Assembly: GCF_009914755.1 (NCBI RefSeq)
Contig: NC_060929.1
Length of the DNA stretch: 64,000 nt
Reading direction: 5' to 3' (one strand)
Origin: the human T2T-CHM13v2.0 reference genome, Homo sapiens
In this document: in pieces, positions 1 through 64,000 of the stretch
Position numbering within the stretch: the stretch's first letter is position 1
How the letters are laid out: every line of letters begins with the position of its first letter
The notes under the pieces: generated by a model
The model's input: the letters and a program-made list of their open reading frames with translations, nothing else
Told to the model about the DNA's origin: nothing
Database searches by the model: none
Position numbers and translations under genes: made by a program

Positions 1-174
1 GCAAAAATAAGTCTTTTCTTCCTTTGTATTTTATGTTCTGTAATTTTTAATATATTACTTTGCAATTAGTAATTACACAATTACATTGCTTCCTTTAAAA
101 CATTAGAATATGAAATTAATTTATTAAATTCATTGTCTTTGTCCTAAATACATGATTTTTTTTTTGTATTGCAG

Positions 175-231
175 ATTAACTAAACTCCAAATATTAGAGC
201 TTAGAGAAAACCAGTTAAAAATGTTGCCTAA
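175..231 (+). CDS. ERBIN: ERBIN exon (LRR; RLTKLQILELRENQLKMLPK)
   Basis: polyT-tgcag acceptor, AA|gtaagt donor, 57 nt. Confidence 0.95.
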
Positions 232-836
232 GTAAGTAAAGGTGCTATTCTTTAAAAAACTTAATTTATAATTTTTAATGATTAAGTCTTTAAAAATGTA
301 AATTTTTATTACCTAAAATGTGGTGCAAATTATTTGTAAATCCTGACTGTGTGGTCATCATATTTAATTAATGGTGTTAAAATATTAAAATGTATGTGTC
401 TGTTGTTGGTGCTTAACGTGGTACTGTGTTGGTAATGATTTATAGCTGTCTGAAATGCAGTCTTGTGTGTGACATAAAAGTCAAAATAATAAATATGTAA
501 AGCCCACCTCAATACTGAATAGAAATCAGAAATCCCAGGTTCGTCTACTAAAGTTCATACACATAGTGCTCATTAGAAAGATCCATAGGATCTTCATGTG
601 AAGCCTGGTAACGGTAGAACTTGATTGTCTGGCTATGTAGTGTATTGTAAATTAGAAATGCGATGATTGGTTCCCTAATGATAAGCTAACAACAAGAGAT
701 GGCAATCCAGGAGCAAAAAAAAAGATTTAATTATAAAAGAAACAGGTCTACAAACTCGAAATTCACTGTAGTCTGTGGCCTTTTATTGACCAAATATCTT
801 AAAACACTGTGAATGCATTGCTATAGTGTTACATTT

Positions 837-1116
837 TAAGGGTTGGCAAACTACAGTCTATGATTAAATCTGGCCCACTGTCAATTTTTGTAAACAAAAG
901 TTTCGTTGGAACACAGCCACATACATTCATGTACATATTGTCTGTGGCTACTTTTGCTTTACAGTGATAAAGTAGTTGTCACTACTGTATGCATCTGTTG
1001 TTGGTGTTAGAGTGGTTATCACTGCTCTATCACTGTAGGCCCTAAAATTTTTTAGGTGTACAGGACCTAAAATATTTACTGTCTGGCCCTTTACAGAAAA
1101 AATTTGCCAACTCATG
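837..1116 (+). mobile_element. MER58A (hAT-Charlie) with an internal insertion
   Basis: GGGTTGGCAAAC...GGAACACAGCCAC...TGGCCCTTTACAGAAAAAATTTGCCAAC. Confidence 0.8.
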
Positions 1117-1141
1117 TTGAAATCGCATCATCAAGATTTGC

Positions 1142-1362
1142 CCACCCAGCCTGGGCAACAAAGCGAGACCCCCATCTCTATAGAAAATTAAAAAATTAGC
1201 CGGGCACAGCAGCATGTAACTATAGTCCCAGCTACTCTGGAGGCTGAGGAGTGAGGATCGCTTGAGTCCAAGAGTTTGCACTTGTAGTGTGCAATGATTG
1301 TACCACTGCATTCCAGCATAAGAACAGAGTGAGACCCTGGCTCAAAACAAACAAACAAGCAA
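1142..1362 (+). mobile_element. Alu, 5'-truncated, AluJ-like
   Basis: CCAGCCTGGGCAACA...right arm, (AAAC)n tail. Confidence 0.85.
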
Positions 1363-2123
1363 ACTTCTCACCTCTTGAGAAGGAAAACATCTCCAGTTAC
1401 CCCAGGAGTTGTTCTGTTTACTCAGCTTCTATGACACATTTATATCTGTTACAGTATTTGCTGGATAATGTTAATGTATCTGTTTTTATTATATGTCACT
1501 CTCTTCTTCCCTGACCAGCATATAACCTGCATGTATGTGCATGTGTATCTTCCCCTTGGTTTCCCTTGATTATCTGTGAGGACAGAGACTGTGTCTGTTT
1601 TTTATTCCAAAAGACAGTGTTTTGAGTAATTGTTCAATGCATGGATGAATGTTTATAGTGATGATTGTGAGTATAAGTTAAAGTCAAATTATCCATATTA
1701 AAATTCAAAAAGATATGTATACATTACAGATTTGATACTCTCAGTGATAGTTCCTTAGCTAAAAATGTGACTGGTTTCTAAGATATTTGAATAACAAGAT
1801 GTAAATTGTTTACTGTGATAGCTAAGCCTATAATTACTATGTGATATCATAGGCAATTAACTGATTTTAACACCTTTTAGAGATTCAAATTAGACTCTCA
1901 GTGAATTTGCAAATATTCTTTTCTCCTTTTAAGATATGATTGTAGCCTTTTTAATACGTTTTTATTGAGGTAAAATATGTGTAAAATTTACTGTCTTTAC
2001 CATTTTTATGTGTACAGTTCAGTGGTAATAAATACATTTATATTCTTTCCCCTTCATTCTTTCCTCCCCACTACCCTCCTCAGCCTCTGCTAATCACCAT
2101 TCTACTCTTATCTTCATGAGATC

Positions 2124-2420
2124 TTTTTTTTTTTTTTTGAGACGGAGTCTCTCTCTGTCGCCCAGGCTTGACTGCAGTGGCATGATCTCGGTTCACTGCA
2201 CCCTCCGCCCCCCAAGTTAAGGCAATTCTTGTTTCTCAGCCTCCAGAGTGGCTGGGACTATAAGCATGTACCACCACGTCTGGCTAATTTTTTGTATTTT
2301 TAGTAGAGACGGGGTTTTGCTGTGTTGGTCAGACTGGTCTCGAACTCCTGGCCTCAAATGACCCGCCCTCCTCGGCTTCCCAGAGTGCTGGGATTACAGG
2401 CGTGAGCCACCACACCCGGC
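2124..2420 (-). mobile_element. AluS
   Basis: polyT + GAGACGGAGTCTC...GGATTACAGGCGTGAGCCACC. Confidence 0.92.
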
Positions 2421-3934
2421 TTGGGATCTTTTTTTAGCTCGCACATGTGAATGAGTACATGCAATATTTATCTGTCTCTGCTTGGCTTATTTCACTTAAT
2501 GTAATGACCTCCTGATCAACCCATGTTACTGCAGGCAGCCTCTTTTATGGCTGAATAATATTCCATTGTGTATATGTACCATACTTTATCCATTCTTCTG
2601 TTGACGGTTATTTAAATTGATTCCATATTTTGGCTATTGTGAATAGTGCTGCCATAGACATAGGAGTTCAGATAACCCTTCAGTGTACTGATTTCCTTTC
2701 TTTTGTATATATACCCAATAGTGGAATTGCTGGATTATGTGATAGTTCTATTTTTAATTTTTTTTAGGAACTTCTATACTGTTCTCCATAGTGGCTATAT
2801 TAATTTATATTCCCACCAACAGTGTTCAGAGATTCCTCTTTGTTCCCATCCTTGCTAGTTATTGCCTGTCTTTTTTGATATAAGCCATTTTAACTAGGGC
2901 AAGATGATATTTCATTGTAGTTTTCTCTGATTAGTGATGATCATTTTTTCATATGCCTGTTTGTCATTTGCACGTCTTCTTTTGAGAAATGTCTATTCAG
3001 ATCTCTGGTGCATTTTACAATAGAATTTTTTTTTTTTTTTTGCTATTGATTTGTTGAAGCTTCTTATATATTCTAATTATTAATTCCTGTCAGATGGATA
3101 CTTTGCAAATATTTCTCCCATTCTGTGGTTTGTTCATTTTGTTGATTGTTTCCTGTGCAGTTTTTTAGCTTGCTGTAATCCCATTTGTCTATTTTTGTTG
3201 CTTTTATTGCCTGTGGTTTTGAGGTCTTACACAAAAAAATCTTTGCCCAAACCAGTATCCTTGATATTTATATTGAGAATTAGCATTCTCCAGTGTTTTC
3301 TTCTGGTAGCTTCATAGTTTCAGGTGTTAGATTTAAGTCTTTGTTCCATTGTGGTTTAATTTGTGTGTATGGTGAGAGATAGAGGTCTAGTTTTATTTTT
3401 CTGCATATAGTTATCAAGTTTCCCAGCATCAATTATTGAAGAAACTGTCTTTTCCCCATTTTATCTTCTTGGCGCCTTTTTCTAGGATGACTTGGCTGTA
3501 AATGCATGGATTTATGTCTGGGTTCTCAATTCCTTTCCATTGGTCTGTGTGCCTATATACCATGCTATTTTGATTACTATGGCTTTGTAGTACAATTTGA
3601 AGTCTAGTAGTGTGATGCCTTCAACTTTGTTCTTTTTGCTTAGCATCACTGTGGTTATTTGGAGTCTTTTGTTGTGGTTCTGTATACATTTTAGGATTTT
3701 AAAAATATTTCTGTTAAGAATGTCAGTGTTTTGATAGGGATGACATTGAATCTGTACATTGCTTTGGATAGTATTGTCGTTTTAATTATCCTAATCCATG
3801 AGCATGGAGTATCTTTCCATTTTTTTGTGTCCTCTTTAATTTCTTACATCAGAGTTTTATAGTTTTTCTTGTATAGATCTTTCACGTCTTTACATTGATT
3901 CTTAGGTATGTTATATGTATATACCTAAGAATAA

Positions 3935-4185
3935 ATTGATATATATAATATAATATATATTATATTATATAATATATATTATATATTATAATATATAATA
4001 TATATTATATAATATATATTATATAATATATATTATATAATATATATTATATAATATATATTATATAATATATATTATATATTATATAATATATATTATA
4101 TATTATATATTATATAATATATATTATATATTATATAATATATAATATATATTATATATTATATATACATACACACACACATATA
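3935..4185. repeat. AT-rich (TATAT/TAATA) minisatellite followed by (CA)n
   Basis: About 230 bp of almost pure A/T. Confidence 0.95.
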
Positions 4186-4186
4186 G

Positions 4187-4493
<307 letters not shown>

Positions 4494-6880
4494 GGTATGT
4501 CATATTTTTTGTAACTACTATAAATGGGAATGCTTTCTTGATTTTTCAGATTGTTTGCTGTTGGCATATGTAAATCCTCCTGATTTTCACATGCTGATTT
4601 TATATCCTTCAACTTTACTTAATTTGTTTATCAGTTCTAACAGTTTTTTGGTGAAGTCCTTAGATTTTTCTAGGTATAAGATACATGTTGTCTGTGAACA
4701 AGACTAATTTTGACTTCTTATTTTCCAATTTGGATGCTCTTTATTTCTTTCTCTTTCCTAATGGTTTTTGCTTGATTATAACTTTGAGACCTCACAAACA
4801 AGAGGATATAGTTTTAAGTATTACAAAGTCATGTGCATTTAGGTTATATGACTATATCAAAGATTAGAGCAATGGAAAGAGCTGTTGTTTTAGATATATA
4901 GTTAAGTGAAATTTAATGCTACCTAAAGAATACTGGAGGGCACAGTACTAAGAACACAAAAGATGTTTTACTTTTCCTTTGAGGAGAGGAGAAAGTGAAA
5001 TGAGTTCAATACAAATGAATTTTAGAAACAGATGGGAGAAAATATGAGGGATATTGTTTATGTTTTCTCCTTGAGAGAGGCAGCTAGATCTTATTCTAGG
5101 ATGCAGTTTTATTTCTGAGATTTCTAAAGTGTATGAGTATAGCCACAGTTGTCAGTATTAACTATAGAGAGTTGAGGTGGAGACTCTTTTTGACATGACA
5201 GTATATTTTCTTTTTTATTACATATCTGTATCACTCACGTTTTCCTAAAATTGTTTTAAAATATAAATTTTCCAGGATATCATCTGTAATTGAATTTTTC
5301 CAATGCACACCTTTTCATTTTTGTACCCTTTTCTAAAACTGTTATGCCATTGACATTATGTGCTCAATAGTTACATGTGAATTTTCTGTTATCTTGTCAT
5401 TATAACAATACTGAAGCAAGAAATGTAAGATTATGTTTTGTTCTTTCAGTCTTCTCTTCCTCCTCACAATCTTCTTCACTTTTTGCAAATCTCCACCTGG
5501 TATAGTTATTTGAACATAGGAAATTATAATCATAGCATGTGATTTTATACATCTGGAGAAAGATCGTGGAAGCAACCTTTCGCTTGTTAATGAAGGAAGC
5601 TAGAACTTAAAGGTTTTCTGGGGAAAGATATGAGTAAGGAAGCAGAATTATGGTACCTGAGAATAGGCACTTAGTAAATCTAGGTGAAAGCAGTTTTATA
5701 AAAATTGGCATTATGAGATGAATTGAAGAGTTGATGACAGAATGGCATATTTAAAATGTAAAGGGAAAATTCGCTTCTAATGTAGACCAATGACAGTTTC
5801 ATTACAATGATGGTGTTTGTTTTTATATTTTTGACTAAAAAGCTGGAGAAATGTTGCAACTGAGTTTTATTTTACTTATTACTAATTTTTGTTAAAATTC
5901 CAGAGAAGATAGAAATAGTCTGTGTTTTTCGTGCCATAATTTGAAGTGCCTGTGGATTTTAAATGATACTCATTTTCAAAGTATTAACATATTAATGTAA
6001 TATACTGATATTGTGATTATAACTATATTTTGCTCTCATTTTGTCATATCCTACAAAATCCTTAATACAGAATTTCTTATCTGGGTAACTGGTTACATCT
6101 CAATGTATTAAATAATAGGTGTTGTACAAAAATAGCCACTTAAGAGTGTAAATATTTGTTTGAATTAGTTTCAAAGGGTACCTTTGTAAAAGGAGAGAGA
6201 AAAGATAGAAGTGCAACATAGTTTATTTCATTACAAAACTGGTTTGTACATCTTTCAAGTTCCTGTAATTTCAGAGAAGTGTTGATGTTAAGTTGGAAGT
6301 TAAGAATAGTATATTATTGCTTTTATTTAAAATAAATGTCAACTACTAATTTGTGATTCATATAAAACTTTATTTTGAATTGTATTGTATTTAATTTGAA
6401 CATGTGGGGAGTAATACAACGTACTGTTAGCATTTTGAATATTAATTTTCGGAGTTACAGTTATCTTAAAGTCTTACAAATATATGAGCAGTTTTGAAAA
6501 AGAATTTTTGTAATTATGGTAGTAATTATTATACATCTGCCAACATTTATTAGCTGACTTGTACTATATGAAAATTCATTATGTGAAAAAATAGAAACTC
6601 ATTATTTGTATTCTGGCTTGTGGGTTTAAATTTATTGCAATTGCTTCTTAAAAATAGAAATGAAAAGACCAATGAGAAGGCAAAATAAGATAATAACTGA
6701 TAATTATTTTATCTAGAAATCTGACTTTTAAATTTTTTAGAAAATTAATATTTTTATTTTGTCAACATGTGAAAGCCCATAAATAATTACCTATTCCATA
6801 AGAATGTTTTAGACTGTTTTGAAAGCTTCCATGTAATTGATATTTTTCTAGTTAATTTTTCATTACTCCATTATGAACAG

Positions 6881-6944
6881 AACTATGAATAGACTGACCC
6901 AGCTGGAAAGATTGGATTTGGGAAGTAACGAATTCACGGAAGTG
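6881..6944 (+). CDS. ERBIN: ERBIN exon (TMNRLTQLERLDLGSNEFTEV)
   Basis: aacag acceptor, GTG|gtaagt donor, 64 nt. Confidence 0.95.
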
Positions 6945-8848
6945 GTAAGTTCTCATCAGTCTCACTTTCCCTAAGTTCTTATATTTAATGAAGAACAAAA
7001 TATGAAAATTAATGTATTTCTCTTACAAATTGGATAAAGGTTTACTTTTTTTTCTTAGTTACTAGATACGAAATTTCTTAGCCAGAACTTTCCAGACAGA
7101 TAGAAAAATTAACCAGACAGATGAACTTCTGACCACAAGTGAGCATAAAATGTAAAATCAATGAGAGGTCCATGGAAGAGATACTAAACAATTTTTAGCA
7201 TAGGAAGCAGAAAATTTGAGTGATTATAAGTGGGAAACATCAGTCTGGAATGCAGCAGGTAAAAGTAGTTCTGAATCAGAGAGAGCTCCATGGGGTATTG
7301 CTTGTTAACTTATTCAGTAATAAGATACTTCTCTATAATGTTACTTAATAGCTAAGGGGAAAATCATTGAGTGAAACAACTGTTATTTTTGAAGTGGTAA
7401 TGAGAACCTTTTTGTTTGTGCTTTGTATGCCAAGTGCGCTATGAAGCTGACTCTAAAAGGAAAGGAGTAGTGTTTAAGTAGCTTTTGTCTTTAGTGAGTT
7501 TTCCAAAAGAACTCAGAAAATAAGCTAGATTTTTTTTTTTTTGAAGAGGAACTCATCCAGCTGAGTATCATTATTAAACTTTTAAATTAGTTTACAAGTT
7601 TGTTGTTTAAAAGTGTGGTAGCTCTCAAATGATGGTTTTAAGCATAGGAATTTCTCAAAACTGCTTGCTATAGTATTGCCCTGTGGGTATTATATTAATA
7701 TTATAAATTTCAGCTGAGGTTTGAGGAGGAACATGGTACTTTGGAGTACCTCATTCTCTAAAATACATGCTGTGCTTCCCAAATTATTTATCTGTTACGT
7801 CCTTTCTCAATATTTGTTCTGTATGAATCCGTTTCCGTATTAACTATTTCAAAAATCTCGTTCATTTTAAGAATCCAACAAGCTTTCAAAATCGTCATTA
7901 GTTTTTGTACCATTTTGGTCTTCCAACATTATACACTTTTTAAAACTTACAGTAGAATTTAACAGTAATGCACAAAAGGAAATTTCTTTTAATCCAAGTT
8001 ACATCTGGGATTCTTATCTATATTTATATGTTAACAGTAAATCTGATTGGCATGCCTTTTATATATGACTGTTAACTATGGTCATTAGATGTGATAGTAC
8101 TCTGTGCCATCACATGATCATTGATTGCAGATGGCTTTGTGAGGTGATAGAAATAACTTTGAAGAGGGCAGACTTGAAGGGACAATGCCCAGGAGCAAAT
8201 TTTGCCTGGATATGAAGGTCTGCCACAACACTTGGATTAATTTTGATGTCCTCAACACCATATTATAAAGAATTTTCTACCATGTAATTAGAAGTTTTTA
8301 CTAGAGGTTTAAATTACAGTATATTTGTATCATGTAGTTATGACTTTGTCTATTTACCTTTCCCTGATTATGGACATTTAGGATGCACGTTGTCTTTTAT
8401 CTCCTTCTTAATGAATGTCACCAGGGAACATTTGTAATTTTTCTGTTTTCTAAAAGCTGTATCTTCTTACTGATAATGCATGAGTGCATATTTTTATTGT
8501 ATACTTCTAAGCAGTGAGTCCTATTTTTTATTTCTTTACAAATTATATAAAAACTTGCCCCTGTTGTGTAATCCAAAGCTTAAATGTGTTTTTTGTAATC
8601 TACTGCTATGGCATGTCTCTTTGATTTCTCCATTAATAATTTTCTATAATAATTTTACTGTAGTAACTATAATGCAGTAGAAAGGCTTACATCCTGGCTC
8701 TTCTTTTTTATTTTTCCTTCTCCCTGCTCCTTTTATTTAATGATTTGAAACTAAAGGTTATTAGAAATTCCCAGGGCTTCTTTTGCCAGATAAAGACATT
8801 CATAAAAATTAATTGAATTACTGCTATCCCCTACCCTAATCCCAACAG

Positions 8849-8923
8849 CCTGAAGTACTTGAGCAACTAAGTGGATTGAAAGAGTTTTGGATGGATGCTA
8901 ATAGACTGACTTTTATTCCAGGG
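8849..8923 (+). CDS. ERBIN: ERBIN exon (PEVLEQLSGLKEFWMDANRLTFIPG)
   Basis: caacag acceptor, GGG|gtatgt donor, 75 nt. Confidence 0.95.
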
Positions 8924-9232
8924 GTATGTATATGAGATTTTAAATGGCATCACTTATTTCTGGCTCTCCTTTGCAGTTTTGTGAATTGTACCTTTTATAA
9001 TTACTTTTAATTAATAAAAAAATTGAATTATTCTTTATTAAACAGAAGCAAATTACTTTTTTTCATGAGCACATTCTTGATTATAATCTAAGAATTCTCA
9101 TAATAAACATTTGTATGTCTCCTTTTAATACTGTTGAGTGTGTCCTTTCCAATGGTATCACTTGAACTTACGTCCCAATTTGCTTTGCCCAAGGAATTGG
9201 TAAACTAGGATATTTTTCATGAACTTTCTGAA

Positions 9233-9535
9233 TTTTTTTTTTTTTTTTTTTTGAGACAGAGTCTCGCTCTGTTGCCCAGGCTGGAGTGCAGTGGTGCGAT
9301 CTCGGCTCACTGCGAGCTCCGCCTCCTGGGTTCACACCATTCTCCTGCCTCAGCCTCCTGAGTAGCTGGGACTACAGGTGACCACCACCATGCCCAGCTA
9401 ATTTTTTTTTATTTTTTAGTGGAGACGGGATTTCACCGTGTTAGCCAGGATGGTCTCGATCTCCTGACCTCATTATCCGCCTGCCTCGGCCTACCAAAGT
9501 GCTGGGATTACAGGCGTGAGCCACCGCGCCCAGCC
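9233..9535 (-). mobile_element. AluY
   Basis: AluY diagnostics; TSD GAACTTTCTG at 9221 and 9536. Confidence 0.92.
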
Positions 9536-9864
9536 GAACTTTCTGTTTTAACAACTGACAAATTGTTTACTCCCATAAAAAAAGCCACAAGAATCCCCAT
9601 ATATGCTATTTCCTTAGGAGGTAATGGATACCTGAATTCCCAAAGAATATGTCCTTTGTCACTTCTGCTATGCTACAATTAGTAGAACATCTTAGCTATA
9701 TTACTGAATACATTTCTAATGGCATTTAAAAAACTACCTGGGAGTCTTCTTTCTTGTATTAGCATTTAATTTTGAATTAAAACTTGGTATCAAGTTTATT
9801 CCCTAAACTTTTTACAAATTACTAATGTTAATAGAGTCATTAGATTTTCTTTTTTTACTTATAG

Positions 9865-10009
9865 TTTATTGGTAGTTTGAAACAGCTCACATATTTGGAT
9901 GTTTCTAAAAATAATATTGAAATGGTTGAAGAAGGAATTTCAACATGTGAAAACCTTCAAGACCTCCTATTATCAAGCAATTCACTTCAGCAGCTTCCTG
10001 AGACTATTG
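9865..10009 (+). CDS. ERBIN: ERBIN exon ([17 protein letters not shown]...LPETIG)
   Basis: ttatag acceptor, G|gtttgt donor, 145 nt; overlaps ORF 9877-10092. Confidence 0.95.
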
Positions 10010-11038
10010 GTTTGTATTGCTTTCAAATTCATGTAATTTTTATTAAAATAAATTCGAGACTTCCACATAATCTCAAATTTCACTTGTTATGAGGTAGTTA
10101 TACTTCGTTACCACAGGAACGGATTTTATTTGAATTTTTCCTGGTGTGATCAGTTGTACAGTTTGCTCCTTTGTTGACATTACTGTTTTTTATTTACTCT
10201 AAGGTAATCTCATTTTTATTTCTAATATATTTAAATTCTTTAAAATAAGTTAACTTATGCAAATTTGGCTTAACTGTTAGCTTTTATTGTCATAGCTTTT
10301 ATTTTGGTAACTTTTTTCAGTCCTGTTTCATTACAGACACTCAGACAAGAAAACAGATCAGTTGAACAGATCATGAGAGATCTATGATTGAGTCTGTGTA
10401 GTTGCTTGTTCAATGATATGTCAATGGAATTGAATTATTTTGATGAAAGGACCCAAAACTTCAATCTTGACATCTTTTTGATGTTTTAATTTAAAAACCA
10501 AAAATATTTCTCAGTTAAATCACGTAGTGGTTTTAGCTAAAACTACATTTTTGTAAGTTTGTTACGATTCTACTCTTAGTCAACACTTTTTAAACTTAAA
10601 AAATATTTTACTGTTTTAGTATTTAGTATATATGGAATAGTTTTTTATATACCTGTTATGAACTACCTTCATACTACCATTTCTTTAGTCTATTAATTTA
10701 ACAAGTTTGTATTGTCTGTCTTTTCTGTGCCATGACATTGTTTTTAGAAGCAGAGCTACAACAGTGAACAACGAAGACAAAAAAGTTCCTACTATCAGTA
10801 TATTTTAGTGGGAGTTAATAAACAAATGTACACTATGTTAAATAGTGATGTGGATGAAGATTGAAAGGACAGGATGAGGGAATAGAACATTGGGATTGGG
10901 AGTGGTATCTCTTTTAGATACGTTTGTTAGGAAAGTTGTTTCTAATTCTTGTCAGATGTAGTATGTCTCACACTGACTGTTGGTGGACTTGCTTCTATTT
11001 TAAGCTGAAAAATTGTATGTTGTTTCTTCCCTCATTAG

Positions 11039-11111
11039 GTTCGTTGAAGAATATAACAACGCTTAAAATAGATGAAAACCAGTTAATGTATCTGCCAGAC
11101 TCTATAGGAGG
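11039..11111 (+). CDS. ERBIN: ERBIN exon (SLKNITTLKIDENQLMYLPDSIGG)
   Basis: cattag acceptor, GG|gtaagt donor, 73 nt. Confidence 0.95.
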
Positions 11112-11406
11112 GTAAGTTTTTTGTGAATGTATACACCCTCGAAGATTTTACTTTCAGTTCAGCATGCCATACATATTTTCAGGTATTTGCATAAATGACC
11201 TAAAGATTTTGTAAACATTTAAGTAATTAGTATACAGGTTGAGTGTGTTTATGATAGACAAACCTACTTATTGGTGAAGTTTAGCTTTGTGAAATGGTTT
11301 CACTAGGTTTTCAAAGTCAAGTTCAAATGTTTATATGTTCTGAAATTTTGGATTATATATAGGAAATCTTTAACAAATAATATATATTTCTTTTTTTAAA
11401 TTAAAG

Positions 11407-11536
11407 GTTAATATCAGTAGAAGAACTGGATTGTAGTTTCAATGAAGTTGAAGCTTTGCCTTCATCTATTGGGCAGCTTACTAACTTAAGAACTTTTGCT
11501 GCTGATCATAATTACTTACAGCAGTTGCCCCCAGAG
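11407..11536 (+). CDS. ERBIN: ERBIN exon (LISVEELDCSFNEV...QQLPPE)
   Basis: ttaaag acceptor, GAG|gtaatg donor, 130 nt. Confidence 0.95.
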
Positions 11537-11860
11537 GTAATGTATTTTAGATTTGTTTAGATTTTTGTCTTTTCATTTTTTTCTGATTATCTTCATTATA
11601 GCTATTTAGTGTGGCTTCATTTATTTTCTTTCTAAAATAGTTTTCAAGTTATTTATTTTCTGAATAATTAGCTATGTTAATTTAGAAGAGGTTCTTAAAT
11701 GCTTTCTTATGTACATAAAAATTAATTAAAAAGAAAGTCTAGTCATTATTTCTTCTATAAATGTGAAGTATTTTTCATAACTTTCAAAAATGATGTTTTT
11801 TATATGTTGATCAACCTGTAGGCCAAATTTTTTGATACTCAGTTTATATTTCTCTTTCAG

Positions 11861-11976
11861 ATTGGAAGCTGGAAAAATATAACTGTGCTGTTTCTCCATT
11901 CCAATAAACTTGAGACACTTCCAGAGGAAATGGGTGATATGCAAAAATTAAAAGTCATTAATTTAAGTGATAATAG
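11861..11976 (+). CDS. ERBIN: ERBIN exon ([17 protein letters not shown]...NLSDNR)
   Basis: tttcag acceptor, AG|gttcgt donor, 116 nt. Confidence 0.95.
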
Positions 11977-12087
11977 GTTCGTAATACTATATTCATCAGT
12001 TGGTTTATAGGAGACATTGGTTAGATGAAATTAAGTTTCATATGATATATAATAGAATAGCTAGTGCTTGTTGCTCTTTAAATATAC

Positions 12088-12281
12088 ATAGTAAGTTCTC
12101 AGTGTTATTGATAGGCTCTTGGAAAGTGTGACTTTCAGTGAAACAACATACAATGAAATCACTTCTTTCGTTCATCAGTGTTATAAGAAAATGACATTAT
12201 TTGAGAACCTGCCATACACAGTTTTGCTAAAAGTTTTGGTTTCCAAGAACCTATCAATAACTTAAATGAGGACTTAACTGT
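12088..12281. mobile_element. MER6-family (Tigger) MITE
   Basis: Long terminal inverted repeats TTGATAGGCTCTTGGAAA / TTTCCAAGAACCTATCAA, TA flanks. Confidence 0.65.
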
Positions 12282-13014
12282 ATATATTTTTTTCTTTAAA
12301 TACAAAGAGTGGTCTTATTTTATCTGATGTTAATTTATCATACGGTGGTTGTTACTGTTCATTTTGGGTTGACTTAGCTATATAGTCTTTATTCTCTTCT
12401 TACAGTTACCTTTTATTTCTGAAGTCACATCTTCACCTGAATATTGCTATTTAACAAAACAATTTTGGAATGTATCTAGTCTGTTGCTAATATTTTCCTA
12501 GGCAGAGATCTGGTTTCAACAAAGCCAAGGTGCAGAGTAAATTGATCACTAGGGTTGTAAATTGGAACAATGTTTAAGTTAAAAACAGAATGTCCATACT
12601 TTTTCGTGAGGTAAACATACTAATGATGATTAAACAGCATTTGTAGAGTGTTTTCACTTTTTGCTTTCATAGTGTCTTGTGAAGTCTTCAAAACAGCTCT
12701 ATGAAATAGTATAATAGTATTCCCATTTTATGTAGGAGGGTTTTAAGACTCAGATTTAAGGTGACTCACGTAGCTTGTAAGGTAGAGCTTTAATTTAAAC
12801 TCAATTTTCTGACTAATTATGATATTCTAACTTCTGTTTTATTTAAAAGAACCACTGCTTTCTTAAGTCACGTTTCAGCCTTTAATTCCTACGGCCCACA
12901 GTAGGTTGCTGAAAGAAAGGCACGGAAGACTAGTTAGGTATAAGATAGCAAGGCTGAAGTAGATAATTCTCTCTTAAATAAGATATTTTCATTTAGTATT
13001 CTAATGAGTATTTA

Positions 13015-13346
13015 TAGTTGACCCTTGTATTTGTGGGTTCTGCAAGTGTGGATTCAAACAACTTCAGATCAGAAATATTTGGAAAAAAATTGTGTCAGTA
13101 CTGAACGTGTACCAACTTTCCCATTGTTATTCCCTAAACAATACAGTATACCTACTATTTACATAGCATTTATATTTTAATAGGTATTATAAGTACTCTA
13201 GAAATGATTTAAAATATATGGGGGGATGTGCATAGGTTATATGCAAATACTATACAATTTTATATAAGGGATTTGAGCATCTGCAGATTTTGGTATCTGA
13301 GGGAGATCCTGGGACCAGTCTTCCACAGATACTGAGGAATGACTGT
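13015..13346. mobile_element. MER2 (Tigger)
   Basis: AGTTGACCCTTGTATTTGTGGGTTCTGCA...CAGATACTGAGGAATGACTGTA. Confidence 0.8.
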
Positions 13347-13832
13347 ACTTTGTTTTTAATCATTATCATCTTAGGGTAGTCTTCTAGATTATGTAACTGC
13401 TGGCTCACAAATAGAGAGCAGTGCAGTTTTTATAGCAAACTATCACTAAGAGTGTTTCCTATAACAGTTTGTTCTCCCTAAGTACAAATAAACCAAAGCA
13501 ATGTTATGAGACATTCCTTAATGTGTTCTTTTCTCTAAGGCAGGGACAATTAATTTTTCAACAGATTTTTAAGGTTATTCTATTATCCATTTTCTTACCA
13601 GGTGAATTGATTCAATTGAAGAATTATATTTTTGAAACTAATTCTTATAAAACTAGATATTTTGTTTTATGTCCTATACGAAGAATTATATTGGACTTTT
13701 CTCGATTTTTTTTTCTCCTATTTTCATGTGCAACTATATAGCATTTTTCAGAAAACCTTTAGGTTGAACCCTCATTCATTTTAAATCTTCTCATTTTAAA
13801 GTTTAATTTTTGTTTGTATTTTTTTCCTACAG

Positions 13833-13902
13833 ATTAAAGAATTTACCCTTTAGCTTTACAAAGCTACAGCAATTGACAGCTATGTGGCTCTCAGATAATC
13901 AG
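13833..13902 (+). CDS. ERBIN: ERBIN exon ([23 protein letters not shown])
   Basis: ctacag acceptor, CAG|gtgggc donor, 70 nt. Confidence 0.95.
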
Positions 13903-14179
13903 GTGGGCATTCTGATTTTATAAGTTAATGGAGTTCTTATTTGTGTTATATAGTTTTGCACTCCGATTTACATAGGGTCATTTAAGAGCAGCTATACATG
14001 TGGTACACATGTAAACATATCTTTTATATAAGAAAAATCTCAAAATATTTAGAAGCAGATACTTTTTATAAAATAGGTGTAGATTTATAAGTAATGAATT
14101 ATGTTGGACTTGCCTAATTTCTCCTAAATCTGTTAAAATATTGAGCGATTAGGAAATCAGACTCAAACTCTGAATTTAA

Positions 14180-14822
14180 TAGCATTATCTCATACACTTG
14201 CCTATTTTATAGTGAGAACACTTAAAGTCTACTCGGCAATTTCAAGACTATAACAGTGTTATTAACTGTAGTCACCATGTTGTACAGTAGAGCTCTTGAA
14301 CTTATTCCTCCTAACTTAAATTTTGTACCCTTTGACCAATATATCCCAATCCATGTTCCAGCCCACCCCGCCAGCCCCAGAATCCACCATTTTACTCTTA
14401 GTTTCTATGAGTTTATCTTTTTTAGATTCCTCATATAAGTGAAGACATGTGAAGTTTATCTTCTTGTTCCTGCTTATTTCACTTAACATAATGTCCTCTA
14501 GGTTCATCCATGTTGTTGCAAGTGACAGGATTTCCTTCTTTTTTAAGGCTGAATAGTATTCCATTGTGATTGTATGTGTATTTGTGTACACACACTACAT
14601 TTTCTTTGTTCATTCATCCATTCATGGGCTCTTAGGCTGATTTGCTATTGTGAATTCTGCTGCAGTGAACATGGGAGTGCAGACATCTCTTCAACATACT
14701 GATTTTATTTCTTTTGGATATATATCCAGTAGTGAGATTGCTGGATTATATGATAGTTCCATTTTAAATATTTTGAGGAACCTCCATAATATATTCCCAC
14801 CAACAGTGTGTAAGGATTCCTT
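14180..14822 (-). mobile_element. L1MA 3' fragment
   Basis: ORF 14316-14591 encodes the L1 ORF2 C-terminus (MEYYSALKKKEILSLATTWMNLEDIMLSEIS). Confidence 0.85.
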
Positions 14823-15062
14823 GTAAGTTTTTCTAACAAAATAGAATGTACAATTTACTGATCTTTTGAATTAAAAAATTAATGCTTATTATTTGATGTT
14901 GAGCAATATTTTATAATAATTTATTTAAAGCTGTATTTTCCCAGTGTTGGGTACACTGGTCTCATATGATACTCATGAACTCCGCAGCCAAATTTTCTTG
15001 GGAAACTATATTATATTCTAATTCTGGATTATATTAACAGCCCTGAGGTGTTAATACAGTAA

Positions 15063-15506
<444 letters not shown>

Positions 15507-15593
15507 TAATCCATGGTTATGAATAAGACATTATTTACCTGCTTTGCAAATTTAGAGAGGAAATATTAAAATGATACATTGCCTTTATTAGAG

Positions 15594-15961
<368 letters not shown>

Positions 15962-16121
15962 TAATTGAATAGTATATGTTTAAACGATTTGAAATTTTGC
16001 GACTAGATTCAGAAAAATTTGCTGGACCCCATCTTATGCCATTTACTAACTTCACAATGAATGAGACATACCTCCTGGTCTCGAGGAACTCTTAGACTAA
16101 TTCTATTAGTACAGTAGCACC

Positions 16122-16429
16122 TTTTTTTTTTTTTTTTTTGCGGCGGGGTCTTACTCTGTCATCTAGGCTGGAATACAGTGGTATAATTAAGACTCACTGG
16201 AATCTTCACCTCCTGGGCTCAAGCAATCCTCCCACCTCAGCTTCCCAAGTAGCTGGGACCACAGGTACATGTCACCATGCCCAGCTAAATTTTTTTTTTT
16301 AACGTTTTTAGTAGCGACAAGATCTCATGATATTGCCCAGGCTGGTCTTGAACTCCTGGACTCAAGCCATCCCCCTGCTTCAGCCTCCCACAGTGCCGGG
16401 ACTACAGGTGTTAACCACCATGCCTGGCC
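16122..16429 (-). mobile_element. AluJ
   Basis: CTCAAGCAATCCTCCC diagnostics; TSD CAGTAGCAC. Confidence 0.88.
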
Positions 16430-17108
16430 TGCAGTAGCACTTCTGTGGATAAATTAATGCCAGCAAATTATACCAGATGGTTCATTTTAATGAAATTAAC
16501 CAAGTATCTGCTACGGTTTCTTCATATTTATAGTGTTCTCTCATTCTATTCTCACTCTCCACTTGGTTTAAAACAAAAATTGTATGGTAGGAGTCTTTGT
16601 TCTTCAAAGTTTGACAGAATATTGAGTAAAACAAATCAGATATACCTAGAAAATTTCCCTTACCCTTACCATATGAAGCAATAATTTTGCTATGAAAGAA
16701 TGACATGTAGAGGAGAAGGTATACAGAGGTTTGGTTGTGAATTATAAAAGTAAATTGTTCTACTATTTAATGTTTATGAAAATAAATTGCTCAGCTATGT
16801 AGAACAGTACATGCAGTAATATAATTTTCATGAGCTGCTGAAGGCATGAGCAGAACAATTATTTATTAATTTATTCCCTCATCCATTTTGTGATTCTCAG
16901 GAACCATTTATTGAACAACTGCTTTGTGCCAGGCAATTTAAGGTGGGAACAATATTTAGAAAGTTACTTTAATACAATGTGGTTAAAAGACTTAATAGGA
17001 CTAAGCTTTAGGATCAAAGATGGGGAAGATAACCAAGGGATGTAAAGGCAAATTTCTCAGAGGAGGAAATGCCTGCAGTGCCTGAATTATCTCTCAAAAG
17101 AGGAACGG

Positions 17109-17416
17109 GGCTGGGTATGGTGGTTCACACCTCTGATCCCAGAGCTTTGGGAAGCTGAGGTGGGAGGATCTTTTGAGGCCCGAGTTTGAGACCAACCTGG
17201 GAAACATAGCAAGATTCCGTCTCTGCAAATAAATTAAAACATTAGCCAGGTGGGGTAGCACATGCCTGTAGTCCAGGCTACTCAGGAGGCTGAGGCTGGA
17301 GGATCCTTTGAGCCCAGGAGTTCTAGGTTATAGTGAGCTATGAGCATGCCACTATACTCCAGCATGGGCAACAGAGCAAGATTCTATCTCCAAGATAGTT
17401 TTTTTAAATAAAAAAG
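17109..17416 (+). mobile_element. AluJ
   Basis: GGAGGATC..TTGAGCCCAGGAGTTC. Confidence 0.88.
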
Positions 17417-17434
17417 AGGAATAGGATTTTTGTC

Positions 17435-17563
17435 TATTTTTTACCCCTTAAGGTGGGGTTTTCCTGTGTTGCCCAGTCTGATCTCAAACTTCCAGTCTCA
17501 AGTGATCTTCCCACCCCAGCCTCCTGAGTATCTGGGATTATAGGCCTGCACCACCATGACCAA
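17435..17563 (-). mobile_element. Alu monomer (FLAM-like)
   Basis: Single diverged monomer. Confidence 0.7.
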
Positions 17564-19375
17564 CTAGACATAAGATTTAAAGAAAAAAAAAGAGAACAGT
17601 GTTCTGGTTTGGAAGAATATCATGAGCATAAGCATTTAGGTGCAAAGCAGCATAGTATATTCCATAACTCTACAAGCAGATCATTGTGACAAGAGTGTAA
17701 CAGTGAGACGGAAAAGGTAGAAAACGAGGCTACTAAGGCAGATAGAGATCAGTTGGTGGAGGATCTTCTATGCCATGCAGAGGAACCTGTATTATATCTC
17801 AAGGATGGCAAATAAGATTTTTTAAAATCTTGTACTCTTATCAATTATGAGTGGCTTCCTGAAAAATTGTGTTGCAGATTCTGACTTATGATCAAATTCA
17901 AGCTAGTGGAAAATTGCTGTGATTTGGGTGGCTGTGTAGTTTATTGTCCCTAATAGGACACTTTCGGGGGAGTGAAAGGGGCACCATTGATAATTACATG
18001 AGAACAACATGTATAAGTTGTGTCTGTCTCAGGCAAAATGGACATTTGTTCATTCTAGTCATGATCAATTATTCATATCTGCCATCAGTATAAAAGGAAG
18101 AAGTGATTTTTATGATAGATAATACGGAAACCAGTGTAACATTGAACAGGCAAATAGTATGATCACACTGATATTTTAGAAAGGCCTTTTTGGCTGCATG
18201 GTGGAAGATGGATTCATCAGGGGTTAGTGCCAAGCATGAAGGTAGGGGAGACTGAATTGGAGGACATTGTCATACTCTAGGCAACAGAACACGTTGCCTT
18301 GAACTAAAGTAATGAAACAGAACTGGGGGAAGAGCAGGTATTTTTGAGGAATAGTTTAAAAGATTGCATCAATAGAGCATGAAGCAATGCATGTATGTGA
18401 GAAGAGAGTAAAAGCAAAGATGAGGGTCAAAGATTTGGCTTCAGTGACTAGGTGGATAATACTGCCACAACCAAGAAAAGTAACCACAAATGAAAGAAAT
18501 ATGTTTATGGGAAGATGCTAAGTTCTAGTTAAACATGTTGAGTTAGAAGTATCTTTGGTATATCCAAGTTAGCCATGCATAGAACACGCTGGTGACCATG
18601 AACCTCCTGACTTCATTTTCTTCTGTATGGTTTCTGTGCTCTTGGTTTCTCTATTTAAAAATTTCTAACCTTCAGAAGCTTCTCAAAATTGCTCCTGAAG
18701 GCTTCATTTTCTTTTTTCAGTACTATTATAGGTTTATTCTTTGTGCTTATTTGTAAAAATATATTCACTTTATTTTAAAAGATTTGTGGCACAAGAAGAA
18801 ATACACATTTGTTTCAGCCCATGATCGTAATTAACTTTTTCTAGGGAATGGTGTCATAGCTTTTGTTGTTTCTCAAAAGGAATTATATAAAATAACTTTT
18901 AAAATGTTAGTGATGCATGATGAATCCTGAGGAACCCCAACATTTAAATGGCAGTAGACTAAGAGGCTTAAAGAGAGTAGCCATAGAAGTAGAAGGAGAA
19001 CTGGATGATGATGGACTCAAGTTAAGAGTGAAGAAGGAAGAGTTAAGACTGGCCTGAAGGAAGAAGTTGTTAATAGGATAAATGCTGTTGAGAAGTCAGT
19101 TCAGATTATATCTGAAAAATATCCATTATATTTGGCAGCTAGCTAAAGTAATTATAGAGGTATATGGCAAAACCCAGATTGAAGGAGTTTAAGGAATAAA
19201 TAGATGATGAAATGGAATCACATAATGTTGATTACTCTTTAAGAAGGTTGGATGAGAAGGAAATGGAATGGAACATAAAGAAATTGATAGCTAGCAGCAG
19301 GAAAAGCGCAGGGATCCTTTAATATTGCAGAGCATGTTTACAGGTTGTTGGAAAGAAGCTGTGTGAGTAAGATTA

Positions 19376-19690
<315 letters not shown>

Positions 19691-19828
19691 GAATATGAGA
19701 AGCAGTTGGATAATGGATGGAAACTGATGGAAAAGCTATGACAGGAATTCTTAACCTGTTGGAGAGAGCTTGGGTATGACGTTTGTGAAAGGGAGGAGAG
19801 GAAATAGTGTACATTATGATACTCTTAG

Positions 19829-20159
<331 letters not shown>

Positions 20160-21121
20160 TGAATCCTTTTTTTTTTTTTTAAGGAAGATATTTTCAGAAC
20201 ACAGTTTAGGAAACATAGAAGGATTTTCAGGTAACATGTAGAGCCTAGTTGAAGTATTATTAGTATCAGTACACAAATATGAGTACAAATTAATCACTCC
20301 ACAAGTTTGTGGTGATACTAATTTGCTCAGCAATGTAATATAGAGAAAGCACACAACTGGAAGGATTTTGGGCTGTAGTTTTGCCAAGACAGGTGCAAGA
20401 AAAGAATAATGCAGCAAAGAGGTCTTGGTTTGTGGCAAGAAAGTGGTTTAAATAAGATACAGTGTGGTACAAAAGGGGAGTCAAAGACAGGAGTAAATGG
20501 TGGGAAGAATGTCAAAAGGTCAAAGGAATAGTAGTCTTGCTGAGGGTGATCAGCAAGTACTGTGAGTGCAGTGGAGTGGGAGGGCTGCATGATGTCTGTG
20601 TTACCATACTCTGCTGGTTGTCCTTTTACCTGACTGCTCCTCAGTCTCCTTTTCAGACATATTTGTTCTGCCTGTGCCTTACATGTTTGTGCTTCTCATG
20701 GTTACCCTAGGCTCTGCTTTAATTTCTCCCTACTTTCTCCTGAAATTGCTATCTGTATCCTCATTATTCTTAACAATATCTTCAGCCCAGTTCTTGTGCC
20801 AGAGCTTCACATTCATATAGCTCAATTCCTACTTAACATTGCCACCTACATGTCTCAAATTCAGCAAGCCCAAAATTGAGTATACCACGTTCTGCCCCAA
20901 ATATATTTCCCCCACACCCCTCAGCTTCTTTAGCTTGGTAAATAATACTTGATGGAGGCAGAGGCCTGGAAATGCAACCCTTAACTACTGTTTTTCCCTG
21001 TACTTCAGTCCAGTTGATAGACAAGCCCTATTGAATCTTAAACATCCTAGTGTTTGTGTATTTTGCTTTATCCCTACTACCACTTCCCTTAAATACTGTT
21101 CACTGTCATCTTTCACTTAGA

Positions 21122-21735
<614 letters not shown>

Positions 21736-23942
21736 CAGACTGTTGAGGTAGCTTCCTAATAGGTCTCTGCCTCCAGTGTTGCTACCAGTTCCAATCCCTT
21801 ATTACCCATTCTGAACCACATTGTGATTTGAGTGATTCTTTAATCTGATCCCAGCACTATCCTACTTAAAACCTTTTCATTGTTTCTTTTTTCTTTATGT
21901 CATATGCCTCAAGAGCCTGCTCATCTTGTGGCTTCATCTCTACCCCATACACATTCATTCTCATTTCTCTAAATCAGTTCTGCTTTCTTGGAACATTCTT
22001 CCTTCTCTTTCTTACCTGGCTTCTTACCTTCTTATCCTCACCTTAGACTTTCTTTCAGGAATGCTTTGCTAATCATTCAAGATAGTGGTAAGTGAATTTC
22101 TCCTCCTGTATGTTCTTCTTGCACACTGTACCCTGTCTACCCTGTAATTTCACTTGGAATTACAGTAGCAGTTGCCTATTTTGTTACCTGTATTCTTCCT
22201 CTCATAAACTCTACAGTAAAGTCAGTAAAGATACATGCTTTGCTCACCACTCTGTACACAGGACCTGTCATAGTGCTTTGCAATATAAAAGGCTCTTAGG
22301 AAATATTCATTGAATGAGTGATCTTTATATTTCAGAGAAGAATATTTTAGGAATTATGGCATAGTAATAGAATATGTGAAATGAAATCGGATTAAAGATC
22401 TCTGAAGTTAGGTGTTCAGGGAACTGAGAGGCCAGATATACTGTTCTCATTCCTTTTTCTGTCTGTGCCTCATAAATAACAGGTGACTAGTTTTCTTATT
22501 ACATCTTTGTTGACATGTAATTCATGTACCATACAGTGAACCCCTTTTAAAGGATACAATTCAGTGGTTTTTAGTATAGTCACAGAGTTGTGCAACAATT
22601 ACAACAGTTTTAGAAGATTTTCAGGGTGATGAGTTTTTAAAAGCCTCCCATATAATTTTTATATGCTCATCTAAGGGGGCTTATTTTTTTCTTCTCACAA
22701 ATTGTTCATCTGCTAAGAAGCCAAAAGTATGGAAATGTCATATGTGTTTTGTATATGTTGAATTACTCGTGACTTTGGAAAAATTTGGTGTAAAAGAGCC
22801 AGGAATAGATGAATACCACCAAGAGGCCAGTAGATAATAGGACAGGAGATTGACTATGGAAGGTATGGGTTATATGCCTCAAAGGAAAAGGAATTTAAAT
22901 CTGAGGATAAGGGAGGAATGATGTCACAGCATTGTAAGCGCTACCCTCACCTCCTGACTTGGGGTGGATGAGGTAGGAGAGAATAAAACACCTGTATTTG
23001 AGGCCTGAGAGAAGCACTGTCTTTGGGAAGGGAGTAGAGCTACCGTTTCCATTATCTGAGAGTTAAGGAAATTGTTCAGGAATTTGAAATGTAGGGCAGA
23101 TTTTGTTTGCTGAGGAACAGAAAGGAATGTTTAAATGGGAGTAAGATTACAGGATGGAATTAACTAGCTGGAAGGTTTTCATAGGAGTAGGTGCAAAGAA
23201 TTAAGTAATAGGGTGACATGTGAGGGGAGAATTGGGTAGTTCTCTGTCCGTCTGGAGTCAGCCAAGGCTTTTATTGGTAGGATTTTAGGTGAATAGCAAA
23301 AAGAATTAGTTATATTAAAAAATAGATGGATAACATTTGTTGACTAGTTAGGGAAAAAATCATAAGAAAAAAGAAGGTCCAAATTTCCTGGGGGACTCCA
23401 CCACCGAGTGACTTACTGGTGTCATTACTGTAGACAGGATACACAAGAGGAAGAAAAAGAAGCAGCTGATTGTTTTCATCATTCTCTTTTCAGCTGCTAA
23501 CTAGAATAAACATTTAGATAACCAGACTAACTGTTCCACATTTTTTCCAAAAGCATCTTAGTGAAGGGGAATACTAGAGAGGGCAAAATAATATACAATG
23601 GAAAGGCTTATTTTATAACTGTATTAAATATATCACTGTGTTAATAAGTAACGGACTATGGATAAACTTAGTATATGAAATCTTTTAAAACGATATTTCA
23701 GTAGCTTGATTTACTTGCTTTATACTAAAAACTACATTTGTTGGATTTTAATATGGTTTCAAATCAATGCCTAAAGTGTTATCAAATCAATGCCTAAAGT
23801 GTTATTGTGTATAGTTAGATTTGTTTGTAACCTGCACATTGATACTTTATAGAAAAAGTGGTGTGTACTTATGCAGAGGAATTGCTGAATATATATTTGC
23901 TTTAGGGTTATTGAAAATTAAGCATTTATTTTCCTTCTCTAG

Positions 23943-24042
23943 TCCAAACCCCTGATACCTCTTCAAAAAGAAACTGATTCAGAGACCCAGAAAATGGTGC
24001 TTACCAACTACATGTTCCCTCAACAGCCAAGGACTGAGGATG
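23943..24042 (+). CDS. ERBIN: ERBIN exon (LAP-specific region; [12 protein letters not shown]...PRTED)
   Basis: ctctag acceptor, G|gtagga donor, 100 nt. Confidence 0.95.
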
Positions 24043-24585
24043 GTAGGAATTTCATAATCGATTTTCTTGTTAAAAACAAATACTAATTTAAAAGGTGTGA
24101 AGTGAACTTTAAGTCTCAGAGACTTTTACCAGTTTGATGGGACTTCAGAGAATTGACCAAAACAGTTTGTTTCGAAATAATGGAAAAATAGGGCACGATT
24201 TCAGGGGTTGAATTTAGAAGTATAAGTGTAGCATATGCTTCCTTAAATGATTCCTTTAAATTAAACCGCAGTGTTAAAATTGATAACTTAAAAACATTTA
24301 GCTGTATGCTAGGAATACATGTTAAGTGTTATGTGATAAGAATTATTAAACCAAGAAATATTTTCTTCACCTGTGAACTTAATATTACACTTGGATCTAC
24401 ACACTGGATCAGGATAATCTGTTGAACTCTGACTATAAATACTACTCTTAAATTCTTTTCTTTATTTTGCCCGACAAGGGGGAGTATACCTTTTACTACT
24501 GGGCACAGATGTTTTTATAGATTATGGTATGACGACCTTTTAGACTAACGAGCAAATTGTTTTTAGTATATGTTGTACTCTCTGC

Positions 24586-24605
24586 GTGTGTGTGTGTGTG
24601 TGTGT
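24586..24605. repeat. (TG)n
   Basis: Visible directly. Confidence 0.9.
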
Positions 24606-27600
24606 TTATTGTGTTACACTTAAAGTAACTATTTTTTATGTATCTTCTTTCTGACACCAGTGAAAATCTCTGTGGTTTGAAATTATTTATAAATTAATTC
24701 TTAGTACATAGAAACACTGAAGAAAAAATGTAAATCAGTCATTTCAATCATAAGTCTTAATTTATAAATTATACCACGGGCAAGTTAAATAGGTTCTTGA
24801 ACTTCAGTTTCCTTATCTTGAAATGATGATAATAGTTCTTTTGGAGCACAGCCACATTCATTCACTACAAAACACTCTGGAACCAAGCATTTCACATAAG
24901 GGATGCTTAACTTACGCTAGTATTCTGTCCTCTCATGTAAAAGAACAATTATCTAGTATATTGCATAGCTGATTATAACATTATTTAGAGGATGCTTACC
25001 CTTACTTCCTATTTTCCAGAAATCATCTTCAGAGACAAAGAAAAGTAGGAAATTGAGACATAAGTTTCAGTGAGTAAGACAAACAAAAAACTTAGCTATT
25101 GATGCATTCAAGTATTTGCTGTAATTCCCCACATGGCACTGCTTACAGCATAAGCAGGGTTTGCACTTCTATTTTTAACTTAATTTCTAATTCATGAAAT
25201 TATTGTTCACATAAAACAGTAATCACTATTGACAGCTTAATATTAAGTATACTATATTTTGTTATGGAAACATACTTCCATATTTTATTGTATTGCTTAA
25301 TTTGGAGATTATGGGTGAATTTAAATACATGGAAGAGAGGTTGTTTGTAAACCTATTCTCAAAGCTTTAACTATAGAACCTCCAGTGAATGAAGCTCTTT
25401 ACATTAGTTATCTCACAAATCTTCTAATCGGATTAGAAAGCTGAATAGGTTTTGCTACATCTAAATACAAGTCATCAGATTTACCCATGAAATAATAACT
25501 TATCAAAGCAAGTCTTTTATTGCTTCTGGCAGAGAGCAAGAAATAGTTATCCTATAGAAGGTAAAGAGTTTTCTAATAGTTTAGCACTAGTTCTGGAATA
25601 CAAGAGTATTTCAAAGCTAAACCTGCTATAACAATGCAAGAATAATAGCCAATTTGAGTCAGACACAATGCTAAGCACTTTACGTATCCGTAACTTCTCA
25701 TCTTTACAATAATCCTCCAAAATAGATGCTATTATCATTAGTTGCTTCTCACAAAGCTTAAAATATTTATTTGACCCTTTATAGAAAAAGTTTACTCATC
25801 CCGCCTCTAAACTGTCCGAATCATAGGTATATTCTTGCCTTGATTTCTTCTCATGCTGGTTTCTACTTTAATAATTCAAATCTACCTTGCCTTCTTTTTC
25901 TATTCTATCATTGAAATTTATTCCTTTCCTGTTTAATTTGAAAAGAGATCACAATTCAGGTAAAACATTTATTTCTGATAGGAAGAATAGAAGTAGCAAA
26001 ATCTTGCCACTACTAAATTTTGATTTTGAGATTTGTTTTAGAATGGAAGAGTTTCTAATAGAAAAGTTTGAAATACAGTATCAATTATGATATTCTGGGT
26101 CATCTTAGAGTTCATGTGTCACCTAAAGTATCCCATGGGTATTATAAACACAGCACTAAACAAGGTGAATGAATTTCCTTTCACCTTTAAGAAAGGCTTT
26201 TGTCTTTATCCCAGTGCCTCCAAGAAATAGATGAGTCAAAAAATATTATGTGTTTGGGTTTGGGTTTTATACCAATTTGAGAGAATTAGGCACTGTTCAC
26301 ACTTAATTAATTCTATTTTTCATCCCACCTTTGTGACAGGTATCGTGCTAGAGCTAAGTAAAGGCAAAAATTCTTGCCTTCAAGATTCTGAAGGTGGGAA
26401 GATTAAAAAAAAAAAGAGGAAAAAAGAAAGATTCTAAAGGTAGATAGTGATGAATAAATATGCAAGAGCAGGGGTGAGATCTTGGGCCTAGGTAGAGGAA
26501 TCAGTCTTAATCAGAGAGAAAGGGAAGTATGCCTTCATATAACAATACATTTGTAGCTAAGAAAGCAGGATATTAGTGGAAATATGAGTCTGAGGGTTTT
26601 TATTGCATTTCTTTTTACATTGAAGTGAAAGTTGCCTCTGGAAGTTGGGGTAAGGGCATTTCAGGAAGTGGTAGTGATTAATGTATCATAAAATCTAAGC
26701 TTAATAGAGAAGGAAGTAAAACCTAGAGTGATTTTACAAGGAGCAAAAGAAAGGTAGTTAAGGAACCAAAAGTTTACCAGCAATAATAAGGAATTGAGTG
26801 ATTTGGAAGAACAGGTGTAGTGGTCAAAGAGGTGGAAAAGTCCTGGGTATGACTATGGTTGTGAATCATTTAGCTGATGTGCATAGGGACATTGGGATTG
26901 AGGACATCAAGGAATTATAAAGTTGTAGTGTTGGGGTGGTGGGCTTATCATCCCACATTGACATCATTCAGGATATTAGCAGGTCTTAGGTGGAGAGAAA
27001 ATCTGTAGCTAAAATATTAGAGTCCTCAGTAAGTCTATACCTGGGTGATCAGTTTGAGTAGCCTCTAGAATGGATAGAAAGGGATATTACCTGATATCCT
27101 GAATCTTCAAAGATGTGAGATTTATACTAAAGAGTAGAAAGTGTAAGTGACGAGAATTTGACAAGAATGAGAAGCATGGTATAAGTTAACTTACCTTGGG
27201 CTTCTGAATAAATTCTGGTGTAAAGTTGCTTTAGAAATAATCTAACACTAATTGGAATCTCTGGGCCAAGCTGGTGATTGAAATTACTGCCCTGGAACAA
27301 GGGAGAGGGAATTATATGAATTAAAAAATAGACTTTGTTGGAAACTGCTGGGCTGTCCTTGCCTTTCCAATCATACCACAAAAGTATGTCAGTAGGAATT
27401 TGAATCACATTCCACATTTGTTTTGAACAAAAACAAATACACTACTTCATTGAGTACGTGTTAAGCAATTTAAAAAAGCAATTATAAGGGAAAAAAAATC
27501 TTGAATGGAGTAATGAAAACAAAGAAAAGGCTAAATCAAAGAATTTCATTCCCATTGGTAAGATTTGGTTTCATGACATCCTTAATTTGGGTATGAGATT

Positions 27601-27934
27601 TTAAAAGGTTAAGCAAGCCCCAAATAAGGGCTTAATAAAAATGATAATTAGAAGTTTTTGTATTATGTTATTTTTGCAGAAATATTCGAATTGACCATAT
27701 TTGGGTATTCCAGGAGTTTCTGGGGTTCTTTAAAGCTCATTTTGGGTACTTGTAATCTCTCTGTTTTGAGTAAAGGATAGTCATTTTCTTTTAAATTTGT
27801 GATTTTATTTTGTATTGCACAACTATGGAATGATATAAATAGTTGAATGAATTAATTTTTAAGCCTTATGTATTTTTTAGATGCCTAATAATAACAAAAA
27901 ACTGACAGTTGTTTAATCTTTGCTTTTGATATTA

Positions 27935-28163
27935 CAGGTTGAGTATCTCTTATCCAAAATGCTTGAGACCAGAAGTGTTTCAGGTTTTGATTTTTTTTTG
28001 ACTTCGGAATATTTGCAGAATTCATATCAGTTGAGCCTCCCTAACCCAAAATTCAAACTATGCCAAAATCCAAACCTTTTGGAGTGCTGACACAATGCTC
28101 AAAGGAAATGCTCATTAGAATTTTTTGCATTTTGGATTTTTTGGATTAGGGATGTTCACCCTA
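27935..28163. mobile_element. Tigger4/MER46-type MITE
   Basis: TA-CAGGTTGAGTATCTCTTATCCAAAA...TTTGGATTAGGGATGTTCACCC. Confidence 0.75.
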
Positions 28164-28635
28164 TATATCTGATAGAATATATAAGTGTTGGGTTTACCTT
28201 AAAATTTCCATTATTTTTACATTTTGATATAGAAAATATATTGTAAGAACTTAGTATATAATCCATATTATGTATAATGTTTAATACAGTGATGAAATTG
28301 CATTTCTACCATAGCACCTTTTAGAGCACTGCCCAAAACCATATATCTATGGTATTTTAATTGGTAGATTCTCTTCAGGAACCCTTCTGGTAAGAAAACA
28401 AGACGAATCAGCTTCAGGGAAGAAAGGATATGTGATTGACATTGTAAAGAAATCTTACATGGACATTATAAAGAATCGGCCAACGCATTAGGATTTCTAA
28501 TTTCTTGCATTGACCATTCTTAACTATTTTAGACTTATTGTAGTGAACATAACTCATACAGAAATTATGAGCAAGTGATAGTTTTCCATAATTACAGTAA
28601 AATATAGTAGGTTTTTGTTTTTTACTTTTCTCTAG

Positions 28636-28757
28636 TTATGTTTATATCAGATAATGAAAGTTTTAACCCTTCATTGTGGGAGGAACAGAGGAAACAGCGG
28701 GCTCAAGTTGCATTTGAATGTGATGAAGACAAAGATGAAAGGGAGGCACCTCCCAGG
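28636..28757 (+). CDS. ERBIN: ERBIN exon (VMFISDNESFNPSLWEEQRKQR...APPR)
   Basis: ctctag acceptor, AGG|gtgagt donor, 122 nt. Confidence 0.95.
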
Positions 28758-29695
28758 GTGAGTCTGTTCTTTATTCTTTAAAATTTGAAACAAGTCTGCT
28801 GATATTTAAGTTGGTATTATATATACTATGATGTCTGGGGATATAACAAAGTATTGAATTTATTCCTTGTCCTCAAGGCACTTGAAGTGTTATTGATTCC
28901 AAATATTTCAGACATGAAAGAATTTGGGAACAATATAAAACTATGTGATTTAAAGCTAAATTTCATAGTATATATAAATATAAGAGGAAAACGTTATTAT
29001 AGGCTAGAGAAATTAACCAGCACTTTATTTCAAATTAGTACCCTTTATGTTTAACTTCAGTTTAGCTGACTCTCCCCCCACCATATTCGTAATGATTATT
29101 TTCTCCCCTTTCCCTTTCTTTAATGATTTATTTTTATAAATCTTAGAGATAAAGAACTCTTTGTTATGAACATTTTGTTTCTTTATGGAATTGAAAACAT
29201 GTCACAGTGATAGGAGTAGTAAATACATATTTTTTAGTTACTTAATGAATGTAATTATTTGCCCCTTATACAAACTTAGCTGAATCTCAGAAAATGACAG
29301 GCTGACCTTGGAAAAATATGGCTCTTGGTATGTGAGACATAAATATACGAATATCTGAATTTTATATATACGTAGATGAATAGCTGAAAAATGTGTATCT
29401 GTTTCAAAGCTAAGTGACACAATTTTTGGCAATATTCATACTATATATCTCTAAATGGAAATATTTGAGTCTGATAAAACTTTTAAAACATTGAAATTTA
29501 CTGCAAAGTCTTATTTTGTCATAAAACCATATTTTTATCAAGCCTAAAATGCCTTCAAAGCCTATCATCTGTCTTCACAGTTATCCCTATGAGCTTGATA
29601 TCTAATGTAATTCAGATGGGTTACAGATTAAATTTTGTTTGAGATTGACATTAGAAATATTTGTACTTCATATTTTACTTATTTTATTTCTCTAG

Positions 29696-29869
29696 GAGGG
29701 AAATTTAAAAAGATATCCAACACCATACCCAGATGAGCTTAAGAATATGGTCAAAACTGTTCAAACCATTGTACATAGATTAAAAGATGAAGAGACCAAT
29801 GAAGACTCAGGAAGAGATTTGAAACCACATGAAGATCAACAAGATATAAATAAAGATGTGGGTGTGAAG
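29696..29869 (+). CDS. ERBIN: ERBIN exon ([16 protein letters not shown]...NKDVGVK)
   Basis: ctctag acceptor, AAG|gttaga donor, 174 nt. Confidence 0.95.
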
Positions 29870-30028
29870 GTTAGAAAATTCAAAAGGATTAACCAAAGCC
29901 TATTTCAAGTTCTTATTTTTAAATGACAGTTGATATAGTGCCCCTTTTCATGTACTCTGAATGTGCAGTCATGCACCACAGAATGATATTTCGGTCGACA
30001 TGCTCACATACATATGATGGTGGTCCTA

Positions 30029-30790
<762 letters not shown>

Positions 30791-31911
30791 ATGTGTAATG
30801 GAGCTGAAAAACTCCTATTGCCTAATGATGTCATAACACAACTTTCCTATAGTCAGATATGTTTGCATACACAAATACTTTCTATTGTGTTAGAATTGCC
30901 TATAGTGTTCAGTACAGTAACATGTTATACAGGTTTGTAGCCTTGGGGCCATAGGCTATATTACATATAGCCTATATGTAATATAGTATATGTATATGTA
31001 TATGTATGTATATACATATAGTGTATGTATATGTAATATTACATATAGCCTATGTGTGTAGTAAGCTATACTGTCTAGGTTTGTGTAAGTACACTCTGTG
31101 ATGTTCACAGAGGAAAAAAATCACCTAATAAATTTCTCTGAACATACCACTGTTGTTAAGTGCCACGTGACTGCACTTGCAAATTTAAGGTTTTGTTCTC
31201 AGCTACCTGAACTGGGAAACAAATAATCAGTGAAGTCCATAATTACTATCATTACCACTCTGGCTATAGAATGTCCAATTGACAGTGTATTGTCAGCATA
31301 GCCTTTAAAAAAATCATTGTCTGAACAAAGAAGATAATGAATGCCAGAAAAATTATTATTATGGAAATTTTTCCCCCTGTTAATATTGGTCCATTTTACC
31401 TAATTCTCATTTTAAATGTAATTGCAATGACAGACAGTTGGCATTTCCTTGCGATGTTTCAGAAACTTTCACAAATCCCTAAATCGTCTGTATATTCCTT
31501 TAGGACTTTGCCACACACACATTATTGTATCACAGAAACAAAAGTTTTACCATGTCATTAGAGTTACTGTACAGTCCACAATGAGCAGAAAACAATTTTA
31601 ACCATCCGGAGTTGAGTTTGCTGAGCTAAGTGACTCAGTTGTCCACACTTACAAGCCTTGGCAGCTTCTAAGAGGAAAGTAACCTTGGCTAACTTTTAAA
31701 TTTTAATGTGGCTCATGGATCTTTGGGGGCCACGTGCTCCTAAAATGAGCATTTTATCTGTGAGTGTCACAGGTTTCTATGTTTAAAGTTTTCATGTTTG
31801 AGATTAGTCCAGAATTGGAAGTTGGCAAATTGCTTACAAATTTTTATCTGAACTTTTAAAATAGATATAAAACTTAAAGAATATGAGCTCTTTATCTTTT
31901 CTTTTACTTAG

Positions 31912-32097
31912 ACCTCAGAAAGTACTACTACAGTAAAAAGCAAAGTTGATGAAAGAGAAAAATATATGATAGGAAACTCTGTACAGAAGATCAGTGAACC
32001 TGAAGCTGAGATTAGTCCTGGGAGTTTACCAGTGACTGCAAATATGAAAGCCTCTGAGAACTTGAAGCATATTGTTAACCATGATGATGTTTTTGAG
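31912..32097 (+). CDS. ERBIN: ERBIN exon (TSESTTTVKSK...HDDVFE)
   Basis: acttag acceptor, GAG|gtatga donor, 186 nt. Confidence 0.95.
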
Positions 32098-32505
32098 GTA
32101 TGATTTTATGATTATTCTGGAGCAACTATAAGAACTTTCAATTTAATATTTTATTGTTGCTAAATAAAGACCTGATACTGATTGTAGAAAATATGTTAAT
32201 GCATTCATCATTGAGAAATTTCATATCTGCAAAAATATCACTCACTTGTCACTTTAAACTTACAAATTATTATGCCCTTTGTATTCAGATGTTTATGCGA
32301 ATTAGATTATAGATAGTCTAGGCTACTGTAAAATACATAATTGCTTTTATTTCTGTAACTTAAAAATGAAAAGACTACTATAGGCATACCCAATTATTTA
32401 ACTTATTTATGCATTTATCCTTGAAAGTGAAAGATTTTTTGGTTGAATGTCTGAGACAGTTTTTAGATGTGGAGTTTCTTCTAGTGGATAAATAAAAGCT
32501 GGAAC

Positions 32506-33105
32506 TTTTTTTAAAAAACAGCTTTATTGAGATATAACTCACATATCATACAAATCACTTATTTAAAGTATTCAATTCAGTGGCCTTTAGTATATTTACC
32601 AAATTGTGCAGCCATTACTACAGTGACTTTTAGAACATGTTTCTCACCCCAGAAAGAAATTCCATACTCTTTACCTGTTACTCCTCACTCTTTATCCCCT
32701 TTGGCCCTAGGCAACCAAAAATCTACTTTATATGCCTCTGTAAATTTGCCTATTCTTGACATTTCATTTAAGTGGAATCATACAATATGTGGTCTTTTGT
32801 GCCTGGTCTGTTTCACCTAGCATAATGTGTTCAAGTTTTTGTATGTTATAGCATATATCAACACAGCATCCATTTTTATGACCGAATAATACTACATTGT
32901 GTATATCCACCCTTTGTTCATCCATTCTTCAATTAATGGACATTTTAATTATTTCCACTTTTTGGCTGTAATGAATAAGTCTGCAGTGAATTTTTGTGTA
33001 CAGGTTTTTGTGTGGATATATATTTTCATGAATGAAAAATGATTGCACCATTTTATATTCCCTTCATACACTGCTAGTGGTAATGTAAAATGGTGAAGCT
33101 GTAAC
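32506..33105 (-). mobile_element. L1MB-like 3' fragment
   Basis: CAGCTTTATTGAGATATAA...TTTGCCTATTCTTGACATTTCAT. Confidence 0.75.
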
Positions 33106-34225
33106 TTTTTAATATGAATATCTGAAGTGTTTCTGATTTATAGCTGCATTGTTCACTGCAGTACATACTAGCTACAAGTGGCTATTTAAGTTAATACATC
33201 TTCATCCCTAAAATTTCAAAATGCATTCAAGCACACCATCTCTTTTCCTGGTTATCCTGTGAGCTGTCATTTACAACAGGAATAATTTTTTAAAAAAAGG
33301 ATGGTTAATATCACTCAATACGCTATGGTATGCACTGAAGCTAATGTCACAGGCTGTGAAAAAATTATTAGGTTTGTTACAGTGAACTTATGACTCATTT
33401 AGTGTAATTTCTATGTGTAAGGCACTGTGTTTAGAGCTAAGGTGGCAGAATGGATAAGTGGATATAGGGATTTAAATGAATGCAAATATATATAATTAAG
33501 GATAGACTGTGCTAAGTGTGTTAGAAATGTACTAAGTGTTAAAGAAATTTAGGAGGAAGATTTATGGCTGCCTTGAGAAGGGGGCATTTCACCTGTGTTT
33601 TGGAAAATTTTAATTCGCAGATACAGGAGAATGGAATGAAATGGGGAAGGAATGATGAGAGTGAAAGAATGGCATTTGGAACATATGGAAAATAACATTT
33701 TATGTTACTGAATAACATAAAATGTTATGTTATTAACATTTTATGTTACTGAATAAGTCAGAGACAATATTATGAAATAAGATCAGTAGAGTAGACAGGG
33801 CCCTGATTACGAGGCTCTGAAAAGCCAAGCTAAGAAGTTTGAACTTAATGTTCTGTAGTGTTGAGGAGCCACTAAAGGCTTTTAATAGAGTGTTACTCTA
33901 ATTCATAGAGCTATATATGGTTGAAAGTTACTATAGTTGTAAGAATATTATAGGAGATGCAGCACGTGAACATCTCAGTATAAAAAAGGGAATAGAGGAG
34001 CAGTATCCTAATGTTTGATTAGGATAATGGTGCCATGAAAAGGATAGAGGTACAAATTGTACAAACAGTCTTGGAAGGACTGGTTGTTATTTTATTGCCG
34101 TATCTTGAAAAGGTTTAATATGTGTTTATAATATTTGTTTTCCCTTTAAAGTCTTATGACTTAATATTTATTTATTTAAAGAAACAAAAATTTAATTTTT
34201 ATCCCCCTCACCCCCTTTTCACTAG

Positions 34226-34340
34226 GAATCTGAAGAACTTTCTTCTGATGAAGAGATGAAAATGGCGGAGATGCGACCACCATTAATTGAAACCTCTATT
34301 AACCAGCCAAAAGTCGTAGCACTTAGTAATAACAAAAAAG
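34226..34340 (+). CDS. ERBIN: ERBIN exon (ESEELSSDEEMKM...SNNKK)
   Basis: cactag acceptor, G|gttaga donor, 115 nt. Confidence 0.95.
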
Positions 34341-36011
34341 GTTAGATGTTAAAGGAAAGTGCTAAGAATAGAAATTGCCTCAATAAATTTATAAATTTTT
34401 TTGAAATAAATTTCATTGAATATTATGTTATTTGATACATTTTAGAAACAAATTTTTAGACATGGCTTTCTGAAAGGTTCTCTTTCCTTCTCTCTCATTT
34501 TTAGGGAAAGTCCTTGATAGTCTTTTCTTTCTCCTCATGCAAATTTACTTATAAAGGCATGGACTTTACCGACAGATAAACTTGGATTGTTCATTTCTGC
34601 CACTTATCTGCTGTGTAATCCTTGAGTTAATTTTATCCATGTGTACATATCTGATTTGACATACAATGAGGCTAATGAAGGATTTTTGCATCAAATAGGC
34701 TAGATAATGTATCTTTTAGCACAGTACCTTATGTATAGTAGGTGCTCGTTATTTTATTGATTGTATCACAAAACATTTTTTTACACTCCGTCCAACCTCT
34801 GCCAGCCATTCTTTCATATAAGACAATCTTAGACTCTTAGAGATCTTGAAGGATATGTATCCTTTCCCTCACCCCTCCCCTCTAGCACCTGAGTATCTTT
34901 ACATCATCTTCCTCAAATGTTTAGCCGTTTGTCTTTATGGCATCAATGATACTTATTATCAAGGTGGCCCTTGGATAGCTTGGGTTCATTTTGTAGTAGT
35001 GATACCTAGAATTTGTTGAGCACTAATTGCTTAGGTACTATACTAAATATTTTACGTGTTATTATCTAATTGTCACAATAACCCCCATGATGAGGTGGAA
35101 GTGGAGTGTATCTAAGAAAGAACTTAACAACCATCTATTTTAATGGTTAAGTTAAGAGCTCAAAACCTAAATACACTGAGATCAAAGTTAGAGTCCATTT
35201 GCTACTGTTAACTGTAAATACAATCCGGACTACTTGAGCTGTGCTCCTAAGATCTCAGAACATCAAAGATATCCTTAATTCATATAATCATCTATGGATA
35301 TGTCTATATACACTATTTCTGTGATTTGGCTAGAATTCAGTTAGTTAAAAAAAAATTTGTAGCACTACTTTAAAAAAATACTACTTGTTATACTACCTAT
35401 TATAGAATATGAACACTTGTCTGTTTCTGTTCATGTAATTGCTACACACACAACCACCTTACATACTGAGAGTTTACCATTCATAAACAAGTTTATGAAA
35501 TGTTTTAAAAACATTAAGAAAGAGCTGACCTTTGAAAATTCCTTGATTTGTTTGGTGATTGTATGTTTGTGGATTGAATTGCTTATTTTTATTAGAGTAG
35601 ATGGGAAAAAATTCCATATATGTATGAAATAATTTCTTGCCCAGTTGAGTTCAGAAAGGTTGTAAATGAATTTTCATTATCAGTTTTTCAAATTGTAAAT
35701 GGGTGAAAAGTATATTCATTGAAATTAACTGACCTTAGAAAACAGTACATAATAATATCACCTTGTCAGTAACTAAATCGAATTCTTAATAACCCCAGCA
35801 TTGGTTACTTTTTGAAAAATTATATCACCATCTAAAAATTATTTAATCTTTGTATTAGGACTGAATTTTCAGGGGTGCTTCCAATTATCAATATAATTTA
35901 TTACCTCATATATAGAACCAGGATGGTATAATTGCCATTTGTCATCACTGAAAAGAATTTCACACAATTCTTGGGGAATTTATCATTAATCTTAAATTTG
36001 TTTTGTTTCAG

Positions 36012-36195
36012 ATGATACAAAGGAAACAGATTCTTTATCAGATGAAGTTACACACAATAGCAATCAGAATAACAGCAATTGTTCTTCTCCATCTCGGATG
36101 TCTGATTCAGTTTCTCTTAATACTGATAGTAGTCAAGACACCTCACTCTGCTCTCCAGTGAAACAAACTCATATTGATATTAATTCCAAAATCAG
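36012..36195 (+). CDS. ERBIN: ERBIN exon (DDTKETDSLSDEV...INSKIR)
   Basis: tttcag acceptor, AG|gtgtgt donor, 184 nt. Confidence 0.95.
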
Positions 36196-36805
36196 GTGTG
36201 TGAACCTCTTTTACAGTTTTTTATTTATACAATAAATAGAAGTAGTAAGGCAGATAACAAATACATAAATATATAGGGTTTAATAAATATTATAGAAGTG
36301 GTTCCAGTAATATGTTTTATTTCCCCATTTTTATTGCTGATTTTCCATTTAGTTTTTATACATTTCCATCTTAAATTAGATTTTTAAATGGGGAAGAATA
36401 GACTAGATTCTCAATCTCTGGTTAAAAAGTTGAATATTTATATATTTTTAGATATGGCAACATAAACAGCATATTTGAGGTAATTTAAGTTGAAAGGAGT
36501 ATTTTTATAGTTAGAAATGCAGAATCATTTTGAGGGGCTGCCATTAAAGGGTTCATTCAGATACTCTTGACTGGTGGTGTATATTTGGCTTAGGCTTAAT
36601 TTTGTAGGACACACTCACTGAGAGAGAGATAAATGTTAATTTGTATAGCCTGGAATTTAGCTGAAGTCTAAAACACATTTTATTATTTAGGCTCTTGAGA
36701 AATTGGTTGTCTATAATGTTGGCAGTGGGTTTGAAAAGAAAAAAAAAGAAGAAATTTCGTTATCAGAGTAAGGCCCTGCCATTCTACCATAGTGTTACTC
36801 TATCA

Positions 36806-37444
<639 letters not shown>

Positions 37445-38635
37445 GATCGGGGTTACTACTAAACCAAAAGTTTAATGTGTGGATATTTTTAATAGTCATT
37501 TAGAGTTGTTCTTAAATTTCATGCATATTTAAGTAAAATTTGTATATATTAATGTGTGTTGTTGGAAAAGGGAGGTGAATTTTATGCCTGAAAATGAGTT
37601 TAGGTACTGTGTAATTATAATCACAATCAATCATTTATTTCTATTCTTTGAATTTGAAGCTATGAGCTGCTGTTTAAAATACTAATTTTTATAACCTCCT
37701 AGATATTATCGTATTAATTTGTTGAATAATAAAATTTTATTTATTGTTGGGAAAGCGGTATGATATTTTCTAAATCCTGCTTTTAATATAATGAAATAAA
37801 GCCTAAGCAAGGAATACAGCAACACCTTTTTGTGCTGTATTTCTAGTAATGAAAGTTATCTTTTTTGTAATGGGAAGACCAGTATTAGGGAATTTTTGTG
37901 GAAACATAACTTGAATATGTATACAAGAGGACACAAATACTTAATATCACAGGTAGAAATAAAATATTTTGTATAATTTTGGAATGACACATTTAAAAGT
38001 ATTTACCAAATACAGCTAGCTACTTAGAAGAGTGATTAGACTTCATTTATCTTTCTATGCCTTTTACATATTTGATGTTAAACTTTGGACAATTATTCAG
38101 TTCTTTGCTTTGTACAATTTTCTTACCTATATATTTGAATGTAATAACAACTGTGTACTTCGTTAACTATGGTTAATTTGGTTAATAATGTAAGGCTTCA
38201 AAATTAACTGTAAAAATGTCCTTTGCTCTTTACTCCACTATTCATGTTACTAGGTTTCTCTCCATATATCTGCCCTCCCTCAAGCATTTTGTTTTTTTAG
38301 CACATTCATGAAAAGATGCAGCAAACATTAAAATTTTATTCGTAGTTCAGCCCTTTAAATTATTTTGTGACAAATCAGATTGAGTGTATTGATGAAAATT
38401 AATCTTGGTATTATCTATGAATTTTAATTGTATTACTTGTCTCCAACTGAATATAAAGCTCTATTAACTATTAAGATAATATTTTAAAATTACATGCTTG
38501 ATAATAAATGCCTTTTGTCTTTGACTTTTATTAACTTTTTTAACTTGTCTACCTACACAATTTATTTATTAATGTTCCCTGTTACTAAGAAAACTCGGCT
38601 TTATTATGTTTTTCATAAAATTATCTTTATTTTAG

Positions 38636-40181
38636 GCAAGAAGATGAAAATTTTAACAGCCTTTTACAAAATGGAGATATTTTAAACAGTTCAACAGAGG
38701 AAAAGTTCAAAGCTCATGATAAAAAAGATTTTAACTTACCTGAATATGATTTGAATGTTGAAGAGCGATTAGTTCTAATTGAGAAAAGTGTTGACTCAAC
38801 AGCCACAGCTGATGACACTCACAAATTAGATCATATCAATATGAATCTTAATAAACTTATAACTAATGATACATTTCAACCAGAGATCATGGAAAGATCA
38901 AAAACACAGGATATTGTGCTTGGAACAAGCTTTTTAAGCATTAATTCTAAAGAGGAAACTGAGCACTTGGAAAATGGAAACAAGTATCCTAATTTGGAAT
39001 CCGTAAATAAGGTAAATGGACATTCTGAGGAAACTTCCCAGTCTCCTAATAGGACTGAACCACATGACAGTGATTGTTCTGTTGACTTAGGTATTTCCAA
39101 AAGCACTGAAGATCTCTCCCCTCAGAAAAGTGGTCCAGTTGGATCTGTTGTGAAATCTCATAGCATAACTAATATGGAGATTGGAGGGCTAAAAATCTAT
39201 GATATTCTTAGTGATAATGGACCTCAGCAGCCAAGTACAACCGTTAAAATCACATCTGCTGTTGATGGAAAAAATATAGTCAGGAGCAAGTCTGCCACAC
39301 TGTTGTATGATCAACCATTGCAGGTATTTACTGGTTCTTCCTCATCTTCTGATTTAATATCAGGAACAAAGGCAATTTTCAAGTTTGATTCAAATCATAA
39401 TCCCGAAGAGCCAAATATAATAAGAGGCCCCACAAGTGGCCCACAATCTGCACCTCAAATATATGGTCCTCCACAGTATAATATCCAATACAGTAGCAGT
39501 GCTGCAGTCAAAGACACTTTGTGGCACTCCAAACAAAATCCCCAAATAGACCATGCCAGTTTTCCTCCTCAGCTCCTTCCTAGATCAGAGAGCACAGAAA
39601 ATCAAAGTTATGCTAAACATTCTGCCAATATGAATTTCTCTAATCATAACAATGTTCGAGCTAATACTGCATACCATTTACATCAGAGACTTGGCCCAGC
39701 AAGACATGGGGAAATGTGGGCCATCTCACCAAACGACCGACTTATTCCTGCAGTAACTCGAAGTACAATCCAGCGACAAAGTAGTGTGTCCTCCACAGCC
39801 TCTGTAAATCTTGGTGATCCAGGCTCTACAAGGCGGGCTCAGATTCCTGAAGGAGATTATTTATCATACAGAGAGTTCCACTCAGCGGGAAGAACTCCTC
39901 CAATGATGCCAGGATCACAGAGACCCCTTTCTGCACGAACATACAGCATAGATGGTCCAAATGCATCAAGACCTCAGAGTGCTCGACCCTCTATTAATGA
40001 AATACCAGAGAGAACTATGTCAGTTAGTGATTTCAATTATTCACGGACTAGTCCTTCAAAAAGACCAAATGCAAGGGTTGGTTCTGAGCATTCTTTATTA
40101 GATCCTCCAGGAAAAAGTAAAGTTCCTCGTGACTGGAGAGAACAAGTACTTCGACATATTGAAGCCAAAAAGTTAGAAAAG
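38636..40181 (+). CDS. ERBIN: ERBIN large 1546-bp exon (Ser/Pro-rich linker, QEDENFNS...IEAKKLEK)
   Basis: ttttag acceptor, AAG|gtaatt donor; contains the 525-aa ORF from 38751. Confidence 0.97.
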
Positions 40182-42998
40182 GTAATTGAACATGAGTTTT
40201 TCATTATTTTCTTTATGAACTTAATTATTTTCCTTAAAAATGATGAAACAAGATTCTCTGAATTACTGATTATCTCTTTATATTCTAGGTGTTTTTCTCT
40301 GGTACTGGGAATAGAGTTCCAAATTTAAACTCAGCCAGGACAATTGGGATGATAATGTGTGTTTCTATCCTCTCCTTCACTCCCCACTGTTTCTAACAAA
40401 AATGTATTAATTTTATATGTTTATGTGTCTGTCTCTTTGAGATTGTGCACACATACTAAAAATACACGTACCTCTGTTCAGCATTTTCTGAACTTTGCTA
40501 TTAATAATTGTTGATTATCTAAATTTAAAAAATAGTTTACTATATAGTTAAGACAATAACAAAAAATGTATTGCAAATGTAAATATTTCATCTAATATTT
40601 TTTCCCCAGTCCACAGTATATGAACTAACATTGTCACTGACACAGATGGCTTCTGGCATGGCATTTATTCTTAACTTTTCTGAATTTCTACATTTCTGAC
40701 CTACTTAAACTCAGTTAAGTGTTTCTGTGGCTCTAGTGTTGCTTAGCAATAGTTGATTAAATAACTAATGCTCGTGTTCAATTTATAATTTTATGTGTAG
40801 ATGTTCATCTTTTGAAAGGAGTTAAAAATGTAGATACAGATATATATCCTTGTAAAACCAATATGAATGCCATAGTCATATGGCCCAAGTGTACAAGACA
40901 TGATTTTTCTTTAAGATTTAACTTTATACTTACTCACTAGATTTTACCCAAGCATTATCTTTCTTTCTTTATTAAATATAAAATGTGTTCTTAAAAACAG
41001 GTGAACATACAACTTCAATTAGCCATTTTTAAAAATTCCTTAAATAAAATTTTCAGAAATGCCTAAAATATATTAGTACCTCATATCAGTTTACATGAAA
41101 TCTCAGCCTATAATTGTTCTTTTTAGTGCAGTCCTCAACTTTAAATGAACTTTAAATAGGTAAATATCCACAAGCATTAGGCTACTTCATTCTCATCTAT
41201 GCATTTTATTTCATCTAGTAACTCTGTACACACTGTTGAGGCTATTTGAACTTTTGTGCTTTTTCTAAGGCACTTGGAAATTTCTTAAGCAGAAGAGTAA
41301 CATAGGTGTGTTTTATAAATAAATTTCTGGTGACGTTGTGGAACTAGATTTTAGAGGAAGAGGCTGTAGTCAAAGAGATTGAGTTATGATGCCGTTTAGT
41401 AATCTAGATAAGAAATGAAATGTGAACTTTTATCAGTGCAGTTAAGACAAATGAGTTCAAGAGAGAGCTCTGAAATAGACTTTTAACAAGAGTTTACTTC
41501 TGATTGAATATTCCTGTAATCAATCAGAAAGGAAAAGGGATAAAGCTTGAGATTGTGCCTTAAATAACTGGTTGTTGGGAATGTCTTTGGCTATTAGTGG
41601 ACATAGAGGAGGAGTAGGAGATTTGGAAGAAGAGATGAGTTTGGTTTTTATGTTCTGTGTAGTTTTCATCTTATATGGCTGTTTTCCTACTCCTGTCTGA
41701 CAGATATACCTGGATTTCAGTACATAAGAAGCAAGTAGTAACTATCTCATTGTTCAGTGTGCCAATCCGCTTTTTTTTTTAATTGCCTGAAATATTTACA
41801 TATTTTGAAATTCACGGTACGGGTTCTTGAAGAGTATATGACAGTAGTTTCCTAGTTGTTTTCACTAGTAATTTAGAGGTGTGAATTAGTTGATTGAAAC
41901 TAAAGAGAAGCCTTATGAGAAAAGAAACAGGGCAAACTGTGTCTGAACACAAATCTGCACCTGATAACTCCCATTTTCAAGGATATCATACTTTGAAGTT
42001 ACGAGGGGTGCTTGTTCTCTCATCATTTGCTTGCCCAGACTCCTGCCTTCCAGACCACTAGTTGACTACACTGTAGTATCTTCTAGCTCATCAGTTGGGA
42101 AGCATTTCTAGCAAATACCAAAGTATATATCCTGCCGTTACCATAACTCTACTGCATTCCTTTTAGGATATTTTATTCTCCATGTCTTTCTTAAATGTAT
42201 GCTGTGTTTGCCTGTTTCAGTTCTTAAAAAGTATTCACATGTGAGACTGCTTTTACCTAACATACGTGAAACTTTTATCTTAAATGGATTCATGTTTTAT
42301 AAACCACATTTTTAAAAGAATTTAAATTTTTAAAGAATTACTTTCAAAAAAATTTTTTAAAAAGCATTTAGAGAGAATTTTAGTCTTAACAGTTCCGAAT
42401 CCTAGCTGTGCTGCTCAGTTAGCTACTTGGACAAATAACTTTGACTTTCCTTACCTTGGTGGATTCATGTGTATGTTAGGTGCAATGAAAGGAACTACTA
42501 GGATTGTTTAAAAATTAGATGGGTTAATACATGCAAAGCACTTAGAAGGGTACCTGACACATATAACTAACTGCTAAATAAGTGTTTATTGCTATTATCT
42601 TCATCCTCATCATCACCATCTTTTAAATACAAAGAAATTATCAGCTGATTAAAGTTATTTTTTTAAAACAGCAGAATATTGTGCAATAGGTTATTTTATG
42701 ATGGTAAAATAATTATTTTTCTTAAAAATTTATAGTTCATAATTTTAAAATATAAACAGATTTCATACATCAAAGATTAAGGCTTTTTTTATTATTATAC
42801 TTTAAGTTTTAGGATACATGTGCACAACGTGCAGGTTTGTTTCATATGTATACATGTGCCATGTTGGTGTGCTGCACCCATTAACTCGTCATTTAGCATT
42901 AGGTATATCTCCTAATGCTATCCCTCCCCCCTCCCCCGACCCCACAACAGTCCCCAGTGTGTGATGTTCCCCTTCCTGTGTCCATCTGTTCTCATTGT

Positions 42999-46814
<3,816 letters not shown>

Positions 46815-46877
46815 TATGATGTTAGCTGGTTATTTTGCTCATTAGTTGATGCAGTTTCTTCCTAGCCTTGATGGTCT

Positions 46878-47890
46878 TTACAATTTGGCATGTTTTTGCA
46901 GTGGCTGGTACCGGTTGTTCCTTTCCATGTTTAGTGCTTCCTTCAGGAGCTCTTTTAGGGCAGGCCTGGTGGTGACAAAATCTCTCAGCATTTGCTTGTC
47001 TGTAAGGTATTTTATTTCTCCTTCACTTATGAAGCTTAGTTTGGCTGGATATGAAATTCTGGGTTGAAAATTCTTTTCTTTAAGAATGTTGGATATTGGC
47101 CCCCACTCTCTTCTGGCTTGTAGAGTTTCTGCCAAGAGATCAGCTGTTAGTCTGATGGGCTTCCCTTTTTGGGTAACCCAACCTTTCTCTCTGGCTGCCC
47201 TTAACATTTTTTCCTTCATTTCAACTTTGGTGAATCTGACAATTATGTGTCTTGGAGTTGCTCTTCTCGAGGAGTATCTTTGTGGCGTTCTCTGTATTTC
47301 CTGAATTTGAATGTTGGCTTGCCTTGCTAGATTTGGTTAGTTCTCCTGGATAATATCCTGCAGTGTTTTCCAACTTGGTTCCATTCTCCCCGTCACTTTC
47401 AGGTACACCAGTGAGACGTAGATTTGGTCTTTTCACATAGTCCCATATTTCTTGGAGGCTTTGTTCGTTTCTTTTTATTCTTTTTTCTCTAAACTTCTCT
47501 TCACGCTTCATTTCATTCATTTCGTCTTCCATCGCTGATACCCTTTCTTCCAGTTGATCGCATCAGTTACTGAGGCTTGTGCATTCGTCACATAGTTCTC
47601 GTGCTGTGGTTTTCAGCTCCATCGGGTCCTTTAAGGACTTCTCTGCATTGGTTATTCTAGTTATCCATTAGTCTAATTTTTTTTCAAAGTTTTTAACTTC
47701 TTTGCCATTGGTTTGAACTTCCTCCTTTAGCTCGGAGTAGTTTGATCTTCTGAAGCCTTCCTCTCTCAACTCATCAAAGTCATTCTCCGTCCAGCTTTGT
47801 TCCGTTGCTGGTGAGGAGCTGCGTTCCTCTGGAGGAGGAGAGGTGTTCTGATTTGTAGTTTCTGGTTTTTCTGCTCTGTTTTTTCCCCAT
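46878..47890 (-). pseudogene. L1 ORF1 (frameshifted)
   Basis: Fragments MEDEMNEMKREEK... and ...LNMERNNRYQPLQKHAKL are split between separate ORFs. Confidence 0.9.
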
Positions 47891-48199
47891 CTTTGTGGTT
47901 TTATCTACCTTTGGTCTTTGATGATGGTGATGTACAGATGGGTTTTTGGTGTGGATGTCCTTTCTGTTTGTTAGTTTTCCTTCTAATAGTCACAACCCTC
48001 AGCTGCAGGTCTGTTGGAGTTGACTGGAGGTCCACTCCAGACCCTGTTTGCCTGGGTATCAGCAGCACTGGCTGCAGAACAGCGGATATTGGTGAACCGC
48101 AAATGCTGCTGCCTGATCATTCCTCTGGAAGTTTTGTCTCAGAGGAGTACCTGGCCGTGTGAGGTGTCAGTCTGCCCCTACTGGGGGGTGCCTCCCAGT

Positions 48200-48916
48200 T
48201 AGGCTACTTGAGGGTCAGGGACCCACTTGAGGAGGCAGTCTGCCTGTTCTCAGATCTCAAGCTGCGTGCTGGGAGAACCACTACTCTCTTCAAAACTGTC
48301 AGACAGGGACATTTAAGTCTGCAGAGGTTATTGCTGTCTTTTGTTTGTCTGTGCCCTGCCCCCAGAGGTGGAGCCTACCGAGGCACGCAGGCCTCCTTGA
48401 GCTGTGGTGGGCTTCACCCAGTTCGAGCTTCCCAGCTGCTTTGGTTACCTACTCAAGCCTGGGCAATGGCGGGTGCCCCTCCCCCAGCCTCGCTGTGGCC
48501 TTGCAGTTTGATCTCAGACTGCTGTGCTAGCAATGAGCGAGGCTCCATGGGCGTAGGACCCTCCGAGCCAGTTGCGGGATATAATCTCCTGGTGTGCGGT
48601 TTGTTAAGCCCGTTGGAAAAGCGCAGTATTAGGGCAGGAGTGACCCGATTTTCCAGGTGCCATCTGTCACCCCTTCCTTTGACTAGGAAAGGGAATTCCT
48701 TGACCCCTTGTGTTTTCCAGGTGAGGCGATGCCTCACCCTGCTTCGGCTCAGGCATGGTGTGCTGCACCCACTGTTCTGCACCCACTGTCCGGCACTCCC
48801 CAGTGAGATGAACCCGGTACCTCAGTTGGAAGTGCAGAAAACACCCGTCTTCTGCGTCGCTCACGCTGGGAGCTGTAGACTGGACCTGTTCCTATTCGGC
48901 CATCTTGGCTCCTCCC
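48200..48916 (+). promoter_or_regulatory. L1 5'UTR including the antisense promoter region (faces ERBIN downstream exons) and the YY1 site at the L1 5' end
   Basis: GC-rich L1 5'UTR; GCCATCTT (YY1 site, reverse of AAGATGGC) at about 48899-48906; antisense promoter location taken from established L1 biology. Confidence 0.6.
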
Positions 48917-48930
48917 AATTTCTCGATTAA
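48466..48930 (+). CDS. L1 ORF0 (antisense 5'UTR ORF), open for 154 aa; expression unknown
   Basis: GCAATGG Kozak context; MAGAPPPASLWPCSLISDCCASN... matches the primate ORF0 N-terminus; stop TAA at 48928-48930 lies in the TSD. Confidence 0.6.
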   Translation: MAGAPPPASLWPCSLISDCCASNERGSMGVGPSEPVAGYNLLVCGLLSPLEKRSIRAGVTRFSRCHLSPLPLTRKGNSLTPCVFQVRRCLTLLRLRHGVLHPLFCTHCPALPSEMNPVPQLEVQKTPVFCVAHAGSCRLDLFLFGHLGSSQFLD

Positions 48931-50087
48931 GACATTTTTAAAAAGTGAAGATAGTCTCTGTATGTTTAGCTTGTAAAAATTTGTTTTAAATACCTATTTA
49001 TCAAGGATGATGATCTTGAATAATTTTCTGTTAAATATACTTATCTGTCAGAAACAATACCAATAAAATGTCAATAGAGACATTCGTATTTATATACACA
49101 CTTATATACGTACACACATAAAACTAACAAAAATAGAAATTTCAATAGAAATTTGGTATTTTCTTCATGATTTCATTATTAATCATCTCTTCTTCAGAAA
49201 ATATAGTTCAGAAGATTATTTCATAGTTTAGGTAATAACTGGTTCAAAAGATGAAATGTTAATGTACTGCTAGTAATTATCTGTCGGTGAGATTTGGGGA
49301 CTTTTTGATACATTTCTAAAATGTTTTCATTTTGAAAGATAAAATGGTAATGATAAATGCAATAGTAATCACAGAAGATGGGATTATTCAACAAACAGTG
49401 CTTTTTGAAAAACTTACAATTTTGATAAATAGGATTAAGATTAATAGATTAAGGTAAAAGTTATATATCAAGAAGGAATTCTGAAAGCAGAGACAAGGAG
49501 TTCAACCTGGTTGAATTAAAGATGTATTTTGAGAACATTTGATAATAAAGTATGAATATTAGAAAGTCATAATATATAAAGTTTATTTGGTATTTACAAA
49601 GTGCCAGAAACTACTATCACTGTACAGTTACCTTGCTATACAAATATTTCTCAATTTTCACATGAGTCCTGTGTGATATTTTTATTATCTCATTTTACCA
49701 TAAGGAAATTTAGGCACAGAAGAGTTAAGTAATTTTCCCAGGATGATATGTGTTACGTAGTGTAGAGGAATGACTTTAAAAGCCTATCAGAAGAATTTCA
49801 AGTTGACACAATAAACAAAAGAGAGCCACTATTATTTCCTGAGCATATAGAGTATTTTAGGATATCTTAGGCAAAAGTGTTCAGGATGAATTGATAAGAA
49901 GTAGCTTAGGAAACAGTTTCAATAATAAAACAGCCAAATGAGAGATACTTGAGCTGGGGTTTTGGCTCTCGTGGTGATGAGTCTGAAAAACACTTGGGTT
50001 AAAATTGTTTAGTTTTAGGGATGGAATGAGAAAAAAGATTGAAGAGGTAGCCAAGGTTTCTGATTTGAGATATTTGGTCATTAACCT

Positions 50088-50229
50088 TATTTAATTAATT
50101 AATTTTTTAAATAGAGACAGGGTCTCACTATGTTGCCCAGGCTGGTCTCAAACTCCTGGCCTCAAGCAATCCTCTTGCTTCAGCCTCTCAAAGTGCTGTG
50201 ATTACAGATGTGAGCCACCATGCCCTGCC
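50088..50229 (-). mobile_element. FLAM/Alu left monomer
   Basis: AGAGACAGGGTCTCACTATGTTGCCCAGGCTGG...GTGAGCCACCATGCC. Confidence 0.85.
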
Positions 50230-50817
50230 AAATCAATATTTTTTTAAAGTTCTGGTAGTTAAGGAAATGAAGTCTTTAAAGCATTGTGGTATAGTATAAA
50301 AGTTTGGCAAAAAATAGCTTAGTTGGTTTTGAATATATTGAATTTGATGTGATGACTGTGTGCAAGTAACATGGAACACAATACGATACTAGGTTTAGTG
50401 ATGCAAATTTGAGATACAAACCATGTGAATGAGTGAATTTTCCTAGGCAGTAATTATGTGGGATAAGAAAAAAGTGTGTTTTTAAGAGACTGAAAAGATA
50501 CATTGTTTTAAGTAATGTTAAATTGCTAAGATTGCTAGACATACTTATTATTTCAAAGAGCAGCCCATTCCAATTCAGTGATATGTACACCTTAAGATTT
50601 CTTCACCATCTTTCATCTTTTCCCCTCTTACCCACCATTAACTGCTAGAAATTTATTATTTTAAGGCAGGATGGTTTGAATAACCAAACATTTGTACCTA
50701 GATTTTACCTTTGTTCTTCCTTTAACCTAGGTAAGTGGTTTTCAAACTTTACTATATGGGGTCTATAAATAAAACTGTACATTCCGAGTGATTTCAGAGA
50801 TTTTCAGATTAATTTTG

Positions 50818-50820
<3 letters not shown>

Positions 50821-50879
<59 letters not shown>
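50821..50879. repeat. (TG)29 microsatellite
   Basis: Perfect dinucleotide run. Confidence 0.97.
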
Positions 50880-50882
<3 letters not shown>

Positions 50883-52995
50883 GCTTTGTATGTGAACCAG
50901 CATCCATTTATTTGTTATCCCATTTTCCAGTAAGGAAATTCAGGCGCAGAATAATTAAGTAATTTTCCCAGGATGATATATATGTTATGTGAAGGAGGGG
51001 GAACAACTTTAAAAGCTGGTCTGAAGAATTTCAAGTTGACACAATAAATAAGGTGAAGCCACTGTTACTTCCTGAGCAGATATAGTACTTTAGGTTATAT
51101 AATGTTAGATGTGGTTCTTTTGAGTTGTCTGAGAGTTTAATGTGATTCTACCACCAGCCTCCTAAAAATAATTTTATTCAGTAAAAATAATCCTTAATAT
51201 TGAAGCATAATTTGAGTAATTTGCCAGTGAAAATTAACTCTTTATTTCTGCAAGTCTCTCGTGGGGATGCTTTCTTTTCCTATGTTCAAAACATTCTAAA
51301 ATCATGTAATTCTGAAAATTGTCCCTGTTTTATTTATATAACAACTTTGTGCTACTTTGATGCTTATTCATTAGATGGTGTAATCAGAATGTATGGGCGT
51401 TAGAAGCAGATTGAAAGTGCTACATAAATATATTACTAATTAACTACTTTAATAGCAGCAGGATTTAGACTCCAAACTTCATTGATTCAAAGTGGTAGAA
51501 GATGATGGAGGATCTCTATTCACTCCCCTACACCCACCATCTTAATTCTAATGGCAAAGTAGACATTTAAAAATTTTACCCTGGGGGCTTTCACAGTGCC
51601 TGCCCTACCTCATGAGGTCAGTTCCCAAATTAAAATTTGCTACTTTACTCAGCTGAGAGTTAGTAGTAATAATCTATTGAAGCTTAAGTAGTTTTTAAAC
51701 CTTTTAATAGTCACCCCTCTTAACCTCCCACTGCCAAAAATAAAAAAAAAAAAACAAAAAAAACTGTACCTGGAATTCAAAGATACAAAGTAGATGTCAC
51801 CTTGAAAATTTCAAGATTTATTTAATTAATAAGCAAAATTTGAAAAGGAATAAGAACTTTTTATTTCAGAGGTGAATGGTTACTATCAGCATTTACTAAC
51901 ATTCCTTATGAGAACTCAGATATTAAGCATTCCAAACCATAATATGATTAACACAACATGGTAAGTGTTACGTTCACTCGTTATTATACAACTATCAGTA
52001 TGTAATGAACAACATTGCCCAGGACATTATGCCTAGCATTTAATTGAGCACTCTACAATGTGTTGTGACAGGAAGCAGTTTTACGTGGATGTCTGCACAA
52101 ACCTGAATTTAAAACCAGACCTGTTTTGAGCTTCAGCTTTATTCATCAGTAAAATATTTACAGTAAGCTCATGTGTTTGGAGATGACAGAGAAAGCTTTG
52201 CTACAAGATCTGTCTAAAGGGTTAATCAGGCCACTTGAGTCAATAACACATTAAAGCTCTCTGCACAGCAAATGTGTGTGTCTGTTATTTATGTATGTAT
52301 GAATGATTTCTTTGTTTTTTTTTATTCCAGTCAAATGTTTATGAAACCTCCAGATTGCCTCGTTAAATCCTTAACCTTGGTGAAATGGTTTGGGAAAATG
52401 CAGGTCTGGGCTATAAGTTTAGCTTTTTCTTTAGTCACTACTTTAGATTTCACAGAATAACTGGAAGTGTACATGGTAATTTTATAGATCTTTTTCTTTA
52501 TGGAATCCTGTATTTCTTGGCATTAGACGTCAACTTCAGATTTTGAGAAGGAATGTATTTGCTAAGAGTAATACAGAAATGCTTGTTATGATATTTCTGT
52601 ATTAATAACAAGCCATGCTCAAAATGTGGTTTCATCCAGTTTGACCATTAAGCCCTCAGCACTCAGGGACATGACTAAAGGCACTCACATGGAAGAACGG
52701 CAGTTCATAACACTGGGAATAAACAAGTGGAACAGCGGGAATCAGGCAGTGTGTTTATTGAGGTACATCTTCAGGCAGTACTGGGATTAGCAATTAGGTA
52801 TTCATATGAATTCAGTTTGTGAGAGGATTCCATCAATGGCTCTTCAAATTTAAGCAGCAAAGGCCACCACTAACTCCTAAAATATAGTGATCTTTAATAC
52901 CAGTTTATTTGAATGGGGAAAATTTGCCACACATTTTCTCGTTTTCTTCTTCTTGTAATTTTAGAGCAGCAGGAGCATTTTAAAAGTTATACTCA

Positions 52996-53184
52996 CCAAG
53001 CCTGGGCAAGGTGGTGAGACCCTGTCTACATGAAAAATAAAAAAACTAGCCAGGCATGGTGGTGCACACCTGTGGTCCCAGCTACTCAGGAGCCTGAGGC
53101 AGGAGGATGGCTTGAGCCCAGGAATTTGAGGCCAGCCTGGGTAACATAGCAAGACCCATGTCTCTTTAAAAAATAAAATTAAAA
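52996..53184 (+). mobile_element. Truncated or chimeric Alu
   Basis: Left-arm end, linker, then a monomer ending in a left-arm-type GGTAACATAGCAAGACCC. Confidence 0.75.
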
Positions 53185-53264
53185 AGGGTATATCATAAAT
53201 TCGCGTATGTTAAAACTATTCTCTAATGCAAGATATTTTTCTAAACATTTAGAAATTGAAATGT

Positions 53265-53559
53265 GGTCCGGCACAGTGGCTCATACCTGTAATCCCAGCA
53301 GTTTAGGGGGCTGAGGCAAAAGGATTGCTTGAAGGAAGGAGTTTGAGACCACCCTGGACAAGTGTAGTGAGACCTCGTCTCTACAAAAATAATAATAATA
53401 ATAATAATAACAACAACTAGCCAGGTGTGGTAATGAGGACCTGTAGTCCTGTCTACTCAGGAGGCAAGATCTTTGAGCCCAGGAGTTTGAAGCTGCAGTG
53501 AGCCAGGAGCTTGCTATTGTACTCCGGACTGGGAGTCTACCTCTTAAAAAAAAAAAAAA
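53265..53559 (+). mobile_element. AluJ with an (AAT)n expanded linker
   Basis: Dimer with (AAT)n at about 53388-53410. Confidence 0.85.
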
Positions 53560-54093
53560 TTTTTGAAGTGGTATTTTTTGCAAATATATTTTGTGTTATG
53601 TATATTTAAACACTCAGTTTGTTTAATATGTTAGAATTTGCATAAAATGAAGTAGATTCTCTAAAAATTCATTTGACTTAGAATTACTGGGTGTTGGTAA
53701 AATTTATCTTTATATAGAGAAATTAATTTCTGTTCTGTATATGACTTTAGATACACATACATCAGCATATGGCGTCAACTCCTATTTTCTGACATATATA
53801 TCTAAGATGTGTTAGGAGTAAAGGAAATAGCATTCTAAAAGCAGTTATATGTCTGTACTTTCTTCCTTTGCTTAAACATGTGAATGGTTGTATTTACGTG
53901 TAATTTGTGTATATGTATATGTTGTCATATAAATACATGGTAAATGGTTCCAATTTCTTTCACTAATGAAAATTAGTGTTGCATGATACTTCTCTGGTTT
54001 TGGGGTTACTTGTAAATAAGTCTACGTATATAACATGTCTCGTGGATTTTGCATGCTACACTAATCTCTGTTAAATCTATCCCCTTTATTCAG

Positions 54094-54237
54094 AGCATGC
54101 TGTCAAGGTCCTTTTATTCCAATTTTACTACTGTAAGCAGTTTTCACTGTGGCAGCTCTAGGGATCTGCATGGCAGCCAGGGCAGTCTTGCCTTGAGTGT
54201 TGCAGACAGAAGAGGTTCTGGTGGGCACATTTTTCGA
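54094..54237 (+). CDS. ERBIN: ERBIN alternative cassette exon, 48 aa (SMLSRSF...GGHIFR)
   Basis: CTAAT branch point, attcag acceptor, CGA|gtgagt donor; 144 nt, phase 0/0, open frame. Confidence 0.88.
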
Positions 54238-55156
54238 GTGAGTACCTACACTAGACCAATACTTTTAGCTTGTAGAAGAGAAAACCCCAAATTTTAAGTG
54301 TTTTAATGTTTCCAGGAAAAAAAATGTTTACTCTGGGTTAGAAACCTTGATTTCCTCTGAGTTCTTCCATGGCTTAGTTCTAAATCTTTCTTCAGAGCTG
54401 ATAAATTCATTATCTCCTGAGTTTCTTTGGTCATAAACTAATGATGTAGTCAGCCCTTGTTTATGCAAAAAAGTGAACAATAGGAATAACTGAGAGATCT
54501 TCAAAAACTATTCTTTGTAGTATGTTTTCTCTTAATATTAAACTTTTCTATTCCTAAGGATTTTAAGGCTATGCTATATGTAATCCATAGACCTGTTACA
54601 GGGAGGAATAATTTTAACTCCAGTGACTGAGAATTGACTGAGAGAAAGCACTACCCTGAACTAATGTTAATCATAATTCACTGAGCATGATTAACTGTGA
54701 GACTGGAGAAATTGTAATAAGTGTCAGTGAAAAGACAAAGCACAAATCCTTTCTTACTCACATTTTACTAAACATTTCCTTAGTAGTGAAGAAGAAAGGT
54801 TTATGATTTTAACCAAAATTCAGTGTGGGGGATAAAAAGGCAGAGAAAGAAAGAACAACTCTGGCATGGCCCTGTTTTAAGATTTTTTTCCCATAACAAC
54901 TTGAAGTAGTAGCATGGTCTCTAGAATATTTCCTTCCGCCCCTCTCCTTCAATCCCGAAAAGACTGTTTTGTCTCTAATAACCCTGTTTTATCCCCTCCC
55001 CATAGTTTCCTTGTGAAGTATTTGCTTACTTCTGGGTCCTTTACTTCTACCTGAGCGATGGTATCCCCCATTTTAATATATCCCTGGCTTTCTTCTGGTG
55101 TTACAGAATAGGAGCAATCTCCTGGATTCTCTTGGCTCTGGCTGTACCTGACCTAG

Positions 55157-55559
<403 letters not shown>

Positions 55560-56269
55560 AGGAACCTCCCAATTTAAAAGATGAGAGAGAAGGGTGATAA
55601 CTATCAGTCTCTCATTCCAAGAGTCCCTGGGGGTAAAGATCAGTGGCTTTTATTAACTCAGGGGTAATCTTTGCCATTTATAGTCACCTGGAGCAATTGT
55701 ATTTTCCACATTCTTTTATAGTAACATTTTGTGCTTGTTTTTTTTTAATTTGGAGCCTTTGAATACATTGAATTTTACTTCTACATTCATGGTGTGCTTG
55801 TTCTTTTAAAAAGTAGATAAACATAGTTATACATTCACACTTGAGTTAAAATTTCAAGCTGAGAGCTAAATTCATTTATGTATTCTAAAAGCACATCTCA
55901 AAAAGGGAGAAGGAAAATAAAGTATTCATTGCATAAATACACAAAATTAGATCACGTCTAAAAATTCTAAGCCATGGTTTGAACTAACTGCACATGATAG
56001 ATGTGTTGCGGATATAATTTCTAAGATTAAATTCGAAATCCTTAACTCTATATGTATGCTGTAGTATGTCATAACAAAGTAGATTTTAGATTAATTTTTC
56101 AATATGATGATGTAGTTTGCATTTCTATGTTGCTAGCCGTAAACTGTTTTGAATGTAACAATAGTGCTATTTATCACAATCTGTTTTGTTTTCTAAAATA
56201 TATATAGGGATGTGTTTAGAACTAAAATTGAAGTGAAAAACATATGTGTCTTGCTTCCTGGCATATTTA

Positions 56270-56608
<339 letters not shown>

Positions 56609-57385
56609 ATATTCAGGGGTAATGAGATTGAGTCTTATTTTTCCCCTAAAGCTATCAGCTTGGTAAACTATAATACAGGGATATTATTTGGCCTATAAAG
56701 ATATTAACCAGTTAATTGGTTTTAATAGCATTTCTCCATATCAGTACTTCTGAAACTATTGAACTCATATCAATGTGGCAGAATTAAGCTAAAGCAAATT
56801 TTATATTCATTTCACACCCCAATCTTATCCCAATAAAATAAGTTTTGTAAGACTATAAGTGTATTGGTTCTGCTTGTCATTAAAATTTAGGGGAAAAAAA
56901 TCCCATGGGGTACTGTTCTATTGAAAGAACAGCAGTTAATTTTTTTTTTTTTTTTTTTACCAAAAATCTTTTTATAGTGCTCAACATGAGTGTGTTTTAG
57001 TTGGTCTTAAAATTTGAGACTCTAAACTTTGATTAATAACTATATTTGTTGTTCAAAGGTATTAAAAGCTAGGTATTACTGTAAGTAAAACTAAAAGGAA
57101 AAAATAACATGCAAAATTCATCTTCTACATGTGTGTATTGTACATAAGTAGATTAACAATATGTTTTCATATAAGCTTTTCATACATACAAAAATATCTT
57201 GCTATGTACCTTTGGAAGAAGTGAAAGATACTAATTGATGGCAGTAATGATGGCAGTGTTTGATTTGGGTCTTCATCTTTGCACTATTTGGCAATATTTT
57301 TTCCTAATCTTCTCTCAAGTGTCATCCTCTTGGTTTCACATCTTAAAGAACATTATTTGTTTACTTTTTATTTCCTGCTCATTAG

Positions 57386-57508
57386 AAGCATCCCCAGACA
57401 TCCAGTTCAGGAGATCCTTGTCAAGATGGTATATTCATTTCAGGACAGCAGAACTACTCATCAGCCACACTTAGTCACAAAGATGTTCCTCCAGACAGCT
57501 TGATGAAA
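57386..57508 (+). CDS. ERBIN: ERBIN alternative cassette exon, 41 aa (KHPQTSSSGDPCQD...DSLMK)
   Basis: cattag acceptor, AAA|gtgggt donor; 123 nt, phase 0/0. Confidence 0.9.
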
Positions 57509-59096
57509 GTGGGTGCTCGGGAAAACAAAATGTAGTATCTGTGAGCTTTCTATATTTTGCAGCTTTTGGACTAGATATTATATGTGCTTTAGATGAAAAT
57601 ACTTTTTTGAGGGCTTTCCCCCCTTTATTAGTAAGGATTTTTAAAATATCAGAAATACAAAATAGAATTTGACCCTGTCTACTATTTCTCAGTTCATTTC
57701 ATGATTTTTCTACCCTGGAGAATTATTTTATTTTTGCATTTAGATTTCTGTTATATAGTACCACCTATTTATTTTTTCATTTGAATCAAGGCCTTTTTGG
57801 TATTCCTGATAGTAAAACTATTTGGAGAATTGAAAATGAACTTGTGTTAAACTCTTCATTCTAGGATCTTTTACTATTACTAAAGTCAAATGTAATTACT
57901 TCAAATGATAATTAGAAATCATCTTGAAAGACTTTTGTATATGGTAGAATAGATGATGGTTGTGTTTTTAGTACTTTTGTTGCAATTATCTATGTATGGC
58001 CAGTGCCAGACAGATAATTTTTTACTATCCTCCCTCAACTATTTTTTCTTATTTTCTTAACTGATTCCATGCCTCTAGTATGACCAGATATAATTATGAA
58101 GCATAGTTATTTATTACATAAAACTTCTATGTTGCTCTTCAGAGTAGCTACCTGGTCATCTAATATATAAGTTCATAAGTCATCTAATACTTAAGTTCAT
58201 CTAATATATAAGTTCTTAAGTTTCTATTATTTTACCCTCTTTTAATTGAGCTTTGTCATCCAGTTTTTTCTCATTACATATATTTTGTGGCTTAGGGTTA
58301 CTGAGTTTAATACTTTCTAATTTCCTGAGCCATCTGCTAATTGTAGCTTAATATATTCCATGTGTATGTTTAACACTGATGTAGGCAAGACCAAATATTT
58401 GGTGTCAGGGAGTCTTAAGGTCAGTAGTAATTGTCACCTGGATTTTACCCAGGAGAAAGATACTGAATTTGCATGTAGGAATAAATGGTATAAACGTAGA
58501 GAAAATCATGGGCTATCTGCAGAATTGTATGTAAGTAATAAAGCAACAGCAGAACCAGTTAATTACTCATGGGCAAATCAGTTGCATTAAATCTACAGTG
58601 ATCAAGTAATAAACAGGTTTTTTTCCTCCAGAAATGTAGGGCTAATATAGCCCTTCATTTTCCTTCTCTCCAACCAATATAAGATTTGTCAGTAACATCC
58701 TTGTGTCCTATCACAGAATACCCATGTGTGTTCCTAGACTTCAGAATTTAACTAAGTTCTCAAGTATAACACAGTTTAACAGTGAAATAGAATGCCTTTT
58801 TTAAAAATACAAATCTATACCAAAGCTAAACTACTTTATATCTTTCAGCAAGGTTCACCAAGAAAAGCATGCAGTTCTGAAAGTGTTGCCATATCTTTCT
58901 GCAAACTTTTCTATTTGGGTTAATTTAGGGAACTGGACCTCAACTATTTCCCTCATAGTTTTCCCATAATTTCCTTGTCTATGAGATTTTCTGTCTGTTA
59001 ATAACCAACAAGGAAATTATAAGTTAATAGCTGAACCATATTTTTCTACACAAAAATCTTTTTATATGCAAATATTTGTAATATGACTGTAACCTC

Positions 59097-59406
59097 TTTT
59101 TTGTTGTTGTTTAGAGATGGAGTCTCGCTCTGTCACCCAGGCTAGGGTGCAGTGGCATGCTCATAGCTCACTGCAGCCTCAAACTACTGGGCTCAAATGA
59201 TCCTCCTACTTGAGCCTCCCAAGGAGCTGGGACTACAGGTGTGCACCACCATGCCCAGCTAATTTTTTTTTTTTTTTTTTTTTTTTTTTAGAGATGGGGT
59301 CTTGCTGTTTTGCCCAGGCTGATCTTGAACTCCTGGCCTGAAGCAATCCTCCTGTATAGGCCTCCCAAAATGCTGGGATTATAGGCATGAGCTACTGCAC
59401 CCTGCC
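59097..59406 (-). mobile_element. AluJ
   Basis: Dimer with a long T linker. Confidence 0.88.
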
Positions 59407-60240
59407 TCTTGTTTTTAAGATAGATTCCTCATGCTAACAGAATAAGCTATTAGCCACATTTCTACAAAGGTGATTTTAAGTCAGGTTTATTCTCTAAAAA
59501 TGAGAGGCATTAAAACAAAGATAGTTCTCTAACAACAACAAACTAATAATTTAAATTTTTTTGCTGTTTACTTTATGAATAGGGTAGAATGTCAACATTT
59601 AATTTTTATGGCTAATAGTCTATGGAATTAATAATAAGAGATTATAAACGTTGCTAACATACACACAAGGAATAAATCAGTTTTCTACATAGATAGCTGA
59701 ATTGACTTGTTAATTTTGGAAAAGAAGGAATAAAAGCAGAAAAATAAATTTGGAAAGAATTTTACCACAAAATTAGTTTTTTTCTGAAGAAAAACGTCAG
59801 CAAATGTACCTTTTGTGTATGTGTGTTTGATTTAGTATGGGAAAAGATATGCATCTCATAGACTGGCTTAAATTTTAAAATTTTGGTATACTATGTGCCA
59901 TTTTAACATTTGGTTATTATAAGATAGATACATCTAAGAAAATACAAGTGTAGCTCACAAAAAAGCAAGTAATTTAAAATGTAGATATGATGTACTTCCA
60001 TTTGAAAGCTTAAAAAAGTGAGTGTAACAACAAGCACTCAGGAAACTTTAGAATTAAGACATTAATAGCTTATTTCTTTTAAGTTTTAAAATTATAGAAA
60101 AATAGTAAGTGGCATGGTATTGTTTGACTTAATTAGAATGTGAAAACTCTAGTGCTTTTGTAATGCTCCAAGAAGAAATCCAAATATTTGAAATAAGACA
60201 TTATTATTGGTCATTTTAAGATACTTCATGTTTTTCTTAG

Positions 60241-60447
60241 ATGCCTTTGAGTAATGGACAGATGGGCCAGCCTCTCAGGCCTCAGGCAAATTATAGTCAA
60301 ATACATCACCCCCCTCAGGCATCTGTGGCAAGGCATCCCTCTAGAGAACAACTAATTGATTACTTGATGCTGAAAGTGGCCCACCAGCCTCCATATACAC
60401 AGCCCCATTGTTCTCCTAGACAAGGCCATGAACTGGCAAAACAAGAG
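60241..60447 (+). CDS. ERBIN: ERBIN exon, 69 aa (MPLSNGQ...LAKQE), skippable in frame
   Basis: tcttag acceptor, GAG|gtaaga donor, 207 nt. Confidence 0.95.
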
Positions 60448-61532
60448 GTAAGAATAATCAAGACTATTTGAAATATGGGACTAAGCTTTTTATGTATTTT
60501 TATAGGTTACTTAATTATTAGTAAATCCATACAGAATATTAACGTAGTTATTACCATTTAAAGTTTTATTTTTATGTTACGTTTATAAGGCGTTAAACTT
60601 GGTAATTTTTATTTGACTTTGTGATCATGTAACATAGGATTTAGTATTTTGGGCATGATTTATTTATTCTGATACAGTTTCTTTACCAAAACTGGTTGAT
60701 ACTACAGTAGTCAGACATTCCTTAAGAATATAAATAGGAGACCATTAAGCTGAAATTGTTCTGTGACACTTAAAATCTTAATTCCTTAGATTTTGAAATT
60801 TGACTACAGACTTCAAACTACTTTGAGTATTTAATCTTAAAAAGTACTTTAAAAGTCAGCGAGCTACACATTCTTATATCTTGATAGTTATTAATAAAAT
60901 GATAATATTAGAAAGGTAGAGATCAAATGCTTTATTCATTTTGGTTGTGTCTCTGGTGAAAGGGAGTGTTTTATAACACAGTTTTAATTCTTGCATCTTT
61001 TTTTTTAGCTTGGTTATAAAAACTCTCAATTGGTCATGTTTTAAAATCCCAACTCCTTTGAAGCCTTTAAACAGATTTGATAAATAAAGAGTTAGTATCA
61101 TAAAACCACCAGTGGATCTTTTAGATATCTTATGTAACAAGCCACTAAACAGAGATACTGTGTAATTTAGATGTCCCACAAGTGGAAACTGATAATAATA
61201 TACATGTTTTGTGTTTATGTACTATGTCATATAAAATCTGTGACGTCTAAAAAGTAAAACAGGGTCAATATTAATTGATTCCTTATCCTCATAAGACAAG
61301 CAATAAAATTAGGAGCTATGCTTTATATAATCCCAGCTCTGCCTTTAACTCACTAACTCATTAACATAATATTCTATGTTGTATTTCACTTCATCTGACC
61401 AAATATTTATTTTTGATGAATTCTTATGTTTATGTTTGCTTGGACTTAACCAATCAGTATTTAAATATGGATGTTGTTGCATTATAACTTTTTCTGAAAT
61501 AGTAAGTTTCCTTTATTTTCATATTAACTCAG

Positions 61533-61625
61533 ATTCGAGTGAGGGTTGAAAAGGATCCAGAACTTGGATTTAGCATATCAGGTGGTGTCGGGGGTAGAGG
61601 AAACCCATTCAGACCTGATGATGAT
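61533..61625 (+). CDS. ERBIN: ERBIN PDZ exon 1 ([31 protein letters not shown])
   Basis: actcag acceptor, GAT|gtaagt donor; GLGF-type loop ELGF. Confidence 0.96.
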
Positions 61626-62091
61626 GTAAGTTTTCTTTGTATATTCTTGAAACACCTATAAAGTTTTATTTACCGATTGAATACTTAAATGTAAGTGAAA
61701 ATCTAATAGATGTTTATGTAAATCTAGGTAGACATCACCTGGATTCCCCACTCTATTGCTTACCTTTTTGTTTTGTAATTTGATCAGTTCAAGTTAAAAC
61801 AATTTAACCAAAAACTATGAATGTTTATGATATAATGAAATGATTTTTAACTTTCTTATTGCTTTTTCACACACCTATAAAAGTAATTTTATTACTCTCA
61901 AGAGAAATCACTAAAGTCAGAATTACTAGAGGTAAAAATAACTAGTTTGTTACAGTATTACTCAGAGAAGTCAGGGAGAAAACTTGTACCATGATTCAAA
62001 TATTTGCATGGTGTGGAGGAAAAATTGCTCCTTGGTACTCTGTTATTTATACATACTGTTTTTAGTTAAATAATTTTTTTTGTTGTTAAAG

Positions 62092-62166
62092 GGTATATTT
62101 GTAACAAGGGTACAACCTGAAGGACCAGCATCAAAATTACTGCAGCCAGGTGATAAAATTATTCAG
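62092..62166 (+). CDS. ERBIN: ERBIN PDZ exon 2 ([25 protein letters not shown])
   Basis: ttaaag acceptor, CAG|gtaatt donor, 75 nt. Confidence 0.96.
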
Positions 62167-62260
62167 GTAATTAAAATAAATCTTTTTTTTTTTCATTTTA
62201 TAACACTCTAATGTTTTCACAGTTTAAAATGTTTTCACTTTAACTTTGAAAATTGTGGGT

Positions 62261-62386
62261 GGGAGGCTGAGGCAGGAGAATGGCGTGAACCCGGGAGGCG
62301 GCACTTGCAGCGAGCCGAGATCGCGCCACTGTACTCCAGCCTGGGCGACAGAGCGAGACTCTGTCTCAAAAAAAAAAAAAAAAAAA
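62261..62386 (+). mobile_element. 5'-truncated AluY (right arm only)
   Basis: GAATGGCGTGAACCCGGGAGGCGG AluY diagnostic, CpG-rich, pure poly(A). Confidence 0.9.
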
Positions 62387-62972
62387 GTTTGATACATCAT
62401 AGGATTTTGTTTAAGCTCAGGAATGTTAATTTTTACTAATTTGAGGGGGATTAGAGTACCACTTCTTGGATGTGGGCTATTGTCCTTTCAGAAATGGAGA
62501 AGAAAAATTTTAAATCTGCGAAACTCATTTTTTCCTGTCCCCTCCTTTTCTTTGTTCATTCAGCTACTCATTTTACCTAAACACTTACAGTCTTAGAAGG
62601 AAGACAAACCTAGGACACAAGTATAGCTCTCATTTTCTACCCCTACTGTCACCGTTCTTAGCTGAGAACTAAAGAACTTAAAAAATAATCCTCAAACCAA
62701 AAAAAAAGGGAGAGAGAGACATTAATGTCTAATAGCTGAAAGTACAGATTCTGAAAGCCAGACTGCCTGAGTTTAAATTCTGGTCCCAACACTTTCTAAA
62801 AATAAAACTAATTAAAAAAAATTTTTTTTGAATAATTTTAAGCTTAGAAAAAAGCCACAAAAATACTACAACAAACACCAGTATTACATCAATTGGTCAC
62901 CAGTCGTTCATAATTTGCTACATTGTCTTTATCATTTATTCTCCTCTTTCTTCTCTTTTTCTCCCTCCCTCC

Positions 62973-62975
<3 letters not shown>

Positions 62976-63016
<41 letters not shown>

Positions 63017-63026
63017 ACACACACAC
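62976..63026. repeat. (CA)n microsatellite
   Basis: Visible directly. Confidence 0.95.
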
Positions 63027-63639
63027 AGTCACACTCACTCATACAGTTATACACATTTATTTTTCTGAACCATTTGGGTTTCAATTTGTGACTGAGCAAG
63101 TTACTTTGCCTCTCCATGCCTGGGCTTTCTCTTCTCTAAAATAAGATAGTGAAAGAATCTTTTTTGAGCATTATGAGAATCAAAGGATCTAATTCATATT
63201 ACACCCTTAGAATTGTGTGTTTGGTACACAGTAGAACCTCAGTAAATATTAAGCTTAATTGTAAGAAATATGGTGGTCTTGATGTGATGGCTCCAAGACA
63301 ATGGGAAGAGTAGCCCTTGCCCCCTGCTACGCTACAGTTTGGTCACCTCAGATACACATTAGCATTATACGACACCATGTCTGACATTATTTCTTAAGTA
63401 AGTGATTTCTAACATTGGGCTGCTACATAAGAATTGGCTGAGAAGTTGGACAAAATACACATTTTTAGACCCCATCTTCAGAGACTTTATTCCTTGGTTT
63501 GGGTAGGGCCTGTGAATCTGTATGTTATTTTAAGTTGCCAAAGTGATTCTTATTTTCTTCCAAGTTTGTGAACTACTTGGCAGAAATGCAAATAAATAAC
63601 TATAAAATGTTTTTCCTAAAAGCATTTTTCCTCTTCTAG

Positions 63640-63747
63640 GCTAATGGCTACAGTTTTATAAATATTGAACATGGACAAGCAGTGTCCTTGCTAAAAACTT
63701 TCCAGAATACAGTTGAACTCATCATTGTACGAGAAGTTTCCTCATAA
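63640..63747 (+). CDS. ERBIN: ERBIN last coding exon ([15 protein letters not shown]...VREVSS*)
   Basis: ttctag acceptor; TAA at 63745-63747. Confidence 0.96.
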
Positions 63748-64000
63748 GCACTGTGGACAAAAAAAGCGGGGAAGACAGCAAGATTTATTGGAAGATACTT
63801 ACAGGGGAAATTAATATTTTGACTATTTTTATATATAAAGAAGAACTCAAAAAATTATGTTCAAATTTGTACATTAATGAAATAATGGAACTTGTGGTTA
63901 GAGGGAAAGAACCACTGTACAGAATATAAAGGAGACTGTTGAATTCATACCATATAAAACTTGTTAGGTTTTTAAACATAGCAATCAAGGCTACAAAAAC
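63748..64000 (+). other. ERBIN: ERBIN 3'UTR (start)
   Basis: AT-rich sequence after the stop codon. Confidence 0.9.

What the first reader, a model, noticed from the sequence alone, without database searches (positions are those of the whole stretch)
48466..48726. Candidate L1 ORF0-Erbin PDZ fusion: open ORF0 with a strong donor exactly in frame with all downstream ERBIN exons
Seen: ORF0 starts at 48466 in a good Kozak context (GCAATGG) and has no stop before TTC CAG|GTGAGG at 48720/48721, exactly 255 nt (85 codons, phase 0). The downstream ERBIN acceptors at 54094, 57386, 60241 and 61533 are all phase 0. Of the two usual ORF0 donors, the one after nt 106 is destroyed (CCAG|TTGCGG at 48571) and the one after nt 191 (48656) is weak and phase 2, which would favour the third site. 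Established: the L1 antisense promoter drives ORF0, and ORF0 can splice to downstream host exons. Inference: a 245-aa (via 60241) or 176-aa (via 61533) protein could be made, with an ORF0 N-terminus and the intact PDZ but no LRRs. It might compete for PDZ ligands such as ERBB2 and p0071/delta-catenin.
Basis: partly seen in the sequence, partly recalled or inferred. Interest (0 to 1): 0.85.

Follow-up and report, generated by a model that had tools for sequence, protein, structure and literature searches.

The report
L1 ORF0 in frame with ERBIN
An old, dead L1 retrotransposon in an ERBIN intron carries an antisense ORF0 that could on paper splice in frame onto the exons for Erbin's PDZ domain, but this layout is a family trait of many L1 copies and I found no evidence that the fusion is made.

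Summary
The ATG is at 48466 in GCAATGG. 255 nt stay open to CAG|GTGAGG at 48720/48721. Donor 1 is destroyed and donor 2 is weak and in phase 2. All six downstream ERBIN exons are phase 0 and open.

The host is a full-length, coding-dead, older L1PA element (42784-48916, minus strand, 5'UTR about 1026 nt). The "open ORF0 reaching a third donor" is not special to this copy. In 88 other L1 5'UTRs of the same genome, 72 share its frame state, and 32 of those are open from ATG to that donor. The 15 young-type copies have one base fewer, and 12 of them show the canonical 71-codon ORF0. At least 3365 genomic sites carry the older state.

The copy-specific features are the lost donor 1, an intact CGA at codon 25, and a CAG rather than CGG/CGA at the third donor.

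I found no sign of use. None of RefSeq's 18 transcripts starts here. ERBIN/ERBB2IP is absent from an EST catalogue of 988 L1-antisense genes. Eight literature searches found no human report.

Verdict: a real but latent and generic configuration. The fusion protein is unproven.

The parts
42784..48916 (-). Full-length older L1PA retrotransposon, about 6.13 kb, antisense to ERBIN. Its poly(A) reads as a T-run from 42784 on the + strand. Its coding frames are broken.
   Evidence: ends. (longest minus-strand ATG ORF is 167 aa). (4278 first-look candidates in the same genome; best other copies 93% identical).
47871..47890 (-). Start of L1 ORF1. It sets the 5'UTR at about 1026 nt (47891-48916).
   Evidence: a 20-nt motif typed from recall, 1 mismatch, 0.02 expected by chance.
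48250..48465 (+). Presumed L1 antisense-promoter and leader zone upstream of ORF0. It has no ATG and is colinear with sister copies. Promoter activity was not tested.
   Evidence: no upstream ATG from 48104 to 48465. (28 of 29 nearest copies cover the whole 271-nt query, mean 92.1% identity, median 0 gaps). (4 CpG, observed/expected 0.25).
48466..48720 (+). ORF0, 85 codons from the ATG to the third donor. Unspliced, the same frame runs to a TAA at 48928-48930 (154 aa).
   Evidence: No Pfam family at E<=1. No confident fold from a single sequence, mean pLDDT 51.9.
48538..48540 (+). Codon 25, CGA, intact here. The same codon is a stop in 17 of 72 class-B sister copies.
48569..48577 (+). Donor 1 position (after nt 106), CAG|TTGCGG. 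The GT is lost in this copy.
   Evidence: GT is kept in 75 of 88 other copies.
48654..48662 (+). Donor 2 position (after nt 191), CAG|GTGCCA. It is phase 2 and a poor consensus match.
   Evidence: (score below 2). (fusions from it hit stops).
48657..48666 (+). The site of the one-base length difference that separates the long-frame (older) ORF0 class from the 71-codon (young) class.
   Evidence: aligned copies; 72 copies with the extra base against 15 without it.
48718..48726 (+). Donor 3, CAG|GTGAGG, phase 0. It is the best consensus donor in the L1 antisense strand.
   Evidence: GT is kept in 86 of 88 copies, but only 17 of 72 class-B copies read CAG|GT.
54094..54237 (+). Alternative ERBIN exon (48 codons, phase 0-0). 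It is the nearest annotated acceptor.
   Evidence: and the hub table.
57386..57508 (+). ERBIN exon (41 codons, phase 0-0). It is the nearest acceptor of the selected transcript.
   Evidence: and the hub table.
60241..60447 (+). ERBIN exon (69 codons, phase 0-0).
61533..63747 (+). The last three ERBIN coding exons (61533-61625, 62092-62166, 63640-63747; 91 aa plus stop). They encode the PDZ domain.
   Evidence: Erbin PDZ chains 7lul_A and 1mfg_A, residues 5-35 of 95. (PF00595, E 1.3e-05, profile positions 26-51 of 81).
40289..50791 (+). Alternative terminal exon of other RefSeq transcripts. It reads 35 codons and then a stop, and it carries the whole L1, ORF0 included, in its 3'UTR. AATAAA lies at 50768.
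   Evidence: Hub table. (poly(A) signal, acceptor). (reading frame).

Best explanation
This is an ordinary, fixed, coding-dead, full-length L1PA element of an older subfamily, lying antisense in the ERBIN intron between exons 38636-40181 and 57386-57508.

Its antisense ORF0 has the older 'long-frame' form, which has one base more than the young form after donor 2. The frame therefore skips the canonical stop and runs through the third GT donor to the end of the L1.

This copy kept the ATG and codon 25, lost donor 1, and has CAG at donor 3. It therefore offers a latent alternative first exon (ATG 48466, donor 48720) in frame with all ERBIN 3' exons.

Most likely the site is silent, or gives only rare aberrant transcripts where L1 promoters are derepressed, and it has no dedicated function.

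Shown here: the anatomy, the class trait and the PDZ content. Inferred: the silence or low use.
For: - Anatomy.
- Class trait: of 88 other L1 5'UTR copies, all 88 keep the ATG. 72 share this copy's frame state, with donor 3 at 255 nt in 55 of the 72 and the frame open from ATG to donor 3 in 32 of the 72.
- Young type: the 15 copies one base shorter have a stop at codon 72 in 12 of 15, and 0 of 15 are open to donor 3.
- Link to age: the distance from the ORF0 ATG to the ORF1 ATG has a median of 575 nt in the long-frame class and 455 nt in the young class.
- Abundance: the window's 24-mer across the length difference occurs 3365 times in the genome at up to 2 mismatches.
- No sign of use: the hub's RefSeq table lists no exon beginning in the L1 among 18 transcripts.
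- No sign of use: ERBIN and ERBB2IP are absent from the 10 supplementary files of Criscione 2016, which cover 988 genes and 2015 ESTs. The look-up worked for UVRAG.
- No sign of use: they are also absent from the supplements of Honda 2020 (1 file) and Jonsson 2019 (5 files).
- Literature: 8 full-text searches pairing ERBIN or ERBB2IP with L1, ORF0 or antisense-promoter terms gave no human report.
- Base rate: 57 of about 3200 genic ORF0 loci were seen fused (Criscione 2016 passage citing Denli 2015).
- CpG decay is typical: 26 CpG in the 5'UTR against 13-28 in the nearest copies and 27-40 in young copies.
Against: - The site is as good as such a site can be. It has a strong Kozak context, no upstream ATG, a donor scoring above all 20 ERBIN donors in the window, and every acceptor in phase 0.
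- Older L1PA antisense promoters do drive transcripts. 626 of 2015 ESTs came from pre-Ta primate-specific L1s, L1PA2-8 start in the same 5'UTR zone, and an L1PA6-UVRAG transcript was validated.
- EST catalogues are shallow: 609 of 988 genes rest on one EST.
- This copy's CpG count is in the upper part of its relatives; only 4 of 26 have as many.
- Only 8 of 72 class-B copies combine an open frame with a donor score of 6 or more. That is 7 of the 29 nearest copies and 1 of the 43 others. The copy is therefore in a minority.
- I could not look at any RNA-seq, CAGE, Ribo-seq or GENCODE data. Denli 2015 and its list of 57 fusions are not held.
Confidence: 0.72

Rival explanations
1. One reading: the L1 antisense promoter of this copy fires in hypomethylated cells (early embryo, placenta, testis, tumours). 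The first exon splices from 48720 to an ERBIN acceptor, and an ORF0-Erbin protein of 176-334 aa is translated, with the PDZ domain but no LRRs.
For: - In-frame, stop-free fusions through all four acceptors.
- A strong donor and Kozak context with no upstream ATG.
- The PDZ is encoded entirely by the last three exons.
- ORF0-exon fusions and L1PA2-8 antisense transcripts are documented.
- An independent mouse L1 antisense transcript splices to downstream Erbb2ip exons in testis (Li 2014, PMC3985663, passage).
Against: - No transcript model, EST-catalogue entry or paper supports it (hub table; searches).
- The element sits inside a transcribed gene body and is CpG-decayed.
- The layout is generic to the L1 class, so it carries no signal of selection.
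- At another locus, a validated L1-UVRAG Sanger read contains L1 sequence downstream of the donor-3 position and runs out of the L1. This kind of donor is therefore not obligatorily used (passage; the primer design favours such products).
Confidence: 0.15
2. The antisense promoter fires but the RNA stays unspliced. It ends at one of the poly(A) signals downstream and encodes at most the 154-aa long ORF0 (48466-48930). No Erbin part is made.
For: - The frame is open to 48930.
- 14 AATAAA/ATTAAA hexamers lie between 48721 and 54093, including the one used by the annotated end at 50791.
- Criscione 2016 states that ORF0 is typically encoded within the L1 and unspliced.
Against: A cap-proximal consensus donor such as 48720 is normally used and suppresses nearby poly(A) sites (established knowledge, not tested here). 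There are no data on transcription either way.
Confidence: 0.08
3. Donor 48720 acts within ERBIN pre-mRNA as the end of a cryptic L1-derived exon (acceptor at 48365/48366). This gives frame-broken, unstable ERBIN transcripts rather than a promoter-driven fusion.
For: A pyrimidine-rich acceptor precedes 48366. The resulting exon would be 355 nt (length mod 3 = 1) with 5 stops in phase 0. Criscione 2016 notes that antisense L1s carry cryptic splice sites and are exonised.
Against: No such exon appears in RefSeq's table. The long alternative exon 40289-50791 reads straight through both sites.
Confidence: 0.05

Closest known systems
L1 ORF0 and ORF0-exon fusion loci (Denli et al. 2015, Cell 163:583). 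I did not see the paper. I know it from passages in Criscione 2016 and Honda 2020, and from recall.
   Same: An antisense ORF in a primate L1PA 5'UTR, downstream of the antisense promoter. It starts at the same ATG in a strong Kozak context, and GT donors allow fusion to host exons. The L1 lies antisense in a host intron, so ORF0 faces downstream exons.
   Different: The canonical ORF0 has 71 codons and two internal donors. Here the frame is the older long form (85 codons to donor 3, 154 unspliced), donor 1 is destroyed and donor 2 is weak. Only a third donor, which lies beyond the stop in the young form, could make a fusion. No expression evidence exists for this locus. I could not check whether ERBIN is among Denli's 57 fusions.
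L1 antisense-promoter chimeric transcripts (Criscione et al. 2016, PMC4908685; passages and supplements searched).
   Same: An older primate L1PA (L1PA2-8 type 5'UTR) inside a gene, oriented so that antisense-promoter transcription is sense to the gene. L1PA6-UVRAG is a validated example.
   Different: ERBIN/ERBB2IP is not among the 988 genes. Most catalogued transcripts are not predicted to code.
Mouse antisense L1 fusion transcript spliced to Erbb2ip exons (Li et al. 2014, PMC3985663; one passage seen).
   Same: The same host gene, with an L1 antisense promoter and splicing to downstream exons. It is expressed in testis.
   Different: The mouse promoter lies in ORF1, not the 5'UTR (passage). 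The insertion is independent, and no ORF0 exists in mouse.
Erbin PDZ domain (PDB 1mfg, 1n7t, 7lul and others).
   Same: The last three exons encode it. Exon 61533 matches 31 of 31 residues.
   Different: In the hypothetical fusion the LRR and linker regions are replaced by an 85-residue ORF0 part with no recognised family or confident fold.

Membership tests
Full-length primate L1PA element | Recognisable 5' end, 5'UTR, ORF1 start, 3' poly(A) and many near-identical copies in the genome | tested here: met
   (4278 first-look candidates; 39 other scored matches at 91-93% identity).
Full-length primate L1PA element | Intact ORF1 and ORF2 (retrotransposition competence) | tested here: not met
   the longest minus-strand ATG ORF in 42500-49000 is 167 aa.
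L1 ORF0 locus (Denli 2015) | ATG in a strong Kozak context on the antisense strand of the L1 5'UTR, about 450 nt from the L1 5' end | tested here: met
   The ATG is 451 nt from the L1 end at 48916. The same column is ATG in 88 of 88 other copies.
L1 ORF0 locus (Denli 2015) | 71-codon ORF ending before the third GT site | tested here: not met
   The frame is open for 154 codons. The 71-codon form is seen in 12 of 15 young-type copies and in 0 of 72 copies of this copy's class.
   Donor 1 is CAG|TT. Donor 2 keeps its GT but scores below 2 and is in phase 2.
L1 ORF0 locus (Denli 2015) | Transcribed from the L1 antisense promoter and translated | not testable with these tools
   No expression data are on hand.
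ORF0-host exon fusion | Donor phase matches the acceptor phase and the frame stays open to the host stop codon | tested here: met
   334, 286, 245 and 176 aa, with 0 internal stops.
ORF0-host exon fusion | Observed splice junction or junction peptide | not testable with these tools
   No transcript model in the hub table has it. No paper was found.
Catalogued L1 antisense-promoter chimeric transcript (Criscione 2016) | Host gene listed among the 988 genes supported by spliced ESTs | tested here: not met
   0 of 10 supplementary files mention ERBIN or ERBB2IP. The positive control UVRAG was found in 3 files.
PDZ domain (Pfam PF00595), Erbin PDZ | The sequence downstream of acceptor 61533 encodes the whole domain | tested here: met
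   exon 61533 equals residues 5-35 of the 95-residue Erbin PDZ chains; exon 62092 matches profile positions 26-51 of 81. That the last exon completes the domain is inferred from lengths (31+25+35 = 91 residues).

The most novel reading that the evidence does not exclude
The older 'long-frame' ORF0 class puts a strong third donor inside the ORF in a large number of primate L1s. Extrapolating from the sample, roughly 80-370 copies may combine an open frame with a strong donor. The ERBIN copy would be one where this yields a real primate-specific mini-Erbin: an ORF0 head plus the PDZ domain and no LRRs. It would be made from the L1 antisense promoter in hypomethylated cells (early embryo, placenta, germ line, tumours), and it would compete with full-length Erbin for PDZ ligands.
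Probability: 0.05. Interest if true: 0.6.

Novelty: new member of a known kind. Interest (0 to 1): 0.2.

Why it matters
If the fusion were made, a retrotransposon promoter would uncouple Erbin's PDZ domain from its LRR scaffold in cells that lose DNA methylation. That would be a concrete route from L1 derepression to altered ERBB2 and catenin signalling, and it would also be a tumour-specific junction peptide.

As it stands, the value is mainly cautionary. The in-frame layout is what many older L1 copies offer by descent. It is not evidence of function.

ERBIN's own alternative 3'UTR exon (40289-50791) covers ORF0. Plain + strand RNA coverage there therefore proves nothing. Only 5' ends and junctions from 48720 count.

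The class-level point may be worth a genome-wide look. The long-frame ORF0 carries an in-frame third donor, and one base separates it from the 71-codon form.

Tried and rejected
1. In-frame exonisation. I suspected that a cryptic exon from the acceptor before 48366 to 48720 might insert in frame into ERBIN. It is 355 nt, breaks the frame and has 5 stops. Rejected as a coding variant and kept only as a minor rival.
2. CpG retention as a sign of a germline-unmethylated, active promoter. This copy has 26 CpG in the 5'UTR, within the 13-28 range of its nearest relatives, and 4 of 26 have as many. It is not an outlier.
3. Private damage to the promoter zone. None was seen; the zone is colinear with 28 of 29 nearest copies. 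This neither supports nor refutes activity.
4. Pfam on the 85-aa ORF0 part gave 0 families at E<=1.
5. AlphaFold2 on the ORF0 part from a single sequence gave mean pLDDT 51.9 and pTM 0.34. This is uninformative and is not evidence of disorder.
6. Denli 2015 is not held, so I could not see its list of 57 fusions or its treatment of older subfamilies.
7. Paper reading closed. I therefore could not search the supplements of Garza 2023 (PMC10619931), and I could not open the Sanger junction sequences of Criscione's file 7 to see which donors validated transcripts use.
9. Subfamily naming (L1PA4-7?) could not be done, because no L1 reference sequences are on hand. I give only 'older class with the long 5'UTR'.
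10. I built no consensus of L1 copies. All comparisons are per copy.

Full report
**1. The observation**

- ATG lies at 48466-48468 within TGGGCAATGGCGG.
- The frame is open for 255 nt, or 85 codons, to 48720, followed by GTGAGG.
- The position-106 donor reads CAG|TT, so it is lost.
- The position-191 donor reads CAG|GTGCCA and is in phase 2.
- The six downstream ERBIN coding exons (54094, 57386, 60241, 61533, 62092, 63640) all have lengths divisible by three, have AG acceptors and are stop-free in phase 0.
- Joined in a script, ORF0 plus the exons from each acceptor give 334, 286, 245 and 176 residues without an internal stop. Use of donor 2 runs into stops at codons 67-103.
- No ATG lies between 48104 and 48465.
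- On a donor matrix that I recalled (approximate, not from a tool), 48720 scores 7.44. That is above all 20 annotated ERBIN donors in the window, whose maximum is 6.17 and mean 3.5. No other GT in 48300-48930 exceeds 2.2.

**2. What carries it**

The ORF lies on the antisense strand of a full-length L1.
- The poly(A) reads as a T-run from 42784. The 5' end is at 48916.
- The ORF1 start is at 47890 on the minus strand, which gives a 5'UTR of about 1026 nt.
- The longest minus-strand ATG ORF is 167 aa, so the element is coding-dead.
- A search of the window's own genome found 4278 first-look candidates. The 39 other scored matches are 91-93% identical over 301 nt. Over 501 nt, the 29 that were fetched as loci and aligned are 88-93% identical.
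- I cannot name the subfamily, because no L1 references are on hand. The long 5'UTR and the mutual divergence indicate an older L1PA class.
- NCBI's repeat mask stops at 48702, so the last 214 nt of the L1, donor 3 included, are unmasked.

**3. Is the open frame special?**

No. I compared 88 other L1 5'UTR copies per copy and built no consensus. The sample was made up as follows:
- the 29 nearest copies;
- 30 chr1 copies containing a published 20-nt ORF0 primer printed;
- 29 chr1 copies with the window's exact 24-mer 48650-48673. One duplicate, L061 = L031, was dropped.

All 88 keep the ATG. They fall into two length states just after donor 2.

| Feature | Class with the extra base (like this copy) | Class one base shorter |
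|---|---|---|
| Copies | 72 | 15 |
| Donor 3 position | 255 nt in 55 of 72 | 254 nt in 11 of 15 |
| Open from ATG to donor 3 | 32 of 72 | 0 of 15 |
| Stop at codon 72 (the 71-codon ORF0 of the literature) | 0 of 72 | 12 of 15 |
| Frame of 150 codons or more, or no stop within the segment | 17 of 72 | 0 of 15 |
| Median distance, ORF0 ATG to ORF1 ATG | 575 nt | 455 nt |

One further copy had a larger deletion. The distance difference ties the long frame to the long-5'UTR, older elements.

Other points from the census:
- The window 24-mer that spans the length difference occurs 3365 times in the genome at up to 2 mismatches and 672 times exactly, with 0 in the reversed control.
- The weak donor 2 is also a class trait, reading GTGCCA or GTGCCG in 65 of 72.

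What is particular to this copy:
- Donor 1 has lost its GT, which is kept in 75 of 88 other copies.
- Codon 25 is still CGA. It is a stop in 17 of 72 class-B copies, as expected from CpG decay to TGA.
- Donor 3 reads CAG|GT, as in 17 of 72. CGG|GT or CGA|GT are common elsewhere.

An open frame together with a donor-3 score of 6 or more is found in 8 of 72 copies. That is 7 of the 29 nearest copies and only 1 of the 43 others. The sample is not random. The nearest set is biased towards this copy, and the exact-24-mer set is biased towards decayed copies. Extrapolating 2-11% of at least 3365 sites gives very roughly 80-370 such copies genome-wide. This is my inference.

**4. The Erbin side**

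- Exon 61533-61625 matches Erbin PDZ chains residue for residue, at residues 5-35 of the 95-residue chains 7lul_A and 1mfg_A.
- Exon 62092-62166 hits Pfam PDZ (E 1.3e-05, profile positions 26-51 of 81).
- The last three exons (91 residues) therefore encode the domain, and any of the four fusions would keep it.
- The nearest acceptors are 54094 (an alternative exon) and 57386.
- The 85-residue ORF0 part has no Pfam family. It has no confident single-sequence fold, with mean pLDDT 51.9, which is uninformative. It is rich in Ser, Leu, Pro and Gly and has 6 Cys.

**5. Evidence on use**

None is positive.
- The hub's RefSeq table lists 18 transcripts, and none has an exon starting in the L1.
- Criscione 2016 (PMC4908685; passages and supplements searched) catalogued 988 genes with L1-antisense spliced ESTs. 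ERBIN and ERBB2IP occur in 0 of its 10 supplementary files. The control UVRAG was found.
- They are also absent from the supplement of Honda 2020 (1 file) and from Jonsson 2019 (5 files).
- Eight full-text searches pairing ERBIN or ERBB2IP with ORF0, L1PA, L1 antisense promoter, LINE-1 chimeric transcript, or retrotransposon plus antisense promoter found no human report.
- The only relevant hit is Li 2014 (PMC3985663, one passage). It describes a mouse antisense L1 transcript spliced to downstream Erbb2ip exons in testis. The insertion and the promoter are independent of the human case.

Base rates from Criscione's text:
- 57 of about 3200 genic ORF0 loci were seen fused (citing Denli 2015, which is not held).
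- L1PA2-8 antisense starts lie in the first 600 bp of the 5'UTR.
- 626 of 2015 ESTs come from pre-Ta primate-specific L1s.
- 609 of 988 genes rest on one EST.

So older copies can fire, and the catalogues are shallow.

CpG content does not single this copy out. It has 26 CpG in the 5'UTR, against 13-28 in 26 nearest copies (4 of which have 26 or more) and 27-40 in young copies. The promoter zone is colinear with 28 of 29 nearest copies at 92.1% identity.

**6. Complications for anyone testing it**

- Other RefSeq transcripts have a terminal exon at 40289-50791. It reads 35 codons and then a stop and ends 23 nt after an AATAAA at 50768. This is a PDZ-less isoform whose 3'UTR contains the whole L1 in this orientation. 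Sense-strand coverage over ORF0 is therefore expected without any antisense-promoter activity.
- A pyrimidine-rich acceptor before 48366 could pair with donor 48720 to make a 355-nt, frame-breaking cryptic exon. Junctions from 48720 alone do not prove promoter use, and 5' ends are needed.
- A validated L1PA6-UVRAG Sanger read printed contains L1 sequence downstream of the donor-3 position and runs past the L1 end. At that locus the transcript was not spliced at this kind of site, although the primer design favoured such products.

**7. Mechanism and verdict**

Best reading (0.72): this is a latent, generic configuration inherited from the L1 class. It is silent or used only at noise level, and it has no dedicated function.

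Rivals:
- A real ORF0-Erbin PDZ isoform in hypomethylated cells (0.15 for a detectable transcript; about 0.05 for a stable protein with the proposed competitor role).
- An unspliced antisense RNA encoding at most the 154-aa long ORF0 (0.08).
- Cryptic exonisation (0.05).

Compared with known systems, it works like the ORF0-exon fusions of Denli 2015. It fails two defining features of the canonical ORF0, namely the 71 codons and the two internal donors. It would be a third-donor variant available only to the older class. It is a new, untested member of a known kind. Interest is low (0.2) unless junction data say otherwise.

**Limits**

There were no expression data. GENCODE was not available. 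Denli 2015 and its supplements were not seen. Paper reading closed, so the supplements of Garza 2023 and the validated junction sequences of Criscione's file 7 were not examined.

Noticed in passing
window 48657-48666, and loci L002-L090: ORF0 comes in two length classes that differ by one base just after donor 2. The older class has the long 5'UTR (median 575 nt from the ORF0 ATG to the ORF1 ATG). There the frame skips the canonical stop, runs through the third donor in phase 0 and can reach the L1 end (17 of 72 copies have 150 codons or more, or no stop within the segment). The young class (median 455 nt) has the 71-codon ORF0 (12 of 15). I could not check whether this is described in Denli 2015.
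   Followed up: partly
window 48538-48540, and sister copies: Codon 25 of ORF0 is a CGA. It has become a stop in 17 of 72 class-B copies, which looks like a CpG-decay hotspot and is the commonest way these ORF0s die. This copy escaped it.
   Followed up: partly
window 40289-50791: An alternative terminal ERBIN exon of other RefSeq transcripts. It has an acceptor at 40288/40289, reads 35 codons and then a stop, and has AATAAA at 50768. This predicts a PDZ-less Erbin whose roughly 10.4-kb 3'UTR contains the entire antisense L1. It will confound RNA coverage over ORF0.
   Followed up: partly
window 48703-48916: NCBI's repeat mask ends at 48702, although the L1 runs to 48916. The first 214 nt or so of the L1, including donor 3, are unmasked.
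   Followed up: yes
window 42775-42783 and 48917-48933: A candidate 9-nt target-site duplication (GATTAAGGC on the left, GATTAAGAC on the right) is separated from the L1 5' end by 8 unexplained bases (48917-48924). These may be untemplated or transduced bases, or the duplication may be a chance match.
   Followed up: no
window 48344-48366: A strong pyrimidine tract plus CAG acceptor lies on the + strand inside the L1 5'UTR. Paired with donor 48720 it would define a 355-nt, frame-breaking cryptic exon.
   Followed up: partly
literature (PMC3985663, one passage): Mouse Erbb2ip also has an antisense-L1-initiated transcript spliced to its downstream exons, in testis, where the conventional transcript was not detected. 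This is an independent parallel at the same gene.
   Followed up: no
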